Shown here: one piece after another, positions 1 to 64,000 of the stretch
How the letters are laid out: each line of letters opens with the position of its first letter
Position numbering within the stretch: position 1 is the stretch's first letter
Source: Escherichia phage Ec_YwIITB1
Sequence record: PQ356294.1
DNA length: 64,000 bases
Reading direction: 5' to 3' (one strand)
The notes under the pieces: generated by a model
Databases searched by the model: none
Told to the model about the DNA's origin: nothing
The model's input: only the letters and a program-made list of their open reading frames with translations
Translations under genes and position numbers: made by a program

Positions 1-788
1 TCAATAGAATAAATTTCTTTACTACCGTACATATTTTGAATTAGTTTAGATTTTACTCGACCGATTGGAGAGAAACGTTTCATACTACGTTCACCGAGAA
101 CCATTTTAACGCGATTCATGATATACGGAACGTCAAATCCCTCAATATTCCAACCAGTAAAAATAGCAGGTCGTTTCTGTTCCCAAAGATTAATATATTC
201 CATGAGCATATCACGCTCATTATCAAATGGCATATAAATTACTCGGTCAAGAATTTCTTGAGGAACTTCATCACCACCTTCACAGTCAAGCTTAGCAGCT
301 AACTTTGCGTCCCATTTTGATACTGAACCGTACATTGAATTCAACAAATCAAAGACGTAAAAACGATCGTCAATTGAATCATAATGAGTGATAGCATCAA
401 TTTCATATTCTGCTTTCATTGGGTCAGGAAATTTATCACCAGTAACCTCAATGTCACAGTTAGCTACACGAACAAATTTTCGGTCATAAACAATTTCTGA
501 ACCATATGTATCACTGATATAAGCGAGTTTAAAATCGTTCATACCGAGAGCTTCGAGACCAATGTCTTCCATTCGTTTCATCCAGTCTCGTGCATCTTTC
601 ATTGATGGAAATTTTTGAGGAGCACAATTTTTACCATAAATGTCTTTGTATTTTGACTCTTCCTTACAATGCCTAAACATAGTCGGAAGATATTCTACTT
701 CGCGAGTACGTTCCTTTCCACTTTCATCAATATAACGCTCAACAATATTATTTCCGACTGTTTCGATAGAGATATAAAATTCTTTCAT
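1..788 (-). CDS. 43: DNA polymerase gp43, N-terminal portion (gene continues past window start)
   Basis: Open minus-strand frame from ATG at 786-788 to the window edge; translation MKEFYISIETVGNN... matches T-even family B polymerase N-terminus from recall. Confidence 0.9.
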   Translation of the reverse strand, partial: MKEFYISIETVGNNIVERYIDESGKERTREVEYLPTMFRHCKEESKYKDIYGKNCAPQKFPSMKDARDWMKRMEDIGLEALGMNDFKLAYISDTYGSEIVYDRKFVRVANCDIEVTGDKFPDPMKAEYEIDAITHYDSIDDRFYVFDLLNSMYGSVSKWDAKLAAKLDCEGGDEVPQEILDRVIYMPFDNERDMLMEYINLWEQKRPAIFTGWNIEGFDVPYIMNRVKMVLGERSMKRFSPIGRVKSKLIQNMYGSKEIYSI

Positions 789-806
789 AGATATTCCTTA
801 GTTTAT

Positions 807-824
807 AGCCCGAGTTATTAGGCT
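807..824 (-). promoter_or_regulatory. 5'UTR hairpin of gene 43 mRNA (AGCC-UAAUAACUCG-GGCU), candidate gp43 translational operator
   Basis: Inverted repeat just upstream of the gene 43 SD/ATG; T4 gp43 is known to autoregulate through an operator hairpin at this position. Confidence 0.5.
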
Positions 825-832
825 CTTGATAT

Positions 833-838
833 ATTATA
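833..838 (-). promoter_or_regulatory. -10 hexamer TATAAT upstream of gene 43
   Basis: Minus-strand TATAAT about 45 nt upstream of the gene 43 start. Confidence 0.35.
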
Positions 839-846
839 CTCCAAAT

Positions 847-864
847 AAGGGGCCGAAGCCCCTT
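847..864 (-). terminator. GC stem-loop with UUCG tetraloop downstream of regA
   Basis: aaggggc-cgaa-gcccctt inverted repeat; reads UUCG loop on minus strand; weak U tract. Confidence 0.45.
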
Positions 865-866
865 GC

Positions 867-1235
867 TTAATTGCCAATCGTATATTTTGGAACGAGTTTC
901 CATTCGTGTTTTTGTTTAAAAGAAATAACTCGGAAGTTATTAGTTAAATCTTTCATAAAAGTTCTTTGACCAGGAACGATTTCAATCAGTCCCCAATCTT
1001 CTAACAGCCATGCAATCGAATCACGACGAACTTCATCTTCTTCTGTCATTTCAACCTGACGGCCATCCATACGAAGCATTTCTTTAAAATGGACGATATA
1101 GTATAGTCCTTTTTTCTGAAGAATGTGGCAGGACTGATACAGAACTTTATCTTTATTATTAGCAATTCCCATACGAGTCAAGGTTTCTTTTACTTTCAGA
1201 AAATCTTCAGGTTTTTTAAGAGTAATTTCAATCAT
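867..1235 (-). CDS. regA: RegA translational repressor
   Basis: 122 aa ORF; sequence and position between 62 and 43 as in T4. Confidence 0.9.
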   Translation of the reverse strand: MIEITLKKPEDFLKVKETLTRMGIANNKDKVLYQSCHILQKKGLYYIVHFKEMLRMDGRQVEMTEEDEVRRDSIAWLLEDWGLIEIVPGQRTFMKDLTNNFRVISFKQKHEWKLVPKYTIGN

Positions 1236-1236
1236 T

Positions 1237-1800
1237 TTACCATTCCAATGCTAGTTTTTTGAGTTGTTTCTGTTCTTTTACATTCTTAGTCACTTCTTTT
1301 AAAAAATCATCCGTGACTAAACCTTTTAGTTCTTTTAATACTAAAGGAAGTTTTCCATTTTTAGCAAGAATTGATTTATAGTTAATTGCATCATTTGTAT
1401 TAACTTGATACCGCTTAGCAAGTAACTTAATAATCAATACTTCGGTAGAATCTTCGACAAGTTTTGCCCATTTACCGTATCTTTTGCCCCGAGGAACAGC
1501 AGCCATCAGATAATTAAAATGGGCTTCATCGCTTAAACCTGATCCAATTAAATTCATAGCATACACAGCTGGCATGCATTCAGGAAATTGTGATAATGCA
1601 TTCTCAACCATGTATTTTGAATAATCTTTTTGAGCAATAGAGCATTTAGTTTTATTATTAATAGCTCCAATTATTTCAAAAAATTCATTTTCAGCTTTTT
1701 CCTTAAAAGAATCAGCAGCAGATTGGACAGCTGTCCAATCTTTTGAATACCAAGCAACTTGATGCTCGTTTAATTGAATATCATCTTCAAATAAGCTCAT
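1237..1800 (-). CDS. 62: clamp loader small subunit gp62
   Basis: 187 aa, T4 gene order and length. Confidence 0.9.
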
Positions 1801-1801
1801 A

Positions 1802-2761
1802 TCACTTCCACTGCATTTCGCATGCTAATTGAATGAAAAGATATGCTAAATGTAATTCAGTATTAGCCGCAATTCCATGATACTGGTTATTTTCACCAAC
1901 AATTTCATACATACGAATAATACTTTGCGGAGTTACACGTGTATAGATTTCTTCGGCAAGTTTACCTACGAACCACGAATAATCAGCTGCATATTTTGGC
2001 GCTAAAGCTCTGAGCTGTTTAACATCTTTATTTTTGAGAGACTCAAGAACATCATCAATAGCACCACGATCGTTAGTAACCAGTGATAAAATACCAGCAT
2101 CCAAAACACCTTTAGATGAATAACTATCGAGCTCACCAATAGTTTTACGAAAATCCGGAAAATTCTTTTTAACCAAAGCTGCTACAACTTTCATATCAGC
2201 TATAGCAATTCCTTCATGCTTGCAGATTTCAGTCAATCGACGAATCATCTGCTTCATCATTTCAATTTTATCTTCATCAGTCGGTTGACCGAACGTAATA
2301 ACTCGGCAGCGTGACTGAAGCGGTTTAATAATACCATCAATATTGTTAGCAGTAATAATAATACTGCAGTTTGAACTATAAGCTTCCATAAAGGAACGAA
2401 GATGTCGTTGAGACTCTGCTAGCCCTGAACGGTCAAATTCATCAATAACGATTACTTTTTGACGACCATCAAATGAAGCTGCACTAGCAAAATTAGTCAA
2501 AGGACCACGAACGAAATCAATTTTACAGTCTGATCCATTCACAAACATCATATCAGCATTTACATCATGACACAATGCTTTTGCTACAGTTGTTTTACCT
2601 GTTCCTGGAGAAGGAGAATGAAGAATAATATGTGGAATCTTACCTTTACTTGTAATAGATTTAAAGGTTTCTTTATCAAAGGCGGGAAGAATACATTCAT
2701 CGATAGTAGATGGACGATATTTCTGTTCAAGAATGTGTTCTTTTTCATTTACAGTAATCAT
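1802..2761 (-). CDS. 44: clamp loader ATPase gp44
   Basis: Walker A GTGKT; start trimmed to ATG 2759-2761 (MITVNEK, 319 aa) with GAGGA RBS; ORF-track start is upstream. Confidence 0.9.
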
Positions 2762-2792
2762 AATTTCCTCATTCAAGTTTTAGTGTAAATTT

Positions 2793-2808
2793 AAGGGCCG
2801 AAGCCCTT
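2793..2808 (-). other. UUCG-tetraloop hairpin between genes 45 and 44
   Basis: aagggc-cgaa-gccctt inverted repeat in the 45-44 intergenic region. Confidence 0.4.
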
Positions 2809-2810
2809 TA

Positions 2811-3497
2811 TTAAAAGTCGTGGGTAGAATCAGCTTCAAGAGCTACTACATAATTCGCGTGTTCACCTTCAAATTTAGCAGCGCCTTGTTTGCCTTTTGC
2901 CCAAAGCAGAAGTTTATAATTTCCTGGTTGCATTTTCATATTTGCCATATTGATAATGAAATTAAATGTATTTTCACCGTCATAATCACCAAGAGTCAAA
3001 GAATATTTAACACGGGTCAAAGCAGAATCTTCTACTTTATTAAAACCGTTAATTACGATTTTACCTTCTTTTACTGTGATAGCAATTGTATCAATCTGCA
3101 GACCACGAGATACACGCAACAGTTGTTGAAGGTCTTCAGCTTTAATTTCAGTAACAACAGATGCTACCGGGAATGGAATTGGTTTATTAGGAGCCACTAC
3201 TGTGCTCGGATCAGCTGCTGGCCAAAAAATTGTTGAACGAGCATCAGCGATTTTAATATTTCCATCTTCTGACTGGGAAATTTCTGCATCGTCATTAACT
3301 AAGGACAGAATACCGAGAAAACCGTTCAAATCGTAAATTGCTACATCAAAATCAATAGTGTCAGAAATATTTGCTTCCGCATAAGTTGTACCATTAACTG
3401 CGCGAGTCATAATAAATTGACCAGATTTAAGCATAATGCCAGAGTTAATAGTAGCGAAATTTTTAAGCAGAGCAGTAGTATCTTTAGACAGTTTCAT
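2811..3497 (-). CDS. 45: sliding clamp gp45
   Basis: 228 aa ORF, T4 gp45 length and order. Confidence 0.9.
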   Translation of the reverse strand: MKLSKDTTALLKNFATINSGIMLKSGQFIMTRAVNGTTYAEANISDTIDFDVAIYDLNGFLGILSLVNDDAEISQSEDGNIKIADARSTIFWPAADPSTVVAPNKPIPFPVASVVTEIKAEDLQQLLRVSRGLQIDTIAITVKEGKIVINGFNKVEDSALTRVKYSLTLGDYDGENTFNFIINMANMKMQPGNYKLLLWAKGKQGAAKFEGEHANYVVALEADSTHDF

Positions 3498-3552
3498 GTA
3501 ATTTCCTTCAATTCAAGTGAGATTTAATTTTATAACTAATTTAATAAAGCAA

Positions 3553-3942
3553 TTAACGATTAAAATCGGCAGCAATTGTTTCCGCAACAAGTTGAGCAGC
3601 GACAATTAGGCGTTCATCTGCATTACCGCAATAATCGTCTTCAAGGCGCTCACCGCATGAAGTCATAATAAATTTAGCACCAGCATTTAAAGATTCTGTC
3701 GTATGTTTGCGCATTAGTTCAATCCATTTATTGCTTACTTCGCGATCGATAGCTTCATAATACGCATGACGAGCAGGTGCAGATTTAATTTTATTCTGAA
3801 TAACTTCCATTGCGTTATCAGAAAGAGACAAAACCCATGCTCGACGAATTTTATTTTGGTTTTGTGGATTTGAATCAGAACGCACATGTTTTGGCTGAAT
3901 ATCTTTTACATCAACAGTATAATTCACAGTAATTTTAGTCAT
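3553..3942 (-). CDS. rpbA: RNA polymerase binding protein RpbA-like
   Basis: 129 aa ORF between 45 and 46 as in T4. Confidence 0.6.
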
Positions 3943-3951
3943 AATACACCT

Positions 3952-4140
3952 TTAGTCATAATAATCAGTAACAGTCCAAGCTTCATTTCTGTTGGACATT
4001 ATTTTCGTATATTCTGCTTTAAATGCATTCTTAAGCATAGATTCAGTAACTATATGCTCTTCATTAGAAAAATTATTTCTCAGAATATATCGTTTTATTT
4101 CAGGAATAGTTAATAGATGCTGTCCAGTTGAATATTCCAT
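3952..4140 (-). CDS. small hypothetical protein (45.2 position)
   Basis: 62 aa ORF, T4 gene order. Confidence 0.6.
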   Translation of the reverse strand: MEYSTGQHLLTIPEIKRYILRNNFSNEEHIVTESMLKNAFKAEYTKIMSNRNEAWTVTDYYD

Positions 4141-4157
4141 GTTTTTCCTCCATAGAG

Positions 4158-4181
4158 ATTATACTCTAATAAATTAAAGCA
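4158..4181 (-). promoter_or_regulatory. MotA-type middle promoter (TGCTTTA box, 11 nt, TATAAT)
   Basis: Minus strand reads aTGCTTTAatttattagagTATAAT upstream of the 45.2/rpbA/45 block. Confidence 0.5.
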
Positions 4182-4195
4182 TAATCTCTTATAAA

Positions 4196-5878
4196 TTAAA
4201 CCATTACAGTAAATCGACCAACTTTCTTCATTTGAAGATGCTGACCATATTCTTGTGGGTCATGATCTTTATGTGAAATTATAAAAACATTAGTATTTTT
4301 TAAACTATCTAAAATAGTTGAAATAGCTTTTACACCTTCAACATCAGTTGCTGAATCAAAAACTTCATCGAGAATTAGTGTGTTTATTTTAACACCTGAA
4401 ACTTTTTCAGCAATATCACGCCAAGTAAATAAAAGAGCAATATCAATTCGTGCTTTTTCACCTTCACTAAATGAAGCATAACTAAAATCTTCACGACCAC
4501 GGGATTTAATTGTCTCATTAAATTCTTCATCTAATGTAAACACATAATCCGCTTCCATTATTTTAAGATAATGGTTAATCTGCTTATTAAATAATGGAAT
4601 GTACTTTTTAATAATAGCACCTTTAATACCAGAATCTTTGAGCATATCAGTCAAAATTCCTCTGTGGTATTTTTCCATTACCAAATTAGTTTTTGTCTTA
4701 ACAATTTTATCAAGTTCTTCTTGAAGCAGTGCTATTTCATCAGCATGGTCAATAAACTCAGATGATGCTTTTTCTATAGCTGCTTTAACTTTTTTAGCTT
4801 TATCTACAGTCGTGATTAGAGATTGCTTTTTATTGCGAATATCATTTGCCAACGTCTGCTGGGTTTTAATATTATCTCGGTATTCATCAACAAGAACTTT
4901 TAAATTATCACGATGTGTTGAAAGCTGTTCAAACGAATGTGTGCATTCAGAAACTTTATCTTTAATTTTAGAAACAACTTTATCACCGGAACTTAATTGT
5001 GACAAACAGGTTGGACATAATCCACCTTCGTGATACATATTAATGACTTTATTATACGAGTCAATTTTTGATTTAATTAAAAATGCTTCTTGACCGATTT
5101 TATTAAATGCATCAGTCGGGTCTTCATCCAAAACAATATTAACTAATCTTTCATTAGCTTCTTCTATTTCCGATTTTAGCGTTCTGGCTTCTTTTGCCAA
5201 ATCATCATACATATTCTGTAGACGAGTGAGGTTATCACCAGTTAATTTTTTCTGGCGTTCAACGTTATCATTATATATTTTAATTTGCTGGATAATACTA
5301 TCTTTTTTAACATCAAGCACTTGGTTTTGTGAATTTAATTCACGTATTAGTGCTTTATTGAGCTTATCCATTTCAGCTAATGTTCCTACTTCGAGCAGGT
5401 CTTCGACAAGCTTTCTTCTTGCAGGAGTGGATAGGCCCATAAAAGGGGTATATCCAGCCGTGCCGAGTACGACGATCTGTTTGAAACTGGCGTATGACAT
5501 TCCGATAAGCTGTTCAAATTCTGCTTGGAAATCTTTACTGCTGGCAGATTCATTAAGACGTGTACCGTTAACGGTGATTTCGAAAACATTCGGTTTTTGT
5601 CCTCTTTTGATGTAGTACTTTTTTTCATCATATTCCATCCACAGTTCAACTAAAAGTTCTTTCTTATTTGTGCTGTTTATTAATTGACCTTTCTTTACAT
5701 CACGAAATGGCTTGCCAAAAAGCCCAAATGTGATGGCTTCTAACATAGTAGACTTACCACCGCCATTTCGCCCGGTAATAAGAGTTTTTTGAACCTTATC
5801 TAGTTGAATGTCAATAGGATTTCCACCTACTGACATTATATTTTGATACCTAACTCGGTTTAATTTAAAATTCTTCAC
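4196..5878 (-). CDS. 46: recombination endonuclease subunit gp46 (Rad50/SbcC-like ATPase)
   Basis: 560 aa; Walker A GRNGGGKST; central coiled coil. Confidence 0.9.
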   Translation of the reverse strand: MKNFKLNRVRYQNIMSVGGNPIDIQLDKVQKTLITGRNGGGKSTMLEAITFGLFGKPFRDVKKGQLINSTNKKELLVELWMEYDEKKYYIKRGQKPNVFEITVNGTRLNESASSKDFQAEFEQLIGMSYASFKQIVVLGTAGYTPFMGLSTPARRKLVEDLLEVGTLAEMDKLNKALIRELNSQNQVLDVKKDSIIQQIKIYNDNVERQKKLTGDNLTRLQNMYDDLAKEARTLKSEIEEANERLVNIVLDEDPTDAFNKIGQEAFLIKSKIDSYNKVINMYHEGGLCPTCLSQLSSGDKVVSKIKDKVSECTHSFEQLSTHRDNLKVLVDEYRDNIKTQQTLANDIRNKKQSLITTVDKAKKVKAAIEKASSEFIDHADEIALLQEELDKIVKTKTNLVMEKYHRGILTDMLKDSGIKGAIIKKYIPLFNKQINHYLKIMEADYVFTLDEEFNETIKSRGREDFSYASFSEGEKARIDIALLFTWRDIAEKVSGVKINTLILDEVFDSATDVEGVKAISTILDSLKNTNVFIISHKDHDPQEYGQHLQMKKVGRFTVMV

Positions 5879-6090
5879 AAAAGATTCCTTTTAATGTATC
5901 TTTTAGACCATTCTATCATATCATCATAATCTAAAAAGTATTCATCAAATTCAGCCATGCAAACAACACCTTTCGCTGCTTTTGATGTGATATAAATTAT
6001 TCCAACATATCTAGAATCTTCTTCGGTGTAATCAATATTTGCTATGAATTCATCGTTAATGTCAAATGTCGAAAACTTCACAGTATGCAT
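5875..6090 (-). CDS. small hypothetical protein (46.1 position)
   Basis: Start trimmed to ATG 6088-6090 with TAAGGA RBS. Confidence 0.55.
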   Translation of the reverse strand: MHTVKFSTFDINDEFIANIDYTEEDSRYVGIIYITSKAAKGVVCMAEFDEYFLDYDDMIEWSKRYIKRNLL

Positions 6091-6325
6091 CCTTAATACA
6101 AGATACAGCCATATCTTGTAATGATTTAGGTGTGTCATTATCTAAAATGTTGAAGTTAAAAGATACAGCCCAATCAGTGCAGACCGTAACCTTTTTAATA
6201 CAATTATCTTCAATCTCTAGCGGTTCAAACCAATATTCAATAATTTCTTTATGCCCAATATCATCTTTTACTTCGCATTCAAAATGCTGACTCATCATAA
6301 CATTTTTAAATTCATCAAAAGTCAT
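6062..6325 (-). CDS. small hypothetical protein (46.2 position)
   Basis: 87 aa ORF overlapping neighbours. Confidence 0.55.
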   Translation of the reverse strand: MTFDEFKNVMMSQHFECEVKDDIGHKEIIEYWFEPLEIEDNCIKKVTVCTDWAVSFNFNILDNDTPKSLQDMAVSCIKDAYCEVFDI

Positions 6326-7341
6326 TGTGTTGCCTCTACATATAACTGATTTGCATATTGAATAAGTGCTTCGCGGTCAGAATCAGTGATGTCTGGAATT
6401 GCATTAATGTATTCTTCCATTAACGTCTGAAGAGATTGAACTTCAACTTCTTCGCTATCATCTGACTCGACAGAGTTATCAATCTTTGACACAACTCGTA
6501 ATGAATGCACAACTTTTTCTAGTTCAGATTCGAACTTCGTCAGATTTTTGTCTACTTCAGTTACTATAACACGTACTGATAGATTTGTAAAATCTTTATA
6601 GTCAATTTTTCCCTTAAATGGATATTGAATTCGACGATGCCAGGTAGTGCTGTTTGGAATAAATTCCATTCGTTCTGTTTCTGTATCAAACATCCAGAAC
6701 CCGCGAGGGTCATTCTCGTCACCTGCAGTTAGTGTCCATGGTGTCCCAATATATCTGACGTTAGCAGCCTCAGAGATAGTATGGAAGTGACCAGACCACA
6801 CCTCTTTATAAGTCTTAAGGAAATCAGGTTCAAGACCGTGAGATTTCATTCCTTTATAAAAATAAAATCCATTCAGCTCCCAGTGACCAACACAAAAAGA
6901 AGCAGATGAAGTTTTGATGTGCTCAAGAATTTCACCAGTATTTTCTTCACACATCCAAGGAATTAAATCAATCAAACATCCGTCAAAATCTACTGTAGTA
7001 GGCTTATCATATACTTTAACATTAGGATATTTAGCCAAAAGCTCAGTAGAAGCATTTGGATGCATTACATTTTTGTAGTGGAGATCGTGATTTCCTACAA
7101 TAGTATGTAATGTGATTCCAGCATCATCAAGCATTTGAACTATTTCACGAGCGAACTCCATAGTTTTATGTGTGATTGCTTTTCGCACATCAAAAATATC
7201 GCCGTATTGAATCCATACAGTAATTCCGTTTTTCTTAGAATATTCTATTGCTTGTTTAATTCCATCAATTTGAATACCGCGAATCCACTCATCATCAGCT
7301 TTAACGCCTAAATGCCAATCACCCAAGTTTAGTATTTTCAT
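6322..7341 (-). CDS. 47: recombination nuclease gp47 (Mre11/SbcD-like phosphoesterase)
   Basis: 339 aa; metallophosphoesterase motifs (GDWH, GNHD). Confidence 0.9.
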   Translation of the reverse strand: MKILNLGDWHLGVKADDEWIRGIQIDGIKQAIEYSKKNGITVWIQYGDIFDVRKAITHKTMEFAREIVQMLDDAGITLHTIVGNHDLHYKNVMHPNASTELLAKYPNVKVYDKPTTVDFDGCLIDLIPWMCEENTGEILEHIKTSSASFCVGHWELNGFYFYKGMKSHGLEPDFLKTYKEVWSGHFHTISEAANVRYIGTPWTLTAGDENDPRGFWMFDTETERMEFIPNSTTWHRRIQYPFKGKIDYKDFTNLSVRVIVTEVDKNLTKFESELEKVVHSLRVVSKIDNSVESDDSEEVEVQSLQTLMEEYINAIPDITDSDREALIQYANQLYVEATQ

Positions 7342-7476
7342 ATATCAAGAACCGTCATTGAAATGCAAAATAAAATTATTGAAATAAATCCATCTGGAGT
7401 GCTAAAGAACCCAATCCAGCATGCTCTAGTGAATAGATAAAACGCGAGAAAAAGTACCACATATCCAAGAAATATC

Positions 7477-7500
7477 ATTATATCAAACTCCGTATAAAGC
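7477..7500 (-). promoter_or_regulatory. MotA-type middle promoter upstream of gene 47
   Basis: Minus strand reads GCTTTA + 12 nt + TATAAT. Confidence 0.45.
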
Positions 7501-7501
7501 T

Positions 7502-7519
7502 AAAGGGCCGAAGCCCTTT
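7502..7519 (-). other. UUCG-tetraloop hairpin at the a-gt stop
   Basis: aaagggc-cgaa-gcccttt inverted repeat. Confidence 0.4.
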
Positions 7520-8720
7520 ATTTTGTAATAATGTCAAACTGTTCTTTAAAGCAGAAGCTTGAATCTTGATGCTGATACAAAAATTCATAAGCTTTTTCGC
7601 GTTCACGGTCATAAAGATTTCGGTCAGATGACAGTTCTTTAATACGCTCAAATGTTGATTCCATGTCATTTTCATCAAACCAAACGATACCGCTATCATG
7701 AGAAATTAACGGAGTATTATCAACACGGAATTTTAAATTTTCACCAGTAGATTTCCAAAATACTGGAATTGTTCCGCATGCACCAAGCTCGAGATGAGTA
7801 TATTCTAAAGAACGCTGTAGATATTTTTTATCCAACTTACTCAGCTGATAACCAAATCCGGATTTACTCATGCGTTCAAGCATTTCGCTATTTACATAAC
7901 GGTCAAGAATTTGCGTTGGCAAATTAGGAGCAATTTTAATTTGGTCTACTTGATGAAGACGATAATACTCGTATGGAATTCCTTTTTCTTTAATAGGAAT
8001 GAACGCTGGAGAACGTTCCAGACCTTCCATAATAGTACTTAATCCCGCAGGTTTAAGATGTTTTTCGTGAAAATCAAACATCTGATAAAAACCTTTCCAT
8101 GTAGTCGTACGACCGATCCAACGGTTGACATTCACATTAATTTCAGAAACATCTTTCCAGTAGGTTGATCGAACCTTCGCAATATCCATAGGAGGCTGAA
8201 AGTTGTATACGGTCGGTGCTTCTTCAATATCATCAAATAGAGAAACTGTTTCTGGATACCATTCTTTCATCAGAACTTTATTAAAATCACCATTATCAGA
8301 ATGACTAAAAATAACATCAGCTCGACGAACAGTTTCTTCTAATCCCAAATTTCGGCGCAAAGAAAGAGAAGAATGGTCATGTTGATAAACTACAACACGA
8401 ACCGAAGGTTTAATGTTATCAATAATTTTTTTATAGTTATTAATAGTGTCTTCTTCTACTGAAGTAGCAGGAACTGAATTGATAATTAGAATATCACAAT
8501 CATTTACCAGCTTAAGTGTTTTATCGTATTCTTTTGCCAATAAAACCGGAATTGAAAATGATTTATAATCATGCGCGCAATTACGGGTAAATGATTTATC
8601 TTTAGCATAAACCAAAGTTACTTCATGACCATTTTTAATAAACCAATCACGCTGCTCGAGAGAAAATTTAGTTACGCCGCAACCTTCAAGACCTCGAGCC
8701 ATAAAAATGCATACTTTCAT
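7518..8720 (-). CDS. a-gt: DNA alpha-glucosyltransferase
   Basis: 400 aa; recognisable T4 AGT; position between 47 and 55. Confidence 0.85.
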   Translation of the reverse strand: MKVCIFMARGLEGCGVTKFSLEQRDWFIKNGHEVTLVYAKDKSFTRNCAHDYKSFSIPVLLAKEYDKTLKLVNDCDILIINSVPATSVEEDTINNYKKIIDNIKPSVRVVVYQHDHSSLSLRRNLGLEETVRRADVIFSHSDNGDFNKVLMKEWYPETVSLFDDIEEAPTVYNFQPPMDIAKVRSTYWKDVSEINVNVNRWIGRTTTWKGFYQMFDFHEKHLKPAGLSTIMEGLERSPAFIPIKEKGIPYEYYRLHQVDQIKIAPNLPTQILDRYVNSEMLERMSKSGFGYQLSKLDKKYLQRSLEYTHLELGACGTIPVFWKSTGENLKFRVDNTPLISHDSGIVWFDENDMESTFERIKELSSDRNLYDREREKAYEFLYQHQDSSFCFKEQFDIITK

Positions 8721-8786
8721 TTAATATCCTCATTGTTTTGGTTTATTTTACCAAAAATTTATAAAGCAATATAGGGGCCGAAGCTC

Positions 8787-8978
8787 CTATCCGCATAATA
8801 CACCATACAGAGGCTCATTAGAGCTTCTAAATTTTATACGCTTATATGTTATAGTTCCTTCTGCTTTAGCTTTATCATGAGACTCTTTAAAGAGTCTCAT
8901 CATTTCTGCTTTAGAGGAACGAATTTTATTATAATCTATTTCAGAAGTCTGGTGTTCATCTTTCACAGTTGCCACCAT
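8787..8978 (-). CDS. hypothetical protein
   Basis: 63 aa ORF, compact minus-strand array. Confidence 0.5.
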   Translation of the reverse strand: MVATVKDEHQTSEIDYNKIRSSKAEMMRLFKESHDKAKAEGTITYKRIKFRSSNEPLYGVLCG

Positions 8979-9169
8979 TTTTTGACTTGATAGGAATCAA
9001 CCCACACTTTCATATTAGGGTCTGCTCTTACAATAGGAGGATTAACTTCTTTAATTGAACTATCATGGTATTCTTTTTCAGAAATTTTCACACAAAGATG
9101 ACCGTTCAAAGATTCAGTAAATCCTGCATTAATTTTAAGACGCTTGAATTTTACGTTTGTAAGCATCAA
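8963..9169 (-). CDS. hypothetical protein
   Basis: 68 aa ORF. Confidence 0.5.
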   Translation of the reverse strand: MMLTNVKFKRLKINAGFTESLNGHLCVKISEKEYHDSSIKEVNPPIVRADPNMKVWVDSYQVKKWWQL

Positions 9170-9452
9170 TCATATCCTCAATCTGCGATCTAGTAGTCTT
9201 CCAAAGAATACTAATGAGTTCATCGTTATATGGCTGTTTTAGAATATCCCGACTTTTCTTGATAGCATATTCGTATTGAGCAAAATTATTGTTTTCAGCT
9301 GCAATCTGAGCGTGCTTATAAAGACGGTTCAGTTCGCGTTTATTTTTAGACAATAACTTATTTGCTTTTCTTTCTGCTTCAAGACGGTTCTTTTCTTCAA
9401 TAGAAGAAATAAGCTTTTCCACTTCATCATTAATTTCGGGTTTATCAGTCAT
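9135..9452 (-). CDS. hypothetical protein
   Basis: 105 aa ORF. Confidence 0.55.
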   Translation of the reverse strand: MTDKPEINDEVEKLISSIEEKNRLEAERKANKLLSKNKRELNRLYKHAQIAAENNNFAQYEYAIKKSRDILKQPYNDELISILWKTTRSQIEDMIDAYKRKIQAS

Positions 9453-9453
9453 A

Positions 9454-9672
9454 TTATTTCTCTAATATAAAATAAAAATCATCATCTGTTAAATGATACC
9501 GATAGTTTAATTCTACACCATTAGATTTAAAAGCGGTATCGTACGGATTTTCTGGATCAATATCAATGTCAAGAGCTAAAACTTCCCTGAGATACATTTT
9601 AAGTAAATAGGGAATAGCTTCAACTTCAGGTATTTCTTCCAAGAATCCGGAGAGGTTAATCGTTAGCCTCAT
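9454..9672 (-). CDS. hypothetical protein
   Basis: 72 aa ORF with ATG start. Confidence 0.55.
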
Positions 9673-10213
9673 ATAAAAAATCCAAACTAGGAGAATCGTC
9701 TACAACACTTTTCTTTTCAGCCCCCGGTGTTCTATAGGTTGATTCTTCGTAATGCGTCATTTTATCGTAGATGTCTTGAATAAAAGTTTCATCCACTAAC
9801 GCAACCATATCGTCGTCACGACTGTCATAGACATTGTGAACGAAGTAACTGTATTTCTTTGCAACTTCCTTACGTTCTTTTTTAATACGTTGGACGAATG
9901 CATTAAAACAAGCTTGAGTTATATATGCATGCGGGTTTTTATATTTCGTTTCATCAAAATTATGAAGCCCCTTAATAGAAGCTTCTATACCATCTGCAAT
10001 CATTTCTTGTTTCCAGGATTGGGTGTATCCTGAAAAGTTGAAACGTTTAGATAAGCCTTCTGCAATAAGCATAATGGCTAATCCGATAGTATCATTCTGA
10101 CGAACTACTTTATTTGGGTCTTTATTATTTGCTAATTCTGTTTTCCAATCAATAATAGCTTGTAAAAGCTCTTTATTGTTTACGTAATTATATTTAGGCT
10201 TAGTTTCTGACAT
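9656..10213 (-). CDS. 55: late sigma factor gp55
   Basis: Start trimmed to ATG 10211-10213 (MSETK, 185 aa) with GAGGTGA RBS; T4 order after a-gt. Confidence 0.85.
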
Positions 10214-10291
10214 TTTCACCTCTTAGCTCAATTCATAGATCTATTATATCATAATATTTGAAGATCTATCTTAAAGCATAGAGGATATCAA

Positions 10292-10561
10292 TTATCTAAG
10301 TAAGCAGTATGCCTGGAATACTTTTTCCATCATCTTTTTAAATTCATGAATATCTATATAATGACTAGTTAAATCAGCATGATATAAAAAGTCTAAAAAC
10401 TTTTCATGCGTGCTAGCATATTCGCTTTCATTTAATTCAGAAACATGACTTTCCCAATATCCAACACCAGTCTTATTTGGGAAAAATGAAATTTTCATGT
10501 ATTGATCAACATAGAAAATGCCATAATTTTCAATAGTAATAGAAATATTAATAAATTTCAT
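10292..10561 (-). CDS. hypothetical protein
   Basis: 89 aa ORF. Confidence 0.5.
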   Translation of the reverse strand: MKFINISITIENYGIFYVDQYMKISFFPNKTGVGYWESHVSELNESEYASTHEKFLDFLYHADLTSHYIDIHEFKKMMEKVFQAYCLLR

Positions 10562-10779
10562 GCATTCATCAACTTAGCCGCTTCAAGAGCTGCATCTAGT
10601 GAATCAAACTGGTCAACGTATTCAATCAATTCGCCATAATTAGCGTATAACCACCATTGGCTAAATTCATACTCAAGGATAAATCCATTTCCTTCAATTT
10701 GAGTTAAACCAATGCCATTTGTATTTACTTCATATCCGGCAAGACGTAAATCGTTAATAAGAGCTTCGTTCATATTCAT
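10558..10779 (-). CDS. hypothetical protein
   Basis: 73 aa ORF. Confidence 0.5.
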   Translation of the reverse strand: MNMNEALINDLRLAGYEVNTNGIGLTQIEGNGFILEYEFSQWWLYANYGELIEYVDQFDSLDAALEAAKLMNA

Positions 10780-11102
10780 ACCTTAGCAATTTTCAGGTCA
10801 GCAAATTTTTTCTTGCGTTGATTTTTCATACGACGAATAGTTTTATCGGAAATTTCATGCTTTTGATAAGCTTTAGATTCTACACCAAAAGCTTTAACAT
10901 CAAATTCTGACAAGATATATTGAACCAACAATTCGCGGACAGTATTGCGTCCAATCTTCTGATCGTTTTGTTTCATCGTCTGATGAAGCTCTTTTTCCCA
11001 TTTATCCAAAATTTGAGGAGTTACAATATCTCCTTTTTCTAGCAAAGAAACCACTTTATCATATGCATAAGAATTGATGGCGTTTTTAATTTGAATAGTC
11101 AT
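10776..11102 (-). CDS. hypothetical protein
   Basis: 108 aa ORF. Confidence 0.55.
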   Translation of the reverse strand: MTIQIKNAINSYAYDKVVSLLEKGDIVTPQILDKWEKELHQTMKQNDQKIGRNTVRELLVQYILSEFDVKAFGVESKAYQKHEISDKTIRRMKNQRKKKFADLKIAKV

Positions 11103-11132
11103 ACATTATCCTCAATTGCGTTAAAATTTTAT

Positions 11133-11156
11133 TATCCAAAAAGGGCCGAAGCCCTT
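11133..11156 (-). terminator. UUCG hairpin plus U run (intrinsic terminator)
   Basis: aagggc-cgaa-gccctt followed on minus strand by UUUUGG. Confidence 0.5.
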
Positions 11157-11355
11157 AGCTAAACTGTTTGGCGCCCTTCCAGCCTTCGTACATCATTGCG
11201 GCTGATATTAATATTGCTCCTGCGCATTTTGAATATTTGTGATTCCAAAACCAGTTTAGAAAAACTTCGTCATCAATACCTTGAGCTATCATATTTTCAA
11301 AGAACTGACGACGAGCTTCAGCAATTCGTTGCGATAATTTAGATTCGGGATTCAT
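11155..11355 (-). CDS. hypothetical protein
   Basis: 66 aa ORF. Confidence 0.5.
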   Translation of the reverse strand: MNPESKLSQRIAEARRQFFENMIAQGIDDEVFLNWFWNHKYSKCAGAILISAAMMYEGWKGAKQFS

Positions 11356-11487
11356 TTAAATTTTCCAGTTACCATTTTCATCAATAAATTTAATCCAGTC
11401 ATTTACTGACCACTTGGTCGTATCGCCTTTTGGAGTAACATTTAAAGTGTATAATCCTTGTTTAAAAAGCGTGCGTTTGATATTCAT
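11356..11487 (-). CDS. small hypothetical protein
   Basis: ATG 11485-11487 with GAGGAAAA RBS; 43 aa; track ORF 11356..11571 trimmed. Confidence 0.35.
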   Translation of the reverse strand: MNIKRTLFKQGLYTLNVTPKGDTTKWSVNDWIKFIDENGNWKI

Positions 11488-11494
11488 ATTTTCC

Positions 11495-11788
11495 TCAGCT
11501 GTAACGATAACACTCGTTTGATTTGCGCTTAGCAACTCGTTGAGAAGTATTATAATCAAAATCATCATCAATGTAAACTGATTTTTTCAACTTTCTTACT
11601 TCACCGCGTAATTGACGATTTAGCTCATCTTTAACTTCTGAATCGATGCCTTTCATTCTACGCCATTTATCAGAGCGAAAAATGTTTTCGACCATATCTT
11701 TATGACTTACACCATCAGGAGCTTTACGCTTTCCAAAATAGTCATAATCACGCACTTTTAAATCTTTACGACGATACGTTTTACCCAT
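11495..11788 (-). CDS. basic hypothetical protein
   Basis: ATG 11786-11788 with AAGGAAA RBS; the track start at 11809 is TTG. Confidence 0.55.
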   Translation of the reverse strand: MGKTYRRKDLKVRDYDYFGKRKAPDGVSHKDMVENIFRSDKWRRMKGIDSEVKDELNRQLRGEVRKLKKSVYIDDDFDYNTSQRVAKRKSNECYRYS

Positions 11789-12080
11789 GGAGTTTAATTT
11801 CCTTAGCAACTAAACTAAATACGGCACGATCGCAAATCAAGCGTTTATTCCATTTAAGTAAGGATAGTGAACCTCTAGATCATCTACTGCTGTAACAATA
11901 ACAATATGTCCGTTCAATAATACTGATCTCTTTTAATCTCTTTATCAACCATATCAAATCCTCAAAGGCAATTCATATGTTAATAATACCACAGTTTGAA
12001 CTTGTTGTAAACAACTTTGTGAAAATTATTTTAGGGAACGATAAGAAGGGAACGATAGCTTAGAATGGTAATATACAGAA

Positions 12081-12106
12081 TGTGAGAAAGAAAGGCCCAG
12101 AGGGCC
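12081..12106 (-). terminator. intrinsic terminator after nrdH
   Basis: GGGCC/GGCCC hairpin followed by UUUCUUUCU on minus strand. Confidence 0.5.
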
Positions 12107-12110
12107 CGTC

Positions 12111-12419
12111 TTAATCTTCTATGATATCTCTATCATATCCAAGTGAAATGAGAGTTTCTTTGAAGTGTTTAATGTTCTTTTGTCTAGAATCATTGATGAA
12201 AATGACTGGATAACGAATGTTAAGAGATGTGAATCCAGCGCGTTTAGCAAGAGATACAATCAGTGGACGATCATACTCAATCTTACCATTATTTGTAAGA
12301 ACTTTATAGAAAGTAAAAGGAGCATTAAGCTCCTTTAGAAGTTTTGTAACTGATTGACATCCAGGACAACGACCAACTTCATCTGGAATTCCATAGACTT
12401 CAATCTTGTTCTGTTTCAC
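12111..12419 (-). CDS. nrdH: glutaredoxin-like protein
   Basis: 102 aa; CPGC redox motif; adjacent to nrdG/nrdD. Confidence 0.6.
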   Translation of the reverse strand: MKQNKIEVYGIPDEVGRCPGCQSVTKLLKELNAPFTFYKVLTNNGKIEYDRPLIVSLAKRAGFTSLNIRYPVIFINDSRQKNIKHFKETLISLGYDRDIIED

Positions 12420-12421
12420 AA

Positions 12422-12634
12422 CTATTCCTTACTAAGAGCAGCATTCAGCTTATTAGTAATTTTATCCAGACGCTCATTGAACTCACTAGAAGATAGTCCT
12501 TTTTCTGGAGAAATTAAGCTAATCACGAAAAATATAACAATAAAAGGAATAAGGAAAATAGCACCAACTGCCATAAACAGAAAGAACGTTACGGTTGTAA
12601 GAAAATCAGCTAAACCTTTGCGAAATTTATACAT
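12422..12634 (-). CDS. small membrane protein
   Basis: One hydrophobic helix; start trimmed to ATG 12632-12634. Confidence 0.5.
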   Translation of the reverse strand: MYKFRKGLADFLTTVTFFLFMAVGAIFLIPFIVIFFVISLISPEKGLSSSEFNERLDKITNKLNAALSKE

Positions 12635-12748
12635 ATTTACCCTTAATTGATTAACCAAGCATTGATAAGCACTAAACTATATTGTGAATAAAATTCTGGA
12701 CCAAAATGAAAAATCATATCATTTATAGTATCCATAATGTAATTCAAT

Positions 12749-13219
12749 TTAATCATGTTTCCACACCCCATCGGTATTTGACCAAAGTCGCTGATTATCT
12801 GATCCTCGCCACAGCTTTTTGGTCGGAAGATTTTTCTCATACTTCCCATCAATAATAACATCAACATATTTAAGCATTTCTAGTTGTTTAATATCCTCAA
12901 ATTTATATCCTGTCCACAACCAAATGCTTTTATTTGGATAAAGATTTTTTACTGTTTGAACAATGCAATGAATAACATCTCTATTATCAGGATAGAGGGG
13001 GTCTCCCCCAGTTATAGTCAATCCTTCTGTATAATCATTATTCAAACATTCAATTAATTGTTCTAGTGTTTCACCGGTGAATGGAACACCATTTCTAGCG
13101 TTCCATGTTGATTTATTATAACACCCTTCGCATTTATGCAAACAACCTGTAACGAAAAGAACGACCCTGCATCCAGGGCCATTCACAAAATCGCAAGGAT
13201 AAAATCTATCATAATTCAT
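12749..13219 (-). CDS. nrdG: anaerobic ribonucleotide reductase activating protein (radical SAM)
   Basis: 156 aa; Cys-rich CxxxCxxC N-terminus. Confidence 0.85.
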   Translation of the reverse strand: MNYDRFYPCDFVNGPGCRVVLFVTGCLHKCEGCYNKSTWNARNGVPFTGETLEQLIECLNNDYTEGLTITGGDPLYPDNRDVIHCIVQTVKNLYPNKSIWLWTGYKFEDIKQLEMLKYVDVIIDGKYEKNLPTKKLWRGSDNQRLWSNTDGVWKHD

Positions 13220-15033
13220 TGGTGTTTAACCCTATGCATGATTTCTTTATTTTTGCCAAGATTAAATCCACGTTCATTCGGATTTCCCAAATAGCCACAA
13301 GTTCTTCTTATTGTGTTCATCTTTTTAGGATCAGTTTCTTCACAAATAGAACAAACAAACCCGTTTTCAGTAGGAGTCATTTCATGGGTACTTCCGCATG
13401 TAAAACATTTATCTACTGGCATGTTAACGCCAAAATAATCTAAATGTTGTGCAGCATAATCCCATACAGCCTCAAGACCTTTTAAGTTATTTTTCATATC
13501 AGGAAGTTCAACATAAGAAATGTGACCACCTGTCGCAATGAAATGATATGGTGCTTCTCGAGAAATCTTTTCAAACGGAGTGATATTTTCTTCTACTGAA
13601 ACATGGAAACTATTAGTGTACCAGCCTTTATCAGTAACATCTTTTACACTTCCATATTTCTCAGTATCAAGTTTACAGAAGCGATAGCACAGGTTTTCAG
13701 CAGGAGTAGAATATAAGCTAAAAGCAAAACCGGTTCTTTCAGTCCACTGCTTAAGACGAGCATTCATTTTAGTTAAAATTTCCTGTCCAATATCACGACC
13801 GACAAGAATATTCAATTCGTGAATACCAATGTATCCTAAGGACACTGAACTTCTACCGTTTTTAAATAACTCAATTATGTCATCATCAGGTTTAAGACGA
13901 ACCCCGAATGCACCTTCTTGATAAAGAATAGGAGCAACGGTCGCTTTAATTCCTTTTAAGGAACTAATTCTACACATCAAAGCTTCAAAACACAAATCCA
14001 TTCGTTCATTGAACAATTCGGCAAATTTCTGTTCATTGAATTGTGTTCCAATATAAGAATCTAACGCAATGCGAGGAAGATTCAGTGTTACAACGCCAAG
14101 ATTATTACGTCCATCAAGAATTTCATTACCAGTCGAATCTTTCCATACACTCAAGAAACTACGACAACCCATTGGAGAAACAGGAATAGATGAACCGGTG
14201 ATAACTTTATTGTTCTTAACTGAAATAATATCAGGATACATTCTTTTGCTTGCACATTCTAACGCAAGCTGCTTAATATCATAGTTTGGGTCGTCTTTAT
14301 AAAGATTAACGCCTTCTTCAACGAACATAACAAGCTTAGGGAAAATAGGAGTTATCCCATCGCGACCAAGACCTTTAATACGATTTTTCAGAATTGCCTT
14401 CTGAATCATTCGTTCAGTCCAGTCAGTTCCCGTACCGAATGTAATTGTTACAAAAGGTGTTTGTCCGTTTGAACTAAAGAGAGTATTTACTTCATATTCA
14501 TAAGCTTGGAATGCATCGTATACGTCTTTTTCTGTTTTAGATTGGGCATAATTCAACGCATCAGCGATTTGCCATTTTTCTGCATCTTCAATATGTTTTG
14601 CATAGGTGCGTTTAACATAAGGAGAAAGTATTTTATCTACATTAGCAAAAGTCGTTCCGCCATACTGATGTGAAGCGACTTGTGCAGTAATTTGTGCCAT
14701 AATTGCAGTAGCAACACCGATTGATTTAGGAGTTTCAATCTGTGCATTTCCAAGCTTAAATCCGTTCTCAAGCATTCCTTTTAAATCTACTAAACAGCAA
14801 TTAGTAAATGGAAGAGCAGGGGAATAATCAATATCATGGAAATGAATAATTCCGCTTTCATGTGCTTTCATAATAAAAGACGGGACCATATTTTTGGCAA
14901 TGTGTTTAGACACAATACCAGCCATAAGGTCCCGTTGAGTTGGAAAAACACGAGAATCTTTATTAGCATTCTCGTTTAAAAGGTCTTTATTAGTTTTATG
15001 AATCAATCCTTCAATTTCTTTTTCAATTGTCAT
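13216..15033 (-). CDS. nrdD: anaerobic ribonucleoside-triphosphate reductase, intronless
   Basis: 605 aa uninterrupted ORF; C-terminal Cys cluster and glycyl-radical region. Confidence 0.9.
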   Translation of the reverse strand: MTIEKEIEGLIHKTNKDLLNENANKDSRVFPTQRDLMAGIVSKHIAKNMVPSFIMKAHESGIIHFHDIDYSPALPFTNCCLVDLKGMLENGFKLGNAQIETPKSIGVATAIMAQITAQVASHQYGGTTFANVDKILSPYVKRTYAKHIEDAEKWQIADALNYAQSKTEKDVYDAFQAYEYEVNTLFSSNGQTPFVTITFGTGTDWTERMIQKAILKNRIKGLGRDGITPIFPKLVMFVEEGVNLYKDDPNYDIKQLALECASKRMYPDIISVKNNKVITGSSIPVSPMGCRSFLSVWKDSTGNEILDGRNNLGVVTLNLPRIALDSYIGTQFNEQKFAELFNERMDLCFEALMCRISSLKGIKATVAPILYQEGAFGVRLKPDDDIIELFKNGRSSVSLGYIGIHELNILVGRDIGQEILTKMNARLKQWTERTGFAFSLYSTPAENLCYRFCKLDTEKYGSVKDVTDKGWYTNSFHVSVEENITPFEKISREAPYHFIATGGHISYVELPDMKNNLKGLEAVWDYAAQHLDYFGVNMPVDKCFTCGSTHEMTPTENGFVCSICEETDPKKMNTIRRTCGYLGNPNERGFNLGKNKEIMHRVKHQ

Positions 15034-15503
15034 TTTAAACTCTTTCTAAGCTGCTTCTTAAATGAAGCTATTAATTGTGTTTTAGTGCCAGATTCATTAT
15101 ATTCAAATCCTCTTTGAAGCATCTCAGCCATCATTTCCTCTTTTCCCAAACGAGAAAATTCCTTTGATTTATCTCCAACGAAGTTAGGGTGAATATTATT
15201 TTGGGTGTAATCGGATTTTAAATAAGTAAGTAAATTTTCTAACCATTCAAGATAATCAACGCCTTGCCCCTTTAAGCCAGAACGATTAAATTTGTGCTTC
15301 ATTTGACCTTCCGCTGCATTGCAGAGATTACAGAGCAATCCACGCACCTTTCCTGCTTTTGGTCCATTTAATTCATGGTCATGGTCAAGGTGATTAGCTT
15401 GAACATCAGGATTTAGTTCTCGTTGGCAAATTAAGCATTTACCATTTTGTGCGTCATAAAATTTCTGTTTTTCTTCTTTATATAATTTGCCAGTCAATAA
15501 CAT
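15030..15503 (-). CDS. 49: endonuclease VII (Holliday junction resolvase)
   Basis: 157 aa, Zn-binding Cys motifs, T4 gp49. Confidence 0.9.
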   Translation of the reverse strand: MLLTGKLYKEEKQKFYDAQNGKCLICQRELNPDVQANHLDHDHELNGPKAGKVRGLLCNLCNAAEGQMKHKFNRSGLKGQGVDYLEWLENLLTYLKSDYTQNNIHPNFVGDKSKEFSRLGKEEMMAEMLQRGFEYNESGTKTQLIASFKKQLRKSLK

Positions 15504-15738
15504 AATAAACCCTTACCTTAAATAGATAAGGGTATTTATTATTTTCAAGTATTGTAAAACATTTGATGCAATCGCTTATATTGCCGAATCGTTTGGTCAG
15601 AAAAAGAATCTTTTTAGTAGGACGAGAATAAGTTCCTACACAAGTGGTCATATTAGAGTCGGTAGGACTTCCTTTAATAAAAAGTTTCCAAACCTTACCA
15701 CCATTTAACTTTTCAGTATAAATTAATTCGGTTTTCAT
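15478..15738 (-). CDS. hypothetical protein
   Basis: 86 aa ORF overlapping the gene 49 start. Confidence 0.45.
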   Translation of the reverse strand: MKTELIYTEKLNGGKVWKLFIKGSPTDSNMTTCVGTYSRPTKKILFLTKRFGNISDCIKCFTILENNKYPYLFKVRVYYVIDWQII

Positions 15739-16202
15739 TAAAACGCTCGGTCAGAAAAAGAATTTTGAGTTTCAAGCCATTCAATATATTCTGCTGCAGC
15801 TTGCATTAAATTACCTTCATAGCCATCATTATTTTCTTGTGCAGCTAATTTAGCTAATGCATATGAAATACGTTCACCTTGAAAATCAGCTTTAGGCTTA
15901 TGAAGAGCTTGATCAACTCTCTCTACAACTTCTTCAATTTCGCCATTTTCCACTGATTCAATATTCCACAAGCACCAATACGTAATTGGCTTATCATAGA
16001 TGTTAATAATCTTTCCATCAGAAAGTTCAATTTCAATAATTCCAGTATCAGGTTCTATATCATCTTCGCATTCTTTTGCAAGTTCACGAACTTTAAAGAC
16101 AGTACCTGCACTAAGTTCCGGCCAATAATTACACAGCCCTTTATCAGCACGATTAATTCTAAACCACTTATCTACTGTAATCATGTCCCATCTCCATATC
16201 AA
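15738..16202 (-). CDS. hypothetical protein (pin position in T4 order)
   Basis: 154 aa ORF; name not assigned. Confidence 0.55.
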   Translation of the reverse strand: MIWRWDMITVDKWFRINRADKGLCNYWPELSAGTVFKVRELAKECEDDIEPDTGIIEIELSDGKIINIYDKPITYWCLWNIESVENGEIEEVVERVDQALHKPKADFQGERISYALAKLAAQENNDGYEGNLMQAAAEYIEWLETQNSFSDRAF

Positions 16203-16307
16203 TTAAGTCATTTATCGTTGGTTCATTATATACTGTTTCTTCATCAGTGTAAACCGGTTCTTCCGGCTCTGGCTCTACTGTTTCCCATCTAGCCGCCCAC
16301 CAAGGTT

Positions 16308-16628
16308 TTATAGCGTAATCCATTCTCGTATTGTCTGAGTTACTACACGTTCACGAGGCTCGACTAGTTCAACAGTCGGAACTGCATAATACCAGTCAGA
16401 ATGATAAGAACCTGAGCGAGTTTCATTTACAGACACATGAACGTTATGTTTTGGACTAAAATAAACACACTGACGATATTGGCATTTACCATCTTGCACC
16501 CAGTCTTCTATTTCGATAGGTTTAAGATAATCCGAAAAATCGAAATCATAATTTTCTGAAAATGCATCATGGTCTTCGATGATTTCGCTCAGAACTGCAT
16601 CAACATCTAATTTATTTTCAATAGTCAT
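16308..16628 (-). CDS. hypothetical protein
   Basis: 106 aa ORF. Confidence 0.55.
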   Translation of the reverse strand: MTIENKLDVDAVLSEIIEDHDAFSENYDFDFSDYLKPIEIEDWVQDGKCQYRQCVYFSPKHNVHVSVNETRSGSYHSDWYYAVPTVELVEPRERVVTQTIREWITL

Positions 16629-16638
16629 TTTTCACCAA

Positions 16639-17028
16639 TTAATTTCGCAATTTATTAAGTTCTTCGTAATCAATCCAGGATTCTAGTCCTGATGGCAAAT
16701 CAGATTCAATTTCCCAAAGAAGCTCTTCAATTTTCTGAAGACGATCTAATTCTTCAGCAGGAATAGTAACCATTGACGGAGTTCTTGATACGCTAATATC
16801 GTAAATCATATTTACCCCCAGTTTGACCATACAATCGCCGTATTTCCATTTAGAAATAGACTTTTCACCATTAGAATAATAAACTTCGAGTTTAGCACGG
16901 TTATTTTTAATTTGAATAACCTTTGCTGTCATCAAAGTTCCATACCCATAGTAAACTGCGACTTCATCACCTACATATACCGCGCTTCCGCGGTAGTCAT
17001 GGATATAATCAGTTCCTTCGAGCATCAT
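16639..17028 (-). CDS. hypothetical protein
   Basis: 129 aa ORF. Confidence 0.55.
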   Translation of the reverse strand: MMLEGTDYIHDYRGSAVYVGDEVAVYYGYGTLMTAKVIQIKNNRAKLEVYYSNGEKSISKWKYGDCMVKLGVNMIYDISVSRTPSMVTIPAEELDRLQKIEELLWEIESDLPSGLESWIDYEELNKLRN

Positions 17029-17288
17029 TTAAAGTATTCCCGCAATTGGTCAAATCCACCAATATGACTTCCATCAGGAGCAAATACTTGCGGCATTGTC
17101 AGACCAATTTGAGTATCACGACCTAGTTTCGTCAGAAGCTCAGCGATTTTCTCATCATCAAAAACACCTTTTTCTGGCATAATGTTGATAAATTCAAACG
17201 GATGTTTCTTTACGGTCAAAAGACGTTTTGCATTATCACAATACACGCATTTATGGATACTGCTATCATAACCATATACTTTAAACAT
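17025..17288 (-). CDS. nrdC: phage thioredoxin/glutaredoxin
   Basis: 87 aa; CVYC active site. Confidence 0.85.
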   Translation of the reverse strand: MFKVYGYDSSIHKCVYCDNAKRLLTVKKHPFEFINIMPEKGVFDDEKIAELLTKLGRDTQIGLTMPQVFAPDGSHIGGFDQLREYFK

Positions 17289-17289
17289 A

Positions 17290-17532
17290 TTATTCCTTAA
17301 TTCCTAGTACTTGTTTAAAAGTCTCGTCGTAATCAAGACTTTGGCCAGTTTGTTCTTTATGTTTGTATATAATATCACTTACTTCTGATAGCATATTTTT
17401 ATATGAACGAGTTAAAGCAGATTTAAGCACGCTGTATCTATCAGGAAATTTACCATGTTCATTATAATACGCTATTGCTAATTCACGGACTGCCTTTTCA
17501 GCAGTCTCCATATATTCTTTACGCTTGGTCAT
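17290..17532 (-). CDS. hypothetical protein
   Basis: Start trimmed to ATG 17530-17532. Confidence 0.5.
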
Positions 17533-17533
17533 T

Positions 17534-17875
17534 TTAATCCAAAATATTATTAGGCATTGGTTGAACACTCGCAAGTTCTTCTCGGTCAAATCTGTGTTTA
17601 CAATGGCGACATTTATAACGAAGATTATTAGTCTGCCAATGGACTAATTGCACCTGTTCAGTTCCACACTCAGGGCAATTAGGAACGTTTTTAGAAGCCC
17701 TTTCGCGACGTTCAACCATGACCATTACGGAATCCCAATTAATAGGGCTGCTATAATCATCACAACCGTGAATCTTTCCACGCATTTCCAGATCGTCTTC
17801 TTCACCAGCCATAATAATTTTAATTAGACTAGAATTACTTGAAGTTGCAATGTCTTCTAATAGACGCTTTTTCAT
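17534..17875 (-). CDS. zinc-ribbon protein
   Basis: 113 aa; CPECG...CRHC motifs. Confidence 0.55.
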
Positions 17876-18801
17876 TTCAATACCTCAATAGCATTACGTA
17901 AACCATTTGCTTTTGCATTAAGAGCTTTTAACAATTTGGTGTGTTCTGCAATTTGGGCTTCAACTTCAATTAAACGAGCATTGAGATATTCGCGTTCTTC
18001 GCTCAGGTTATCAACCTTTTCTACTTTAGGTTCTTTTACAGCTGTCTTATATGTATTAGGGTTCTTCAGTTTAATTAGAATGCGTGAACTGTATAACATT
18101 GAACCATTATCTTCGGTTTCATCATACATTTCTACTACGTCCATGATTTTTAACATCATGCGAAGTTTATAAGACAACGAACGAATAGTTTTGTTGTGCT
18201 TATTAATTTCTTTAGCGTTCATGGTGCCAAGATTACGTGAGTAATAATAAGGAACCTGGATATTAATTAGTACTGATGAACCACCTGGCTTATGTGTTAC
18301 TTCATCAGCAATAACCCAGTCCTTAACATGAACTGTATTTGTACGGTCATCGCCCATGGTAAACAGTTTGCGAGCATGCTTAAAAAGCATATTCACTTGG
18401 TCATTGAATTGACAAGCGAATTTATCAGCAAATTTAGTTTCAGGAATGGTAGATAACCAATCAGCCAAGTGGGTCTTTTTAACATCGTTAACAATAGTAA
18501 ATTCAACCAAATCGGTTATAGATGTTGCAGATTTAATGAAGCTTGGCTTCATAAAGTTTTTAATGTTCTCGTGAGCTACAGTAGAAGATAACATACGAGA
18601 ACGTTTAAACCATTCAAGCAAATTGCCCAACGAATGAGAATAAGCGTTCTGAGTATCTTTACAGATATGATTTTCCTGGCCAACATATTGAAGGAAATCA
18701 CGAAGAATATTATTGATTACTGCTCTGTGTCCGATATTATAATTACGATGTTTAGTAATAAGGCTGTCAAAATAATCAATATAATGTTTACGAGTTTTCA
18801 T
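17872..18801 (-). CDS. hypothetical protein, paralog family member
   Basis: 309 aa; C-terminal coiled coil; shares motifs with 18854.., 20212.., 20948.. Confidence 0.6.
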   Translation of the reverse strand: MKTRKHYIDYFDSLITKHRNYNIGHRAVINNILRDFLQYVGQENHICKDTQNAYSHSLGNLLEWFKRSRMLSSTVAHENIKNFMKPSFIKSATSITDLVEFTIVNDVKKTHLADWLSTIPETKFADKFACQFNDQVNMLFKHARKLFTMGDDRTNTVHVKDWVIADEVTHKPGGSSVLINIQVPYYYSRNLGTMNAKEINKHNKTIRSLSYKLRMMLKIMDVVEMYDETEDNGSMLYSSRILIKLKNPNTYKTAVKEPKVEKVDNLSEEREYLNARLIEVEAQIAEHTKLLKALNAKANGLRNAIEVLK

Positions 18802-18853
18802 GTTCTTCTCACTTGGTTAATGATTTATACTCCGAGCCATCCTTGGCTTTAAA

Positions 18854-19855
18854 TTACTTAATTAACTGTAAAGCTTGTTCTAGACGATCCAGATGATTAA
18901 CAGATTCTTCCCAAATCCTTTTAGCTTGCTCATATTCTTTCTGCGCTTTATTAGAAATTTCTAGAGCTTCTTTATAAGCTTTTTCTAGTGCAATAACTTC
19001 TGGACGAATTTCTACAGGTTCAGGCGAATCGTCAAGACATTCCATTAGTTCCTCAAGTGTAATTTCTTCTTTAGGAGTATTCACAATTTCATCACATTTT
19101 TGTTGATAAATTTCTTTATCAGTCGGTGAGTACGCACATTTCACTTCACGGAGACTAACTACAATTTTATATCCTTCCCAACCGCATATATTCTTAAAAG
19201 GATACGTATGAATATTTTCTACTGTTTCCATACAAAGTAATGCGGTTTCTAATTGACGAGTTATAGTGCTAGCAATTGAGAAAAATTTATTAATGTTCTT
19301 TTGGTTAGTTTCTGGTGTAAAAAATCCATAATTCACAAAAATAGATACTTTATTTTTATCAAGTTCATATTCTTTTATGATAATCATATCAGAAGCCAAA
19401 GGATGAATTTGACGATAATCGCCATAGCATAATTTAGAAGCTGATTTTAGAATTTGCTTTTTGAAAAGTCTGAAATTACTAATCCAACGACGAGTAAAAA
19501 TATTCTCAGGGTCTTCTTTATTATTAAGATGATATGAATTAACATCACCGAACCAATTATATCCTACTACATCTTTAGTTCGTTTAATTTCTTTCCCAAA
19601 TTTACCGAGAATATCTTGGTTAACTAAATATGAAAGAAGACGAGAACCTTTGAAGGTTTCCTTAATATCATCTTTATATTCGCGACTAGAAATTTTATGA
19701 ACTTCATGAATAAATTTGTTGGAAGAGACAATACTTGCATCAGTATTATTGAGCCATTGATTGATAATGGAAATAACACTATTCTGACTAGACACAGGTT
19801 TAACTTTATCATCAATAACGCTATTGAATGATTTGATATATTCGTTACGAGTCAT
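18854..19855 (-). CDS. hypothetical protein, paralog family member
   Basis: Start trimmed to ATG 19853-19855 (MTRNEY) with GAGGAG RBS; 333 aa. Confidence 0.6.
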   Translation of the reverse strand: MTRNEYIKSFNSVIDDKVKPVSSQNSVISIINQWLNNTDASIVSSNKFIHEVHKISSREYKDDIKETFKGSRLLSYLVNQDILGKFGKEIKRTKDVVGYNWFGDVNSYHLNNKEDPENIFTRRWISNFRLFKKQILKSASKLCYGDYRQIHPLASDMIIIKEYELDKNKVSIFVNYGFFTPETNQKNINKFFSIASTITRQLETALLCMETVENIHTYPFKNICGWEGYKIVVSLREVKCAYSPTDKEIYQQKCDEIVNTPKEEITLEELMECLDDSPEPVEIRPEVIALEKAYKEALEISNKAQKEYEQAKRIWEESVNHLDRLEQALQLIK

Positions 19856-19883
19856 ATTAATCTCCTCAGTAGAAAGTAAGAAC

Positions 19884-19913
19884 ATTATACCACATCCTTG
19901 TGGCAAAGTAAAC
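19884..19913 (-). promoter_or_regulatory. early-type promoter (GTTTAC, 18 nt, TATAAT)
   Basis: Minus strand GTTTAC at 19908-19913 and TATAAT at 19884-19889 upstream of 18854..19855. Confidence 0.5.
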
Positions 19914-20173
19914 TAGTTTAGTGCATTTAGTGCATTGTTCAGTTTAGAACGTTGCTTCGTAAGATTTTTGACTTTTTCTTGAGCTTTTTCTAGCATCTTT
20001 TCAGCTTCTAACACTTCATTAGTTGCTTTAACGAGTTCATCATCTACTGCCTTGATGGACTTCTCAATCGCATCCGCATGCCATTTTTCAACAGGTTTAA
20101 GACTCGGATTTTCAACAGGAAGAAAATTCGCTTTATTGAATTTCCATGCATCTTCATTACCTGAACTATACAT
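19913..20173 (-). CDS. hypothetical coiled-coil protein
   Basis: 86 aa ORF. Confidence 0.5.
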   Translation of the reverse strand: MYSSGNEDAWKFNKANFLPVENPSLKPVEKWHADAIEKSIKAVDDELVKATNEVLEAEKMLEKAQEKVKNLTKQRSKLNNALNALN

Positions 20174-20211
20174 CCAAAATTTAGGATCGTTTGATGAGTA
20201 ATTGGATAAAT

Positions 20212-20877
20212 TTAAGTTATCTTGTACTTCATGCTTTTTCTCTTGAACGGAACTTCATCCTTTCTCAAAAAATCGTATTTAAATGAAACGATCATATCAA
20301 GTTCATACGTTGTTGTATGTTCCCAATTTCGCTCAAAATGAGGTAAAATCTTAGACTGAACTGCGGCAACAACATCCATATACTTAAATGCTTCTGTCAA
20401 CTGTGATTTAAGGCATTCGCAAATTGAAAGAGAATTTTTTGTATTAGGTTTAAAGCTAATTCGCGCAGTTCTGCTATTTTCTTTTAATGGTCTTACTTCC
20501 ATCTGAAGAGTATAACCATCAAATTTCAGATTCTTTAAGTTAATATCAGAACCTTTTAATCGACTCGCAATTGATAAAATTTGTTTTAATTGTTTACGGA
20601 ATAGAGCAATAAATCTCCATTCAATACGATAATGATTTGGATTGAAAAATCCAGATGATAAATCGACCTTACTTTGGCCGACACCTTGAACAAATAGAGG
20701 ATTTTTATAATTAATGGTTTTACAGAAATCAGTGAGCTGCTCACGAGCAGTCATTTGTGTAATATATCCTGCTTGGTTAAAATTGCGCACCCATTCACTG
20801 CTGTTCAGATGTTTAAAGGCATGAATGGAACAATTAACTTTACCAAGGTCTAAATTATTTTGACACAAAAACGTCAT
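20212..20877 (-). CDS. hypothetical protein, paralog family member, preceded by a coupled leader ORF
   Basis: 221 aa; ATG overlaps the leader stop as ATGA. Confidence 0.55.
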   Translation of the reverse strand: MTFLCQNNLDLGKVNCSIHAFKHLNSSEWVRNFNQAGYITQMTAREQLTDFCKTINYKNPLFVQGVGQSKVDLSSGFFNPNHYRIEWRFIALFRKQLKQILSIASRLKGSDINLKNLKFDGYTLQMEVRPLKENSRTARISFKPNTKNSLSICECLKSQLTEAFKYMDVVAAVQSKILPHFERNWEHTTTYELDMIVSFKYDFLRKDEVPFKRKSMKYKIT

Positions 20878-20939
20878 AGCATCACGAGTATAGCTGGCAT
20901 TACGAGAACCATATCTTCAATTTGAGAACGAGTTTTCAT
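20874..20939 (-). CDS. 21-codon leader ORF (MKTRSQIEDMVLVMPAILVML)
   Basis: Strong AAGGAATA RBS and ATG at 20937-20939; stop overlaps the next ATG. Confidence 0.35.
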   Translation of the reverse strand: MKTRSQIEDMVLVMPAILVML

Positions 20940-20947
20940 GGTATTCC

Positions 20948-21853
20948 TTAAGATTTAAGTAAATCGACAATTTTAATTAACTTTTCACGCTCAGATTTAG
21001 CTTTACTACTCAGTCCAGATAGTCTGAAAATTTCATCATCATATTGTTGAATAGAAATATTCAGCTCTTCAATCTGTTTATTAAAATAATCAATTTGTTC
21101 AGAATGTTTTTCGTTACTACGAACCGGTACAGGTTTTGTAGGCAATGTAGTTGAACTGGATTCATTCGGGCGATAAATTAAAATACAACTTGAACCAATA
21201 GGACATTTTGCCCCAGATGAATATTCTAATGTTCCAGCTTCTTTTAAAACTTCAAAAGCTAAACATAGATGATGGCCCATATTGACATAATCTGTAGAGT
21301 GAGCTCTGATGTAATAATCATCTCCACGAATACTAAATTTAAAGCATTTAAGGTCTTCTGTATTATTGGTCTTAAAAATCATTTGTTTATCTAGACCTTT
21401 AGCTAATCGAGCGCCTAATGCTAATAATCGGCGTTGATTTTCCCACAAATCCGTAATCATTTGATCGAATGATAATTTTGGCATTAGTCGACCATAAAGG
21501 TCATATCCTTTATTATAATTACGAAGGATTTCACTCGCGTTAATACGAGATAATGCTCCAATTTTATTAAGGGCTTTCATAATGCGATTAGATAAACTCA
21601 TTCCAGATCCGTTTGTTCGCTGCAAATGTTTTTCTAATCCAAATCCAATATCAACTTTAAACTTATCTAAAATTTCGGCATGAACATCTTTATCAATAAC
21701 ATCCAAATCCAGAGCTGAGTTAAATCTATGAAAAAATTTATCTGGCTCTGCACTGCGAAATACAGTCCATTCATTCATCATTTTTTTATTAACTAAAGAT
21801 TTAATTACTGCATTGACATTATTAATTACTACTGACATACTTTCCTCACTCAA
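20948..21853 (-). CDS. hypothetical protein
   Basis: 301 aa ORF. Confidence 0.6.
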   Translation of the reverse strand: MSEESMSVVINNVNAVIKSLVNKKMMNEWTVFRSAEPDKFFHRFNSALDLDVIDKDVHAEILDKFKVDIGFGLEKHLQRTNGSGMSLSNRIMKALNKIGALSRINASEILRNYNKGYDLYGRLMPKLSFDQMITDLWENQRRLLALGARLAKGLDKQMIFKTNNTEDLKCFKFSIRGDDYYIRAHSTDYVNMGHHLCLAFEVLKEAGTLEYSSGAKCPIGSSCILIYRPNESSSTTLPTKPVPVRSNEKHSEQIDYFNKQIEELNISIQQYDDEIFRLSGLSSKAKSEREKLIKIVDLLKS

Positions 21854-22247
21854 TTTTACTAAATATACAGAATAAGATGGAACAGACTATATAAGCACCA
21901 CACACAGATTGAACTAATACCATTCCAAAGAACCAAACAATATTATCAAACAATGTCTGTTTTACGTCGAAAGGACGTAAACTTACAGTAATATTATCAC
22001 CTTTTTCTATTGAAGAATACATCTCTGGGGAAATATATTCACTAAATCTATAACCGTCTTTGAGTTCATATACGGCAATAAACGATAAATTAGACCCTTT
22101 TCCTTGTGTTCCTGTAATGGTATTAACTACAGTAACACCATAATCTTTATAATGCATATAATCATTAATTGCGTAATAACCATATGCAATTACTACACAT
22201 AAACAACATATCAATAAATTCAATCTTTTAATTATCAACCGTTTCAT
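21846..22247 (-). CDS. membrane protein
   Basis: N-terminal and C-terminal hydrophobic helices; start trimmed to ATG 22245-22247. Confidence 0.55.
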   Translation of the reverse strand: MKRLIIKRLNLLICCLCVVIAYGYYAINDYMHYKDYGVTVVNTITGTQGKGSNLSFIAVYELKDGYRFSEYISPEMYSSIEKGDNITVSLRPFDVKQTLFDNIVWFFGMVLVQSVCGAYIVCSILFCIFSKIE

Positions 22248-22275
22248 AATAATCTCAATTAAAGGGCTTAGAACC

Positions 22276-22299
22276 ATTATACCATCCTTGGTATAAAGC
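22276..22299 (-). promoter_or_regulatory. MotA-type middle promoter
   Basis: Minus strand GCTTTA + 12 nt + TATAAT. Confidence 0.45.
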
Positions 22300-22301
22300 G
22301 G

Positions 22302-22829
22302 TTATGCGAGTACCGTCTTTAACCGTTCTTCAAACTTCCGAAGAGTATTTTGGCGTTCAGCTCTTTGCTTTTTGTAAGTTTCAATACGCTCTGAAATGAG
22401 AGTGTATCGTTCATTTACCGATTCTTTCATAAAATCAGGAATTTCACGAGAAGCTTTAATCTCGTCAAATTTATCAATAACAGCTTGCTCTTCAGCAATT
22501 AAATTATCATACATTAAAATATCTTTCTTGATGAACTCAATATCTTCTTGAGTTACACGAGATAATTTAGATGCTTTATCCTTTTTGTACTGTTTATTAG
22601 TATCACGAGACCAGTGCAATGTACGATTTTTATTCGTATTTTTGTAAATTTCTACAATACCGATCTCATCAATAATAACGATCCAATTCCAACGGGATTT
22701 GTAAATTTGTCCTCCATCAACAGTGATTTCACCTCCGATTGAGATGTCGTTAAAGAACTTGCTTTGTGCTTCAGATTTAAATTTACCATCGTTGTAATTT
22801 ACCAAGTTGAAAATATCTTTAGCGTTCAT
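22302..22829 (-). CDS. hypothetical protein
   Basis: 175 aa; GGAGG RBS. Confidence 0.6.
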   Translation of the reverse strand: MNAKDIFNLVNYNDGKFKSEAQSKFFNDISIGGEITVDGGQIYKSRWNWIVIIDEIGIVEIYKNTNKNRTLHWSRDTNKQYKKDKASKLSRVTQEDIEFIKKDILMYDNLIAEEQAVIDKFDEIKASREIPDFMKESVNERYTLISERIETYKKQRAERQNTLRKFEERLKTVLA

Positions 22830-22857
22830 TTTGTGTTCCTCCGTAGTTGATAGTTGT

Positions 22858-22887
22858 ATAGTACCACAGAGGAACAGTCTTGTAAAC
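22858..22887 (-). promoter_or_regulatory. early-type promoter module (GTTTAC -35, TACTAT -10, conserved 20-mer)
   Basis: One of three copies of agttgatagttgtatagtac, each 17-18 nt from a GTTTAC. Confidence 0.45.
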
Positions 22888-22889
22888 CA

Positions 22890-23204
22890 CTAAAAGAAAC
22901 TTCTTTCACAATTTTTTCCACTGAACCATGCACTTACCGCTTTCTTGGTCTCAGGAGCAGTGTTATCCATAAACCATTCAAAGGCAGCCTTTTTATGATT
23001 CTGGAGGGCTTCTCGGGCTTTAATCTGCTCACGGTCTATTAACACTAGCATGTGAGCCTTTCTTGTCACCATGGGCTTCTTATGATTTTTTGAATACTCC
23101 CAGTCATTTGTCCATCGCATTGTTGTTGCGAACTGAAATACTGCTTCTTTAATTTTAGTTTCGTAAATTTCACGAGCCTTTGAGTATAACATCATTACCT
23201 CCAT
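22890..23204 (-). CDS. hypothetical protein
   Basis: 104 aa ORF. Confidence 0.5.
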   Translation of the reverse strand: MEVMMLYSKAREIYETKIKEAVFQFATTMRWTNDWEYSKNHKKPMVTRKAHMLVLIDREQIKAREALQNHKKAAFEWFMDNTAPETKKAVSAWFSGKNCERSFF

Positions 23205-23293
23205 TCACCGGTTTAATTCTAGTCATCTTTTTAATGGCAGTCCATATAATCTATTTCTGAACTGCCTTTTTGTCATAGAAGTCCTCTTATGAA

Positions 23294-24262
23294 TTATTTC
23301 AGAAGAGTAACCTCAGCGATTTCTTCCCAACCGTTTTTGTCGGTCATAATAAAGTCAGCAAGATAAAGAGCAGTACGCAGTGAAACATTGCGCAAACGGT
23401 TAACATTAACTTTCATCCATGATAATGCTTTATAAGTTTCTTCATCAGAAAGACCGCGCTTTTGCATCATGTCAGTTGAAAGAATAACATCTTCAACCCT
23501 GACCATAATTTCTTCATTAGTGTGAACACCCAAATCCAAATAAACCGAGCGGGACACTAATGCTTGTAAGTGTGGAGCAAGTTTAGTACCACGGTCTAAT
23601 TCGCGGTCAATGTCAACGTTTGTGATAAAAACAATCGTTCCTTTAAATTCAAACTCACGCTCAATGCCTTTTTCTTCTAAGAAAGAAGATGCAGTGCTCC
23701 AGCAGACTTTACGGGTCTCTCCAGTGTCCAGAGCGGCTTTTAGAAGATTAAGAATATCCATATCAGAGAAAACATCCACATCATCAATCAAAAGGACAGA
23801 ATTCTCTTCACGATTATTCCAAAGCTGCTCATAAAGACCAATACCAGAGATTTTACCATTAATACTTTTATATTCAATGTATCCAATATCATTTGCTTTA
23901 TTCAAAGCTTTATCTAAAGAATACGTTTTACCAATACCTGCTGCGCCAGAGATAATCAATGAACGAATATTTCCATTAATAATACCATTCGTCATCATTC
24001 CCATAACATTAAATCTTTTATTAATGCGGGTTTTCATATCTTCATATGATTCTTTAACTTCTTCAACTTTTACACCATCATATGAAATATCTGATTTGTA
24101 AACCCAAACACCGCGGCGCTTACCGTCAATTTCAACAAAAACTTTACCATCTCCTTGTGCATCTACCGGAGCATTATCTGGGAACCATTCGCCTAAAAGC
24201 TCAAAAGTTCCAGAGATTTCTTTACCGAAGTAGATACCCTTATTGATAGTTACAGTTTTCAT
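23294..24262 (-). CDS. P-loop NTPase
   Basis: Walker A GAAGIGKT and Walker B LLIDDVD; start trimmed to ATG 24260-24262. Confidence 0.65.
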   Translation of the reverse strand: MKTVTINKGIYFGKEISGTFELLGEWFPDNAPVDAQGDGKVFVEIDGKRRGVWVYKSDISYDGVKVEEVKESYEDMKTRINKRFNVMGMMTNGIINGNIRSLIISGAAGIGKTYSLDKALNKANDIGYIEYKSINGKISGIGLYEQLWNNREENSVLLIDDVDVFSDMDILNLLKAALDTGETRKVCWSTASSFLEEKGIEREFEFKGTIVFITNVDIDRELDRGTKLAPHLQALVSRSVYLDLGVHTNEEIMVRVEDVILSTDMMQKRGLSDEETYKALSWMKVNVNRLRNVSLRTALYLADFIMTDKNGWEEIAEVTLLK

Positions 24263-24296
24263 TTTATTCCCCAAATCCGTATCAGTTGATAGTTGT

Positions 24297-24326
24297 ATAG
24301 TACAATAAAGCTTTATGCTTGTAAAC
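24297..24326 (-). promoter_or_regulatory. early-type promoter module (second copy of the conserved 20-mer)
   Basis: GTTTAC at 24321-24326; TACTAT at 24297-24302. Confidence 0.45.
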
Positions 24327-24344
24327 CGTTTTGCGAAAAATTTT

Positions 24345-24374
24345 TAAAATAAAAAAGGGAGCCCGAAGGCTCCC
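24345..24374 (-). terminator. intrinsic terminator (7 bp GC stem, UUCG loop, U run)
   Basis: gggagcc-cgaa-ggctccc followed on minus strand by UUUUUU; downstream of 24377..25390. Confidence 0.7.
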
Positions 24375-24376
24375 TA

Positions 24377-25390
24377 TCATTTATAATAACTTCGGTGGTT
24401 TTCAAGATAAACCCTCTCAAGGAAGTCATCCCAGAAACCCATGTCTACTTTTTGCTGCATACCGTTCTTAGAAGCTTCAATGGATGCTGCTTCTACTTGA
24501 TCGACCACATCTTCCAAAAACTCTTGAACAGTTTTAAATGGATGTTTACCCAACTTCACGTCGAGAATAAATGGAGCGTCTTGAAGTGGATAGACTAGGT
24601 CACCAGTTTTGTAAATTTCCAATAGTTGGAGTCCACCACGACAAGCATGACTCAGAGCTTTCCAGTCAATGCCCTCATTAGCTTCGGCCTTACGAGCGCG
24701 TTCGCCATATTCAGCATCTAATTTATTCAGTGACTGCTTAAGCTCAATAAGAGAAAGTGTTGTTTGATATTTACGACCCAACACGGTGTAGAACGTTTGT
24801 GGACCTGTTTTCTCATGATTATGGAATACCCATTCACAGAATTCGTTCTCTGGAAGACGATGCTTAATATCTTCAACTTTAGTTCGACGTTGCTTAATGG
24901 AACCGTCTTCTTGGTAATCAACCCATTGCTCAGGGATTTGATTAACTACTTTCAATACATCACGTAATGCGGCCAAACGAGAACCCTTAACACCATATTT
25001 AGAAGCTTGCTTGCGAACATATCCTAAATAGGATTTCATGTTAGTCGTATAAAAACGAGAACGATTGTCTTGAATAAACTTCCATACATCAGGCAAATCA
25101 GATTTAACTACCAGTTCAGGTGGAGTGTGGAGCATATCCAATGCTACAGTTTCACCATCTGCTGCTAATTTAAAGAAATACTTAAGACTGTATAGTTCAT
25201 GGTCAATATCATCTTTAGTGTTTTTAGATGATGTGCTGTTAGTGTTTTTACTCATATGCTCTTTAACATTTCCGATAAGAATATCACGAGCAGGAGGAAC
25301 AAAGATTTCTTTAAAATCTACATCAGATTCTGGAGTAGAAGTTCCATAAAGATGACTACCAAAATAGCTTTTCATTACTGTTTTCATCAT
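24377..25390 (-). CDS. Pol-beta-type nucleotidyltransferase-fold protein
   Basis: N-terminal GS-x9-SDVD motif (YFGSHLYGTSTPESDVDF) and a downstream hDh (VALDM). Confidence 0.6.
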   Translation of the reverse strand: MMKTVMKSYFGSHLYGTSTPESDVDFKEIFVPPARDILIGNVKEHMSKNTNSTSSKNTKDDIDHELYSLKYFFKLAADGETVALDMLHTPPELVVKSDLPDVWKFIQDNRSRFYTTNMKSYLGYVRKQASKYGVKGSRLAALRDVLKVVNQIPEQWVDYQEDGSIKQRRTKVEDIKHRLPENEFCEWVFHNHEKTGPQTFYTVLGRKYQTTLSLIELKQSLNKLDAEYGERARKAEANEGIDWKALSHACRGGLQLLEIYKTGDLVYPLQDAPFILDVKLGKHPFKTVQEFLEDVVDQVEAASIEASKNGMQQKVDMGFWDDFLERVYLENHRSYYK

Positions 25391-25848
25391 TCAGCCTTAT
25401 ATTCAATAACAGGACATACTTTAGCTTTACGCGCTTTTAAAAATTCGACGATAATAGATTTCTTGGGTTGAATAGGAGGTAAACCTTTATACGCTCTATC
25501 AATATTTTCTACATGTAAAGCATAATCCTTTTTCCATTTATAATCTTTATATTTTTCATGCAGTTGTGCAGGAATAACAAATGAACCAATAATAAGTAAA
25601 ACAAGCAAAATGGCAAGTATAAATGCTGATGGAATAAGAGTCCATAAACTACCAAAAATAAGCCATTTCTGTATGATTTCTGCGCAGATGATAGTTAGAC
25701 CTGCGAGCATAGTACATCCGAATAAAGAAACGAAAAATGTAGGGATAACAATAGACCAAAAATACGCGCACAGTGTCTTAGGTCGTTTCCATTCGTCGTT
25801 AAACATTTTGAATAATTTATAATGCCAAGAGTTTTCATTAATAACCAT
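25387..25848 (-). CDS. membrane protein
   Basis: Three hydrophobic segments. Confidence 0.6.
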   Translation of the reverse strand: MVINENSWHYKLFKMFNDEWKRPKTLCAYFWSIVIPTFFVSLFGCTMLAGLTIICAEIIQKWLIFGSLWTLIPSAFILAILLVLLIIGSFVIPAQLHEKYKDYKWKKDYALHVENIDRAYKGLPPIQPKKSIIVEFLKARKAKVCPVIEYKAE

Positions 25849-25850
25849 AA

Positions 25851-26372
25851 TTATCCTTTCATTGAAGGTGTAACAGTTGTTAAATACTTAATCATAGCTT
25901 CAGCTTCTGATTTTGATAATGAAATTTCTCCATTGTTTTGACGAATAGAAATAAAATCCGGATGACGGTCACCACCAGCTTTTAAAATACACATATAAGT
26001 ATCAGTTTCATCTTCAATATCTGAAATAATTGAAGCAGTTCCACATGAATGTGGTTTTTGATAAATCAATGCAGCTTTTCTTCCACCGTTTGACTGTTCA
26101 TAAACTTTTAACACATCAAACAAATCGCTTCTTTTATCAATAGCTAAGATGTTGTTTTCATCTTCAATATTAAATCCTTCGGATACTTCATAAAGTGTCA
26201 CCCATAAATCACCTATATCGATAGTAGCATTTCCTTTTCCACGACTTTCAAGAATATGACAAATTTTCTTGATTTCGTCATAACTCATTTTAATAATATC
26301 ATCTCCTTGAATAAGGAAGATGTCATTTTTAAATTCAACACGAATTAAACCACTTCCACTTGAAATAAACAT
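25851..26372 (-). CDS. hypothetical protein, tandem paralog A
   Basis: 173 aa; C-terminal region similar to 26379..26933. Confidence 0.6.
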   Translation of the reverse strand: MFISSGSGLIRVEFKNDIFLIQGDDIIKMSYDEIKKICHILESRGKGNATIDIGDLWVTLYEVSEGFNIEDENNILAIDKRSDLFDVLKVYEQSNGGRKAALIYQKPHSCGTASIISDIEDETDTYMCILKAGGDRHPDFISIRQNNGEISLSKSEAEAMIKYLTTVTPSMKG

Positions 26373-26378
26373 ATTTCC

Positions 26379-26933
26379 TCACTTTGAAATCATAGTTGGA
26401 ATGACAGAATCGAGATAAGTCTTTAGCGCAATAGCTTCGTCTTTGGTAAATGTGACAATATGCGATCGAAAATCATCAATTTGACGAATAGTTAAGACAT
26501 CACCATCTTCATAGCATTTTGATATGTTTAAAACAGTTTCATCATTCTGATTGCAAGCGTTAGTAATAATAGCATTGCAATTTTTGAGCCATTTTAAACT
26601 ATGTTTTCTTTCATTAGAATAATAAAAATATTTAATCTTATCTATAAAACTATCCCAATGAATAACTGATAGGCATATTGACTCACTTTTAATATTAAAT
26701 CCTGGGCATGAAGAATAAAAATGAATTTTGTGCTCATCATTGATGCTTACTATTTTATCAGTATAAGGATATTCAATTTGGGTTAAATGAATGATTTCAC
26801 TAGGCGTAAAATATAGCATATCGTCTTCTTGCGTCAAACGATACATATTATTTACTTTTTCTATAGCTAATTCACCAAAAAGCGGACTAACTTCTAATAC
26901 TAATCGTTTCATATTAATCCTTTTTATTGGCAT
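26379..26933 (-). CDS. hypothetical protein, tandem paralog B
   Basis: 184 aa. Confidence 0.6.
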   Translation of the reverse strand: MPIKRINMKRLVLEVSPLFGELAIEKVNNMYRLTQEDDMLYFTPSEIIHLTQIEYPYTDKIVSINDEHKIHFYSSCPGFNIKSESICLSVIHWDSFIDKIKYFYYSNERKHSLKWLKNCNAIITNACNQNDETVLNISKCYEDGDVLTIRQIDDFRSHIVTFTKDEAIALKTYLDSVIPTMISK

Positions 26934-27192
26934 GAATTTGTTTTAAAATTTTAGAGTATTCCTTTGTATCAGATTTACGTACAATCGATACACTATAAGG
27001 CATACTATCTGTGTCTTTTATAAAACGTTCCAAATGACACTCTAACAAAATTTCTGGATTATAAATCGTGTACATCAAATTACCTGTTGCTCCACGATAT
27101 TGGCAGATTTCTACTGATTGAGCATCATTCCACAATTTTGTTAAGACTAAATCACCTACTTCTAATTTCGGAAAGCTCACATTATTCACCAA
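26914..27192 (-). CDS. hypothetical protein
   Basis: 92 aa ORF. Confidence 0.5.
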   Translation of the reverse strand: MVNNVSFPKLEVGDLVLTKLWNDAQSVEICQYRGATGNLMYTIYNPEILLECHLERFIKDTDSMPYSVSIVRKSDTKEYSKILKQIHANKKD

Positions 27193-27367
27193 TTAAAGTT
27201 TCAATATAAGAATCAAGATTTACTTTAGCTTCTTCCATAAGAGTTTTGTATTTAATCTTGTTAGCATATCCAGAGAAAGCTGATTCATCAATAACTGTTG
27301 ATGTATGAACAGCTTTACTATACATCTCAATTAATTCTCTTAATTTAAAAGCCTGCTCACTTGTCAT
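27182..27367 (-). CDS. small acidic protein, family member 1
   Basis: 61 aa; shares N-terminal T/S-x-EQ..K and C-terminal Y-I/L-E motifs with five other small ORFs. Confidence 0.5.
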   Translation of the reverse strand: MTSEQAFKLRELIEMYSKAVHTSTVIDESAFSGYANKIKYKTLMEEAKVNLDSYIETLIGE

Positions 27368-27499
27368 TACATACTCCTTTGAATAATATCAATAATGTTG
27401 TTCACCAGATTATAAGTAAACATTGGATAATTATATTGAATCATCACATACACAACAAACAAAACTTTCATTCTCTTCTCCTTGACAGTTGACAAGATT

Positions 27500-27529
27500 A
27501 CTATACCATAACCTTGCCAACTTGTAAAC
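27500..27529 (-). promoter_or_regulatory. early-type promoter (GTTTAC, 18 nt, TATAGT)
   Basis: Hexamers with sigma70 spacing in the 27368-27531 gap. Confidence 0.4.
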
Positions 27530-27531
27530 CA

Positions 27532-27705
27532 TTAAATGACGTTTTCAATAAAATTCTGAAGCTTTGTGTGAGCATCAACCATGATTTTCATTTCTTCCTT
27601 TGCGAAAGCTGTACCTCTTTCCCGAGCAGAATACTCATAATCAGAAACTGCATTAGCATATTCTTCAATTAGCTTCATTAAAAACATCTGCTTTTCAGTT
27701 TTCAT
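27532..27705 (-). CDS. small acidic protein, family member 2 (absent from the ORF track)
   Basis: 57 aa ORF MKTEKQMFLMKLIEEYANAVS...; ATG overlaps the stop of 27695..27889. Confidence 0.45.
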   Translation of the reverse strand: MKTEKQMFLMKLIEEYANAVSDYEYSARERGTAFAKEEMKIMVDAHTKLQNFIENVI

Positions 27706-27889
27706 TATTCCACCTAATCATTTCAAGATATTGAACTAACTTAGCTTTGGATTTATCCAAATCCTTTTTAGCTGCTTCTATACCATCGTATGAATATCCT
27801 TCACAATGCTCAACTGCCAATTGGTATGAATCTATTTCAATATCACGTGCTAATTTAATGATTTTTTCAAACTGTTCACGTGTTAGCAT
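27695..27889 (-). CDS. small acidic protein, family member 3
   Basis: 64 aa ORF. Confidence 0.5.
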   Translation of the reverse strand: MLTREQFEKIIKLARDIEIDSYQLAVEHCEGYSYDGIEAAKKDLDKSKAKLVQYLEMIRWNNEN

Positions 27890-27891
27890 AC

Positions 27892-28131
27892 TTAAACTCT
27901 CGTATTATGATCGATAATTTCATCAAGAAACATATCTAAAGCTTCTACAGCATTATCAACTTTAGCTTCAAGTTCTTCAGCACCTTTATTTGCAATGCCC
28001 GACGAAAACCAAGCAAAGTCACTAAGTTCCTCATCTGCTTTGCGAATTAAAGCTACCAATTCTTTAATTTTATCTGCTTGTTCAATGCTAATCATTATTC
28101 CACCACATATGAAAGAGAGAATATTGCACAC
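27892..28131 (-). CDS. small acidic protein, family member 4
   Basis: 79 aa ORF; true start may be an internal Met. Confidence 0.5.
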
Positions 28132-28283
28132 GCCATATGAGTTGCAGCTTCATCACACATATCATAACGTTTCTTAAGAAGTTCTACAAGTTCTTCACTA
28201 GTAACTTCATCCATGTCGACGAAAAAATCACCATTAATGATGACGTAGATATTTCCTTCTTGATTGAGTGCTTCAATTTTCAT
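28095..28283 (-). CDS. small hypothetical protein
   Basis: Start trimmed to ATG 28281-28283 with GAGGAG RBS. Confidence 0.5.
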
Positions 28284-28347
28284 GATGTTCTCCTCTTTAT
28301 CCGATGGTTGTATAGTATCACAGCTCAAATTGAAAGTAAACCGGTAA

Positions 28348-28374
28348 AATGAAAAAAGTCTCCCGAAGGAGACT
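28348..28374 (-). terminator. intrinsic terminator (UUCG loop, U run)
   Basis: agtctcc-cgaa-ggagact followed on minus strand by UUUUU. Confidence 0.65.
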
Positions 28375-28378
28375 AATG

Positions 28379-28765
28379 TTATTCGAGTGAAAGAAGATAT
28401 TTGCTCTGGTAAAACATCCCAGTGATATCATCTATCGTGCTTTGAATGGCTGGAGGCATTTCTTTATAAATGCTGTTAGATTGATCTAGTATGTGATCAA
28501 TCATTTTAATTGTATCGGTAGGAAGTTTACTGGCGTCTGGAATAGAAGGCGTGTATTTTCTACCAGAATACCCTAAATATTGCTCACCAAATTTATCAAT
28601 CAAATCTGGCAATTCAGAGAAAATAAAATCGTATGCTTTGTGTCTAGCATAACTTTTAGTTTCAAAATGTGCAGAATGAAAATAAGCTTGTGCAGCCATT
28701 AATAAACCTAAGTATTCATCTGCCTTTGAAGGTTTTCCACTTTGTGAAAAGTCGCTGAATTTCAT
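28379..28765 (-). CDS. hypothetical protein (rI.-1 position)
   Basis: 128 aa, directly upstream of rI. Confidence 0.6.
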
Positions 28766-29055
28766 TCAGTCTCCAATTTAATGTTCATAATTCTAGCGTA
28801 TGATTGTGCCATCTCCGCGCCTCGCTCTATACATTCAAAATCGGAAGAGCACGGGTCATTTTTATAAGTCGTTCGCATAAAACTATAGAACTGTTCAGAT
28901 GATTCTACGCTTTTATTTTCAAAAAGCATATAAACGTGTCTAATACCAGATTCCATAAATTTATCAAAATGAAGATCGACATTCGCTTCAATTGGTGGAG
29001 ATAAAGCAAATGCTAATCCTAGCATGGCAAATAGTGCCGTTGCTTTTAAGGCCAT
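28762..29055 (-). CDS. rI: lysis inhibition regulator RI (membrane-anchored)
   Basis: 97 aa; N-terminal anchor MALKATALFAMLGLAF. Confidence 0.85.
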   Translation of the reverse strand: MALKATALFAMLGLAFALSPPIEANVDLHFDKFMESGIRHVYMLFENKSVESSEQFYSFMRTTYKNDPCSSDFECIERGAEMAQSYARIMNIKLETE

Positions 29056-29067
29056 AAAGGCCTCCTA

Positions 29068-29280
29068 TCATTTTTGTCCTGTATTTACTTTATGCCGATG
29101 CACGGCCTTAACTTTATCAAGGTATTTTTCAAAATTTCGCAATCTAGTATAGTCTGCCGGAGATTGGTTGAGTGATACTTCTCGACGCAAAGCTGAAATG
29201 ATATTTCCAACTTCCCTACGAATTTCATCTAATTGAAGAACAGTAAGATTGCGAAGTTGCTTTTCAGTTAATTGTAGCAT
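29068..29280 (-). CDS. hypothetical protein (rI.1 position)
   Basis: 70 aa ORF. Confidence 0.55.
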
Positions 29281-29322
29281 ATATACCCCTTTAGTTAGAT
29301 AAACCTATTTATAACTTTTGCA

Positions 29323-29904
29323 CTAACCAAGCTTTTTAGTTAATTCATTCCAATGTTTTCTACACAAAGAAACATAAATTTCATCACCAATACAGATTTG
29401 ATTACCTTCTTTAACTGGCGTTCCATCTTCCATTAATCGAGCTGTCATAATAGCTTTTTTACCACAATGACAAACTGCTTTTAGTTCAATAAGTTTATCT
29501 GCAATCGCCAAAAGTTCTTTAGAACCTTCAAATAATTTTCCAGCGAAATCAGTCCTTAGTCCATAAGCCATAACAGGAACATTATATGTATCGACAATTC
29601 GGCTTAATTGATGCACCTGTTCAGTTTTTAAAAACTGGGCTTCATCTACAAATACACAATGAATATCTTTTTGTGCTTCAGCCCATTTATAGAACTCAAA
29701 AATATCCATATCATCCGTAATAATATTCGCTTCCTGCTTAATTCCAATGCGAGAAACGACTTCACAGACAGAATCACGAGTATCAATAGCAGGCTTAAGA
29801 ACTAATACACCCATTCCGCGTTCTTTATAATTATGCGCAGCAGTCAAAAGAGAAGCAGATTTTCCAGCATTCATTGCTGCGTAAGTAAAAATTAAACTCG
29901 CCAT
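29323..29904 (-). CDS. tk: thymidine kinase
   Basis: 193 aa; P-loop NAGKS; C-terminal Zn-ribbon cysteines. Confidence 0.9.
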   Translation of the reverse strand: MASLIFTYAAMNAGKSASLLTAAHNYKERGMGVLVLKPAIDTRDSVCEVVSRIGIKQEANIITDDMDIFEFYKWAEAQKDIHCVFVDEAQFLKTEQVHQLSRIVDTYNVPVMAYGLRTDFAGKLFEGSKELLAIADKLIELKAVCHCGKKAIMTARLMEDGTPVKEGNQICIGDEIYVSLCRKHWNELTKKLG

Positions 29905-29905
29905 C

Positions 29906-30094
29906 TTAGTCCTTAGTTAAATTTTCTAAATATGTTTCTAAATCATTTTCAGCTTTATCGATAGATTTTACTAATTCGTAATATGTTTCGGCATCTCCGT
30001 ATTCAGAAGATATTTCAAAAGACAAATCCTTTTCTAAACTAATAATTTCACCAACTAAAAATAATATTTCGTTCTTTTGTTCGCGAGTAATCAT
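29906..30094 (-). CDS. small acidic protein, family member 5
   Basis: 62 aa ORF. Confidence 0.55.
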   Translation of the reverse strand: MITREQKNEILFLVGEIISLEKDLSFEISSEYGDAETYYELVKSIDKAENDLETYLENLTKD

Positions 30095-30276
30095 AAGGAA
30101 TTTATATAATTAATAAGTTCTTGTTCTTTATCGTCGAAATCTTTACACAGTTCTTCGTATTCGTCGGTATTAAAAGGACCGCATTCATCACAAACTTTTT
30201 CCAATTCGCTATTTTTATCCATAACTTCGTGAATAAGAGAAAATAGTCTGTCTTTTTGTTCTTTGCTTAGGCTCAC
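30091..30276 (-). CDS. small acidic protein, family member 6; apparent GTG start
   Basis: 61 aa; start codon at 30274-30276 is GTG overlapping the stop of an upstream 56-aa ORF. Confidence 0.5.
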   Translation of the reverse strand: MSLSKEQKDRLFSLIHEVMDKNSELEKVCDECGPFNTDEYEELCKDFDDKEQELINYINSL

Positions 30277-30279
30277 AGT

Positions 30280-30450
30280 ATGTCAATCCCCAAAAGTTTT
30301 AAAATGACTCGTTTCTGATTCATAACCGCTACGATTGAATGACCGTTGGGGTCTTTTTGACCTGATCCAATTATAAATCCTTTTTGTGCGGAAAGTTCAA
30401 TCAAAACATCAAGTTCACGTAATAATTGATATTTTAAATCATCGTTCATT
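30280..30450 (-). CDS. small hypothetical protein (absent from the ORF track)
   Basis: 56 aa ORF; ATG 30448-30450 with GAAGG RBS. Confidence 0.4.
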
Positions 30451-30673
30451 TTGGTTTACCTTCTTTAACGAAATCGGGATAAGGATAAAATCCTGAATAA
30501 AATCCTTCACCTTTATGATTGATACATCCTTTATTAGAACAATAGCACCAATAATCGAAATCACAAGCCATTTCATCATTACATAAAGCAAAAACAACTG
30601 GCCATTTACACTTTTCGCAGTGGGCATTTTTAAGAATACTAGTTTGGCTCATAACCATGTAACCTTTAAACAA
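30446..30673 (-). CDS. cysteine-rich small protein
   Basis: 75 aa with multiple Cys/His; preferred over the overlapping frame 30439..30627. Confidence 0.45.
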   Translation of the reverse strand: MFKGYMVMSQTSILKNAHCEKCKWPVVFALCNDEMACDFDYWCYCSNKGCINHKGEGFYSGFYPYPDFVKEGKPK

Positions 30674-30861
30674 TATTCTTCTACGTGCTGTTTACGACCT
30701 TTCTTATCAATAAAGGTATATTCAACGAATGTTCCAATATAGTCTTTATCTACACCATGCGGACTATTAATTGGACATTTAGTACGGCAAATGCGTTCCC
30801 ATTGACGAATAATTTCCACTTTGTTTTTAGGATCAAACGGATGCGGGTAATGTACTTTCAT
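30649..30861 (-). CDS. hypothetical protein
   Basis: 70 aa ORF. Confidence 0.5.
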   Translation of the reverse strand: MKVHYPHPFDPKNKVEIIRQWERICRTKCPINSPHGVDKDYIGTFVEYTFIDKKGRKQHVEEYCLKVTWL

Positions 30862-31312
30862 AATCCACCACTATTAAATCAATATCAGGAGTAAACATGT
30901 CGATTAATTTAGAAACCTTATCCCAATCGCCGCCTGCAATACCACAACCGATACGTGGAATGTAAATTACTGGTTTAAACAAAAGGGTTTCTGCCTGTAG
31001 ATTTAATTCTATCATGCAGTTTACTAAAGCACCATAATCAAGATTAGGACCCGGTTCGTATTGTGTATACAAATTATAGCACATACTAAATCCTGTAGGA
31101 TTATGTTTAAAAACAATAGACATATCACCTAATTTATCACGAGAACCGTACTCGGTAGTGGTTTTATCTATTTCTAAAATTTTGGGATAGGCTCTTGCTA
31201 ATTGACCTGCTACGCCAGAGCCCATTGTGTGGAAGCAATTACACCCGTGCGCAATAATATTACCTTGAAGAAATAGGGCGACAATATCGCCCTTGATATA
31301 TTTTACAATCAT
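30833..31312 (-). CDS. macro-domain-like protein
   Basis: Motifs GDIV, MGSGVAGQLARA and IPRIGCGIAGG resemble macrodomain signatures. Confidence 0.55.
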   Translation of the reverse strand: MIVKYIKGDIVALFLQGNIIAHGCNCFHTMGSGVAGQLARAYPKILEIDKTTTEYGSRDKLGDMSIVFKHNPTGFSMCYNLYTQYEPGPNLDYGALVNCMIELNLQAETLLFKPVIYIPRIGCGIAGGDWDKVSKLIDMFTPDIDLIVVDYESTLPASV

Positions 31313-31650
31313 CTAGTACTCAATCCTCGATTATAAGAATCTACTAAACGGTCAACCATTGAATGACAAGCGGCTTTATCTTTCTCCTCCGCAACTGAAC
31401 ATTCTAAGGTATTCCACTTTTTAGCATATCGTTTTAACAATGTATCATTTTTGTATCTGCTTGATTTATCTCTTTCTCCGTCTTTATATGCATATATTAA
31501 TTTCTGCGCAAATTCAGCTTGGCATGCTTTATTTTTCCCACAATAATCCGCGGCAGTACGGTTTACATACTCTCTAATTTCAGTATATGATGTATCTGCT
31601 AACGCAGAAAATGAAATTAATCCTATACATAAAACCAAAATTTTAGTCAT
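31309..31650 (-). CDS. secreted/periplasmic small protein
   Basis: N-terminal signal peptide MTKILVLCIGLISFSALA; four Cys. Confidence 0.55.
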   Translation of the reverse strand: MTKILVLCIGLISFSALADTSYTEIREYVNRTAADYCGKNKACQAEFAQKLIYAYKDGERDKSSRYKNDTLLKRYAKKWNTLECSVAEEKDKAACHSMVDRLVDSYNRGLSTR

Positions 31651-32188
31651 TTACTATTTCCAAAAGTTTATTGTTTTTAAGGTAATTAGCCTTTTCTAGG
31701 ACTTCAGAAGCATATTTAGAACCTGCTTTAACATTCCATCCCGAATTATAAGAGGATATCGCCTTTCTTATATCACCCTTATGTATATTTAACCAATAAG
31801 AAAGTTCAATGTACGCCCAGGAAGCTGAATTGGACCGTTTATTCAACATTCTTTTTATTTCAGCATCGGTCATATTATAACCAAGTTCCTTGACTCTCGC
31901 TCGCATAGTAGGCAAATAATTTTGGAACATTCCATAGGCATGATGCTTTGGTTTAGATTTTAAATTAACTCCGGCAGAGCTTTCTTGCCACAAAATAGCA
32001 GCCATTATATGACCTAATCCGCTCTTGTGGATATTTTTGTGTGTTTTATATTTTCCATCCTTAGAAAATTGTTCCCCGAATTGATACGCGTAGCGCATGT
32101 TATCGAGTTGGACATTACTGAAAGTATGCTCGGAGCTATGTGCCATCATTGAAATGGCCAATAGACCAGCGAGTAGTGCTTTTCTCAT
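31643..32188 (-). CDS. secreted lytic transglycosylase-like protein
   Basis: Signal peptide; SLT-like motifs WQESS, GMFQ, YNSG. Confidence 0.55.
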   Translation of the reverse strand: MRKALLAGLLAISMMAHSSEHTFSNVQLDNMRYAYQFGEQFSKDGKYKTHKNIHKSGLGHIMAAILWQESSAGVNLKSKPKHHAYGMFQNYLPTMRARVKELGYNMTDAEIKRMLNKRSNSASWAYIELSYWLNIHKGDIRKAISSYNSGWNVKAGSKYASEVLEKANYLKNNKLLEIVND

Positions 32189-32195
32189 GCTTACC

Positions 32196-32657
32196 TCATT
32201 GAGTTTTAATTACTGCTTTAGAAGCCTTTCCTGGTAAACGACGACTGTTAATAATTGCCATCCTACATTGAAGTGACGGGTCTTTGAACTTCGCATTAGG
32301 TTTACAAACTGTAAATCCAAGCCAAAGATTTCCATCTGTGATTTCTAAACGTCCAGGACGGTATTCAACCCCATCAATAAAATCCTCATCAATGTCAGGA
32401 CGTGGAGGCATACTCAGGAATTCATTAACTTCTAAAACATGGTCTTTTATTTTGTGGAATAATTCAAAAACATATGTCTCATCAATCTCCCGTTGAATTG
32501 CACGATCAAGAAGATGCTGAGAATATTTTAGATGAAACGATGAGACCCCTGCTGCTTTTGATGCCTCACGAATCTCATTGTTAATTTGACGAAACTCCGA
32601 CTCAAAGTGACGACGAAGCTTATTTCGACGGATAAAAACTTCTGTGTTGATAGTCAT
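32196..32657 (-). CDS. regB: RegB endoribonuclease
   Basis: 153 aa, T4 RegB. Confidence 0.85.
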   Translation of the reverse strand: MTINTEVFIRRNKLRRHFESEFRQINNEIREASKAAGVSSFHLKYSQHLLDRAIQREIDETYVFELFHKIKDHVLEVNEFLSMPPRPDIDEDFIDGVEYRPGRLEITDGNLWLGFTVCKPNAKFKDPSLQCRMAIINSRRLPGKASKAVIKTQ

Positions 32658-32684
32658 GTTATTCTCCTCTTAACTGATAGAAAA

Positions 32685-32714
32685 ATTATACCACAGTCAA
32701 GAGGAAAAGTAAAC
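32685..32714 (-). promoter_or_regulatory. early promoter upstream of regB
   Basis: Minus strand GTTTAC at 32709-32714, TATAAT at 32685-32690. Confidence 0.55.
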
Positions 32715-32716
32715 AG

Positions 32717-33037
32717 TTATTCTTTAAATCTAATCAATTTATTCATAGACTTTGAAACTTCTGCACGGACCTCATGTAGGTTTTTAAGCTGTTCAAGACG
32801 TTGCTCATAGTAAGCAATTTCATCTTCTTCAAGACAGTCCTGTGAATCTTCTTTAAGATAACGTGCATAGTCCTGGAAAGCTTTACGGACTACTTCCTGG
32901 AAATCATCAAGACTTTGAATTTTCTTAGGAGCAACAGATACACGACGAGGGGCAGTATAATACTCATAACCAAACCCTGCGCTTAATTGAGCCATTAATA
33001 TTTTTCCTCTGGTTGGAACACAGCACGACAAGCCCAC
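32717..33037 (-). CDS. hypothetical protein
   Basis: 106 aa ORF. Confidence 0.5.
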
Positions 33038-33261
33038 ATACTAGCTTCTTTGAGTTTCGTTTTAGCAATAGTTAACTGATCTAGGCTTTCAGCATAATTC
33101 TTTGCGAATTCGTAGTCTTCACAATTATCTAGTGCTTCCCAAAATTCGTCATATAAAGCATCAAAGATAAGTCCTAAACGAACTTCAGCGTCTTTGATAG
33201 CATTCACTTTATCGATTTTCTCTTCAGTGTGCGGCTTATAACCTTTAATGTCTTCAATCAT
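32995..33261 (-). CDS. hypothetical protein
   Basis: 88 aa ORF. Confidence 0.5.
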
Positions 33262-33475
33262 ATTCTACTTCCTCGCCCGTTCCCAAATCATATTCAACTA
33301 AACGAATAGGTTCATGAATGCCATATCCCTGAACAGAAATTTCTGTCGTAGGATAAATTCCACTAATATCACCCATATTCCACGCTTCATTAAATTGCTG
33401 TTCGCCTGAATTACTAAACCATTCTGCGAAAGCATTTAACACATCTTCAGAACCTTCAATAATTATCTTTGCCAT
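33254..33475 (-). CDS. hypothetical acidic protein
   Basis: 73 aa ORF. Confidence 0.5.
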   Translation of the reverse strand: MAKIIIEGSEDVLNAFAEWFSNSGEQQFNEAWNMGDISGIYPTTEISVQGYGIHEPIRLVEYDLGTGEEVEYD

Positions 33476-33837
33476 TACAAGCTCTCAGTAAAGGTACGAG
33501 CGATAACATCGCGCTGCTGTTCCGGAGTCAGAGAGTTAAAGCGAACTGCATAACCGGATACACGGATGGTCAGCTGCGGATATTTTTCCGGATGCTTAAC
33601 TGCATCTTCCAGCGTTTCACGACGCAGAACGTTAACGTTCAAGTGCTGACCACCTTCAATTTTAACTGTAGGCTGTGATTCAATTTCAATTTCACGGGCG
33701 TGCAAACCGTAGAAAATTTCTGGGTCTACAAAAGAGTCCTCTTTAAAGGTTTTAGAAACAATAATTCGTGCTTGAATACCATCTTCAAAATAAATAGTAC
33801 CTTTATGTGTGCCTTCAAGAATTTGATATGCTTTCAT
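33475..33837 (-). CDS. autonomous glycyl radical cofactor (GrcA/YfiD-like)
   Basis: C-terminal RVSGYAVRF glycyl-radical signature, as in pyruvate formate-lyase C-terminus. Confidence 0.8.
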
Positions 33838-33843
33838 ATAACC

Positions 33844-34224
33844 TCAATTAGAAAATAAATTTATCCAAGATTGTTCTTTAATTAAAAATGGCTCAGAATC
33901 ATATGCCATTAAACTTTGGGTGATTAGTCCTTTAAAAGGCCCATCAATAAATTCCATGGTAAAATATGGAATTTTATTCATTAGTCGTGCATTAGGAGCA
34001 GTGCACAAAACTCTGCATCCTTTGAATACGCCTTTTTGTAATTTGTATTGCTTAGGATAAAATTCGCTCAAGACGTTGTTATTTGCCAAAATTTCAAAAT
34101 GATTCACCAATTTATTTTTAATAGTTTTTGGCGAAAAATAAAGATATTCGAAAAGCTGTGTGTCTGTCATCATTGCATTCCGATTACGAAAAACTGCGGA
34201 CGAGTAATACCACCAATGCAACAT
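33844..34224 (-). CDS. hypothetical protein
   Basis: 126 aa ORF; start likely an internal Met. Confidence 0.5.
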   Translation of the reverse strand: MLHWWYYSSAVFRNRNAMMTDTQLFEYLYFSPKTIKNKLVNHFEILANNNVLSEFYPKQYKLQKGVFKGCRVLCTAPNARLMNKIPYFTMEFIDGPFKGLITQSLMAYDSEPFLIKEQSWINLFSN

Positions 34225-34757
34225 TTAATATTACAGCAGTGTTGCACAGTTTCAATATGAATATCGTAAATTTTATCCATATCAGGAGATTTAACAGGCT
34301 CATCGATTATATACAAAATTCGCGAAAGAGATAAACCTCTGAACTTGCTTCCTTTATTACCGATAAAACTACGGACAGAATCAGTAAATAAGCGGAATCG
34401 AATATCATCGCTAGAATAACGAGAAAATTCTTTTTTAATGTGGTCCGCAGAAATTTTAGCGTAAGATGAAGTATTAGAAAGAACAATAACTGTTCCACCG
34501 TCATACAACCAATTAGCAGCAAAGTTAGTCACAGCAATTGATTTACCGGATTGACGTCCACCATCTAGTCGAAGTGTGCAGTATTCTTTAAATAAATGTG
34601 GCGGATCAGGTACATAAAATCTATTACAAATTTCTTCTACTCTAGCATCAGAATGGTGTGTAAAAGCATTCATCAGGGATAGATAAGGACCAGTTAAAAA
34701 TGTTCTCATTTTGTTATCTCTAAATTTGGGCCATTCCATGGCGCATGAATTTTCCAT
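34170..34757 (-). CDS. P-loop NTPase-like protein
   Basis: Walker A GGRQSGKS; Walker B-like LYIIDEP. Confidence 0.55.
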   Translation of the reverse strand: MENSCAMEWPKFRDNKMRTFLTGPYLSLMNAFTHHSDARVEEICNRFYVPDPPHLFKEYCTLRLDGGRQSGKSIAVTNFAANWLYDGGTVIVLSNTSSYAKISADHIKKEFSRYSSDDIRFRLFTDSVRSFIGNKGSKFRGLSLSRILYIIDEPVKSPDMDKIYDIHIETVQHCCNIKCCIGGITRPQFFVIGMQ

Positions 34758-34862
34758 TTCTGTATTTACCCATTACCGCGCTCAGGCTCGACCTTATTAC
34801 AGGTTGGCGGGAATCCCTCATAGAATCATGAGGTCCAGCTTGTTCCCATATTTCTTATTTGC

Positions 34863-35336
34863 TTATTTGAATGATTTGACGTACTGAATAGAGCCTTTGC
34901 TATTCACGAAAGCGATTTTACCATTTTTGTTATACATGGTAGCAGTACGCTGATAACCATAAGTTTGTTTACCAGATTGATAACCAACTAATGCGAAATT
35001 ATCTTCACCCATTTTATTCTGCTTAGCGCGGATACGTTCATGACCGTGTGCCATAAGAACCTTAGCGTCGCCAGTTGCAATGGATCTACGAGTTTTTTCA
35101 TCTTCAACTGTATTAACAAAATCGTCAAATGAATCAAATTTAGCATGAGATTTATTATACAGTTTTCCATCTACTGCATAATTATATCCCTGTACATCCA
35201 TCTCAACTTCTGTACCATCATCCAATACAGCAGTGATTTTTTGACCTTTTTTAAATTTCAAAAGATCAGTAAAAGATTCAGCGATAATTTGAGAATTAAT
35301 AGCTGCTTCAGTGATAAATTCTTGATATGTTTTCAT
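34863..35336 (-). CDS. internal-protein-like capsid-targeted protein
   Basis: N-terminus MKTYQEFITE-AA matches the T4 capsid targeting sequence. Confidence 0.6.
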   Translation of the reverse strand: MKTYQEFITEAAINSQIIAESFTDLLKFKKGQKITAVLDDGTEVEMDVQGYNYAVDGKLYNKSHAKFDSFDDFVNTVEDEKTRRSIATGDAKVLMAHGHERIRAKQNKMGEDNFALVGYQSGKQTYGYQRTATMYNKNGKIAFVNSKGSIQYVKSFK

Positions 35337-35345
35337 GTGTTTCCT

Positions 35346-35762
35346 TTAAATGTAAATAGTTTTACCGTAGTATTTATACCAGTATGGCTTCATTAAAATT
35401 TTTTCATAGAGTCGTTGTTGACTCAATTTAATAGCTGATTTGCATGGATTATAATCATTTTTCCATTCTGCTGGAATATCGCTGATGTCAGGAACTTCAG
35501 TATCTTTTATACTAAACCCACGTTTTAAGCATTCCATTATAATGTCTGATTGACGCTTTCGCAAAAATTCTAACTTATCGTAAAAGAACGTGACATGACC
35601 AGAACCTAAAATAAACTCGGAAGATATTTTAAAATCTTTAACCCGTTTACCATTTGCCACGTGTTTACGAACTATACCAAAAACACGTGGCAATTCACGG
35701 TATTCCGCAATTAAATGTTGGTCAGCAAGTTCAGATACTAAAGTCAAATTAATACGAGTCAT
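35346..35762 (-). CDS. denV: endonuclease V (pyrimidine dimer glycosylase)
   Basis: 138 aa, T4 DenV. Confidence 0.9.
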
Positions 35763-35821
35763 TTTATCTCTCCAAGTAACTGTGAATATACTATCGCAGT
35801 TTTAGGAGAAAATAAATAACT

Positions 35822-36352
<531 letters not shown>

Positions 36353-36808
36353 TTAAAAGAGGCTGTTCATTATTCGGTAAAGTGAAGGGCCCATCACATA
36401 TTGCCACTGAGTACGAGGAATAAGAGCAAAAGCATCCATCTCTGGAATCATAACGCCATCTTTATTTTCAAAATAAGACTCACAACAGCAATTTCTAAAC
36501 ATCTCATGCTCTACTGGAATCGTATAGTAAAATAACTGTAAGTCTTTATTACTAGAATATTTAAATACACCTAAGTCTTCTAGAAGGTCTGGATTATAAT
36601 TGCTAAAGCCAGTCTCTTCTAAGCATTCTCTTCGTGCTGCATCTAGCGCGCTTAAATCAGAATTTTCTACACGCCCCTTTGGAATATCCCAGCGATGTGC
36701 CATCATTCCATGCTTACGAGAACCAGTAACTCGTCCCATAAATAAATCTTTATCTTCTGTCATAAAGATAATACCAGCTGATAGTGTTTTCATTTTAATT
36801 TCCTGCAT
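36353..36808 (-). CDS. nudE: Nudix hydrolase
   Basis: Nudix box GRVENSDLSALDAARRECLEETG; start may be the second ATG at 36791-36793, which overlaps the upstream stop. Confidence 0.8.
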   Translation of the reverse strand: MQEIKMKTLSAGIIFMTEDKDLFMGRVTGSRKHGMMAHRWDIPKGRVENSDLSALDAARRECLEETGFSNYNPDLLEDLGVFKYSSNKDLQLFYYTIPVEHEMFRNCCCESYFENKDGVMIPEMDAFALIPRTQWQYVMGPSLYRIMNSLF

Positions 36809-37278
36809 TCAGTGATAAAATTATTTAAATTTTGAGCATATTTCTTTTCATCAAAAATCTTTTGTTGCCTGCGCATCCGCCATGGCATTTCAATGAACAT
36901 GTACCATATTCCTGATAATATTGATGCTGTAAAAATATTAACAAGTATGATTAAAAGAATCCAATCTTCCGTTCTGCCTACTGGACTTTCTATAAAAAAG
37001 CAAAATACAAATGATGACACAGGAAAACTAATGATATACCACAGAATCATAATCTTATCTGTGAACCATTCAGCATTCGTTAACTTAGCACGGCCATTAT
37101 GAATACACACGAATTTATCATCTGTTACAGTAGATGGCTTAACTGCTTGATATCCCATTCTAAACTCCCTAATTAATCGTTTCTTTGTATCTTCAGAACA
37201 GCCGCTCCAGTCAACTCTATCAACTGAAATGCCATCGTCCCCATCATCTAAATCATACCAGTGAGTTTTTAAAATCAT
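36790..37278 (-). CDS. membrane protein (tail ...ECRKLK)
   Basis: 162 aa; two TM helices; translationally coupled. Confidence 0.6.
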   Translation of the reverse strand: MILKTHWYDLDDGDDGISVDRVDWSGCSEDTKKRLIREFRMGYQAVKPSTVTDDKFVCIHNGRAKLTNAEWFTDKIMILWYIISFPVSSFVFCFFIESPVGRTEDWILLIILVNIFTASILSGIWYMFIEMPWRMRRQQKIFDEKKYAQNLNNFITECRKLK

Positions 37279-37592
37279 TTAATTTTCCTACAATCACTCA
37301 CAAACTCTTCCATTGATTCTTTTTCAATATAAGACATATAGCTATTATATTCCTTTAATTGTATTTTGTAATCCTTTTTTCTTTGCCAATTTATTTTAAA
37401 ATTATCATAATGAAAATATAACATGGTACCAAAGAATGAAAATAATGAAATCGCTATAGTATAATGAAGTTCACTCCAAACTTCTATTATATCTACTATA
37501 CCGCTGACGTTACTGCGGATGTTTAAAATAAAACAGTCAATTAACAATCCAATAAAAACTACCCGCAAGAGCTGCAGCCAATGCCACAGCAA
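37275..37592 (-). CDS. membrane protein (tail ...DCRKIK)
   Basis: 105 aa; two N-terminal TM helices; stop overlaps the next ATG. Confidence 0.6.
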   Translation of the reverse strand: MLWHWLQLLRVVFIGLLIDCFILNIRSNVSGIVDIIEVWSELHYTIAISLFSFFGTMLYFHYDNFKINWQRKKDYKIQLKEYNSYMSYIEKESMEEFVSDCRKIK

Positions 37593-37631
37593 AAATTGAA
37601 AATGACTCAGAAAAAGAATATTTGACTTTAT

Positions 37632-38045
37632 TTAGTTTTGGCTTTTGCATCGTGATTCCTTAACAAATTTCATAATTTCATCAAATTCATACATATCTAG
37701 CTTAAGCTGGTGTTCCTTTTTAATCTTTTTACACTGAGCTTTCCAATCACGTACGCGTTTACGATAATGTCTTCCTTGATACCAGTATCCTACCCAATTT
37801 ACAGGTACTAATAAAAGCGGAACTACCAATGGAAGAATTAGTGTTGCTCCAAATATTACACCAGATTCAATATCAGTCATAACGTCTATAACCATTCCAG
37901 CAATCACCAAAATCACAAATGATACAGCTACCACAGGACCTATTAACACATCAGTAGAAATTAGCTGACGCTTTGGTTCATACTTCACGGGTTTACTTGG
38001 AAGGTATAGTGATGGCTTTGACATATTCTCTACATTCCTTAACAA
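37632..38045 (-). CDS. membrane protein
   Basis: 137 aa; TM hairpin; basic C-terminal helix. Confidence 0.6.
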   Translation of the reverse strand: MLRNVENMSKPSLYLPSKPVKYEPKRQLISTDVLIGPVVAVSFVILVIAGMVIDVMTDIESGVIFGATLILPLVVPLLLVPVNWVGYWYQGRHYRKRVRDWKAQCKKIKKEHQLKLDMYEFDEIMKFVKESRCKSQN

Positions 38046-38601
38046 ATTTTTCTAATAATAAATCGCTTTCAAAATTGGGATTTTCTACGAATTTATCAAA
38101 AAGATCATCAACAATAGTTAAGATATTCTTTTTACTAAGAATACGCTTATTTTCATATTTTGTTTCAGAGTCAACTATAAGAGTAAAGAAATATTTCTTT
38201 CCCTGAAATTTTACCGTAGTATCAATATAAAATAAATTTGATTTTTGTAAATTACGTTTAAACCATGCATCACTTAAACTATAAACGCCAAGATAATCAT
38301 AATCGTCGTTTAAATAACAAACCGTCCATTCAGGAGAAATGAAATCAGTAAATTCAACATCAAAATCACATGTCAATGAATGAATTGATTCAATACTGTT
38401 AATGAGTATTCCAGGACGTATTAAAGACTTTTTACCTCTATAAAATCTTCCAGAAAGACTTTCATCAGTTTCATATGAAGACCCCCTATAGTAATTACGT
38501 CCTTCTGCCATACGTTTAAGAGCATTTAGTAATTGGTCTGGAACATCAACCTGTCTTTGGAACTCTTCAAACATTGAATTGAAATCACTTTGCATTTTCA
38601 T
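37993..38601 (-). CDS. hypothetical protein
   Basis: 202 aa ORF. Confidence 0.6.
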   Translation of the reverse strand: MKMQSDFNSMFEEFQRQVDVPDQLLNALKRMAEGRNYYRGSSYETDESLSGRFYRGKKSLIRPGILINSIESIHSLTCDFDVEFTDFISPEWTVCYLNDDYDYLGVYSLSDAWFKRNLQKSNLFYIDTTVKFQGKKYFFTLIVDSETKYENKRILSKKNILTIVDDLFDKFVENPNFESDLLLEKFVKECREYVKAITIPSK

Positions 38602-38619
38602 TCCTATTTACTCCAAGTA

Positions 38620-38639
38620 TAAGGGGCCGAAGCCCCTTA
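38620..38639 (-). other. UUCG-tetraloop hairpin
   Basis: taaggggc-cgaa-gcccctta in the intergenic region. Confidence 0.45.
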
Positions 38640-38642
38640 TCA

Positions 38643-39236
38643 TTATTTCAGAGAATTAATGTATTCCTGAACATCGGCAGAGGTAGTTTCAACCCCGGAA
38701 ATATTACCATTAAAGGTTTCAACTCGAGCAAGAGTATCTTCAATATCAACCTTAGTCAGCGCTGCAATTTCAACTACATCATCGGCAGTACTAATTCCAA
38801 GGGCATTTGCCGCACGAGTTTCACGGATATATTCCAATTTAACTGCAAGCTCTTGACGAGCATCATCTAACTCAACTACTTTCTTGGCGATTTCAATTCG
38901 CATTTCAGCATAACCGTCAGCTTTAGTAGTCAACTGCTCAGCTGTTCGACGATATAGCAAGCCGAGTTTAGCGTGCATTGTTACATCTTGACCTTCGGAA
39001 AGAAGTTTACGAATTTCACGCTCTTTTGATTCAGCCTGTCGATTCTTTTCGACAATAAGTTCACGAATACGTTTTTCTTCATTAATAGATTTAACAGAAG
39101 CAGTTTTTAGATCTTTAATTTTATCAAGCAGTTTTGCCGCCGCAGCAGTATACTGTTCTTCAACAGATAGATTTTTAGCCATAGCAGAACCAAGTTTAGT
39201 GCGAATAAACTCAACAATTTTCTTTAGTGTGTTCAT
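38643..39236 (-). CDS. coiled-coil protein (weak PspA/IM30-like resemblance)
   Basis: 197 aa, heptad-rich charged helices; family assignment speculative. Confidence 0.55.
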
Positions 39237-39278
39237 AGTATTTCCTTAGGTTGATTAAAAATAAAATCTGTGGAAGAA

Positions 39279-39824
39279 TTATATCATACTATTTAAGAGA
39301 TGTAAACTATTTTTAATTTTACAAATTCGTTCAGCTTCTTCAACGGCGGCGGCGATAATGCTTTTAGCTATAGGAGTACTAATACTAGTAGCTTTTACAC
39401 TTAACACGATTTCTTTATCTTTACTAGGCCAACCCCATGATTTTTCACCATGAGTGCCTTTAATTACAGCAGACACCTCAAGTGAGCATCCACTGTCACA
39501 TGTTTTTACATTAACAACCCAAGGGTCACTTTTCTCAACCGATTTCTCAGCCGGTTTATCCCAGTAAATATTAAGAATACGTGGGACATCAAATTTAGCA
39601 GGGCAAATCTTAACTGTAAGACCTTCGCTTTCTAGCCAATTAATAAGAGGGCGTTCATACATGCGGCGATGTGGGCTTTGGACTCGACAAGCCTTGTGCC
39701 CATTGCTTGCGGCTTCACTAAGCTGTTCTAATACCTGTTTTTGCATTATTGATAAGATATCATCAAAAGATTTTTCGGAAGTTTCATTCAGTTCGGTATA
39801 AAGAGACATAGCGGTTTTCCTCAA
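39279..39824 (-). CDS. hypothetical protein
   Basis: 181 aa ORF. Confidence 0.6.
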   Translation of the reverse strand: MRKTAMSLYTELNETSEKSFDDILSIMQKQVLEQLSEAASNGHKACRVQSPHRRMYERPLINWLESEGLTVKICPAKFDVPRILNIYWDKPAEKSVEKSDPWVVNVKTCDSGCSLEVSAVIKGTHGEKSWGWPSKDKEIVLSVKATSISTPIAKSIIAAAVEEAERICKIKNSLHLLNSMI

Positions 39825-39865
39825 ATTGTAGGCTCATAATATCTCAATCATGAGCCTGTGTAAAC

Positions 39866-40129
39866 TTATTTCATATTATTGAAATATTCTTCTGCGATTT
39901 CGTCGTTATCGTGGTAAACTTTAGAAGACAGTTTAACATAACCTTCTGCTGTAAACATATTAATCACAACTTTTACAGTATACCACTGACCATCTTCATT
40001 ACCCATTACTGCGTAAGTTTCAAACATCGGATGATCAGGACCGATAACTTTAATATCATTCACTGTACGACCGAAATCTTCTGAAACGCATTTCATAAAG
40101 AAGTTGAACAGTTCGCCGTAATTATCCAT
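39866..40129 (-). CDS. hypothetical protein
   Basis: Start trimmed to ATG 40127-40129 with GGAGAA RBS. Confidence 0.55.
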   Translation of the reverse strand: MDNYGELFNFFMKCVSEDFGRTVNDIKVIGPDHPMFETYAVMGNEDGQWYTVKVVINMFTAEGYVKLSSKVYHDNDEIAEEYFNNMK

Positions 40130-40172
40130 TTCATTCTCCAAGTTGTTTTCTATATCAGTAGTTGATAGTTGT

Positions 40173-40202
40173 ATAGTACCATGGAAGAACAGAGATGTAA
40201 AC
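40173..40202 (-). promoter_or_regulatory. early-type promoter module (third copy of the conserved 20-mer)
   Basis: GTTTAC at 40197-40202; TACTAT at 40173-40178. Confidence 0.45.
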
Positions 40203-40325
40203 CGTTTTGTGAAAAAAAGTTTTAGGGAATTCTGGGGCAGGGAGGGGCAATTAAAAGGTAGGATAATATATTATAAAGGGTATAAACTAAATGATGCCTA
40301 GAAAGGCCCAGAAAGGCCTAGATAC

Positions 40326-40351
40326 CAAAAAGCCCTATCATTTAGATAGGG
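40326..40351 (-). terminator. intrinsic terminator downstream of 40360..40923
   Basis: ccctatc-attta-gataggg hairpin followed on minus strand by CUUUUUGG. Confidence 0.55.
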
Positions 40352-40359
40352 ATTTAAAA

Positions 40360-40923
40360 TTATTTATCTAGTTTAGTTATTATAGCTTCTGCAGCAGCTT
40401 TTAGCTTAGATGCGGTGTTAATACGATTTTTAATTTCAGTATACGCGTCGCCAAGAACATCAAGGCTATCAGAATAAACACTTACACTATTGCGTTCGCT
40501 ATTTGAAATAGAACCTTTAGTTTTGCGGTCAAAATCGGTGTACACGTCTTGAAGATCGCGGGCTGCCTTCTTTGCATCATCCAATGCATCAAGAGCTTTA
40601 TTCAAAGCATTAACGTATTTTTTAGTGTCGAACATATTCTTAGAAATTTTAACAGGTGCGCGTTCAGGAGTAGCTAACACAGATTTAGGAACCTGAGCAC
40701 CAGATGCCAATTTCTTGGAAATTTTGAAAAATGCTTTATTGAATTTATTTTCTTGACTCATTGTAAAAGAACTATTATCGATGTTGTACATTTCAATAGC
40801 TTTAGCTTTCCACTTAAGAAAATCGCCGCGGTCTTTTGGGTCCAAGTGGAAGAATACTTTAGTAAGATCTGCTTCAGATGGTAATTTTGCTGCTTCGGTT
40901 AAAAATTCGGCATAGGTTTTCAT
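40360..40923 (-). CDS. internal-protein-like capsid-targeted protein
   Basis: N-terminus MKTYAEFLTE-AA; 187 aa. Confidence 0.6.
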   Translation of the reverse strand: MKTYAEFLTEAAKLPSEADLTKVFFHLDPKDRGDFLKWKAKAIEMYNIDNSSFTMSQENKFNKAFFKISKKLASGAQVPKSVLATPERAPVKISKNMFDTKKYVNALNKALDALDDAKKAARDLQDVYTDFDRKTKGSISNSERNSVSVYSDSLDVLGDAYTEIKNRINTASKLKAAAEAIITKLDK

Positions 40924-41011
40924 TTAAAATCCTTGAAATAATTTATCGGTTGGTTATTAATTATTTATTACTTTGTTATTATCCGTAACAGCATTCTATA
41001 TGTGATTCAAA

Positions 41012-41041
41012 CTAAAAAGCCCCAACCTTTTGGTCAGGGCT
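41012..41041 (-). terminator. intrinsic terminator, repeat copy 1
   Basis: agcccc..aacc-tttt-ggt..ggggct hairpin plus U run. Confidence 0.55.
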
Positions 41042-41048
41042 AAGAATG

Positions 41049-41522
41049 TTATTTGATTTGTTTAGCAGACCAAATGCGGTCTTTAATAATTTTTTGGATG
41101 TCTTCAACATACTCAAGAGAGTGAACATGTGGATTATCTTTGAAACTATAAGCACGGGCTAGCTTTTGGCCTTCGGTTTTGATTACTAAAAGCTCTTTAA
41201 GGATAGCTTCATATTTAGAGATAATTCCTTTAACGATATTTTTTTCTTGTGCAGCTTTAGGATCTGCTTTAGGAGCAGGTTTACCCGAAGCCTTTGCAAA
41301 AGCAGCGCCAGTAGCAACTAAACTTTTCCAGGCCATACTAACTGCATTTCCAGTAAATCCTTCTGCTTTCATGTCGCGAGCAAATTGGAATCGTGATTCG
41401 TCAGAAGCATCTTTATAGGAATATTTACCCGCTGCAATGGCTGCTTTTGCGACAGCTTGAATTTCGGTGCTAGATGCTTCATTTAACACCGCTTCATTTA
41501 AAAATTGAGCATATGATTTCAT
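41049..41522 (-). CDS. internal-protein-like capsid-targeted protein
   Basis: N-terminus MKSYAQFLNE-AV; 157 aa; Ala/Lys-rich. Confidence 0.6.
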   Translation of the reverse strand: MKSYAQFLNEAVLNEASSTEIQAVAKAAIAAGKYSYKDASDESRFQFARDMKAEGFTGNAVSMAWKSLVATGAAFAKASGKPAPKADPKAAQEKNIVKGIISKYEAILKELLVIKTEGQKLARAYSFKDNPHVHSLEYVEDIQKIIKDRIWSAKQIK

Positions 41523-41562
41523 CTTATTTCCTGTTTTAATTCGTGGATTTAATATACTACTG

Positions 41563-41570
41563 TATTTATA
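41563..41570 (-). promoter_or_regulatory. late promoter TATAAATA
   Basis: Plus-strand tatttata about 40 nt upstream of the 41522 start. Confidence 0.55.
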
Positions 41571-41600
41571 CTAAAAAGCCCCAACCTTTCGGTCGGGGCT
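41571..41600 (-). terminator. intrinsic terminator, repeat copy 2 (10 bp stem, GAAA loop, U5)
   Basis: Minus strand AGCCCCGACC-GAAA-GGUUGGGGCU then UUUUU; terminates tRNA-cluster transcripts. Confidence 0.7.
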
Positions 41601-41652
41601 AAGCCTTGCGGCAACCTTGTCGGGGTTCCACCTGCTAAGGCAAGTGTTTGTA

Positions 41653-41743
41653 CGAAACGCCGGGATTTGAACCCGGTTATTAAGCAGTTGACGCTACTCA
41701 ATATTTTTAAAAGGCCATATCTCAACCATATCCGAACGTTCCG
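41653..41743 (-). ncRNA. tRNA-like structured RNA (candidate stable-RNA equivalent)
   Basis: 7 bp acceptor-like stem CGGAACG/CGUUUCG and a perfect T-arm CCGGG-UUCAAAU-CCCGG, but no canonical anticodon arm. Confidence 0.3.
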
Positions 41744-41916
41744 TCAAAAACGCTACTCGGCTTACAGCAAAAATATTTCCTCGAATCGATAATTCTGTGC
41801 GCCGTTTCAGCTGTGATGTAAGGGGACATTAACAGATCGTAAAGATTTGTTAATGCCAGTCCTTACCCAGGGAACATCAGTCCGACGACTTACCGGTAGC
41901 GACCCGGTTTCTTGTT

Positions 41917-41992
41917 TGGTCGAGGCAGTAGGGATCGAACCTACGACCTAGGACTTAGAAGGTCCTTGCTCTTCCTTCTGAGCTATGCCTCG
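41917..41992 (-). tRNA. tRNA-Arg (anticodon UCU)
   Basis: Manual cloverleaf: acceptor CGAGGCA/UGCCUCG, loop CUUCUAA, T-loop UUCGAUC, CCA encoded. Confidence 0.8.
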
Positions 41993-42047
41993 AACCCATG
42001 ACTACGAGAATCACAATCTCGAGTTCTACCAACTGAACTACGGCCAC
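41993..42047 (-). pseudogene. 3'-truncated tRNA-His-like gene (GUG anticodon arm intact) fused to the tRNA-Arg 5' end
   Basis: Acceptor 5' strand, D-arm and CGAGA-UUGUGAU-UCUCG anticodon arm present; T-arm 3' half and acceptor 3' strand absent. Confidence 0.5.
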
Positions 42048-42141
42048 ATTAATACCTACTCCAACAATCAAGATGTCTTCACACGAAATTAAGAGAAGAG
42101 TGATCAGTTCAACCCCTATAATCGCGTCAAGTAGATATTAA

Positions 42142-42157
42142 TGTGACAGTTGTCACA
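42142..42157. repeat. 16 bp near-perfect palindrome tgtgacagttgtcaca
   Basis: Inverted repeat between the tRNA-His remnant and tRNA-Asn. Confidence 0.5.
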
Positions 42158-42161
42158 AATT

Positions 42162-42236
42162 TGGCGGACGTGATAGGATTCGAACCTATAACCAATCGCT
42201 TAACAGGCGATCGCTCTGCCATTGAGCTACACATCC
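42162..42236 (-). tRNA. tRNA-Asn (anticodon GUU)
   Basis: Manual cloverleaf: acceptor GGAUGUG/CACGUCC, loop CUGUUAA, CCA encoded. Confidence 0.75.
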
Positions 42237-42240
42237 AAAT

Positions 42241-42327
42241 TGGTGGGGAGTGGTGGAGTCGAACCACCCGAGTCGCAATGACAATGGATTTACAGTCCAC
42301 ACCGCTACCTCTACGGGATAACTCCCC
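42241..42327 (-). tRNA. tRNA-Tyr (anticodon GUA), class II with long variable arm
   Basis: Manual cloverleaf: acceptor GGGGAGU/ACUCCCC, loop CUGUAAA, T-arm GGUGG-UUCGACU-CCACC, CCA encoded. Confidence 0.7.
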
Positions 42328-42340
42328 TTAATTCTTAATT

Positions 42341-42415
42341 TGGTGGCCCTGGGTGGAATTGAACCACCATCTGGCGATTATGAGTCGCTTGCTTGAACCT
42401 TCCAGCTACAGGGCC
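42341..42415 (-). tRNA. tRNA-Ile/Met type (anticodon CAU)
   Basis: Manual cloverleaf: acceptor GGCCCUG/CAGGGCC, loop CUCAUAA, CCA encoded. Confidence 0.75.
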
Positions 42416-42416
42416 T

Positions 42417-42492
42417 TGGTGCTGATTGACGGAATTGAACCGCCGACCTTCCCATTACAAGTGAGTTGCTCTACCTACTGAGCTAAATCAGC
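42417..42492 (-). tRNA. tRNA-Thr (anticodon UGU)
   Basis: Manual cloverleaf, loop CUUGUAA, CCA encoded. Confidence 0.8.
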
Positions 42493-42497
42493 AAAAC

Positions 42498-42587
42498 TGG
42501 CGGAGGCGATAGGATTTGAACCTATGAGTCGCCGGAGCGACTGCCGGTTTTCAAGACCGGTGCATTAAACCACTCTGCCACGCCTCC
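42498..42587 (-). tRNA. tRNA-Ser (anticodon UGA), long variable arm
   Basis: Manual cloverleaf: acceptor GGAGGCG/CGCCUCC, loop CUUGAAA, CCA encoded. Confidence 0.8.
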
Positions 42588-42589
42588 AG

Positions 42590-42663
42590 TCTCCATACAA
42601 GGATTTGAACCTTGGACCTCCTGATCCCAAATCAGGCGCTCTACCAAACTGAGCTACACGGAG
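42590..42663 (-). tRNA. tRNA-Pro (anticodon UGG)
   Basis: Manual cloverleaf, loop UUUGGGA; CCA not encoded. Confidence 0.8.
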
Positions 42664-42673
42664 TAAATTAAAT

Positions 42674-42747
<74 letters not shown>

Positions 42748-42752
42748 AAATT

Positions 42753-42839
42753 TGGTGCGAGAAGTGGGACTCGAACCCACAAGGAAATCATTCCGCAGCA
42801 TTTTAAGTGCTGTGCCTTTACCAATTTGACCATTCTCGC
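42753..42839 (-). tRNA. tRNA-Leu (anticodon UAA), long variable arm
   Basis: Manual cloverleaf: acceptor GCGAGAA/UUCUCGC, loop CUUAAAA, CCA encoded. Confidence 0.8.
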
Positions 42840-42840
42840 G

Positions 42841-42913
42841 CTGGGAATAAAGGACTCGAACCTTTGCATCCTGGAATCAAAATCCAGTGCCTTACCAACT
42901 TGGCTAATTCCCA
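42841..42913 (-). tRNA. tRNA-Gln (anticodon UUG)
   Basis: Manual cloverleaf: acceptor UGGGAAU/AUUCCCA, loop UUUUGAU; CCA not encoded. Confidence 0.8.
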
Positions 42914-43017
42914 ATTATTAACAAAGGCTCTCAAGCAAGAACCCTTGATGATAGAGGGTATTAATCAGTGCGGTATGAGTTAATAATAACAAATAATTCT
43001 TAAAGCATATTTACCAT

Positions 43018-43302
43018 TTATGATAATACATATTTAATGCATTCAAGACCCAAAGGATTCTTGAAAATATCATATTCAAGAGGACCTTTTTCTGTTTCAA
43101 TAAAGAAATCAAAATTTACTGTATTAAATTTACGGTCTTCCTTTACTAATTTAACTTGAGAAGATGAACGGTCAATGTAAACCTTTTCAACTTCAAAATA
43201 TGTTAAAATGCCATAATCATCAATCAAAGCTTTAGCTGCTTCTTGATCATATTTATATCCATTTTCAATGGATGATACTTTCGCATAAAGAATCACTATC
43301 AA
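43018..43302 (-). CDS. hypothetical protein
   Basis: 94 aa ORF. Confidence 0.55.
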   Translation of the reverse strand: MIVILYAKVSSIENGYKYDQEAAKALIDDYGILTYFEVEKVYIDRSSSQVKLVKEDRKFNTVNFDFFIETEKGPLEYDIFKNPLGLECIKYVLS

Positions 43303-43709
43303 CCTCTATCAACAATAACATGAGTATGGGCATTTACAATTTGCCACCAATCGAAACGATTGGAACCATAATCTGGTTTATTTTCATTTTCTTTAATGAT
43401 ATCACGCAGTTTATCTTCTGTTTCAGCATACGCAATTAAATCATCATATCCACCACAAGGATAATAATTATCACCTGCGAATAAAAGAAAATTTACCTTA
43501 GATGGATTTACGTAATAATGGTCTTTAGGATATTTAGTTCCTCTCCAATCAATTACTTCAACATAACGATAAGAAAATCCATTTTTACTTTCAATCCAAC
43601 TCCACGCTTCAAAAGGAGTATTAAAAACTTTATCAGGTATTAAATTACCTTCAAAATGAGAAGGATTTGCATAATCCCCAGCATAAACATAGTATTCGTT
43701 AATACTCAT
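43299..43709 (-). CDS. hypothetical protein
   Basis: Start trimmed to ATG 43707-43709 with AAAGGTGA RBS. Confidence 0.55.
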   Translation of the reverse strand: MSINEYYVYAGDYANPSHFEGNLIPDKVFNTPFEAWSWIESKNGFSYRYVEVIDWRGTKYPKDHYYVNPSKVNFLLFAGDNYYPCGGYDDLIAYAETEDKLRDIIKENENKPDYGSNRFDWWQIVNAHTHVIVDRG

Positions 43710-43710
43710 A

Positions 43711-43896
43711 CTATTCACCTTTAGAAATTTTATCCATAACAATAGCAATTAAACCAATTAAAAATGCTACTACAAGTGAAAAAACATTTTCTGCCGTAGT
43801 CAATAATCCACATATAAATCCAACAAACATTGAAAAACTGAAAGCGGAAGCAGAAATTGCAATAGCAACATTTCGAATTAATTCACAACGTTTCAT
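43711..43896 (-). CDS. small membrane protein
   Basis: 61 aa, two hydrophobic helices. Confidence 0.5.
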   Translation of the reverse strand: MKRCELIRNVAIAISASAFSFSMFVGFICGLLTTAENVFSLVVAFLIGLIAIVMDKISKGE

Positions 43897-43966
43897 TTTA
43901 TTCTCCTCGGTAGTTGATAGGGTAATAGTATCACAACTAAAACCCTATGTAAACAACTTTGTGAAA

Positions 43967-44224
43967 TTATTTTAAATCTTCTAATCGTTTCTTCATCTTA
44001 GAACCATTTTTAGCAATTTCTCCTGCATCGGAGCATAACGCTAAAAGTGCTTTAACTTTAGTTTGGTCTCCTTTAAAAGATGAAGGATTGACCGCAGCAG
44101 CAAGTTCTTTAATACGAGAGAAAAGACGCTCAGCTTCAGCTAAAGCCATTCCAAGCTTTACTTCCATACCGTGGGAAGATTCAGTGATAGTAGTTTTTGT
44201 AGCAAACTCTTTGAAAGTTTTCAT
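43967..44224 (-). CDS. internal protein I-like small protein
   Basis: 85 aa; N-terminus MKTFKEFATK resembles the capsid targeting sequence; sits upstream of 57B as ipI does in T4. Confidence 0.5.
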   Translation of the reverse strand: MKTFKEFATKTTITESSHGMEVKLGMALAEAERLFSRIKELAAAVNPSSFKGDQTKVKALLALCSDAGEIAKNGSKMKKRLEDLK

Positions 44225-44296
44225 TTTATTTTCCTAATTAATTTTGATGAGGTAATAGTATCACTACCTCATCAGCATGTAAACAACTTTGTGAAA

Positions 44297-44981
<685 letters not shown>

Positions 44982-44982
<1 letters not shown>

Positions 44983-45707
44983 TATAGTACCTTTAGTGTA
45001 TTTTTAATTTTAGAAAAAAGTTCTTCAAGAGAACCATCGTTTGTAATTACTAAATCGCCATCACGAATTGGCAATCCAGCTTCTGTAATATGTGTATCAT
45101 TGGATTTTTGACCAGGACGAACTACATGAATTACTGTAGCACCCATCGCCCTAGCCGCATCCATTTCATGATCTTGACGGGTATCAGGAACGATATAATA
45201 ATCATAACCTGAGTTAAATTTATCAAGATAATCTAAAGCAAATAATTTTACCCAATACATGCGGTCGAAGTTATTAACAATCAAATCCGTACCTAGGGCT
45301 TGCATCAGACGACGGATTGACCATTGATCTTCAATATTATTTATAACGTCAGCAATCTTGTTAAATGCTACGAAATTAATTGATTCTTTTCCTTCGTCGT
45401 CAAAAACAAACACACCTTTAATCGGGCTTTTACTATTAAGATAGCAAAATGCTTGTTCCATAATCGTAATTACTTCTAATTTAGTCAGATTTAAATTAGT
45501 CTCACGATCATAGTCAATTCCTTCAAACTCTCTACGAGTTAAGCAAGGATAGTCAGTGTTTGCTGCAAATACACCCCATGCATAGGCCAATGCATCCTTA
45601 ATAGGACCAGCAAGTTGATATTTAACTGCAGAATAATTATTCATGATAAAATCTGCAGTAGTATCTTTTCCACTACGCTTTACACCACTTAAAAAGATCA
45701 GTTTCAT
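44982..45707 (-). CDS. 1: deoxynucleoside monophosphate kinase gp1
   Basis: 241 aa; P-loop GVKRSGKDT. Confidence 0.9.
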
Positions 45708-45756
45708 ATGTTTCTCCTCAAATTTAGTTAAGATTATAACACATGAAACTGAAGCA

Positions 45757-46287
45757 TTAAACTTCTGCTATAATTTTACCATCTTTTTCTACTTGAAAAT
45801 ACGTATAAGGAATCGTTGCTGTGCATACTAAGGCTGGGTCTGAATCTTCCGTGTAGCTAAATTCTACTTCAGACAGGTCAGAAACCCAAGGCTTATAAAA
45901 ATTTATTGACATCACGATTTCAGTTTTGCTATTATCTAAAATGTAAAGCGTAATGTATTCAGGACCTGTTTTTTGGGCAGTATTTTCGCCTGTAAGATAG
46001 TTACTAGTTCCTAGCATCCATTCATACATTCCTATCCACGACTTAAGCTCTTCGTCAACTATAAATCTCACGATGAGTGGATCGTATTCAAATGTAACTC
46101 CTGGACGTTGTGCTCTGCCTAGTCCAAACGGCCCAGTCACGGTATCAGTAACAGGTATCCTAATTCCTGGAATAGGAACTGACTGAGCATTTAAAGTAAA
46201 AGCAGATGTAGTATTACTATGTGGTATTGATACTACAAAGTTAGTTGTATTTGCTTGGTTAAAAATTTGTTGCAGTGCTTGCGACAT
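45757..46287 (-). CDS. 3: tail tube terminator / sheath stabiliser gp3
   Basis: Start trimmed to ATG 46285-46287 (MSQALQQ, 176 aa) with GAGGA RBS. Confidence 0.85.
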   Translation of the reverse strand: MSQALQQIFNQANTTNFVVSIPHSNTTSAFTLNAQSVPIPGIRIPVTDTVTGPFGLGRAQRPGVTFEYDPLIVRFIVDEELKSWIGMYEWMLGTSNYLTGENTAQKTGPEYITLYILDNSKTEIVMSINFYKPWVSDLSEVEFSYTEDSDPALVCTATIPYTYFQVEKDGKIIAEV

Positions 46288-46393
46288 ATATTCCTCATAA
46301 TGCTTTATAAATGTTGGTGGTATAATGGGTCTAAGTCCCTTCCATTCAATTCCAATTAGAACAAACAATAGAAAAGAATGGAAGATAATAGAA

Positions 46394-47218
46394 TTAGATA
46401 TTTGACCAGACTTTGTTTGCAGAGAAACGTTTTCCTTTTGAAACGAACTGCTGAAGCGGCATTAATACAACGTTCGCCCAGTCTTTCGGGGCGATTTCAA
46501 CGAGGCTACCCATAATATTACCGGGGATATATGCCTTAATCATTTGGTCTGCACCCCTAAATCCTTTCACTTGACTCCAATCAATTTTTAATTTCGTTTT
46601 ATTAGTAATAGTAGGTGTATTTGAATATTGCTTTAAAAGCTCTTCTAGAAATTGCTGACGAGCTTTAGGTGGAATATAGTGCAAGTTCAATCCATACATT
46701 AAATTATGTTTACCTAAACCAAGGTAAATTATCAAAGGAAATTTATCCCAGTAAGGAAGAGTTTCCTTGTGTTTAGCATCATAAGCAAAAGCATATATTC
46801 GTCCCGGCTGCGGGCGAACAACTTTATGTCCTTTTACTTGCTTAATAGTTTCAGCAAACCACTTTCTGGTTTTATTATTAATTGCTGCACCTTCATTACG
46901 AATTTTATCACGCAATGTTTGCCTGAATGAATTTATCATAAGCAGTTGTCTTTCTTGCTTATTGAGTTTATTCATTGGTTTTGATTCAAGCTTTTGAATC
47001 TTTTCAGCTGTTTTAATTCCTGAAGCATATTTTGACATTGCTGAAGTAAACGTAGAGTATTTGATTCCTCTTTCTTCAGCAAATTGCTTTCCTGTCATTC
47101 CTTTTGCTTTGGCCTTTTTATATTCAAGACCTATCTGAATCCATTTCTTTTCGTTTAATGATTGCTTAACCTTTGGAACTTGGGGAGTGCTTTCATTAAT
47201 TATTTGAAAAATAGCCAT
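46394..47218 (-). CDS. 2: DNA end protector gp2
   Basis: 274 aa, T4 order. Confidence 0.85.
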
Positions 47219-47670
47219 TATGCCCCCTTAAAGCCAAGAGCTCGTAATCCATCTTCTGTTAAAATTCTAAATTTTATTCCACGCTTTTCAGCTAAAGCTT
47301 GTGCTGCTTTCCATTTGTCAGTATTAACGGAATATGTATAAATTTCATTCATAAATCTTTTCTTCGCTGCAGTTGTTAGATGTGCTGGTTTAACTGGTGG
47401 TTGTGTTTCTTTTTTAGGTTTTATTTCAATAAAAAATTCTTGTCCAGAAGAATCTTTCATCCAAATATCCATGAAGTATCTACGTTTTTTCCCTTCTGCA
47501 TTACAAAAATAAGGAATTACTGCTGTTTCACTACCCCATGCAATAATTTCTGGATTTTTATCTAACCATTCAAAAAAGAATTTTTCCCAATTTGATCTAT
47601 ACGTAATTTTTTTAGGGTCACCTCTATATTTTGATATATTTTTAGGAACCCATTTTCCAGAATATGCCAT
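47218..47670 (-). CDS. 4: head completion protein gp4
   Basis: 150 aa, T4 order. Confidence 0.85.
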
Positions 47671-47681
47671 TGGATTCTCCT

Positions 47682-47689
47682 TATAAATA
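47682..47689 (+). promoter_or_regulatory. late promoter TATAAATA for gene 53
   Basis: Exact TATAAATA about 29 nt upstream of the gene 53 ATG. Confidence 0.7.
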
Positions 47690-47696
47690 GATAATA

Positions 47697-47704
47697 TATT
47701 TATA
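47697..47704 (-). promoter_or_regulatory. late promoter TATAAATA for gene 4 (divergent)
   Basis: Minus-strand TATAAATA about 26 nt upstream of the gene 4 ATG. Confidence 0.65.
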
Positions 47705-47717
47705 AACAGGAGGGCCC

Positions 47718-48308
47718 ATGCTCTTTACATTTTTTGATCCGATTGAATATGCGGCCAAAACGGTGAATAAAAACGCGCCGACTATTCCTATGACAGATAT
47801 TTTTAGAAACTATAAAGGTTATTTCAAACGTGCTCTTGCGGGGTACCGCTTACGTACTTATTATATTAAAGGTTCACCGCGCCCGGAAGAATTAGCAAAT
47901 GCTATATATGGAAATCCGCAGTTGTATTGGGTTTTATTGATGTGTAATGATAATTATGATCCGTATTATGGATGGATTACTTCGCAAGAAGCTGCTTATC
48001 AAGCATCTATACAAAAATACAAAAATATAGGTGGAGACCAAATAGTATATCATGTGAATGAGAACGGTGAAAAATTTTATAATTTAATATCATACGATGA
48101 TAATCCACATATTTGGTACGATAAAGGTGATAAAGCTAGAAAATATCCTCAGTATAAAGGTGCACTTGCCGCAGTCGATACGTATGAAGCTTCTGTTCTT
48201 GAAAATGAAAAACTTCGTCAAATAAAAATAATAGCAAAATCAGACATTAATTCATTTATGAACGACCTTATGCGTATAATGGAGAAATCTTATGGAAATG
48301 ATAAGTAA
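47718..48308 (+). CDS. 53: baseplate wedge protein gp53
   Basis: 196 aa; GGAGGG RBS. Confidence 0.9.
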   Translation: MLFTFFDPIEYAAKTVNKNAPTIPMTDIFRNYKGYFKRALAGYRLRTYYIKGSPRPEELANAIYGNPQLYWVLLMCNDNYDPYYGWITSQEAAYQASIQKYKNIGGDQIVYHVNENGEKFYNLISYDDNPHIWYDKGDKARKYPQYKGALAAVDTYEASVLENEKLRQIKIIAKSDINSFMNDLMRIMEKSYGNDK

Positions 48309-50019
48309 TAACCTTAATTGGTTTGTTGGTGTTGTTGAAGATAGAATGGACCCATTAAAATTAGGTCGTGTTCGTGTTCGTGTAGTTGGTCTGCATCCAC
48401 CTCAAAGAGCACAAGGCGATGTAATGGGTATTCCAACTGATAAATTACCGTGGATGTCAGTTATTCAACCCATAACTTCCGCAGCAATGTCTGGAATTGG
48501 AGGCTCCGTTACTGGTCCGGTGGAAGGAACTAGAGTCTATGGTCATTTTTTAGACAAATGGAAAACTAACGGAATTGTCCTTGGCACGTATGGCGGAATA
48601 GTTCGTGAAAAACCTAATAGACTTGAAGGATTTTCTGATCCGACTGGACAGTATCCTAGACGTTTAGGAAATGATACTAACGTATTAAACCAAGGCGGAG
48701 AAGTAGGATATGATTCGTCTTCTAATATTATCCAAGATAGCAATCTAGATACTGCGATAAATCCTGATGATAGACCACTATCAGAGATTCCAACTGATGA
48801 TAATCCAAATATGTCAATGGCTGAAATGCTTCGCCGCGATGAAGGATTAAGACTAAAGGTTTATTGGGATACTGAAGGATATCCGACAATTGGTATTGGT
48901 CATCTTATCATGAAGCAGCCAGTTCGTGATATGACTCAAATTAATAAAGTTTTATCAAAACAAGTTGGTCGTGAAATTACCGGAAATCCGGGTTCTATTA
49001 CAATGGAAGAAGCAGTAACTTTATTTGAACGTGATTTGGCTGATATGCAACGTGACATTAAATCACATTCTAAAGTTGGCCCAGTTTGGCAAGCAGTTAA
49101 TCGTTCTCGTCAAATGGCATTAGAAAATATGGCATTTCAGATGGGCGTTGGTGGTGTAGCTAAATTTAACACAATGTTAACTGCTATGTTAGCCGGAGAT
49201 TGGGAAAAAGCATATAAAGCTGGTCGTGATTCATTGTGGTATCAACAAACAAAAGGCCGTGCATCTCGTGTTACCATGATTATTCTTACAGGTAATTTGG
49301 AATCATACGGTATTGAAGTGAAAACACCGTCTAGGTCTTTGTCAGCAATGGCTGCTACTGTAGCAAAGTCTTCTGATCCAGCTGATCCTCCTATTCCGAA
49401 TGATTCGAGAATTTTATTTAAAGAACCTGTTTCTTCATATAAAGGTGAATATCCGTATGTTCACACAATGGAAACTGAAAGCGGTCATATTCAGGAATTT
49501 GATGATACCCCTGGGCAAGAACGATACAGATTAGTTCATCCGACTGGAACATATGAGGAAGTATCGCCCTCAGGAAGAAGAACAAGAAAAACTGTTGATA
49601 ATTTGTATGATATAACAAATGCTGATGGTAATTTTTTGGTAGCCGGTGATAAAAAGACTAACGTCGGTGGGTCAGAAATTTATTACAACATGGATAATCG
49701 TCTTCACCAAATAGATGGAAGCAATACAATATTTGTACGTGGCGATGAAACTAAGACGGTTGAAGGTAATGGAACTATCCTAGTCAAAGGTAATGTTACT
49801 ATTGTAGTTGAAGGTAATGCTGACATTACAGTTAAAGGAGATGCTACTACTTTAGTTGAAGGAAACCAGACTAATACAGTAAATGGAAATCTTTCTTGGA
49901 AAGTTGCTGGGACAGTTGATTGGGACGTTGGTGGTGATTGGACGGAAAAAATGGCATCTATGAGTTCTATTTCATCTGGTCAATACACAATTGATGGATC
50001 GAGGATTGACATTGGCTAA
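48292..50019 (+). CDS. 5: baseplate central spike with lysozyme domain gp5
   Basis: 575 aa; internal T4-lysozyme-like domain; C-terminal VxGxxxxx beta-helix repeats. Confidence 0.95.
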   Translation: MEMISNNLNWFVGVVEDRMDPLKLGRVRVRVVGLHPPQRAQGDVMGIPTDKLPWMSVIQPITSAAMSGIGGSVTGPVEGTRVYGHFLDKWKTNGIVLGTYGGIVREKPNRLEGFSDPTGQYPRRLGNDTNVLNQGGEVGYDSSSNIIQDSNLDTAINPDDRPLSEIPTDDNPNMSMAEMLRRDEGLRLKVYWDTEGYPTIGIGHLIMKQPVRDMTQINKVLSKQVGREITGNPGSITMEEAVTLFERDLADMQRDIKSHSKVGPVWQAVNRSRQMALENMAFQMGVGGVAKFNTMLTAMLAGDWEKAYKAGRDSLWYQQTKGRASRVTMIILTGNLESYGIEVKTPSRSLSAMAATVAKSSDPADPPIPNDSRILFKEPVSSYKGEYPYVHTMETESGHIQEFDDTPGQERYRLVHPTGTYEEVSPSGRRTRKTVDNLYDITNADGNFLVAGDKKTNVGGSEIYYNMDNRLHQIDGSNTIFVRGDETKTVEGNGTILVKGNVTIVVEGNADITVKGDATTLVEGNQTNTVNGNLSWKVAGTVDWDVGGDWTEKMASMSSISSGQYTIDGSRIDIG

Positions 50020-50029
50020 TATACTTCCA

Positions 50030-50548
50030 ATGAGCGCTGATTTAGGAGAATCCATGGAAGGTTCTTCTATCGACGTCACCTTTACCGCTCAATTAGAAAC
50101 AGGTGAAACGTTAGTATCTATAAATATAACTAGTTACGAAGAAACTCCTGGGGTTTTAGTAGAAGAAAATCGTTTATATGGAACGTATGAATCTGTGTTT
50201 GGATTTGGAAATGATGCGTTGAAATATCGTTTAGATAATGAATTTAAAACTGCTGCTTCATGGGAAGACCTTCCAACTGATTCTAATACCCAATTGTATT
50301 TATGGAAAGCTCCTCAGAACCTCCAGAAGACATTCACTTACGAAGTAACATTAATATATGACTACCAAGAACAAAGTGAATCTGGAGGTTCTGGTAGTAA
50401 TTCTAGGTCGTCTTCTGATACCACTGAACCAACGAATCCTCCAGCTCCAATAAGAAAAACTCTTGTTAAAAATTACACAAAAACTATAGTTGGAAATTGG
50501 AGTCGTTGGGCTAATAAATTGAGAAGCTACGTGTATGAGAGGCAATAA
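50030..50548 (+). CDS. hypothetical protein (5.1 position)
   Basis: Start trimmed to ATG 50030. Confidence 0.6.
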   Translation: MSADLGESMEGSSIDVTFTAQLETGETLVSINITSYEETPGVLVEENRLYGTYESVFGFGNDALKYRLDNEFKTAASWEDLPTDSNTQLYLWKAPQNLQKTFTYEVTLIYDYQEQSESGGSGSNSRSSSDTTEPTNPPAPIRKTLVKNYTKTIVGNWSRWANKLRSYVYERQ

Positions 50549-50842
50549 ATGTCAGGATTAAGCTATGATAAGTGTGTTACTGCTGGCCATGAAGCATGGC
50601 CTCCAACAGTTGTGAATGCTACACAAAGTAAAGTATTCACTGGAGGAATTGCTGTTCTCGTAGCAGGCGATCCAATTACAGAACATACAGAAATTAAAAA
50701 GCCATATGAAACACATGGCGGAGTGGCACAACCTAGAACTTCTAAGGTATATGTCACTGGAAAGAAAGCTGTTCAAATGGCTGATCCAATATCATGCGGT
50801 GATACAGTGGCTCAGGCATCATCTAAAGTATTCATTAAATAG
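50549..50842 (+). CDS. 5.4: PAAR-repeat spike tip protein gp5.4
   Basis: 97 aa; position after gene 5. Confidence 0.8.
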
Positions 50843-50850
50843 GATTTAAA

Positions 50851-52833
50851 ATGGCAAATACCCCTGTAAATTATCAATTAACAAGAACAGCAAATGCTAT
50901 TCCCGAGATATTCGTCGGGGGTACATTTGCTGAAATAAAACAAAACCTCATTGAGTGGCTTAATGGCCAAAATGAATTTTTGGATTATGATTTTGAAGGC
51001 TCAAGATTAAACGTTCTGTGTGACCTTTTGGCTTATAATACATTGTACATTCAGCAGTTTGGTAATGCTGCCTTGTATGAAAGCTTTATGCGTACTGCTA
51101 ATTTACGTAGTTCAGTAGTTCAAGCTGCACAAGATAATGGATATTTACCTACTTCAAAATCAGCTGCTCAAACTGAAATTATGCTAACTTGTACAGATGC
51201 ATTGAATAGAAATTACATTACTATTCCTCGTGGTACTCGCTTTTTAGCATATGCAAAGGATACTTCCGTTAATCCTTACAACTTTGTATCTACCGAAGAT
51301 GTTATTGCTATTCGTGATAAAAATAACCAATATTTTCCACGTTTAAAATTGGCCCAGGGGCGTATAGTAAGAACTGAAATCATTTATGATAAATTAACAC
51401 CTATTATCATTTATGACAAAAATATAGATAGAAACCAAGTTAAACTATACGTCGATGGAGCAGAATGGATTAACTGGACAAGAAAGTCAATGGTTCATGC
51501 TGGTTCTACATCAACAATTTACTACATGCGTGAAACTATTGATGGAAATACTGAGTTTTATTTTGGTGAAGGCGAGATTTCTGTTAATGCGGCAGAAGGA
51601 GCATTGACTGCTAATTATATTGGAGGTCTTAAACCTACCCAGAACTCTACGATTGTTATTGAGTACATCAGTACTAACGGTGCAGATGCGAATGGCGCAG
51701 TCGGATTTTCATATGCAGATACATTAACAAATATAACTGTCATCAACATTAATGAAAATCCAAACGATGACCCAGATTTTGTTGGGGCAGATGGCGGCGG
51801 TGATCCAGAAGATATTGAACGTATTCGCGAATTGGGTACTATTAAACGCGAAACCCAGCAACGCTGCGTAACTGCGACTGACTATGATACATTCGTTTCA
51901 GAGAGATTTGGTTCTATTATTCAAGCAGTTCAGACGTTCACTGATTCTACTAAACCTGGTTATGCATTTATTGCTGCTAAACCTAAATCAGGTCTGTATT
52001 TAACTACTGTACAGCGCGAAGATATTAAAAATTATCTCAAAGACTATAATTTAGCTCCTATTACGCCATCAATTATTTCTCCTAATTACCTTTTTATTAA
52101 GACTAATTTAAAAGTCACATATGCTTTAAATAAGCTGCAAGAATCCGAACAGTGGCTCGAAGGTCAAATAATTGATAAAATTGATCGTTATTATACCGAA
52201 GATGTAGAAATTTTTAACTCATCTTTCGCTAAATCTAAGATGTTGACATATGTAGATGATGCAGATCATTCTATCATTGGCTCATCCGCGACAATTCAAA
52301 TTGTTCGTGAAGTACAAAACTTCTATAAAACGCCTGAAGCAGGTATTAAATACAATAATCAAATAAAAGATCGTTCTATGGAATCTAATACGTTTTCATT
52401 TAATTCTGGACGAAAGGTTGTAAATCCTGATACTGGTTTAGAAGAAGATGTATTATATGACGTTCGCATAGTATCAACAGACCGAAATTCTAAAGGAATT
52501 GGTAAAGTTATTATTGGTCCATTTGCTTCTGGCGATGTTACAGAAAATAAAAACATTCGTCCGTATACAGGAAACGATTTTAACAAATTAGCAAATTCTG
52601 ATGGACGCGACAAATACTATGTTATCGGTGAAATAAATTATCCAGCTGATGTGATTTATTGGAATATCGCTAAAATTAATTTAACATCTGAAAAATTTGA
52701 AGTTCAGACCATCGAATTATATTCTGACCCAACCGATGATGTTATCTTTACTCGCGACGGTTCACTGATTGTATTTGAAAATGACTTACGTCCACAATAC
52801 TTAACTATCGATTTGGAGCCTATATCACAATGA
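50851..52833 (+). CDS. 6: baseplate wedge protein gp6
   Basis: 660 aa, T4 order and length. Confidence 0.9.
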   Translation: MANTPVNYQLTRTANAIPEIFVGGTFAEIKQNLIEWLNGQNEFLDYDFEGSRLNVLCDLLAYNTLYIQQFGNAALYESFMRTANLRSSVVQAAQDNGYLPTSKSAAQTEIMLTCTDALNRNYITIPRGTRFLAYAKDTSVNPYNFVSTEDVIAIRDKNNQYFPRLKLAQGRIVRTEIIYDKLTPIIIYDKNIDRNQVKLYVDGAEWINWTRKSMVHAGSTSTIYYMRETIDGNTEFYFGEGEISVNAAEGALTANYIGGLKPTQNSTIVIEYISTNGADANGAVGFSYADTLTNITVININENPNDDPDFVGADGGGDPEDIERIRELGTIKRETQQRCVTATDYDTFVSERFGSIIQAVQTFTDSTKPGYAFIAAKPKSGLYLTTVQREDIKNYLKDYNLAPITPSIISPNYLFIKTNLKVTYALNKLQESEQWLEGQIIDKIDRYYTEDVEIFNSSFAKSKMLTYVDDADHSIIGSSATIQIVREVQNFYKTPEAGIKYNNQIKDRSMESNTFSFNSGRKVVNPDTGLEEDVLYDVRIVSTDRNSKGIGKVIIGPFASGDVTENKNIRPYTGNDFNKLANSDGRDKYYVIGEINYPADVIYWNIAKINLTSEKFEVQTIELYSDPTDDVIFTRDGSLIVFENDLRPQYLTIDLEPISQ

Positions 52834-55800
52834 CAGTAAAAGCACCTTCAGTCACTAGTCTCAGAATTTCCAAGTTATCCGCAAATCAGGTGCAAGTACG
52901 CTGGGATGACGTTGGTGCTAATTTCTACTATTTTGTAGAAATCGCTGAGACAAAGACGAACTCGGGGGAAAATCTCCCGAGTAATCAATATAGATGGATT
53001 AACTTAGGATATACTGCAAATAACAGCTTCTTTTTTGATGATGCTGACCCATTGACATCATACGTTATTAGAGTAGCTACAGCTGCACAAGATTTTGAGC
53101 AGTCTGATTGGATTTATACCGAAGAGTTTGAAACTTTTGCTACAAATGCTTATACATTTCAAAACATGATTGAAATGCAATTAGCCAATAAATTCATTCA
53201 GGAAAAATTTACTCTTAATAATTCTGATTATGTCAATTTTAATAATGACACTATAATGGCTGCATTGATGAATGAATCATTTCAGTTCAGTCCATCATAT
53301 GCTGATGTTTCATCAATAAGTAATTTTATTATTGGCGAAAATGAGTATCATGAAATACAAGGTTCTATTCAGCAAGTATGTAAGGATATTAATCGAGTTT
53401 ATTTGATGGAATCAGAAGGGATTTTATACCTTTTTGAGCGTTATCAACCTGTAGTTAAAGTATCCAATGATAAAGGTCAAACTTGGAAAGCTGTAAAGCT
53501 CTTCAATGACCGCGTAGGATATCCTTTATCTAAGACTGTATATTACCAATCTGCGAGCACAACATACGTTCTAGGATACGACAAGATTTTCTATGGCCGC
53601 AAATCGACTGATGTTAGATGGTCAGCTGACGATGTCAGATTTAGTTCGCAGGACATAACATTCGCTAAACTTGGTGATCAACTTCATTTGGGATTTGATG
53701 TTGAAATCTTTGGTACTTATGCTACATTACCTGCAAATGTGTATCGTATAGCTGAAGCTATTACTTGCACCGATGATTACATTTACGTTGTCGCCAGAGA
53801 CAAAGTTAGATACATAAAAACGAGCAATGCACCTATAGATTCTGATCCATTATCTCCAACATATTCAGAAAGGCTATTTGAACCTGATACAATGACTATA
53901 ACCGGAAATCCTAAAGCAGTATGCTATAAAATGGATTCTATTGGTGATAAAGTTTTTGCTCTTATTATCGGCGAAGTTGAAACATTAAATGCTAATCCTA
54001 GAACGTCAAAAATAATTGATTCTGCTGATAAAGGAATATATGTTTTAAATCACGACACAAAAACGTGGAAAAGAGTTTTTGGCAACACTGAAGAAGAAAG
54101 AAGACGTATTCAACCTGGGTACGCGAATATGTCAACTGATGGTAAATTAGTTTCTCTATCTTCGAGTAATTTTAAATTTTTAAGTGATAATGTTGTTAAT
54201 GACTCTGAAACTGTCGCAAAATATCAGTTAATCGGTGCTGTTAAATATGAATTTCCTCGTGAATGGTTAGCTGATAAGCATTATCATATGATGGCATTTA
54301 TAGCAGATGAAAAGTCTGATTGGGAAACTTTTACGCCTCAGCCGATGAAATACTACGCAGAACCATTCTTTAACTGGTCTAAAAAGTCTAATACACGGTG
54401 CTGGATAAACAACTCTAATAGGGTTGTGGTAGTTTATGCAGATTTAAAATATACTAAAGTTATAGAAAATATTCCGGAAACATCGCCAGATAGATTAGTT
54501 CATGAATACTGGGATGATGGCGATTGTACTATAGTAATGCCAAACGTTAAATTCACGGGATTTAAAAAATATGCGTCTGGGATGCTTTTTTATAAATCCT
54601 CTGGTGAAATAATTTCTTATTATGATTTTAACTATCGAGTGAGAGACACGGTTGAAATAATTTGGAAGCCAACTGAAATATTTTTAAAAGCATTTTTACA
54701 AAACCAAGAGCATGAAACTCCTTGGTCACCAGAAGAAGAGCATGGATTAGCTGACCCTGATTTAAGACCATTGATTGGCACAATGATGCCTGATTCTTAT
54801 TTACTACAAGATTCGAATTTTGAGGCATTTTGCGAAGCATATATTCAATATCTTTCTGATGGATATGGAACTCAGTATAACAATTTACGAAATTTAATTC
54901 GTAACAAATATCCACGAGAAGAGCATGCGTGGGAGTATTTGTGGTCAGAGATATATAAAAGAAACATTTATTTAAATGCTGACAAACGTGATGCTGTTGC
55001 AAGATTTTTCGAATCACGTAGCTATGATTTTTATTCTACTAAAGGAATTGAAGCATCATATAAATTTCTTTTTAAAGTTCTTTATAATGAAGAGGTTGAA
55101 ATTGAAATTGAATCTGGTGCTGGTACTGAATACGATATAATCGTTCAATCTGATTCTTTAACTGAAGACTTGGTAGGACAAACGATTTATACAGCTACAG
55201 GAAGATGTAATGTTACTTATATAGAAAGAAGTTATTCTAATGGTAAATTGCAATGGACCGTAACTATTCATAATCTTTTGGGAAGATTAATTGCTGGTCA
55301 AGAAGTTAAAGCAGAAAGACTCCCTAGTTTTGAAGGCGAAATTATTCGTGGAGTTAAAGGAAAGGATTTGCTTCAAAACAATATAGACTATATTAATAGA
55401 AGTAGATCATACTATGTAATGAAAATTAAATCCAATTTACCTTCTTCCCGCTGGAAATCTGACGTTATTCGTTTTGTTCATCCAGTAGGATTTGGATTTA
55501 TAGCAATTACCCTTTTAACGATGTTTATTAATGTTGGTTTAACTCTTAAACATACAGAGACCATAATTAATAAATACAAAAACTATAAATGGGATTCTGG
55601 ATTGCCTACTGAATATGCTGATAGAGTAGCTAAATTAACTCCAACCGGTGAAATTGAGTATGATTCAGTAACAGGCGAAGCAATTTATGAGCCTGGCCCA
55701 ATGGCTGGTGTAGAATATCCTCTTCCTGATGACTATAATGCTGAAAATAATAATTCAATATTTCAAGGTCAATTGCCTTCTGAACGACGCAAGTTAATGA

Positions 55801-55928
55801 GTCCTCTATTTGACGCATCTGGAACAACATTTGCACAGTTTAGGGATTTAGTTAATAAACGTCTAAAAGATAATATAGGAAATCCAAGAGACCCTGAAAA
55901 TCCAACACAGGTTAAAATAGATGAATGA
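52830..55928 (+). CDS. 7: baseplate wedge protein gp7
   Basis: 1032 aa. Confidence 0.9.
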   Translation: MTVKAPSVTSLRISKLSANQVQVRWDDVGANFYYFVEIAETKTNSGENLPSNQYRWINLGYTANNSFFFDDADPLTSYVIRVATAAQDFEQSDWIYTEEFETFATNAYTFQNMIEMQLANKFIQEKFTLNNSDYVNFNNDTIMAALMNESFQFSPSYADVSSISNFIIGENEYHEIQGSIQQVCKDINRVYLMESEGILYLFERYQPVVKVSNDKGQTWKAVKLFNDRVGYPLSKTVYYQSASTTYVLGYDKIFYGRKSTDVRWSADDVRFSSQDITFAKLGDQLHLGFDVEIFGTYATLPANVYRIAEAITCTDDYIYVVARDKVRYIKTSNAPIDSDPLSPTYSERLFEPDTMTITGNPKAVCYKMDSIGDKVFALIIGEVETLNANPRTSKIIDSADKGIYVLNHDTKTWKRVFGNTEEERRRIQPGYANMSTDGKLVSLSSSNFKFLSDNVVNDSETVAKYQLIGAVKYEFPREWLADKHYHMMAFIADEKSDWETFTPQPMKYYAEPFFNWSKKSNTRCWINNSNRVVVVYADLKYTKVIENIPETSPDRLVHEYWDDGDCTIVMPNVKFTGFKKYASGMLFYKSSGEIISYYDFNYRVRDTVEIIWKPTEIFLKAFLQNQEHETPWSPEEEHGLADPDLRPLIGTMMPDSYLLQDSNFEAFCEAYIQYLSDGYGTQYNNLRNLIRNKYPREEHAWEYLWSEIYKRNIYLNADKRDAVARFFESRSYDFYSTKGIEASYKFLFKVLYNEEVEIEIESGAGTEYDIIVQSDSLTEDLVGQTIYTATGRCNVTYIERSYSNGKLQWTVTIHNLLGRLIAGQEVKAERLPSFEGEIIRGVKGKDLLQNNIDYINRSRSYYVMKIKSNLPSSRWKSDVIRFVHPVGFGFIAITLLTMFINVGLTLKHTETIINKYKNYKWDSGLPTEYADRVAKLTPTGEIEYDSVTGEAIYEPGPMAGVEYPLPDDYNAENNNSIFQGQLPSERRKLMSPLFDASGTTFAQFRDLVNKRLKDNIGNPRDPENPTQVKIDE

Positions 55929-56925
55929 TTCAAGTGTTATCTATCGTGCGATAGTTACTTCAAAATTTAGAACAGAAAAAATGTTGAATTTTTATAATTC
56001 AATTGGGAGTGGTCCGGATAAAAACACTATCTTTATCACATTTGGAAGATCAGAACCGTGGTCATCAAATGAAAATGAGGTGGGCTTTGCTCCACCTTAT
56101 CCTACCGATTCCGTATTAGGTGTAACTGACATGTGGACTCATATGATGGGAACCGTAAAGGTTCTTCCATCTATGCTTGATGCGGTTATTCCTCGTAGAG
56201 ATTGGGGAGATACTAGATATCCGGATCCATACACATTTAGAATTAACGATATTGTAGTATGTAACTCAGCTCCTTACAATGCTACTGAATCAGGCGCAGG
56301 CTGGCTAGTATATCGTTGTTTAGATGTTCCTGACACAGGAATATGCTCAATAACATCTTTGACTGACAAAGATGAATGCATTAAGTTAGGTGGAAAATGG
56401 ACTCCTTCTGTTAGGTCAATGACTCCTCCTGAAGGTCGAGGAGACGCGGAAGGAACAATCGAACCTGGAGACGGATATGTTTGGGAATATCTTTTTGAGA
56501 TTCCGCCTGATGTATCTATAAATAGATGCACAAATGAATATATCGTGGTTCCTTGGCCTGAGGAATTAAAAGAAGACCCAACTAGATGGGGGTATGAAGA
56601 TAATCTCACTTGGCAACAAGATGATTTTGGATTAATTTATCGCGTTAAGGCAAATACTATCCGTTTTAAAGCATATTTAGATTCAGTTTATTTTCCTGAG
56701 GCTGCATTGCCGGGAAATAAAGGATTTAGACAAATATCAATAATCACGAATCCTCTTGAAGCTAAAGCTCATCCAAATGACCCAAACGTTAAAGCTGAAA
56801 AAGATTATTATGATCCGGAAGATTTAATGAGGCATTCGGGCGAAATGATTTATATGGAAAATAGGCCACCTATTATCATGGCAATGGATCAAACAGAAGA
56901 AATCAATATTCTGTTTACATTTTAA
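55921..56925 (+). CDS. 8: baseplate wedge protein gp8
   Basis: 334 aa. Confidence 0.9.
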   Translation: MNDSSVIYRAIVTSKFRTEKMLNFYNSIGSGPDKNTIFITFGRSEPWSSNENEVGFAPPYPTDSVLGVTDMWTHMMGTVKVLPSMLDAVIPRRDWGDTRYPDPYTFRINDIVVCNSAPYNATESGAGWLVYRCLDVPDTGICSITSLTDKDECIKLGGKWTPSVRSMTPPEGRGDAEGTIEPGDGYVWEYLFEIPPDVSINRCTNEYIVVPWPEELKEDPTRWGYEDNLTWQQDDFGLIYRVKANTIRFKAYLDSVYFPEAALPGNKGFRQISIITNPLEAKAHPNDPNVKAEKDYYDPEDLMRHSGEMIYMENRPPIIMAMDQTEEINILFTF

Positions 56926-56930
56926 ATTAA

Positions 56931-56956
56931 GGGAGCCCATGGGCTCCCTTTTTTCT
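56931..56956 (+). terminator. intrinsic terminator after gene 8
   Basis: gggagccc-at-gggctccc hairpin followed by TTTTTTC. Confidence 0.7.
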
Positions 56957-56957
56957 T

Positions 56958-56965
56958 TATAAATA
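56958..56965 (+). promoter_or_regulatory. late promoter TATAAATA for gene 9
   Basis: Exact TATAAATA 25 nt upstream of the gene 9 ATG. Confidence 0.7.
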
Positions 56966-56989
56966 CTATAAACTCATAAGGAAACCGCT

Positions 56990-57856
56990 ATGTTCATTCA
57001 AGAACCAAAGAAATTGATTGATACCGGCGAAATTGGTAACGCTTCTACTGGTGATATCTTATTCGACGGTGGTAATAAAATTAATAGTGATTTTAACGCA
57101 ATTTATAATGCGTTTGGCGATCAGCGCAAAATGGCAGTAGCAAATGGAACTGGAGCAAATGGCCAAATTATCCATGCTACTGGATATTATCAAAAGCACT
57201 CTATAGCAGAGTACGCAACTCCAGTAAAAGTTGGCACTAGACATGATATTGATACCTCTACTGTAGGTGTTAAAGTTATCATTGAAAAAGGCGAACTTGG
57301 CGACTGTGTTGAATTTATTAACTCAAATGGATCAATATCAGTTACTAATCCTTTAACAATTCAGGCTATTGATTCAATCAAAGGCGTTTCGGGTAATTTG
57401 GTAGTAACTAGCCCATACAGTAAAGTTACTTTACGATGTATTTCATCTGATAATTCTACATCGGTTTGGAATTATTCTATTGAAAGCATGTTTGGACAAA
57501 AGGAATCACCAGCTGAAGGTACATGGAATATTTCTACATCTGGATCAGTTGACATTCCACTATTTCACCGCACTGAATATAACATGGCTAAATTGTTAGT
57601 TACGTGCCAATCAATAGATGGAAGAAAAATTAAAACAGCAGAAATAAATATTCTTGTGGATAATGTTAATTCAGAGGTCATTTCTTCTGAATATGCTGTC
57701 ATGCGAGTTGGGAATGAAACTGAAGAAGACGAAATCGCTAATATTGCATTTAGTATTAAAGAAAATTATGTAACGGCGACTATAAGTTCTCCAACTGTCG
57801 GTATGAGAGCAGCAGTTAAAGTTATCGCTACGCAGAAAATCGGGGTGGCTCAATAA
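56990..57856 (+). CDS. 9: baseplate protein gp9 (long tail fiber socket)
   Basis: 288 aa. Confidence 0.9.
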   Translation: MFIQEPKKLIDTGEIGNASTGDILFDGGNKINSDFNAIYNAFGDQRKMAVANGTGANGQIIHATGYYQKHSIAEYATPVKVGTRHDIDTSTVGVKVIIEKGELGDCVEFINSNGSISVTNPLTIQAIDSIKGVSGNLVVTSPYSKVTLRCISSDNSTSVWNYSIESMFGQKESPAEGTWNISTSGSVDIPLFHRTEYNMAKLLVTCQSIDGRKIKTAEINILVDNVNSEVISSEYAVMRVGNETEEDEIANIAFSIKENYVTATISSPTVGMRAAVKVIATQKIGVAQ

Positions 57857-59664
57857 TGAAACAAAATATTAATATCGGTAATGTTGTTGATGATGGTACC
57901 GGTGACTACCTGCGTAAAGGTGGTATAAAAATAAATGAAAACTTTGATGAACTTTATTATGAGCTTGGCGATGGAGATGTTCCATATTCAGCCGGTGCCT
58001 GGAAAACTTATGATGCTTCATCCGGTCAAACACTAAAAGCTATGTGGGGGAAATCATACGCTATTAATACCTCTTCTGGAAGAGTATTTATAAATCTTCC
58101 AAAAGGAACTGTCAATGATTATAATAAAGTAATTAGAGCTAGGGATGTATTTGCAACATGGAACGTTAACCCAGTTACTTTGGTAGCTGCTTCCGGGGAT
58201 ACAATTAAAGGGTCTGCAGTACCATCAGTTGAAATTAATGTTCAATTCAGTGATTTAGAGCTCGTTTATTGCGCTCCAGGACGTTGGGAGTATGTCAAAA
58301 ACAAACAAATTGATAAAATTATTAGTTCAGATATTAGTAATGTAGCTCGCAAAGAATTTTTAGTAGAAGTCCAAGGGCAAACAGACTTTTTAGATGTTTT
58401 CCATGGAACTAGTTATAACGTAAATAACATCAGAGTAAAACACCGCGGTAACGAATTATATTACGGCGATGTATTTAGTGAAAACAGTGACTTTGGCTCT
58501 CCGGGGGAAAATGAAGGAGAATTAATTCCTCTTGATGGATTTAATATTCGATTAAGACAGCCTTGTAATATTGGCGATACTGTTCAAATTGAAACGTTTA
58601 TGGATGGCGTATCACAGTGGAGAAGTTCATATACAAGACGTCAAATTAGAGTGTTAGATTCAAAATTAACGTCAAAGACTTCTTTAGAAGGAAGCATTTA
58701 CGTTACTGATTTATCAGCGATGAAATCAATTCCATTCTCTGCGTTTGGATTAATTCCTGGCGAACCCATTAATCCTAATTCTCTCGAGGTTCGTTTTAAT
58801 GGAATTTTACAGCAACAGGCTGGAACAGCTGGGTATCCTCTGTTTTTGTGCGAAGGCGCTAATTCAGATACGCAAGAAGGATGTATATCTCTTGGTGGCG
58901 AATGGAAAGAATCAAACACAGATTATTCTATAGAATATGAAGATGGAAAACCTACAAGTCTTTTATTTGATAGAAAATTTGAATCAGGCGATATAATCGT
59001 TATAACGTGGTTCAATAATGATTTAGGAACTCTTTTAGAAAAAGATGACATCATTGAATTAACGGATGACCGTTATGTTAGTAAAGGATCATCTACCGAA
59101 GTTACTGGTGATGTAGCCTTAACGGATTTTGATAAAATCGGTTGGCCAAATGTTGAAAAAGTTGATTCTTATACTAGAACGTATAATTCAATATCATCTA
59201 TTTTCGATAGCATTTATCCTGTAGGTTCAATTTATGAAAATGCTATAAACCCAAATAATCCGGTGACTTATATGGGGTTTGGTTCGTGGAAATTATTTGG
59301 TAAAGGACAAGTTTTAGTAGGATGGAATGATGATGTTACAGATCCAAACTTTGCATTAAACAATAATGATTTAGATTCTAGCGGAAATCCTTCACATACT
59401 GCCGGTGGAACAGTTGGAACAACGTCAGTAACGCTTGAAAATGCAAATCTTCCTGCGACTAAAACTGACGAAAGAGTTTTAATTGAAGATGAAAATGGAT
59501 CAGTTATTATTGGAGGTTGTCAATATGACCCAGATGAAACTGGTCCTATATATACAAAATATCGTGAAGACTATGCAACAACAAACTCTTCACATACTCC
59601 TCCTGCTAATATTAGTAATATTCAACCGTCTATTACTGTATACCGTTGGATAAGGATTGCATAA
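57856..59664 (+). CDS. 10: baseplate wedge protein gp10
   Basis: 602 aa. Confidence 0.9.
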
Positions 59665-60323
59665 TGAGTTTACTTAATAATAAAGCGGGAGTTATTTCCC
59701 GCTTAGCAGATTTTCTTGGTTTTAGAACTAAGAAAAATGATATTTCGGTTATGAATAATCAGCCAGTAGGTGCTGTAACAATTTCACAAATAGCAAAAGG
59801 GTTTTATGACCCAAATGTAGAATCTGCTATTAATGATGTTAGAAATATGGCAGAGCAACAGGTTGGAGCTGTATTAGTTAATATAAGTGGCGTATCTCCT
59901 ACTGGCGTGCAGCAAACAGACTATTGGTCATTTGAAGGAACTGTCAATGATACTTCAGCCAAACCAGGTGACCCGGTTATTGTTAACATGTTTGGCATTC
60001 CTGTTAAAGCTACTAATGGAATGACTTCAATCGAATTTACCAGTGCCGTTAGAACAGCTCTACAGGAAATGGTTGCAAAATTTATTGCAATTGATTCATT
60101 TGAAGACCATCCTACCATAGGAAATAAAATACAAGTTAAGTATTTAGATAACCAAGAACATATCTTAGAACAATACTCTGATAAAGGAATTACTTTCAAA
60201 CAAGAAATAATTTCTCCTTCTAAACCTGGGTATGGAACTTGGCAATTATTAGGTGCGCAAACTGTTACGCTAGATAGTCACACACAACCTACAGTATTTT
60301 ATTATTTTGAGAGAATAGCATGA
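59664..60323 (+). CDS. 11: baseplate wedge protein gp11
   Basis: Start at ATG 59664 (MSLLNNK, 219 aa), overlapping the gene 10 stop as TAATG. Confidence 0.9.
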
Positions 60324-61870
60324 GTAACAATACATATCAGCACGTATCAAATGAATCAAAATATGTTAAATTCGATCCTACTGGATCGAATTTTCCTGAC
60401 ACTGTCACGACAGTGCAGTCTGCATTATCAAAAATAAGTAATATCGGCGTAAATGGTATTCCTGATGCAACTATGGAAGTTAAAGGAATAGCAATGATTG
60501 CGTCAGAACAAGAGGTTTTAGATGGAACTAATAACTCTAAAATCGTTACACCAGCTACATTAGCAACAAGATTATTGTATCCAAATGCTACTGAAACTAA
60601 ATATGGTTTAACGCGCTATTCAACAAATGAAGAAACTTTAGAAGGCTCAGATAATAATTCGTCGATAACTCCACAAAAATTGAAATACCATACTGACGAT
60701 GTATTCCAAAACAGGTATTCATCTGAATCATCAAATGGAGTTATTAAAATATCATCTACACCTGCGGCTTTGGCTGGTGTAGATGATACTACGGCAATGA
60801 CTCCATTAAAAACCCAAAAACTTGCAATAAAATTAATTTCACAAATAGCTCCTTCAGAAGACACAGCATCAGAATCTGTTAGAGGTGTAGTTCAGTTATC
60901 AACTGTCGCTCAAACTCGTCAAGGAACTCTTCGCGAAGGATATGCAATTTCCCCATATACCTTTATGAATTCCGTTGCAACACAAGAATATAAGGGTGTT
61001 ATACGTTTAGGAACGCAGTCGGAAATTAACAGTAATTTGGGAGATGTTGCAGTAACAGGCGAAACATTAAATGGTCGAGGAGCTACTGGTTCTATGCGCG
61101 GTGTAGTAAAATTAACGACGCAAGCCGGTATTGCCCCTGAAGGTGATAGCTCTGGAGCATTAGCGTGGAACGCAGATGTAATTAATACTCGTGGTGGACA
61201 AACTATTAATGGTTCTTTAAATTTAGACCATCTTACAGCAAATGGAATTTGGTCACGCGGTGGAATGTGGAAAAATGGCGATCAACCTGTTGCCACTGAA
61301 AGATATGCGTCCGAAAGGGTTCCAGTTGGAACTATTATGATGTTTGCGGGTGATTCAGCACCTCCAGGTTGGATTATGTGTCACGGTGGAACCGTGTCAG
61401 GTGACCAATTTCCTGATTATAGAAACGTAGTTGGATCAAGATTTGGTGGTGATTGGAATAATCCTGGTATTCCTGATATGCGAGGTCTTTTCGTCAGAGG
61501 AGCCGGTACTGGCGGTCATATTTTAAATCAACGAGGACAAGATGGTTATGGAAAGGATAGACTTGGTGTAGGATGTGACGGAATGCATGTTGGTGGTGTC
61601 CAGGCACAACAAATGTCATACCATAAACACGCCGGTGGTTGGGGAGAACATAACAGAAGTGAAGGCCCATTTGGCGCGTCAGTTTATCAAGGATATCTTG
61701 GAACTAGAAAATATGCCGACTGGGATAATGCTTCATACTTCACTAATGATGGATTTGAATTAGGTGGACCGAGAGATGCTCATGGTACACTTAATCGTGA
61801 AGGATTAATTGGTTATGAAACTAGACCATGGAATATATCATTAAACTATATTATTAAAATTCATTACTAA
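60320..61870 (+). CDS. 12: short tail fiber gp12
   Basis: 516 aa. Confidence 0.9.
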
Positions 61871-61879
61871 GGATTACAA

Positions 61880-63091
61880 ATGATTGAATTAAAAGAGTTA
61901 CCTTTTGTTGATAGCGCTCCTGACGAAGGTCAAGAGCGTATTTCATGGATTAAAAATGGTGAAGAAATATTAGGAGCTAGTACTAAGTATGGAAATGATG
62001 GATCAATGAATAGACCTATTGTTTCCGTGTTTAAAAATGTCGAAGTTCTTGATGAAAATGTGGGAATTCTTAAAACTGCCATTGAAACATCACAGAAAGA
62101 TATTAAAACAATTCAAGGAGTTTTAGATGTATCAGGAGATATAGAAGCGCTATCACAGATCAGCGTTAATAAAAATGATATATCAAGTTTAAAGACGCTC
62201 ACAAGTGAACATACTGATATATTAAATGGTACAAATACTACGGTTGATAATATTCTTTCTGATATTGGTCCATTTAATTCGCAAGCAAATTCAGTTTATA
62301 GAACGATTAGAAATGATTTGCTGTGGATTAAAAGGGAACTAGGACAATATGCTGGACAAGATATTAATGGTCTTCCTGTTGTAGGAAATCCTAGCACAGG
62401 AATGAAGCATCGCATTATTAATAATACTGATGTCATCACTTCACAAGGAATACGTTTAAGCGAATTAGAAACAAAATTTATTGAATCTGATGTAGGTTCG
62501 CTTACAATCGAAGTAGGAAATCTTAGACAGGAATTAGGACAAAGACCGCCTTCATTTAGTGAAAGTATATATTCGCGTGTGCATAATTTAGATCAATCAC
62601 AAATTAATCTTAATTCCGAAATTAAATCTATCAAAACTTCTATTGGATATCCAGGAAATACTTCAATAATCACAGATGTTAACACTAATACACGAGAAAT
62701 TTCAGCTTTAACTGATGAGCTAAATAAAAGCGGAGGTGTTAAACAGCGATTAACTGTCATTGAAACATCAATTGGCTCAGATGATATTCCTTCTAGTATT
62801 AAAGGACAAATCAAAAATCACACAACTTCAATCGAAGCTCTAAATGGAATCGTCGGTGAAAACACTTCGTCTGGTTTAAGAGCGAATGTTTCATGGTTAA
62901 ATCAAATTGTTGGAACTGACTCCAGCGGAGGACAACCGTCTCCTTCTGGATCTCTATTAAACCGAGTTTCAGTTGAAGGAGAAGTTTCTGTTTTTAGGCT
63001 GAATAATGTTCAAAATCTACAAGTAGAGATAGGAAATAATAGAACAATTCAGGAATTAAAGGGCAAGTTATTGAGCTTACTTCCTTTATAA
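61880..63091 (+). CDS. wac: fibritin (wac), N-terminal 403 codons ending at a premature in-frame stop
   Basis: Coiled-coil whisker protein; ORF stops at 63089-63091, well before the encoded C-terminal foldon. Confidence 0.8.
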   Translation: MIELKELPFVDSAPDEGQERISWIKNGEEILGASTKYGNDGSMNRPIVSVFKNVEVLDENVGILKTAIETSQKDIKTIQGVLDVSGDIEALSQISVNKNDISSLKTLTSEHTDILNGTNTTVDNILSDIGPFNSQANSVYRTIRNDLLWIKRELGQYAGQDINGLPVVGNPSTGMKHRIINNTDVITSQGIRLSELETKFIESDVGSLTIEVGNLRQELGQRPPSFSESIYSRVHNLDQSQINLNSEIKSIKTSIGYPGNTSIITDVNTNTREISALTDELNKSGGVKQRLTVIETSIGSDDIPSSIKGQIKNHTTSIEALNGIVGENTSSGLRANVSWLNQIVGTDSSGGQPSPSGSLLNRVSVEGEVSVFRLNNVQNLQVEIGNNRTIQELKGKLLSLLPL

Positions 63092-63349
63092 ATGGAAATA
63101 ATCCTGACGGATCAACTGTTGAAGAACGCGGATTAACCAATTCTGTAAAAACGAACGAAACCAACATTGCAGCACACACACAGGAAGTAAGTAGTAATAC
63201 AGCCAAGAAGTAGTATATCTTCATTACAGGCGGATGTTCAGACTTTACAGGAAGCAGGTTATATTCCTGAAGCTCCAAAAGATGGCCAAGCTTACGTTCG
63301 TAAAGACGGCGAATGGGTATTACTTTCTACCTTTTTATCACCAGCATAA
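63046..63349 (+). pseudogene. wac: out-of-frame wac C-terminal segment including the foldon
   Basis: Frame -1 encodes IKGQVIELTSFINGNNPDGSTVEERGLTNS...; the original frame resumes and encodes ...[34 protein letters not shown]. Confidence 0.6.
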
Positions 63350-63352
63350 CAT

Positions 63353-63368
63353 GGGGCCGCAAGGCCCC
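63353..63368 (+). other. GC hairpin with GCAA tetraloop between wac and 13
   Basis: ggggcc-gcaa-ggcccc; no clear U tract. Confidence 0.45.
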
Positions 63369-63380
63369 AAAGGATTTTAA

Positions 63381-64000
<620 letters not shown>

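Follow-up and report, generated by a model that had tools for sequence, protein, structure and literature searches.

A macrodomain gene of the TARG1/DarG/SCO6735 clade adjoins a conserved vs.1/vs gene pair, predicted to be exported, in a T4-like Escherichia phage

The T4 gene tk.4 was named adfM (anti-DarT factor Macrodomain) in 2025, when its knockout was found to be DarTG2-sensitive (bioRxiv 10.1101/2025.11.20.689424). T4 lacking adfA and adfN is still DarTG2-resistant (PMC11825919). AdfN, the NADAR protein encoded by T4 gene 61.2, which counters DarTG1, follows the logic that we propose for Tk.4, as it is an orphan phage copy of the ADP-ribosylglycohydrolase domain of an antitoxin and erases the DNA mark of the toxin (PMC11825919); it differs in having a NADAR instead of a macro fold, in acting on guanosine and not thymidine, and in lying at another locus. 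Solved macrodomains related to Tk.4 are found in DarG of DarTG2 (PDB 5m3i, 5m31; NF048014), in which a macrodomain with catalytic Lys80 is joined to a C-terminal DarT-binding domain, in human TARG1/OARD1 (PDB 4j5r), whose substrate is protein Glu-ADPr, in yeast Poa1p (PDB 6lfu), whose substrate is ADP-ribose-1''-phosphate, and in Streptomyces coelicolor SCO6735 (PDB 5e3b), a stand-alone bacterial chromosomal protein controlled by DNA damage. By published equivalence TARG1 K84 corresponds to DarG K80 and SCO6735 Q85, and the Q85A change in SCO6735 abolishes hydrolysis of thymidine-ADPr DNA (PMC9411070). Next to tk.4 in T4 lie vs, which encodes the tau peptide (PHROG 1256, Pfam PF26829), and vs.1, whose product we compare with the single-domain 'specialised' family-1 lytic transglycosylases MltE/EmtA of E. 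coli and EtgA of the T3SS and the catalytic domain of Slt70.

The window, by which we mean the whole stretch of 64,000 nucleotides of Escherichia phage Ec_YwIITB1 (PQ356294.1) that was analysed, is a Tequatrovirus genome whose DNA is 98.6% identical to that of Shigella phage ESh26. Its minus strand carries, between 30833 and 32188, the three open reading frames that the initial annotation had marked out, namely vs.1 (31643-32188, 181 aa), vs (31309-31650, 113 aa) and tk.4 (30833-31312, 159 aa, adfM-type, without signal peptide). Since transcription runs vs.1, vs, tk.4, with regB further upstream, the two signal-peptide genes are upstream of the macrodomain gene and not downstream of it, as had been thought. 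The gene order is that of T4 (NC_000866), and the genes are packed head to tail with overlaps of 8, 4 and 29 nt: the last 8 nt of vs.1 overlap the vs start, the vs stop and the tk.4 start share an ATGA, and the final 29 nt of tk.4 overlap tk.3. Homologues of Tk.4, Vs and Vs.1 were found in 2767, 795 and 2084 phage records, respectively, which puts the three genes far beyond chance. Plus-strand open reading frames in the region, which are short and without homologues, were set aside. The three genes are known T4 genes, carrying the GenBank labels macro, valyl-tRNA synthetase (ValRS) modifier and SLT, so that the finding as first given amounts to a rediscovery of genes already annotated in T4, and experiments of 2025 bore out, for T4, the predicted role of the macrodomain against host defence. 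What goes beyond this is the exchange of the tk.4 allele and the clash between the label of Vs and its export-like sequence features. The best explanation of the locus as a whole, to which we give a probability of roughly 0.7, is that two separate functions adjoin here, a cytoplasmic macrodomain and a predicted exported Vs.1/Vs pair.

The nearest strong promoter for the tightly packed regB-vs.1-vs-tk.4 run is a sigma-70-type early promoter-like site upstream of regB (32685-32713, minus strand; TTTACT-17-TATAAT, a 10/12 match with a TG-extended -10). The promoter scan gave no late-promoter match and only two MotA-like ones, both within coding sequence of vs and tk.4; internal middle or late promoters for vs.1, vs and tk.4 were rejected, as no match lay directly upstream of any start codon. 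In T4 omics data these three genes give early RNA, and MS intensity rows are present for both Vs and Vs.1. The regB promoter region would drive early expression of vs.1, vs and tk.4. An Rfam scan of 29.5-33.5 kb gave no match.

Vs.1 is 99% identical to T4 Vs.1 and passed Pfam SLT PF01464 (E 4.8e-5; 23.4 bits, cut-off 21.3), a profile which was matched independently by 22 of 23 members of its family, the best at 1.3e-7. Blackburn and Clarke are said to have set out the family-1 motifs in 2001 as E-S, G-x-x-Q, A/S-Y-N-x-G and a distal Y. In Vs.1 we observed Glu69-Ser70 (WQES; 31979-31984, minus strand), of which E69 is the predicted catalytic Glu, together with G86-M-F-Q89, S146-Y-N-S-G150 and Y159, and residues E69, G86, F88, Q89, Y147, N148, G150 and Y159 were invariant in 23 sequences reaching down to 42% identity; the same motifs are present in Felixounavirus and Ackermannviridae homologues. 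The protein has a lysozyme-like SLT fold; in its model, helix 59-70 carries E69 at its C-terminal end. Sequence and profile searches of the PDB found the similarity to MltE/EmtA, EtgA and Slt70 too low to detect. Vs.1 differs from these enzymes in an extra N-terminal helix and beta-hairpin (residues 25-50), and in being phage-encoded and expressed early; as a further difference, its gene invariably precedes vs in T4-like phages. Its first 18 residues, MRKALLAGLLAISMMAHS, form a predicted Sec signal peptide (32135-32188, minus strand) with cleavage before SEH, comprising a basic n-region, a hydrophobic core and a small-x-small cleavage motif (MRK-ALLAGLLAISMMA-HS, cut before S). A signal-like N-terminus was present in 23/23 aligned homologues, and in the Felixounavirus and Ackermannviridae ones as well, and residues 1-20 reached a pLDDT of only about 55 in the AF2 model. 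Taken together, Vs.1 is probably a Sec-exported, single-domain family-1 (SLT) lytic transglycosylase; its fold and motifs are evident, and the enzymatic activity is predicted from them. Such an enzyme would act on the periplasmic murein of the host from early infection.

Vs is 99% identical to T4 Vs (NP_049724), annotated as 'valyl-tRNA synthetase modifier' (phrog_1256, E 5e-40), from which it differs by a two-residue indel and one substitution, all within the signal peptide; it is this classical Vs that the initial annotation had described as a Cys-containing secreted protein. Residues 1-18, MTKILVLCIGLISFSALA (31597-31650, minus strand), form a predicted Sec signal peptide with cleavage before DTSY, built from the same three elements as that of Vs.1 (MTK-ILVLCIGLISFS-ALA, cut before D). 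In both Vs and Vs.1 the hydrophobic region spans 10-15 residues and positions -3 and -1 are small, and the signal-peptide calls are based on such sequence features, on their conservation and on low AF2 confidence over residues 1-19 (Vs) or 1-20 (Vs.1). The AF2 model of Vs (pLDDT 83) contains helices 20-37, 41-61, 68-84 and 89-110, while residues 1-19 fall below 50. Its four Cys are conserved as two pairs, C37/C43 and C84/C95. From these features we predict that Vs is exported, folds into four helices with two likely disulfides and has a mature size of 11.0 kDa. The sequence LVLC was rejected as a lipoprotein signal in the present Vs because of the Leu at position -1 and the lack of conservation of C8. 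Structure searches returned no relatives of Vs pointing to an inhibitor or regulator. Full-length His-tagged Vs is insoluble in the cytoplasm. The suggestion of two secreted proteins at this locus is thus upheld as a prediction by the conserved signal-peptide features of both, and the SLT-like nature of one of them by the Pfam match above cut-off and the WQES motif with its invariant E69.

The two genes also travel together. In each of the 46 Straboviridae (T4-like) loci examined, a Vs-family reading frame began between -8 and +3 nt relative to the end of vs.1, and this pairing held down to 44% Vs.1 identity; a predicted secreted pair at this place, which had been considered unusual, is conserved throughout T4-like phages. 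Proteins in the Vs position drift below HMM detection, yet the signal-like N-terminus and four aligned Cys stay. In published T4 transposon data vs and vs.1 show similar fitness patterns: insertions in both were 3-30 times rarer than in regB, vs.3 and tk.4, and they fell further in minimal medium (log2FC -2.19 for vs and -0.87 for vs.1). The scarcity of vs.1 insertions could reflect polar effects on vs. Export of Vs and its partnership with Vs.1 are what we infer from these patterns, and Vs, whose translation is tightly coupled to that of Vs.1, would most likely serve as an envelope partner or regulator of Vs.1. We tentatively suggest, at somewhat less than even odds, that Vs, for 50 years regarded as the T4 ValRS modifier, is an exported, disulfide-bonded envelope protein forming with Vs.1 a conserved two-gene module in all T4-like phages, that the recently described minimal-medium defect of vs mutants reflects a cell-wall function of the pair and not tRNA charging, and that the association with ValRS is secondary or arises after lysis.

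With export and coupling to Vs.1 predicted for it, Vs is in conflict with its label as a ValRS modifier; where T4 Vs is annotated with a cytoplasmic function, our reading makes it exported, disulfide-bonded and Vs.1-coupled. The alternative is that Vs is the textbook cytoplasmic ValRS-binding peptide, that its N-terminus is no functional export signal or allows only partial export, and that the adjacency to vs.1 is meaningless. We regard this as somewhat unlikely. The near-identity of the present Vs to the T4 gene so annotated speaks for it, and the plaque defect of delta-vs phage depends on nutrients, which is compatible with a role in translation. The ValRS-binding factor has a size of roughly 10 kDa, which the 11.0-kDa mature Vs would fit; a cleaved 11-kDa Vs, however, implies passage through Sec. 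Genetics and biochemistry defined Vs as a factor binding the cytoplasmic ValRS, and it is also reported to rescue temperature-sensitive ValRS in vivo, which argues for a cytoplasmic Vs pool. Binding to ValRS is reported in the literature (Muller & Marchin 1975, 1977), but such binding in lysates could follow from the mixing of compartments. The 1986 deposit holds only 'ORF 60.9', and a basis for equating it with vs was not found. Also against this alternative, all 42 distinct Vs-position proteins combine a hydrophobic, signal-peptide-like N-terminus with the four aligned Cys, the Vs of five loci in one subclade carries a canonical lipobox ('ALSGC'), and in each of the 46 loci vs is coupled to the gene of a predicted exported enzyme. 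The modifier role on cytoplasmic ValRS is not explained by the Vs sequence, and its predicted export signal, like its disulfide pattern, speaks against a protein confined to the cytoplasm. The authors of HIDEN-SEQ state that the biological role of ValRS modification is unknown.

It could also be that Vs.1 works alone, as an auxiliary lysis or entry enzyme or as a catalytically inert murein-binding protein, and that Vs has nothing to do with it. Homologues of Vs.1 in Felixounavirus, where the gene follows rIIA-rIIB, and in Ackermannviridae have no Vs-like neighbour and therefore the enzyme does not need Vs; some homologue records are labelled 'putative lysin' or 'lytic transglycosylase', and a 2006 paper proposed 'some role in cell lysis'. 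However, vs.1 is transcribed early and not late, T4 already possesses an endolysin (e) and a tail lysozyme (gp5), the catalytic motifs are all invariant, which disfavours an inert protein, and the tight coupling to Vs is universal in Straboviridae. On balance we find it unlikely, and keep the predicted exported Vs.1/Vs pair as the preferred reading.

The third protein, Tk.4, is a macrodomain, as had been proposed from its glycine-rich motifs. It passed Pfam Macro PF01661 (E 3.7e-8; 33.8 bits, cut-off 22) over profile positions 2-117 of 118 and matched phrog_335 at E 4e-71. The profile of its family, searched against the PDB, matched BT1257 (2e-19), TARG1 (3e-16), SCO6735 (7e-16), Poa1p (4e-14) and DarG (2e-11 and 2e-10), while coronavirus Mac1 reached only about 1e-3; its nearest solved relatives thus belong to the ALC1-like clade (TARG1/DarG/SCO6735/Poa1p) and not to MacroD or viral Mac1, and TARG1 and Poa1p aligned with it over the full length. 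Models of DarG also matched Tk.4 (PADLOC DarG 3.4e-7, NCBIfam antitoxin_DarG 6.5e-7), through the macro part only, and against the full DarG equivalog NF048014 it scored 28.9 bits, far below the cut-off of 250, over positions 2-142 of 338. Residues H22, N25, Q84, G122 and G124 were invariant in 24 diverse homologues. Q84 (codon 31061-31063, minus strand) lies in an invariant N-x-Y-T-Q motif and falls on TARG1 K84 in the profile alignment, and A126 stands at TARG1 D125, so the catalytic Lys of TARG1 and DarG (K84/K80, plus D125 in TARG1) is lacking in Tk.4. In its place the protein shows the arrangement of SCO6735, with Gln at the position of the catalytic Lys, the Asn of H-x-x-N and a G-x-G phosphate loop, where the Q85 equivalence was reached via TARG1 K84 and the H, N and G residues were mapped to SCO6735 numbering by motif. 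The loop PRIGCGIAGGDW of Tk.4 aligns to PRIGCGLAGGTW of SCO6735 and is nearly the same as its PRIGCGLAGGxW. Both proteins are stand-alone and similar in size; Lys34 and Lys89 of SCO6735, which position the DNA, have no obvious equivalents in Tk.4 when mapped by hand. DarG shares with Tk.4 a homologous macrodomain and the same presumed substrate, dT-ADPr DNA, but Tk.4, with Gln at the catalytic position, consists of a single domain of 159 aa. By its sequence, then, Tk.4 is classed as a stand-alone macrodomain of the TARG1/DarG/SCO6735 clade with Gln in place of the catalytic Lys.

The idea that such a phage macrodomain counters host defence is supported by the published T4 knockout, in which tk.4 (adfM) is needed against DarTG2. 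In published T4 transposon data tk.4 reads dropped from 288 to 45 in the presence of DarTG2 (log2FC -2.64, adjusted p 0). The present gene lies at the orthologous place, with vs and tk.3 on either side and flanking DNA 93-100% identical to that of T4, and its product agrees with T4 AdfM in length class, macrodomain family and family-invariant residues. Residues 1-14 are the same in both, as are about 80% of the first 47; overall identity, however, is 58%, with 42% of positions differing, the phosphate-binding loop reads GCGIAGGD and not GAGIGKGN, and the C-terminus is 4 aa longer, with the 29-nt overlap with tk.3. The anti-DarTG2 role is shown genetically for the T4 orthologue and most likely holds for the 58%-identical allele studied here. 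Tk.4 would act as an orphan antitoxin mimic, which in the cytoplasm most likely strips DarT2-added ADP-ribose from thymidines of phage single-stranded DNA.

As the Tk.4 family also matches Poa1p, the substrate is not readable from sequence. Tk.4 could instead hydrolyse small-molecule ADP-ribose derivatives, as an ADP-ribose-1''-phosphate phosphatase or O-acetyl-ADP-ribose deacetylase of nucleotide or NAD metabolism: the match to Poa1p, an ADP-ribose 1''-phosphate phosphatase, stands at 4e-14 by profile and at 2e-9 with the single sequence, PHROG, RefSeq and 2006 CDD annotation label the protein 'phosphatase' or A1pp, and the NCBIfam O-acetyl-ADP-ribose deacetylase model matches weakly (0.0058). 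We hold this to be quite improbable, since sensitivity to DarTG2 is the one phenotype that experiments have shown for the T4 orthologue, since the Gln-type site and PRIGCGxAGGxW loop are those of SCO6735, a proven thymidine-ADPr DNA hydrolase, and since DarG models score better on Tk.4 than the deacetylase model. Small-molecule and DNA hydrolase activities can coexist in macrodomains. Most improbable is a role of Tk.4 in undoing or tuning the ADP-ribosylation carried out by the phage itself (Alt, ModA, ModB, RNAylation) and not a host defence: T4-like phages do encode three ADP-ribosyltransferases, alongside which tk.4 is expressed early, but tk.4 insertions are neutral in LB and M9 without DarTG2, no genetic link of tk.4 to alt or mod genes was seen, and, even though arginine-specific macrodomains such as MavL exist (PMC10951314), the TARG1/DarG/SCO6735 clade acts on Asp/Glu esters and thymidine and not on Arg-ADPr.

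Relative to T4 the tk.4 gene forms a divergent cassette (30865-31277, minus strand) with flanks 93-100% identical to T4. Sliding identity to T4 was 98-100% down to 31278, dropped to 43-62% over about 31190-30865 and was back at 93-97% from about 30815. The block of high identity stops exactly at a perfect 8-bp hairpin (AGGGCGATATTGTCGCCCT; 31275-31293, minus strand), picked up by a terminator-like scan within the 5' end of tk.4. Compared with shuffles the stability of this hairpin is not significant (fold z-score only -1.7), and therefore we did not treat it as a functional RNA. Loci with a Vs.1 only 66-67% identical to the present one have a Tk.4 that is 89-94% identical to it, whereas in T4-type loci, where Vs.1 identity is 99%, that of Tk.4 is 55%. 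As judged from these comparisons, the present allele was probably acquired from another T4-like lineage by cassette exchange, and Tequatroviruses appear to carry at least two tk.4 alleles, about 55-58% identical, which are swapped as cassettes among T4-like lineages. Such swapping is the pattern expected of a counter-defence gene under diversifying pressure, and it leads us to predict allele-specific coverage of DarT2 variants. For the neighbouring pair, the hypothesis that Vs may belong to the envelope gives a concrete test for the old question of ValRS modification.

The three genes lie on the minus strand of the window (AT-rich, GC about 35%) within the T4 gene run rI.-1, rI, rI.1, tk, tk.1-tk.4, vs, vs.1, regB, vs.3-vs.6, and correspond to the named T4 genes tk.4 (30833-31312), vs (31309-31650) and vs.1 (31643-32188). 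The 2.3 kb around them showed 98.6% identity to Shigella phage ESh26 in a DNA-level search, which matched 721 phage records, those listed all being T4-like. Transcription proceeds in the order vs.1, vs, tk.4; both signal-peptide genes, which the initial annotation had placed downstream of the macrodomain gene, are therefore upstream of it. There is an 8-nt overlap between vs.1 and vs, and the end of vs and the start of tk.4 share an ATGA. The nearest strong promoter-like site was an early-type one before regB (32713-32685, minus strand; 10/12 match plus extended -10), no MotA-box or late-promoter matches were found directly upstream of tk.4, vs or vs.1, and an Rfam scan around the three genes matched no family. 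The ribosome-binding site of regB (AAGAGGAGAATAAC-ATG, 32657-32690, minus strand) includes the GGAG motif cleaved by RegB itself, as in the known autoregulatory arrangement. Published T4 omics put the transcripts of all three genes in the early class and their proteins in the middle class; the proteome table has MS intensity rows for both Vs and Vs.1 (PMC9697503 supplement). Nearby, the vs.6 orthologue (33475-33837, minus strand) encodes a 120-aa GrcA/YfiD-like autonomous glycyl-radical cofactor with the motif RVSGYAV, and is so annotated in related phages. Between tk.2 and tk.3 lie two small minus-strand ORFs (30273-30673) that the T4 reference lacks there, one of 58 aa (30273-30449) and one Cys-rich 'Phage zinc binding domain' ORF of 75 aa (30446-30673; PF23895, E 3e-29); the pair was found in many other Tequatrovirus loci, e.g. 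the compared phage loci L006-L010.

Tk.4 (159 aa) scored above the Pfam Macro threshold (E 3.7e-8). A family profile built from 24 diverse homologues and run against PDB structures matched BT1257 (2e-19), TARG1 (3e-16), SCO6735 (7e-16), Poa1p (4e-14), the DarG macrodomains (2e-11 and 2e-10) and coronavirus Mac1 (about 1e-3), a ranking which places Tk.4 in the ALC1-like clade and, together with the Pfam match, bears out the earlier call of a macrodomain. DarG itself was ruled out, since DarG models match Tk.4 over the macro half only (PADLOC 3.4e-7) and NCBIfam gave 28.9 bits against an equivalog cut-off of 250; on this ground Tk.4 is an orphan macrodomain. Residues H22, G23, N25, Q84, G122 and G124 are invariant among the 24 homologues, and in the profile alignment the catalytic K84 of TARG1 falls on Q84 of Tk.4 and its D125 on A126. 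SCO6735, whose phosphate loop PRIGCGLAGGTW nearly equals that of Tk.4, PRIGCGIAGGDW, also carries Gln (Gln85) at the TARG1 K84 position, removes ADP-ribose from DNA thymidine and loses its activity upon Q85A (PMC9411070). The proposed role against ADP-ribosylation-based defence has already been demonstrated for T4, where tk.4, named adfM, was the sole gene found against DarTG2; knocking it out cleanly made the phage sensitive to DarTG2, under which tk.4 reads fell from 288.0 to 45.3 (log2FC -2.64, adjusted p 0; Data S7) (November 2025 preprint, 10.1101/2025.11.20.689424). DarTG2 resistance persists in T4 without adfA and adfN (PMC11825919). The A1pp/macro similarity was reported in 2006 (PMC1524935), and existing GenBank records label Tk.4 a 'macro domain-containing protein'. 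In a T4 isolate (OL964745.1, match H31) the tk.4 match is split over two stretches, each annotated as a 'macro domain-containing protein', which suggests either a frameshifted or interrupted adfM there or an error in the sequence.

Whereas Vs and Vs.1 share 99% identity with their T4 counterparts, Tk.4 shares only 58%. DNA identity to T4 is 98-100% down to 31278, drops to 43-62% at about 31190-30865 and returns to 93-97% from about 30815. Across 33 loci, the window Tk.4 shared 89-94% identity with the Tk.4 of loci where Vs.1 reaches only 66-67%, but only 55% with that of T4-type loci, where Vs.1 reaches 99%. By these comparisons the window tk.4 appears to be a swapped cassette relative to T4; in the phage collection this allele occurs in 312 records (at least 90% identity) and the T4-type in 224. 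At the 3' end of the gene a 13-nt difference displaces the stop codon; the window Tk.4 therefore ends ...YESTLPASV, overlapping tk.3 by 29 nt. Because the family-invariant residues are all retained, we infer that its activity would be the same as that of T4 Tk.4. A perfect 8-bp GC-rich hairpin (31275-31293), terminator-like on both strands, lies 20 nt inside tk.4; its fold stability was not significant (z -1.7), and since near-100% identity to T4 stops exactly at its 3' side, it may mark a recombination junction.

Vs.1 lies just over the Pfam SLT threshold (23.4 bits vs 21.3), and 22 of 23 homologues match Pfam SLT independently. PDB sequence and profile searches with Vs.1 returned nothing useful, and the values tabulated for Vs.1 are MltF 12.5, Slt 12.4, Slt70 11.4, MltC 11.4, EtgA 10.5 and MltE 10.2. 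All four family-1 motifs, WQ-E69-S, G86-M-F-Q89, S-Y147-N-x-G150 and Y159, are invariant in 23 sequences with identity down to 42%. Homologues occur in 2084 records, every one examined having a signal-peptide-like start, Felixounavirus and Ackermannviridae included; the homologue lies in the early region directly after rIIA-rIIB and before pnk in Escherichia phage tootiki (Felixounavirus; L004, 4501-5049), and near gene 46 and nrdA.1 in Klebsiella phage May (Ackermannviridae; L005, 2453-3070). Vs.1 is thus predicted to be an exported SLT enzyme with a single domain; it is widespread among large virulent phages, is expressed early and is distinct from their endolysins. The only published suggestion is 'some role in cell lysis', with no specific function in the literature (PMC1524935, 2006).

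The window Vs (113 aa; phrog_1256) is the T4 'valyl-tRNA synthetase modifier', named only 'ORF 60.9' in the 1986 sequence deposit, and its family is tiny and phage-only (among 1.84 billion proteins it has 7 cluster representatives). Its N-terminus, MTKILVLCIGLISFSALA followed by DTSY, is built like a Sec signal peptide, with n, h and c regions, and the mature part holds four cysteines (C37-x5-C43 and C84-x10-C95). The AF2 model has pLDDT <50 at residues 1-19 and a confident four-helix domain (20-37, 41-61, 68-84, 89-110) in which each Cys pair brackets a helix-helix turn; no structural relatives outside the family were found in PDB or BFVD. We compared 44 IMG/VR loci with Vs.1 homologues (identity down to 44%), Acinetobacter phage AC4 and the window. 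In 46/46 an ORF begins at -8 to +3 nt relative to the stop codon of vs.1. Its N-terminus is hydrophobic and its C-terminus is 'Y..GL'; the length is 105-122 aa, apart from L019 and L037, where the copy is truncated, and four aligned Cys are present in the full-length copies. Most are recognised by the Vs HMM (E 1e-61 to 3e-4), and two beyond its detection keep the same pattern. The Vs homologues of one T4-like subclade start MKKLFVLLVVFALSGC... in place of a type-I signal peptide, giving a canonical lipobox (ALSGC) N-terminus in five loci (about 3549-3875 in L034, L037, L038 and L049; 2495-2821 in L035). The initial annotation of a Cys-containing secreted protein beside a secreted SLT-like enzyme thus stands as a prediction for both. 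Directly after Vs, many non-Tequatrovirus T4-like phages encode one more protein with a signal peptide, the third in the row and about 140 aa long (consensus '...AW..L.GYPE...', 2 Cys; L003 3321-3746, L031 3869-4303, L036 3809-4225, L040 3851-4243, L044 3823-4266, L047 3842-4267, L048 3812-4231). Acinetobacter and related loci have two additional small ORFs with a hydrophobic N-terminus, the vs.1-vs pair there lying inside a cluster of further ORFs with such signal-like starts.

The 46-locus comparison offers strong comparative evidence that Vs-family proteins are exported and coupled to Vs.1; a role in binding ValRS in the cytoplasm is difficult to reconcile with this. Against an exported partner stand the ValRS binding and the in-vivo rescue of a thermolabile ValRS reported by classical work, and the Vs.1 homologues outside Straboviridae without a Vs partner, no Vs-like neighbour being found in L004 or L005. 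Hints in favour are the inclusion bodies formed by His-tagged full-length T4 Vs (PMC8076793), the bare 'ORF 60.9' name of 1986 and the T4 transposon data (HIDEN-SEQ). In the latter tk.4, vs and vs.1 were all scored non-essential, but under all conditions listed vs and vs.1 each carried insertions 3-30 times less often than the non-essential genes flanking them (Data S7, S8; HIDEN-SEQ supplement file 7): 26.6 and 22.6 in the LB control against 179-767 for regB, tk.4, vs.3 and tk.3, and 9.9 and 9.4 in M9Glc at 30 C against 267-729. The drop in M9 versus LB was log2FC -2.19 (adjusted p 0) for vs and -0.87 (p 0.0055, adjusted p 0.155) for vs.1, though the vs.1 insertion data may reflect polarity on vs. 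The HIDEN-SEQ paper comments on vs and ValRS alone, and its authors call the biological role of the modification not known. We consider export of Vs probable and a functional Vs.1-Vs partnership an even chance. That Vs is an exported, disulfide-bonded envelope partner of Vs.1, with the minimal-medium defect reflecting a cell-wall function and the ValRS association being secondary or post-lysis, we put at roughly 0.35.

The initial observation was thus confirmed and its interpretation essentially right; as first described, the finding is not new, and its interest is modest. What the analysis would add, both as new and unverified points, is the allele exchange at tk.4 and the case for Vs export, by which Vs may be an exported partner of the Vs.1 lytic transglycosylase, whether or not it is a ValRS modifier as well.

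Follow-up and report, generated by a model that had tools for sequence, protein, structure and literature searches.

The internal head proteins of phage T4 provide the background to the gene analysed here. Each of Ip1, Ip2 and Ip3 blocks its own restriction enzyme of the GmrSD type (Silas et al. 2025, PMC12373910), the targets of Ip2 and Ip3 being the GmrSD variants of ECOR21 and ECOR17. No homology links the three proteins, and ip2 and ip3 are missing from T2 and T6 (PMC12373910). The T-even internal proteins have been described as a diverse defence set with only the targeting sequence in common; the DNA of T4 holds about 1000 embedded internal protein molecules, whose lysines contact DNA phosphates (Rao and Black, PMC3012670). 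Relatives of T4 encode many more internal proteins than T4's three, at least 10 having been reported (PMC12373910, citing Repoila et al. 1994). Two of the T4 genes, ipII and ipIII, lie in the interval between e and vs.8, which is a known polymorphic internal-protein locus, and their products are annotated as precursors from which residues −10 to −1 are removed (record X04567).

We analysed this locus in a 64,000-nucleotide stretch of Escherichia phage Ec_YwIITB1 (PQ356294.1), referred to below as the window. The phage belongs to Tequatrovirus, and the window is ∼96–97% identical to Shigella phages sb2 and pSs-1 across 24 kb. The gene of interest and its neighbours are:

34863..35336, minus strand: ip4 (ipIV) coding sequence, an ATG-to-stop ORF for a 157 aa precursor, 100% identical to T2 ipIV and RB32 Ip4
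35346..35762, minus strand: denV (endonuclease V), immediately 5′ of ip4; Pfam Pyr_excise, E = 4.2e-13, and Sf21 ortholog annotated DenV
35822..36316, minus strand: e (lysozyme), bounding the polymorphic internal-protein locus upstream; Pfam Phage_lysozyme and annotation
34170..34757, minus strand: vs.8 homolog, the downstream edge of the locus; Sf21 ortholog annotated "similar to T4 Vs.8"
36353..36808, minus strand: nudE, a same-strand neighbour

The ORF at 34863..35336 is the long-named internal head protein Ip4 (IpIV) of T2-like phages. An earlier note on this DNA had described the ORF exactly, with its length of 157 aa and its start MKTYQEFITE-AA, as the ORF list confirms. The translation starts MKTYQEFITEAA and includes MKTYQEFITEAAINSQIIAESF...LMAHGHERIRAK...VKSFK. 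It matches Pfam DUF7412 over its full length (E = 5.7e-96; 319.4 bits against a curated cut-off of 27 bits; residues 1–157 on profile positions 1–158) and likewise PHROG 3155, "internal virion protein" (E = 6e-102). All 157 residues are identical to those of T2 IpIV and RB32 Ip4, and the 100% matches also include "ipIV" of Yersinia phage PST and many more. The RefSeq record of Sf21 labels the ortholog "similar to phage T2 Ip4", and the top match among predicted viral structures is UniProt Q38388, "Ip4, Enterobacteria phage K3" (BFVD model, TM 0.94). It is on these profile matches, identities, label and structural match that the identification is based. By tblastn, 470 of 50,697 phage records carry a relative of the window protein, 290 of them at ≥99% identity.

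Comparison of the gene with that of seven other phages gave 1.5–4.9% nucleotide difference, comprising 7–22 synonymous and 0–1 non-synonymous codon changes (21 and 0 against T2). This synonymous excess indicates strong purifying selection and, together with the full-length Pfam match, places the ORF beyond chance. The feature is thus real and already known, since the name Ip4 is long-standing (Q38388) and RefSeq genomes carry the protein under the label of an internal virion protein; it counts for little as a discovery. Known carriers include T2, K3, RB32, RB51 and RB68, in which the protein is the same as in the window and so are the flanking genes. Relative to T2, the window has denV inserted between e and ip4, and relative to certain other carriers it has a copy of TATAAATA, the T4 late-promoter consensus, inside the end of denV.

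Because nudE, e, denV, ip4 and vs.8 are all on the minus strand, ip4 is downstream of denV rather than upstream of it. The transcription order in the window is e > denV > ip4 > vs.8, and the sequence reads directly from the denV stop codon to the start of ip4 9 nt beyond it. The description of ip4 as "upstream of denV" in the earlier note is therefore wrong by transcription, ip4 preceding denV only in plus-strand coordinates. The same note was right that denV and e are adjacent with no ip gene between them, as the ORF positions and the Pfam matches to Pyr_excise and Phage_lysozyme establish. Across the phages compared, the e–vs.8 interval takes the following forms, written in plus-strand order:

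vs.8, denV, ipII, ipIII, e: T4, JE01
vs.8, ipIV, e (without denV): T2
vs.8, ip4, denV, e: the window, Sf21, JY01, HY01, GiZh, RB68
vs.8, ip4, an extra leader-bearing gene (105 aa), denV, e: PhiZZ23
vs.8, denV, ipII, e: UGKSEcP1
vs.8, denV, e (without an ip gene): U115, YUEEL01, fFiEco06 (Tequatrovirus)

In T2, and likewise in Jiaodavirus and Gelderlandvirus, e is immediately followed by Ip4; another leader-bearing gene comes next in KP182 (Jiaodavirus) and STML-198 (Gelderlandvirus), and ip genes are thus stacked within the interval in these two phages as well as in PhiZZ23. Ip4 is the commonest occupant of the locus among the phages sampled. A 311-nt query spanning the denV–ip4 junction is covered at ≥80% by 164 records, and the T4 block denV-ipII-ipIII-e at ≥80% by 33, which makes the window's arrangement about five times commoner than that of T4, and T4 the unusual one. 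The position had been called non-canonical, which is true against T4, where ipII and ipIII lie between denV and e and not between denV and vs.8, but does not hold otherwise: the gene occupies the same e–vs.8 interval, in the more frequent arrangement, and Ip4 follows e in T2 and two further genera. Synteny comparison accordingly separates the window from T4 without making its arrangement odd. The apparent oddity arose because T4 was used as the reference and the plus strand was read.

Variation of ip4 within Tequatrovirus takes the form of gene presence or absence. Being variably present and having no known non-injected function, ip4 differs from the ortholog, common to all T-evens at this position, that would have spoken against the earlier note. 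Repoila et al. 1994 is said to be the original description of ip polymorphism. The inference of a shuffled locus with a diversified payload, drawn in the earlier note, is correct yet old (PMC12373910, citing Repoila et al. 1994).

The edges of the ip4 insertion can be recognised. The downstream edge is marked by the following element:

34797..34848, minus strand: conserved segment GGGAACAAGCTGGACCTCATGATTCTATGAGGGATTCCCGCCAACCTGTAATAAGG (GGGAAnAAnCTGGACCTCATGATT...), where the ip4 insertion has its 3′ edge

The GGGAAnAAnCTGGACCTCATGATT segment follows the ip4 stop codon in the window and the ipIV stop codon in T2, and in T4, as in five phages with denV and no ip4, it comes straight after the stop codon of denV. 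At the upstream edge, ...TTTAAAGGAAACAnATG precedes every ip4 compared. The leader and ribosome-binding sequence common to the ip genes look like recombination joints between ip cassettes, judging from these alignments. A pattern scan of IMG/VR DNA for the denV 3′ end returned no matches.

Several annotations around the locus deserve comment. The annotated length of vs.8 ranges widely among records, between 333 nt (T2) and 660 nt (T4), and the T4 annotation puts the vs.8 start within the conserved segment that follows denV. When window positions 34758..34862 are read together with vs.8 (34170..34757, minus strand), the longest vs.8 ORF starts later and, by eye, is in another frame. In T2 (NC_054931; locus L002, 1942..2913), nudE is annotated as a 972-nt CDS ending at the same base as e (2419..2913); it thus spans all of the lysozyme gene, probably as an artefact of annotation or because of a fusion in this record. 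In Klebsiella phage KP182 (locus L005, ∼3480..3570), a promoter-like TTTACA...TATAGT and a stem-loop lie between Ip4 and an IpIII-like gene, followed by ATGACACGTATTAACTTAA, which corresponds to the first denV codons (MTRINL) and then a stop. This stretch looks like the remnant of a deleted denV. A similar promoter and stem-loop are found 3′ of Ip4 in STML-198.

Three signals bear on the expression of ip4:

35342..35345, minus strand: Shine-Dalgarno AGGA, abutting the denV stop codon and 5 nt ahead of the ip4 ATG, read from the sequence
36330..36350, minus strand: two TATAAATA motifs just upstream of e, with the same pair before e in T4, T2 and Sf21
35371..35378, minus strand: TATAAATA, the late-promoter consensus of T4, within denV codons W-Y-K-Y and 34 nt ahead of the ip4 ATG

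In seven other phages, too, ip4 has the AAAGGAAACA ribosome-binding leader in front of it. From their sequence and placement, the two TATAAATA motifs before e are likely to be late promoters whose transcripts continue past e and denV into ip4; a search for terminator-like sites found none on this strand from e as far as ip4. We consider ip4 to be read on the minus strand, most likely in late transcripts from the motifs before e, with the motif inside denV offering an additional possible start in the window phage. This internal motif was also considered as a late promoter co-selected with ip4. In a first sample it was present in 2 of 2 ip4 carriers and absent, through synonymous differences, from 6 of 6 phages that have denV and lack ip4. 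While the window, Sf21 and JY01 have it, four further carriers (HY01, GiZh, RB68 and PhiZZ23) do not, and co-selection is rejected as a general rule: with the motif missing in 4 of 7 sampled carriers, it is optional at best. TATAAATA is not enriched in the window (13 found, 10.3 expected). A hairpin after the ip4 stop codon was rejected as a terminator or stable structure, since the predicted RNA folding of the conserved segment there is no better than that of shuffled sequence (z = −0.04).

The N terminus of the precursor carries two segments relevant to packaging:

35307..35336, minus strand: capsid targeting sequence MKTYQEFITE, codons 1–10, with an I-x-E end, recognised by likeness to T4 IpII and IpIII
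35277..35306, minus strand: candidate second propeptide segment AAINSQIIAE, codons 11–20, ending in a second I-x-E↓S (arrow, cleavage position), proposed from the conservation of E20

The leader is identical at 9 of 10 positions to MKTYQEFIAE of both T4 IpII and T4 IpIII, and the prohead-protease motif, (L or I)-x-E followed by a small residue, is present as I-T-E↓A at residues 8–11. In an alignment of 12 Tevenvirinae family members from several genera, with 61–82% identity, M1, K2, F7 and E10 are invariant in all 12; Tequatrovirus, Jiaodavirus, Gelderlandvirus and a Serratia phage all share the conserved leader. E20 is also invariant in 12 of 12, with I, L or M two residues before it and S or A after it, and a second cut after Glu20 (I-A-E↓S, residues 18–21) is possible on this pattern. 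Ip4 thus shares with T4 IpII and IpIII a 10-residue leader, an I-x-E↓A motif, the e–vs.8 locus and a small, basic, lysine-rich product, whereas the mature parts are unrelated. Other Ip families in PHROG match Ip4 weakly and at the N terminus only (residues 1–14 up to 1–65), and no fold similarity to Ip1, Ip2 or Ip3 was found, sequence likeness to them being limited to the leader.

These features support the earlier reading of the ORF as a capsid-targeted internal protein, and from leader homology and locus we regard packaging, processing and injection of Ip4 as highly probable. The leader could instead be a relic of recombination between ip genes, on a product that stays in the cytoplasm and is not packaged. 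The resemblance of the conserved leader and ribosome-binding region to cassette joints would allow the leader to ride passively in this way. However, selection has preserved the leader and its Glu10 in genera whose proteins otherwise differ by 30–40%, and a distant phage has its own leader type in place (see below), which together make a cytoplasmic product very improbable.

A six-frame scan of the window identified two more ORFs with similar leaders, at 40360..40923 and 43967..44224. The first (minus strand; 187 aa, MKTYAEFLTEAAK) has a near-perfect leader, MKTYAEFLTE↓AAK, and a mature pI of 9.46; it belongs to PHROG 2280, labelled "unknown function", and by these sequence characters is probably an internal protein overlooked by that label. 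The second (minus strand; 85 aa, MKTFKEFATKTT) belongs to PHROG 3499, "internal head protein", and has an atypical leader, MKTFKEFATK, with no Glu at position 10 and its first I-x-E↓S at residues 13–16. As the three proteins fall into three different PHROG families (3155, 2280 and 3499) with only the N terminus in common, the statements that Ip4 is a third leader-bearing protein and is unrelated to the other two both hold. In Citrobacter phage PhiZZ23 (locus L016, 1364..1681, minus strand), the extra 105-aa gene between denV and ip4 has the leader MKTYQEFIAE↓S and is preceded by the same AAAGGAAACA as ip4; its annotation says no more than hypothetical protein.

Mature Ip4 would have 147 or 137 aa after one cut or two, with a pI of 9.14 or 9.28 and 17 lysines (IpII and IpIII have pI values of 9.56 and 9.65). 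Its structure is modelled with moderate confidence (pLDDT 75.7). No structural relative was found in the PDB, where the sole match of a sequence search was a repeat protein and was discarded as spurious. An exhaustive profile search of 1.84 billion representative proteins found only 7, with no bacterial homologs and no link to another family. Within Tequatrovirus the protein is nearly invariant, unlike the rapid diversification often seen in arms-race proteins.

This near-invariance would suit a structural role, and the main rival to a specific inhibitor is a generic DNA-associated head protein that neutralises charge or assists DNA packing or ejection and has no specific host target. The basic character of mature Ip4 (pI 9.1–9.3, 17 lysines) fits such a role, as does the contact of T4 internal protein lysines with DNA phosphates (PMC3012670). 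Against it, the gene is dispensable at the lineage level, U115, YUEEL01 and fFiEco06 having no ip gene in the locus, and all three T4 internal proteins tested are specific restriction inhibitors (PMC12373910). Moreover, the motifs NKS, YQSGK and GYxRT are kept at 35% identity, suggesting that a specific folded surface matters and not bulk charge. We consider a purely generic role unlikely.

The motifs just mentioned come from distant relatives. Three of the seven proteins from the profile search (P0015–P0017) are such relatives, with 34–37% identity, and they keep NKS, NK, Q-x-G and GY-x-x-T. They also bear on the HGHER string that the earlier note had correctly reported in the body of the protein and that lies at residues 97–101. 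Among the 12 Tevenvirinae members G98, H99, R101 and I102 are invariant, and H97 varies (Y, F). T4 does package enzymes, for example Alt, and the invariant residues would be consistent with an injected enzyme in which the HGHER histidines are catalytic or bind metal. In P0015–P0017, however, H97, H99 and R101 are all replaced or deleted. HGHER is thus not a conserved motif of the family, and for the same reason we reject it as a catalytic motif. Given this loss and the variation at H97, an enzymatic Ip4 is largely refuted and scarcely credible.

P0015 (37% identity) maps to a 381 kb viral contig of IMG/VR, IMGVR_UViG_3300011242_000001 (locus L004), and itself starts MNFEQFLNE↓S. Three unrelated ORFs beside it start MKFADFLNE, MNFEQFLNE and MSFTNFLNE, so that positions 1005..4474 of the locus hold a cluster of four ORFs, the Ip4 relative included, with M-x-F-x-x-F-L-N-E starts. 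Two TATAAATA motifs lie directly upstream of P0015. These sequence features suggest that an uncultured jumbo phage has an internal-protein system of the T4 kind, equipped with a leader of its own. The presence of the payload domain under a different, locally shared leader fits a packaging tag matched to the resident prohead. No close copy was found in the cultured phages of the collection, and a pattern scan of IMG/VR DNA for P0016 gave no matches.

Taken together, the data make it very probable that Ip4 is one of the interchangeable T-even internal head proteins. In the mechanism we propose, MKTYQEFITE would act as a capsid targeting sequence that recruits the Ip4 precursor to the prohead scaffolding core. 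The prohead protease (gp21 in T4) would then cut the leader after Glu10 (I-T-E↓A) and may also cut after Glu20 (I-A-E↓S). The product, a basic, lysine-rich protein of ∼15.5–16.5 kDa, would stay with the packaged DNA and enter the cell with it, where it would most probably neutralise one specific host defence. T4 IPI* (Ip1), the GmrS/GmrD inhibitor, is packaged, trimmed, injected and acts by binding, and the same mode is presumed for Ip4 by analogy.

No paper with functional data on Ip4/ipIV was found in the searchable literature. Since Ip1–Ip3 inhibit GmrSD enzymes and the internal proteins have been described as diverse defence proteins, an anti-defence role is the most likely function; resting on analogy, it has in our view an even or slightly better chance of being correct. 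The lack of homology between Ip4 and Ip1, Ip2 or Ip3 does not bear on function, because those three are themselves mutually non-homologous. The same analogy would make the target a modification-dependent restriction enzyme (type IV, GmrSD family), inhibited by binding and not by catalysis, a more specific suggestion that we make only tentatively. We hold with similar reserve a broader proposal: that Ip4 is an injected inhibitor with an orphan fold, directed at a defence beyond those met by Ip1, Ip2 and Ip3 and cut after Glu10 and then Glu20, whose payload domain may have moved between distant lineages under a local leader each time, as with MNFEQFLNE on the 381 kb contig. A candidate for the defence in that case is a further GmrSD subtype restricting glucosyl-hmC DNA.

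Each of the three T4 internal proteins specifically inhibits a type IV restriction enzyme, and Ip4, for which no target is known, is therefore an obvious candidate for the same screen. With relatives in 470 records from several genera, it is relevant to the host range of therapeutic T-even phages.

Follow-up and report, generated by a model that had tools for sequence, protein, structure and literature searches.

Four consecutive minus-strand genes of a T4-like Escherichia phage, e.5, e.4, e.3 and e.2, encode proteins that end in one related C-terminal motif, and the codons of each tail contain the predicted Shine-Dalgarno (SD) site of the following gene. We consider it probable that e.4, e.3 and, in its C-terminal half, e.2 are diverged paralogous membrane proteins of a T4-type early unit, that the tail they share with e.5 is kept by selection, and that its SD serves the next cistron. 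The related tails had been pointed out in an earlier note on this DNA and were borne out: e.5 ends in …KFVKECREYVKAITIPSK, e.4 in …KFVKESRCKSQN, e.3 in …EFVSDCRKIK and e.2 in …NFITECRKLK. We found no mention of a shared C-terminal motif in T4 annotations or in the literature on these genes.

An early gene block of T4-like phages

The DNA analysed, hereafter the window, is a stretch of 64,000 nucleotides from phage Ec_YwIITB1 (PQ356294.1), a Tequatrovirus with 98.4% DNA identity to phage UGKSEcP2. On its minus strand e.5, e.4, e.3 and e.2, followed by nudE, are syntenic with e.5-nudE of T4. Order, strand, overlaps and tails are all shared with the T4 genes (T4p128-T4p125, upstream of nudE and e), and the proteins are 83-95% identical to their T4 counterparts. 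The e.5-e.4-e.3-e.2-nudE segment is a known early gene block of T4-like phage, and the locus represents no new kind of system. The genes and flanking elements are as follows.

39278..39306, minus strand: sigma-70-like promoter upstream of e.6, TTTACA-17-TATAAT, 11/12 with TG, predicted by consensus scan only
38619..38640, minus strand: stable hairpin GGGGCUUCGGCCCC in the e.6/e.5 interval, with UUCG as its loop; centroid energy -15.6 kcal/mol, z -2.1
37993..38601, minus strand: e.5, 202 aa, soluble protein; open reading frame, phrog_2607 (E 1.4e-108), syntenic with T4 e.5
37632..38024, minus strand: e.4, 130 aa, predicted N-in/C-in two-TM inner-membrane protein; phrog_2604 (E 5.5e-70)
37275..37650, minus strand: e.3, 124 aa when repaired; the repaired protein matches phrog_2330 (E 1.1e-60)
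36790..37278, minus strand: e.2, 162 aa, with a 75-aa N-terminal domain and a predicted two-TM hairpin that leads through a basic helix into the tail; phrog_2203 (E 1.9e-76)
36353..36793, minus strand: nudE (Nudix hydrolase), final gene of the overlapping chain; open reading frame and annotation in T4 and relatives

The GGGGCUUCGGCCCC hairpin delimits the compact run of genes on its upstream side, and the predicted promoter likely acts as the early promoter for e.6 through nudE. Each of e.5, e.4, e.3 and e.2 matched a PHROG family of its own (E 1e-60 to 1e-108), the matches covering residues 1-202 of e.5, 1-130 of e.4 and 1-160 of e.2. Precomputed Pfam tags were PF26873 for e.4, on 98 of 98 homologue clusters, and PF26896 for e.2. 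When we scanned e.5, e.4, e.3, e.2 and e.6 ourselves against Pfam, NCBIfam and PADLOC, nothing rose above threshold; these scans lend no support to the labels 'sulfurtransferase', 'host specificity protein' and 'DNA primase' that some e.3 and e.4 homologues carry. When e.6 and e.5 were searched as profiles against PDB sequences, nothing matched with E below 0.25, so that a PspA-like identity of e.6 was left unsupported. A look-up for the exact e.2 product of the window had no match.

Two genes of the block differ from T4. The e.2 gene is full length in the window, whereas in T4 a -1/+1 indel pair shortens its product to 102 aa. Conversely, e.3, taken in the earlier note as one of the consecutive genes, proved on DNA alignment with three relatives to carry a +1 T frameshift that the T4 gene lacks. 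The extra T falls in the T-run at 37554-37558 and splits the gene into a 37-aa and a 105-aa open reading frame; in UGKSEcP2, T4 and two further relatives the run at this position is four pyrimidines long. The five-T allele occurred in 0 of 473 phage records, the best four of which matched 180 of 181 positions, whereas IMG/VR scans for the T-run matched neither the five-T nor the four-T allele and so were uninformative. Either the additional base arose as a sequencing error, or it makes e.3 a pseudogene private to this phage.

Shared tails and predicted Shine-Dalgarno sites

The tail motifs, the direct repeat and the predicted SD sites were placed as follows.

38029-38046, minus strand: tail motif FVKECR of e.5
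37650-37667, minus strand: tail motif FVKESR of e.4
37287-37304, minus strand: tail motif FVSDCR of e.3
36802-36819, minus strand: tail motif FITECR of e.2
38034-38049 (e.5 tail) and 37655..37670 (e.4 tail), minus strand: exact 16-nt direct repeat AAATTTGTTAAGGAAT, from repeat search and junction alignment
38036..38040, minus strand: SD-like AAGGA for e.4, 11 nt upstream of the ATG at 38024 and within Lys-Glu codons of the e.5 tail
37657-37661, minus strand: predicted SD AAGGA for e.3, within the AAATTTGTTAAGGAAT copy in the e.4 tail
37286-37289, minus strand: predicted SD AGGA for e.2, in Arg-Lys codons of the e.3 tail, 7 nt upstream of the ATG
36801-36804, minus strand: predicted SD AGGA for nudE, in Arg-Lys codons of the e.2 tail, 7 nt upstream of the ATG

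Across the open reading frames of the window, about 19,100 aa in total, the pattern F[VIL]x[ED]xR turned up five times, and four of the five occurrences were the e.5-e.2 tails, 3-11 residues from the C-terminus. The pattern [FW][VIL]xxCR had only three matches among the six-frame open reading frames of the window plus the 75 kb of T4 lying outside it, all three within the e.5-e.2 cluster. These counts reject chance similarity of the tails and show the motif to be specific to this locus. When IMG/VR was scanned for a FIxEC[R/S]K-stop/ATG junction, 25 matches were obtained, 12 of them T-even e.2 or e.3 and the others short chance open reading frames.

The motif is kept in Mosigvirus, Dhakavirus, Gaprivervirus, a Klebsiella T4-like phage and phage M719, with the consensus hydrophobic-x-x-[F/W]-[I/V]-x-[E/D]-C-R-[K/E]. 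It is present in e.5, e.4 and e.3 of RB69 and of M719, in e.2 of JS10, VR7 and E33, and in genes 43, 44, 45 and 49 of K65; in the Klebsiella phage the same motif ends another soluble protein. The tail was retained in 87 of 88, 35 of 36 and 42 of 42 full-length clusters, and 5 of the 10 columns invariant in e.5 across genera sit in it. The motif is not strict: e.4 has Ser, Ile or Val in place of Cys, and the tail of K65 gene 46 is degenerate (WIKEMK).

The helical hydrophobic moment was 0.49-0.70 in 9 of 10 tails, as against about 0.3 for shuffles, and AF2 puts the tails in helices with low confidence. For e.2 (22-sequence alignment, pLDDT 51) it gave, again at low confidence, a single helix of residues 103-161 running into the tail; the single-sequence model of e.5 reached a pLDDT of 38. 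Both models are poor and thus give no structural support for a partner or complex. Under the reading we favour, the motif, predicted to be helical and placed in the cytoplasm by the topology that we infer below, would be kept through selection on the protein. The tail would most likely pack against a common partner or against other tails, and the operon products would then act together as one membrane-associated set.

A bolder version of this idea makes the FIxECRK tail a portable cytoplasmic docking helix, carried by products of a single early operon that are otherwise unrelated, namely the soluble e.5, the two-TM e.4, e.3 and e.2 and the soluble protein of the Klebsiella phage, and gathering them on one partner or in one complex at the membrane, with the junction and its ribosome-binding site forming a 'plug-in' module. 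If true, motif and next ribosome-binding site would let new cassettes join operon and complex together. We think this unlikely. The likeness of the soluble e.5 to e.4, e.3 and e.2 is confined to the tail.

It is distinctly unlikely, in our judgement, that the tails are alike only because each encodes a translation-initiation region, with an A/U-rich leader and a purine-rich SD, the peptide likeness being a by-product. All four predicted SDs do fall inside the upstream coding sequence, within the tails, so that every tail in the window sits exactly on the ribosome-binding site of the next gene, and e.5 and e.4 have the 16-nt stretch in common. The Lys/Glu-Glu codons (AAG GAA, GAG GAA), moreover, hardly vary in nucleotide sequence from genus to genus, so that selection on the RNA contributes as well. 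Across genera, however, Arg alternates between AGR and CGN codons (AGA, AGG, CGA, CGT, CGC), Cys between TGT and TGC, Phe is TTT or TTC or gives way to Trp, and Ile/Val is written with five codons. This synonymous and conservative variation argues for a mainly protein-level motif. Nor do TTT, RTT and TGY represent SD elements; the SD is drawn from different codon pairs in different tails, most genes of the window possess an SD yet lack the tail peptide, and K65 gene 49 bears the motif without an overlapping ribosome-binding site, its next gene starting 29 nt downstream.

The earlier note had assigned the ribosome-binding site of each next gene to the Arg-Lys codons, AGGAAA. This assignment holds at e.3/e.2 and e.2/nudE and fails at e.5/e.4 and e.4/e.3, where the predicted site is AAGGA in Lys-Glu codons; in other genera Arg is CGT or CGC, unlike the AGG of AGGAAA. 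We propose that both the Lys/Glu-Glu and the Arg-Lys codons (AAG GAA, GAG GAA, AGG AAA) would double as the SD of the next cistron, the choice of codon pair being set by the distance of the stop/ATG from the motif.

The genes overlap by 32 nt at e.5/e.4, 19 nt at e.4/e.3 and 4 nt at both e.3/e.2 and e.2/nudE, the last two being the ATGA stop/start junctions that had been described. Of 91 same-strand neighbour pairs in the window, 34 overlap and 14 do so as ATGA. Thus ATGA overlaps and an SD in the upstream gene are ordinary in this genome, and such packing is standard T4 biology. The term 'translationally coupled', which the earlier note applied to the chain, draws on junction geometry. Stop/start overlap with an SD inside the upstream reading frame is indeed there; a structure sequestering the ribosome-binding site is not, the junction RNAs folding no better than shuffles (z -0.7 to +1.3). 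The short overlaps (ATGA, 19 nt, 32 nt), usual in T4, may give some translational coupling.

With its two ATGA junctions and four internal SDs, the block resembles the coupled cistrons known from compact operons of phages and bacteria, which meet at ATGA or TAATG and have the SD in the upstream reading frame. It differs from them in the 19- and 32-nt overlaps at the other two junctions and in having no structure that masks a ribosome-binding site. The unusual feature, by comparison, is that the peptide bearing the SD forms a conserved motif in its own right and recurs in one gene after another. The tail is a clear dual-use sequence, in which protein motif and ribosome-binding site constrain each other, and such tails matter for recoding and for synthetic phage genome design.

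Predicted topology and probable descent of the membrane proteins

T4 annotation already designates e.2, e.3 and e.4 as 'predicted membrane protein', and a chain of membrane proteins had been proposed for the window. The proposal stood for e.4 and e.2, each with two strong hydrophobic segments (KD peaks 2.75/2.55 and 2.13/2.31), and with one strong and one weaker segment for e.3 (2.51 and 1.37); it did not extend to e.5, which has no hydrophobic segment. The TM hairpin with a basic helix also found support, as a predicted architecture common to e.4, e.3 and e.2: a short basic N-terminus, the hairpin, then a basic helix in the cytoplasm and finally the tail, with an extra 75-aa N-domain before the hairpin in e.2. 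Flank charges of +3/-3/+8 for e.4, and of +3/-2/+2 and -2/-1/+5 for the other two hairpin proteins, form a positive-inside pattern. On this pattern the three are predicted to be inner-membrane N-in/C-in hairpins, with the tail presumably cytoplasmic.

That all three are paralogous, as the earlier note suggested, was sustained for e.4 and e.3, which hhalign aligned over 117 columns with 93% probability and E 3e-7; their score of 44.8 was reached by 0 of 150 block-shuffled controls (17.9±3.8). The e.3 match to e.2, in contrast, was confined to the final 21 aa. Shallow within-genus profiles gave local hhalign matches only, and these improved after other genera were added. Among divergent members, PHROG cross-hits between the families, weak at E 0.005-0.008, spanned the two-TM-plus-tail region, and a natural e.4/e.2 chimera (P0098) is joined in register inside TM1. 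An exhaustive e.3 HMM search of 1.84 billion representatives yielded seven matches, all of them e.3 orthologues or fragments, with no e.4 or e.2. We conclude from these comparisons that e.4 and e.3 are detectably diverged paralogues, to which the C-terminal half of e.2 appears weakly linked. In our preferred reading, e.4, e.3 and the C-terminal half of e.2 would be one type of small inner-membrane protein that diverged, probably after tandem duplication.

The e.4/e.3 signal comes mostly from the N-terminus and the tail. Trimming the first eight residues and the tails lowered the score to 24.1, roughly 1.6 sd above shuffles, so the TM cores may be unrelated and only junction modules shared. The junctions (tail, SD, start and first codons) might then be short homology 'linkers' for recombining small-gene cassettes, a coding analogue of PeSL, the mobile intergenic early-promoter and stem-loop units of T4-type hyperplastic regions (PMC2839356, PMC4122927). 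Like PeSL, they are short conserved sequences that lie at gene boundaries, carry expression signals and belong to a variable region where the genes are small and accessory. Such an origin would fit the concentration of e.4/e.3 homology at both ends, the exact 16-nt repeat and similar first codons ATGnnAAAGCCAnnACTA of the e.5/e.4 and e.4/e.3 junctions, the existence of chimeras and fusions, and the changing set of genes between tails (e.4-e.3-e.2 in T4, e.4-e.3 in RB69, e.2 only in JS10, 44-45-46 in K65). We nevertheless hold it to be quite improbable. The one chimera examined, P0098, is joined away from the tail; the tails of any one genome show numerous synonymous differences and so have not been homogenised recently; and indels that respect gene boundaries are expected anyway under selection for intact genes. 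Unlike PeSL, the e.5-e.2 junction elements are intragenic and translated, and have an SD in place of a promoter or terminator: no promoter or hairpin was found at the e.5-nudE junctions, the only hairpin being that between e.6 and e.5.

Expression and possible function

T4 Imm and Sp are superinfection exclusion proteins, small, made early and acting at the cell envelope. That e.2-e.4 mediate such exclusion or envelope remodelling, as the earlier note ventured, would suit their early expression, predicted inner-membrane location and resemblance to Imm and Sp in being small early envelope proteins, but is very improbable: searches of Pfam, NCBIfam, PADLOC and PHROGs linked them neither to Imm or Sp nor to any other family with a name, the conserved parts appear to be cytoplasmic rather than periplasmic, and T4 knock-downs are labelled 'Not Fit'. 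The loci of the exclusion genes in T4 are also different ones, imm lying at 26.4 kb and sp at 19.8 kb.

About half of the T4 genes have no assigned function. The e.2-e.6 block is conserved in several T-even genera and expressed early, and a selected C-terminal motif on four consecutive products offers a concrete, testable handle on binding partners. Most likely, e.5-e.2 are conditionally useful accessory genes at the inner membrane. Knock-down of these genes in T4 had no fitness effect in the laboratory host, although the screen failed to detect the essential gene e as well. Neither the CRISPRi-ART paper nor the HIDEN-SEQ paper refers to them in its main text. According to the supplements of PMC9697503, early RNAs are made from these genes in T4, and the proteins accumulate in different classes: e.4 and e.5 early, e.2 and nudE middle, e.3 late. 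These differing classes argue against tight stoichiometric coupling.

As a separate observation, the e.5-e.2 genes are often broken in nature.

Gene order and junctions

The 3-kb region shares 98.4% identity with Escherichia phage UGKSEcP2 and matched 645 phage records, nearly all of them T4-like Escherichia and Shigella phages. The order e.6, e.5, e.4, e.3, e.2, nudE, e on a single strand follows annotated relatives and T4, and each protein matched its own PHROG family (E 1e-60 to 1e-108). These are known, annotated T4 ORFs in standard packing. Scans of the cluster's proteins against Pfam, NCBIfam and PADLOC gave no match above threshold.

Features of the region (window coordinates)
39306-39278, minus: strong sigma-70-like promoter upstream of e.6, 11/12 positions matched
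38643-39236: e.6, 197 aa
38619-38640: stable UUCG hairpin between e.6 and e.5
37993-38601, minus: e.5, 202 aa
37632-38024, minus: e.4, 130 aa, start MSKPSL
37275-37650, minus: e.3, 124 aa when repaired
36790-37278, minus: e.2, 162 aa
36353-36793, minus: nudE, 146 aa
36343-36350 and 36330-36337, minus: two TATAAATA late-promoter motifs
35822-36316: lysozyme gene e

As the earlier note had described, four consecutive proteins end in related tails: …LEKFVKECREYVKAITIPSK in e.5, …IMKFVKESRCKSQN in e.4, …MEEFVSDCRKIK in e.3 and …LNNFITECRKLK in e.2. The same note had read the Arg-Lys codons (AGGAAA) as the ribosome-binding site (RBS) of the next gene. This holds at e.3/e.2 and e.2/nudE, the two junctions where the proposed ATGA stop/start overlap is also found, but not at e.5/e.4 and e.4/e.3, where Lys-Glu codons carry the Shine-Dalgarno (SD)-like site.

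Junctions (overlap; SD-like site and codons; distance to ATG)
e.5/e.4: 32 nt; AAGGA in Lys-Glu; 11 nt
e.4/e.3: 19 nt; AAGGA in Lys-Glu; 6 nt
e.3/e.2: 4 nt (ATGA); AGGA in Arg-Lys; 7 nt
e.2/nudE: 4 nt (ATGA); AGGA in Arg-Lys; 7 nt

Such tight packing is ordinary for the window and normal for T4 genes: among 91 same-strand neighbour pairs, 34 overlap (14 as ATGA) and another 18 lie within 15 nt. The four junction RNAs were no more structured than shuffles. Nothing forces coupling; the overlaps may give some.

The true start of e.5 is uncertain by two codons, as two in-frame ATGs (MKMQ…, 38601-38595) are preceded by GGAG at 9 nt and AGGA at 7 nt, respectively. The helix-rich e.6 protein, encoded immediately upstream of e.5 in T4, RB69, K65 and M719, is far better conserved across genera (60-88% identity, vs 19-46% for e.5). 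It matched nothing in Pfam, PDB sequences or defence models, which leaves a PspA-like identity unsupported. Upstream of e.6, at 39279-39824, the window and UGKSEcP2 carry an ORF of ~176-181 aa in place of the 111-aa e.7 of T4, a difference in cassette content of the same variable region. 'Sulfurtransferase' is the label of e.3 and e.4 homologues in many database records; 'host specificity protein' and 'putative phosphoserine phosphatase' also occur in the block, and one e.3 homologue is labelled 'DNA primase'. None of these labels is backed by a Pfam or NCBIfam model, and they look like propagated mis-annotations.

Topology and kinship of the membrane proteins

Transmembrane (TM) hairpins, claimed earlier for e.4, e.3 and e.2, are indeed predicted in all three, the second segment of e.3 being the weaker.

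KD peaks; flank charges N/loop/C
e.4: 2.75, 2.55; +3/-3/+8
e.3: 2.51, 1.37; +3/-2/+2
e.2: 2.13, 2.31; -2/-1/+5

By the positive-inside rule we infer an N-in/C-in orientation, which would place the tails in the cytoplasm; e.5 is presumably cytoplasmic.

Profiles built from the T4 group alone gave no more than local matches among e.4, e.3 and e.2. When members from RB69, K65 and M719 were added, e.4 and e.3 aligned end to end over 117 columns (probability 93%, E 3e-7, score 44.8). Reversed e.3 scored 13.7, and block-preserving column shuffles 17.9±3.8 (maximum 32.5), with 0/150 reaching 44.8. Trimming the tails and the first 8 residues lowered the score to 24.1; thus, most of the detectable e.4/e.3 signal lies in the two junction modules and not in the TM core. 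The match of e.3 to the C-terminal half of e.2 was confined to the last 21 residues (E 8e-6). Divergent members gave weak but specific PHROG cross-hits spanning the ~80-residue 2TM+tail region (E-values already corrected for 38,880 families).

PHROG cross-hits
M719 e.4 to the e.3 family (phrog_2330): E 0.0046
M719 e.3 to the e.2 family (phrog_2203): E 0.0057
K65 gene 45 to the e.2 family (phrog_2203): E 0.0079

The e.3 profile, searched exhaustively against 1.84 billion representatives, returned e.3 orthologues only, which counts against a close relationship. The earlier proposal of three paralogues fares unequally: e.4 and e.3 are likely paralogues, and the C-terminal half of e.2, somewhat less securely, probably belongs with them. 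The tail is all that e.5 and K65 gene 49 have in common with the membrane proteins.

Homology concentrated at gene ends, together with gene content that differs by genus, is suggestive of junctions acting as recombination linkers, by analogy with PeSL cassettes, the intergenic promoter and stem-loop units of T4-type hyperplastic regions (PMC2839356, PMC4122927). However, the sole chimera examined, the natural 106-aa protein P0098 of phage vB_EcoM-UFV05, carries the e.4 N-terminus and e.2 from TM1 through the tail, in register, joined inside TM1. Predicted membrane location aside, we found no evidence for or against superinfection exclusion.

The tail as a protein motif

The tail recurs across genera.

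Tails in other phages
RB69: e.5 QFIMECREYVK…; e.4 EFVKEIRCKSLNS; e.3 NFIKECRK
JS10, VR7, E33: e.2 SFIEECRK or EFIEECRK
Klebsiella phage K65: gene 43 (e.5-like) EFIKYCRERAQK; gene 44 (e.4) DFVKEVRRK; gene 45 AWIRSCRK; gene 46 SWIKEMK (degenerate); gene 49 LFIAKCRAK
M719: e.5-like RFIAECREYAKG…; e.4-like EFIKEVRNGTA; e.3-like TFIKECKS

Within T4-group full-length clusters it is kept in 87/88 for e.4, 35/36 for e.3 and 42/42 for e.2, and five of the ten columns invariant among e.5 orthologues (19-46% identity) fall in it (L181, F186, C190, R191, E192). Conserved hydrophobic residues (L/M, F/W, I/V, C) occupy positions i, i+3, i+4 and i+7; helical hydrophobic moments were 0.49-0.70 in 9/10 tails, against ~0.3 for shuffles, and low-confidence AF2 models likewise show the tails as helical (e.2 H103-161, e.5 H177-196).

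Constraint on the RNA alone could make the tails alike, and this explanation is weakened by codon usage. Across lineages Arg is encoded by AGA, AGG, CGA, CGT or CGC, Cys by TGT or TGC, Ile/Val by GTT, GTG, ATC, ATT or ATA, and Phe by TTT or TTC, or replaced by Trp. Changes that keep the peptide in this way are not expected from RNA-level selection by itself. Moreover, K65 gene 49, which encodes a soluble protein downstream of nudE, has the motif with no overlapping RBS, the next gene starting 29 nt downstream. Which purine-rich codon pair serves as SD depends on its distance from the next start: K-E or E-E (AAGGAA, GAGGAA) where the protein ends in …CRK, and R-K (AGGAAA) in T4-group e.3 and e.2, which have two more residues. 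On these sequence comparisons, the tail is best read as a conserved protein motif with an RBS superimposed.

Chance likeness is excluded by motif counts: F[VIL]x[ED]xR has 5 matches in ~19,100 residues encoded by likely genes of the window, 4 of them in these tails and lying 3-11 residues before the C-terminus, and [FW][VIL]xxCR has 3, all inside the e.5-e.2 cluster, among six-frame ORFs of at least 40 codons from the window plus 1-50 kb and 144-169 kb of T4, a set without the mainly late-gene stretch at T4 95-144 kb. An exact 16-nt repeat, AAATTTGTTAAGGAAT, is common to the tails of e.5 and e.4, and the e.5/e.4 and e.4/e.3 junctions are alike past the start codon too (ATGTCAAAGCCATCACTA vs ATGCAAAAGCCAAAACTA). 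When IMG/VR was scanned for the back-translated junction F-I-x-E-C-[R/S]-K-stop/ATG, 25 matches came back, 12 being e.2 or e.3 in T-even genomes of about 170 kb and the others short or unrelated ORFs, about the number expected by chance (a hand estimate for the pattern). The motif thus belongs to this T-even gene cluster.

On the reading we favour, this early operon segment would encode a soluble protein and diverged paralogous inner-membrane hairpin proteins, each ending in a selected cytoplasmic helix motif. Purine-rich codons of that motif would also provide the next cistron with its SD; the overlaps are usual T4 packing and may give some coupling. The motif might bind a common partner or zip the products together. 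In the limited literature searched we found no account of the shared motif, of its double role or of its conservation between genera; it adds something small and testable and is no new kind of system.

Downstream of e.3, RB69-type phages carry a further series of small soluble proteins (RB69 locus L016, 3436-4026; M719 locus L022, 3191-4213) with another C-terminal motif, G-W-V-S-S-x-x-x-C-stop (instances include GAWVSSPALC, GGWVASSHTC, QGWVSSSYSC and SWVSSSYEC), which looks like another tail-sharing paralogue array.

Gene breakage and expression

In the window e.3 is broken by five T in a T-run (37554-37558, minus strand) where UGKSEcP2, T4, vB_SsoM_113 and one IMG/VR genome have four pyrimidines, dividing it into 37-aa and 105-aa ORFs. 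The five-T allele occurred in 0/473 phage records with the segment, and the best four match at 180/181 positions, the indel being the sole difference. A homopolymer sequencing error or a private, fresh mutation is the most likely cause. The frame would be regained if ribosomes slipped by +1 on UUU_U; nothing suggests programming.

Other genomes are altered as well. The T4 reference e.2 (102 aa; NC_000866, locus L003, 2491-2961) is truncated relative to the 162-aa version of the window and most relatives, its frame broken by a -1 deletion and, ~95 nt away, a +1 insertion, and its 3' remnant retains the tail/RBS DNA ahead of nudE. Shigella phage vB_SsoM_113 has e.5 and e.4 as a single fused 975-nt ORF (locus L001, 2155-3129), the P0098 locus has e.3 deleted, and one IMG/VR genome has a truncated e.5. 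Short forms make up 8-20% of homologue clusters, and the pattern fits dispensable, conditionally useful accessory genes.

The paired TATAAATA motifs lie directly 5' of the strong AGGAGG RBS of e. This matches the classical organisation in T4, where the RBS is masked in RNA that reads through early and becomes accessible in late transcripts. In T4 omics data, e.2-e.6 and nudE are early RNAs, with proteins classed as early (e.4, e.5), middle (e.2, e.6, nudE) or late (e.3) (PMC9697503, supplementary files 4, 6). CRISPRi-ART knock-downs of nudE and e.2-e.6 were all 'Not Fit' (gene scores -0.95 to +0.32; PMC11879866 supplements); the screen is insensitive at this locus, since the essential gene e was likewise 'Not Fit' (PMC11879866). 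The same supplements list e.4 as an off-target of one e.3 guide, which we attribute to the repeated tail/RBS sequence.

Follow-up and report, generated by a model that had tools for sequence, protein, structure and literature searches.

The closest described counterparts of the two gene products considered here are the internal proteins (Ips) of phage T4, which begin with a ten-residue capsid targeting sequence (CTS). Proteins bearing a CTS are directed onto the prohead core, trimmed by the prohead protease gp21 and injected (PMC9026906). Mutagenesis of IPIII has assigned targeting to residues 4 and 7 and processing to residues 8 and 10 (review of Black's work, PMC9026906), and the first 10 residues of IPIII are enough to package foreign proteins in T4 (PMC9026906). 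IPIII deprived of its CTS is active in the cytoplasm (PMC9391042). Since 2025, Ip1, Ip2 and Ip3 have been reported to block one distinct GmrSD type IV enzyme each, without cross-protection, and in the same study no reproducible inhibition was obtained with Ip4-10 for the eight GmrSD systems that act against T-even phages (PMC12373910); 'Ip implies GmrSD inhibitor' is thus no rule. Several GmrSD variants block T-even phages and their inhibitor is yet to be found, and the recent literature recognises two Ip loci in these phages (PMC12373910).

Regulatory elements repeated around accessory genes have also been described. In T4-type phages, repeated promoter/terminator elements recombine and give rise to indels (PMC2839356, PMC4122927). 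PeSLs (promoter-early stem-loops; Arbiol et al., 2010; Comeau et al., 2014) are a dispersed family of such elements, in which a terminator hairpin associated with a sigma-70 early promoter is directly repeated around an accessory ORF and is present as a single element at the empty allele of relatives. Lambdoid morons are single accessory genes with their own promoter and terminator, located between conserved genes.

We report here on two adjacent genes, A and B, of a 64-kb stretch of DNA (hereafter, the window), the source of which is a Tequatrovirus. Over the 1.35-kb A/B region, identity to Escherichia phage ime09 reaches 98.7%, and some 600 records of T4-like phages match. Our results make it probable that A and B are diverged members of one unannotated family of T4-type injected head proteins, encoded by swapping cassettes and with a plausible anti-nuclease role.

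Two CTS-bearing genes between rnaC and e.8

On the minus strand, the tRNA cluster is followed by the counterparts of rnaD and rnaC, then by B, A and e.8, and by e.6, e.5 and onward; A, B and their neighbours are all co-oriented (Table 1). In T4, the rnaC-e.8 interval is gene-free and contains a single terminator hairpin, followed by about 200 nt up to the e.8 early promoter. The right flank of the slot, on the e.8 side, is collinear with T4. An Rfam search of positions 40000-43200 returned nothing except tRNAs, the rnaC and rnaD homologues being without an Rfam family.

Table 1. Features of the A/B slot and of its surroundings (positions in the window; T1 to T3, terminators)
Feature	Position	Strand	Description
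Gene B	41049..41522	minus	ORF, 157 aa; Shine-Dalgarno AGGAA
CTS of B, codons 1-10	41493-41522	minus	MKSYAQFLNE, then AV
Gene A	40360..40923	minus	ORF, 187 aa; Shine-Dalgarno AAGGA
CTS of A, codons 1-10	40894-40923	minus	MKTYAEFLTE, then AA
T1, upstream of B	41572..41600; stem 41600-41577	minus	10 pairs; -20.3 kcal/mol, z -4.2
T2, between B and A	stem 41041-41018	minus	10 pairs; -16.6 kcal/mol, z -3.0
T2 with decayed late-promoter box	41005..41044	minus	direct repeat of 41564-41603; 40 nt, 90% identity
T3, after A	40328..40351; stem 40351-40333	minus	-10.5 kcal/mol, z -3.0
T4-type late promoter box TATAAATA	41563..41570	minus	abuts the T-run of T1; 40 nt upstream of the B ATG
AATAAATA	40962..40969	minus	matches 7 of the 8 positions of the late-promoter box; 38 nt before the A ATG
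e.8 promoter, sigma-70/T4 early-type	40173..40201	minus	TTTACA-17-TACTAT with TG; conserved right-hand flank of the slot
e.8, downstream neighbour	39866..40141	minus	

Both proteins open with a T4-type CTS, as a first, sequence-only reading of the window had proposed: Y4, F7, L8 and E10, followed by Ala, are present in A and in B (T4 IpII/IpIII have MKTYQEFIAE, then A). The gp21 motif, (L/I)-x-E followed by a small residue, reads L8-T-E10, then A, in A and L8-N-E10, then A, in B, the latter having an additional L-N-E at residues 13-15. When a relaxed CTS pattern was run over the six frames of the window, it retrieved three ORFs only, namely A, B and the ORF at 34863..35336. The CTS codons of A and B differ, often synonymously (ATGAAAACCTATGCCGAATTTTTAACCGAA vs ATGAAATCATATGCTCAATTTTTAAATGAA), which indicates that conservation acts at the protein level. 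Every family member examined has retained residues 4, 7, 8 and 10, whatever the genus, the codons used and the neighbouring residues.

If cut after Glu10, the predicted mature A is of 19.7 kDa with a pI of 9.46, and the predicted mature B of 16.0 kDa with a pI of 9.50. These sizes and pI values are like those of the mature T4 proteins IpIII* (20.4 kDa/9.65), IpII* (9.8 kDa/9.56) and IpI* (8.0 kDa/9.02). The neo-N-terminal peptides left by CTS removal would be AAKLPSEADLTK for A and AVLNEASSTEIQAVAK or ASSTEIQAVAK for B.

The likeness to the T4 Ips goes beyond the ten-residue leader with Y4, F7, L/I8, E10 and Ala11. Like A and B, they give small basic mature products with unrelated or fast-evolving mature domains, are non-essential and variably present, and belong to a hyperplastic region beside the tRNA cluster. 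Several features nevertheless set them apart. There is no sequence similarity beyond the CTS, which is all that BLASTP aligns, and a tblastn search of the window with the T4 Ips reached the N-terminal leader region of A only, at non-significant E values of 0.14 and 0.85, and left B unmatched. IpI, IpII and IpIII belong to phrog_3499, 7857 and 5341 and to Pfam PF26874, whereas A and B belong to phrog_2280. Finally, the e.8-rnaC locus of A and B, empty in T4, differs from the T4 Ip loci.

Repoila et al., in 1994, reportedly used a CTS-like leader as the criterion for Ip4-Ip13, or IpIV-IpVI, of other T-even phages. These proteins (PST annotation KF208315), like A and B, were identified by the CTS-like leaders of small, variable ORFs, and the window itself also holds an IpIV type (34863..35336, the third ORF retrieved above) and an IpV type (43967..44224). 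The classical loci of Ip4-Ip13 and IpIV-IpVI are 57B-trna.4 and e-denV-vs.8, whereas A and B lie elsewhere, are longer, two-domain proteins and carry no Ip name among the matches listed. The laboratory behind the names IpIV-IpVI also annotated PST, in which the A/B slot is empty.

Terminators, promoter boxes and allelic states of the slot

T1, the hairpin and T-run that close the tRNA/rnaC transcription unit, is repeated as T2 on the other side of B. Both are minus-strand, intrinsic-terminator-like sites with 10-pair stems, in agreement with the earlier proposal that B is flanked by two near-identical terminator hairpins. Their 28-nt core has two mismatches, one in the loop and the other turning a G-C into a G-U pair; no third copy of this core occurs in the 64-kb window, and none of 100 shuffles matched. 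The repeat also includes the promoter box, which is decayed on the T2 side, where it reads TTTGAATC, with AGTTTGAAT where AGTATAAAT is expected. The T2-side element as a whole closes the B cassette at its 3' end and opens the A cassette at its 5' end. The repeated terminator had been proposed to bracket the two genes; it does so for B and not for A, whose 3' end is the different terminator T3. The stem of T3 is distinct (CCCTATC/GATAGGG), with the same end GGGCTTTTT, and is followed by the conserved flank GGTATCTAGG. What A shares with the repeat is only its 5' copy, plus the 9-nt GGGCTTTTT at the 3' end.

The late promoter that had been attributed to B is present, as TATAAATA placed directly after the T1 T-run, and from its match to the consensus we infer that it works as a promoter. 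Upstream of A there is no canonical late box TATAAATA, the variant AATAAATA standing alone. This variant is kept in the A-only phages T4_ev151, Shfl2 and RB69, and a similar AATAAATA precedes the B homologue of RPN187. Examination by eye and by scan gave no convincing middle (MotA-box) or sigma-70 promoter before A, a weak ATCACA-17-GATAAT being the only candidate. Transcription of A may result from read-through of T2 or T1, or from activity of the AATAAATA variant. The terminator-fused late promoter distinguishes B from T4 ipI, ipII and ipIII, which have early-type promoters and inverted repeats upstream and where TATAAATA is absent within 110 nt; a late promoter is thus no prerequisite for an Ip.

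To define allele classes, a spread sample of the matches to positions 40100-41800 was sorted by coverage, and junctions were read in representatives, on the coding strand. Four states were found. In the empty allele of T4 (T2, T6 and RB7 group with it in the class of low coverage), GGTTGGGGCTTTTT is directly followed by GGTATCTA; T4 has one hairpin, identical to T1 (L001, 6832-6858), where B-only phages have two. In the B-only allele of slur03 and LYE-01, the hairpin is followed by AGTATAAATA, B and a second hairpin ending with GGGGCTTTT(T), which joins GGTATCTAGG. In the A-only allele of T4_ev151, Shfl2 and RB69, the hairpin is followed by AGTTTGAATCAC, A and GATAGGGCTTTTT, which again joins GGTATCTAGG, the junctions of Shfl2 and RB69 being T-run variants by one base. 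The A+B tandem allele of the window and of fPS-90 (127 records), which ime09 and pSs-1 also carry, has the B cassette, then the A cassette. The slot of PST is empty. All breakpoints are located exactly at the end of the terminator T-run, and the single hairpin is kept in the empty allele. The suggestion that B is an exchangeable cassette is therefore borne out by these four allelic states, and A and B are both self-contained cassettes (leader, ORF and own terminator) inserted exactly after the T-run. The A copy of RB69 is frameshifted (ORF148c/149c) and truncated B variants exist (P0017, P0020), which indicates that the genes are dispensable in some hosts. In phage F26, a partial tandem duplication was seen at the A/B locus; it shows only that rearrangements occur here.

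Homologous recombination between copies of the hairpin and TATAAATA would add, remove or swap cassettes, and the observed breakpoints are those to be expected from units of leader, ORF and terminator that enter or leave within the hairpin element. Alternatively, the conserved e.8 and rnaC flanks would serve for the exchange of whole alleles during mixed infection.

The B cassette follows the logic of PeSLs, with a late promoter: it is surrounded by a directly repeated terminator-hairpin element, has its own promoter and terminator, and is replaced by a single element at the empty allele of relatives. It differs from them in two respects. The promoter of PeSLs is of the sigma-70 early type, whereas the B element has a gp55-type late box, TATAAATA, abutting the T-run; a promoter scan found no -35/-10 pair in this element, which carries TATAAATA or its decayed copy. 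Moreover, PeSLs are dispersed, whereas the A/B repeat is confined to this locus, its two copies being the only ones in 64 kb. Elsewhere in the window, the IpV-type gene is surrounded by 69-nt repeats (43914-43982 and 44244-44312) that do look like PeSLs. The A and B genes also resemble lambdoid morons as single accessory genes with promoter and terminator between conserved genes, but here it is the regulatory element that constitutes both the insertion site and the flanking repeat, and the gene is co-oriented with its neighbours.

The same slot is filled by phrog_2280 members in five Tevenvirinae genera. Family members directly follow the tRNA/rnaC terminator in the Mosigvirus phages RPN187, AV115 and ESh15, in the Dhakavirus WG01 and in the Karamvirus KMB19; the slot is also occupied in Klebsiella phage KpM198, the family protein of which is common to the Jiaodavirus KP1. 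A terminator with TATAAATA precedes the members of slur03, LYE-01, WG01, ESh15, KMB19 and KpM198, and the late box is thus found before members in four genera besides that of the window. In most members from other genera, the hairpin is followed at once by TATAAATA, 33-44 nt before the start, even when the hairpin sequence differs.

Relationship of A and B and architecture of their family

A and B both match phrog_2280 over their full length (E of 1e-53 and 7e-61, respectively), and tblastn retrieves A in 164 phage records and B in 511. The first reading had called the two proteins otherwise unrelated beyond their CTS. This view has to be abandoned, since, in addition to their common PHROG, their C-terminal domains align by hhalign (95.8%, E 8e-9) when the A-group and B-group profiles are compared, over residues 99-174 of A and 96-156 of B. 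The C-terminal domains are thus remote homologues, only the N-domains being different. This homology emerged only once the remote relatives P0027, ESh15 and KMB19 had joined the profiles; a direct BLASTP comparison of the two proteins and hhalign runs on shallow alignments of near-identical sequences gave the CTS or a weak C-terminal motif only. The likeness between VKGIVNKYEKILALL of KMB19 and VKGIISKYEAILKEL of B is visible by eye. An exhaustive HMMER search with A over 1.84 billion cluster representatives retrieved essentially nothing but the cluster of A itself, fragments and a single remote relative at 31% identity, P0027, which has a CTS and links A to the proteins of Mosigvirus ESh15 and Karamvirus KMB19. 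Members of the phrog_2280 family with as little as 27-31% identity still have an intact frame and the CTS.

In B, the CTS is followed by an N-domain of three helices (about residues 18-75), which a Pro/Ala/Lys linker connects to a C-terminal helical hairpin. In A, the N-domain after the CTS is helical, the linker is disordered and rich in Pro and Ala (about residues 77-98), and the C-terminal helical hairpin is the homologue of the one in B. AlphaFold models have a mean pLDDT of 74 for B and of 61, that is a low confidence, for A. The predictions agree on a common architecture, in which a CTS helix and a small three-helix N-domain would be connected by a disordered linker to a long C-terminal hairpin.

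The N-domain of B recurs (99.8% probability) in Klebsiella/Yersinia phage proteins carrying another C-terminal half, which shows that the phrog_2280 family is modular. As to the C-domain of two such Klebsiella/Yersinia proteins, P0021 and P0022, an assignment to the A type was considered on the basis of a shared DTPDLY motif and of a BLAST match (E about 1e-5) in a very small database; it was rejected, as hhalign gave it no support.

Searches of Pfam, NCBIfam and PDB sequences with A and B gave sub-threshold noise only (cytochrome b562, TraA, ETV6), and fold comparison yielded no informative match and no clue to a target or activity. Among the 120 matches listed, the A and B records are all 'hypothetical', without any Ip name. 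PHROG 2280 itself bears the label 'unknown function', in contrast to those of IpI, IpII, IpIII and IpIV, which carry that of internal proteins.

Probable function and significance

The best-supported functional reading is drawn, by analogy, from the membership of A and B in the class of CTS proteins. Packaging of both is likely on this basis, and an anti-defence role plausible. The ten CTS residues would dock A and B onto the prohead core, and gp21 would cut after Glu10 (L-x-E, then A). The basic products, of about 20 and 16 kDa, would then remain in the head among the packaged DNA and be carried into the cell with it, where their most likely task would be to neutralise a host nuclease of the first line. 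The precedent of Ip1, Ip2 and Ip3 suggests, as a best guess for the target, a particular variant of GmrSD-type type IV restriction. The sequence-only reading had named new members of this class as candidate anti-defence effectors; the idea fits current knowledge better than that reading knew, all three T4 Ips now being reported as inhibitors of GmrSD enzymes (PMC12373910). A comparison of A and B with IPI* and with any solved GmrSD inhibitor gave no similarity. A search for virion proteomics naming the phrog_2280 family (by locus tags, in the fPS-90 paper and in the ValerieMcCarty supplements) found none, and the one Jiaodavirus virion proteome checked is that of a phage without the gene at the slot. 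A relative of another gene of the window, of the IpIV type and thus of a different family, has been seen in virions, with 66 PSM (PMC13119998).

Packaged A and B could also act in a structural or physical way, in core and prohead assembly or in neutralising or condensing DNA, without any action on host defence. Such a role would suit the basic mature proteins (pI 9.5) and their predicted helical hairpins with disordered Lys/Pro/Ala linkers. It is also in line with the polyheads that pile up in T4 IPIII-minus mutants and with the co-purification of Ips with the scaffold gp22 (PMC9026906); furthermore, the window is without T4-type ipII and ipIII, for which the IpIII-sized A could substitute. 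We nevertheless regard this role as unlikely: T4, T2, T6 and PST make normal heads with an empty slot, and the three Ips of known function are all anti-restriction (PMC12373910). Moreover, presence/absence polymorphism, exchange of domains and occasional frameshifts are typical of accessory genes engaged in an arms race. That the CTS-like N-termini could be vestigial, or copied by recombination, and that A and B could be ordinary cytoplasmic, late or early, unpackaged proteins appears very improbable. The 5' ends of A and B do share a 42-nt stretch with 76% identity, including the ribosome-binding region, and A is without a canonical late promoter. However, residues 4, 7, 8 and 10 are kept in all the members examined, across genera and with differing codons, and ten N-terminal residues suffice to package foreign proteins in T4 (PMC9026906); timing is no argument here, since in T4 itself early-type promoters stand before the ip genes.

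If A and B are injected effectors, their target might still be something other than GmrSD, such as another nuclease-based or abortive-infection defence, or they might contribute to an Alt-like host take-over. This is consistent with the lack of reproducible inhibition by Ip4-10 of eight T-even-active GmrSD systems (PMC12373910) and with the extension of the family to Klebsiella and Enterobacter phages. A is also found, frameshifted, in RB69, the DNA of which carries arabinosyl-hmC and not glucosyl-hmC (PMC6024577). Such a target seems rather doubtful to us, as nothing positive points to another one and all three characterised Ips hit GmrSD-family enzymes.

Our preferred reading, that of an injected head protein family with a plausible anti-nuclease role, can be extended in a tentative way. 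One possibility is that the slot is a third Ip locus of the Tevenvirinae, where the hairpin and late promoter would act as a homology site for Campbell-type insertion and excision of cassettes, where at least two N-domains would be shuffled on a shared C-terminal hairpin, and where the products would inhibit defences without a known counter-measure. If this is true, the slot could provide inhibitors, for example, for the five T-even-active GmrSD clusters for which no Ip inhibitor has been found.

A and B would be new, unannotated members of the known Ip class, at a new locus, and the slot after the tRNA/rnaC terminator would be the third Ip locus. That further Ips exist will be no surprise to specialists; this family is nonetheless widespread and directly testable against defences without a known inhibitor. 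It would constitute a candidate anti-defence set, CTS-bearing and present in about 500 sequenced phages of five genera, and it is missing from T2, T4 and T6, so that gain-of-function tests are easy there. The duplication of a terminator and late promoter extends to late genes the PeSL idea that regulatory elements are recombination handles. Finally, the annotation of therapeutic T4-like phages is concerned, as their host range may depend on the cassettes that they carry.

Shortened and rearranged copies of genes A and B

Several relatives carry disrupted copies of the adjacent genes A and B, whose products bear the T4-type capsid targeting sequence (CTS). In two separate sub-lineages, shortened variants of B, of 108-111 aa, enter an out-of-frame tail straight after QEK, at a run of seven A residues (see table), and their predicted product is limited to the CTS, the N-domain and the linker. 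These variants are exemplified by P0017, which includes the protein of Shigella phage SfPhi01 and whose tail is consistent with the loss of one A from the run, and by P0020, a Mosigvirus-type sequence. This run could be a hot spot for mutation, or the truncation of B there could stem from a sequencing artefact or be regulated in some way. The annotation of RB69 divides gene A (L002 1770-2332) between two ORFs that overlap, ORF149c and ORF148c, and the gene is thus frameshifted; it is likewise split in two in G4500 and OE5505.

Chimeric ORFs are also found at this locus. In phage vB_Eco_F26 (OP870145; L019 3210-4626), a 40-aa ORF located 3' of gene A joins the N-terminus of e.8 to the C-terminus of A, and is followed by an intact e.8. 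This is a partial tandem duplication across the A/e.8 junction. F26 additionally contains a truncated B and IpII. Two further chimeric ORFs are present in metagenome contigs (P0011, on locus L020, and P0025). One joins residues 97-122 of A to NudE, with removal of e.8 through e.2, and the other places a Trna.3-like N-terminus ahead of the 29 C-terminal residues of B, in which case the tRNA cluster would be lost. Microhomology is found at both junctions, and the sequences of these two chimeras suggest natural deletions with endpoints inside the A and B genes.

Other internal-protein genes and their promoters

The window encodes a third CTS protein, of the IpIV type, whose late box falls within the 3' end of denV. 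Its homologue gp127 of Klebsiella phage ValerieMcCarty03 has been reported from purified virions, with 66 peptide-spectrum matches (PMC13119998). In T4, ipIII and ipII are located between e and denV; in the window, the lysozyme gene e is directly followed by denV (35346..36316), T4-type ipIII and ipII are absent between them, and the mature region of IpII/IpIII has no tblastn match anywhere in the window.

The T4 ip genes also differ from the phrog_2280 family, to which A and B belong, in their promoters. Inverted repeats are embedded in the sigma-70/T4 early-type promoters (e.g., GAATTGTGA...TCACAATTC) that lie upstream of ipIII, ipII and ipI (3/3), and the late box TATAAATA does not occur within 110 nt of any of the three, whereas the A/B family is arranged as late-promoter cassettes.

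In the direct repeats flanking the IpV-type gene, an inverted repeat accompanies a promoter of the T4 early type (GTTTACA...GATACTAT), which gives the repeats the look of classical promoter-early stem-loops (PeSLs). A related copy is present upstream of e.8, at 40155-40214.

Features in and around the internal-protein genes of the window
Feature	Coordinates	Strand	Remarks
A7 run in gene B	41239-41245		codons for Q-E-K-N
IpV-type gene	43967..44224		85 aa; phrog_3499
Direct repeat around IpV-type gene	43914-43982 and 44244-44312		69 nt, 84% identity
tRNA-Arg	41917-41992		ARAGORN and Rfam
tRNA-His	41976-42048		ARAGORN; Rfam gives the Arg gene only
Third CTS protein	34863..35336	-	157 aa; MKTYQEFITE then AA; IpIV type of phage PST; phrog_3155 'internal virion protein'
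Late box TATAAATA of IpIV-type gene	35378-35371	-	inside denV 3' end

The slot and its surroundings

Next to the slot, the insertion site of the A/B cassettes, the ARAGORN calls for tRNA-Arg and tRNA-His (41917-42048) overlap by 17 nt, whereas the two genes are adjacent but separate in slur03. The tRNA-His gene of the window may be truncated or miscalled.

The slot of Dhakavirus WG01 contains, along with a B homologue, a 184-aa ORF (L009 1924-2478) that has its own hairpins and a hydrophobic-looking N-terminus (MKLLKYLSWVLLVPLDF...). As this ORF is devoid of a CTS, the slot takes cargo other than T4-type internal head proteins too.
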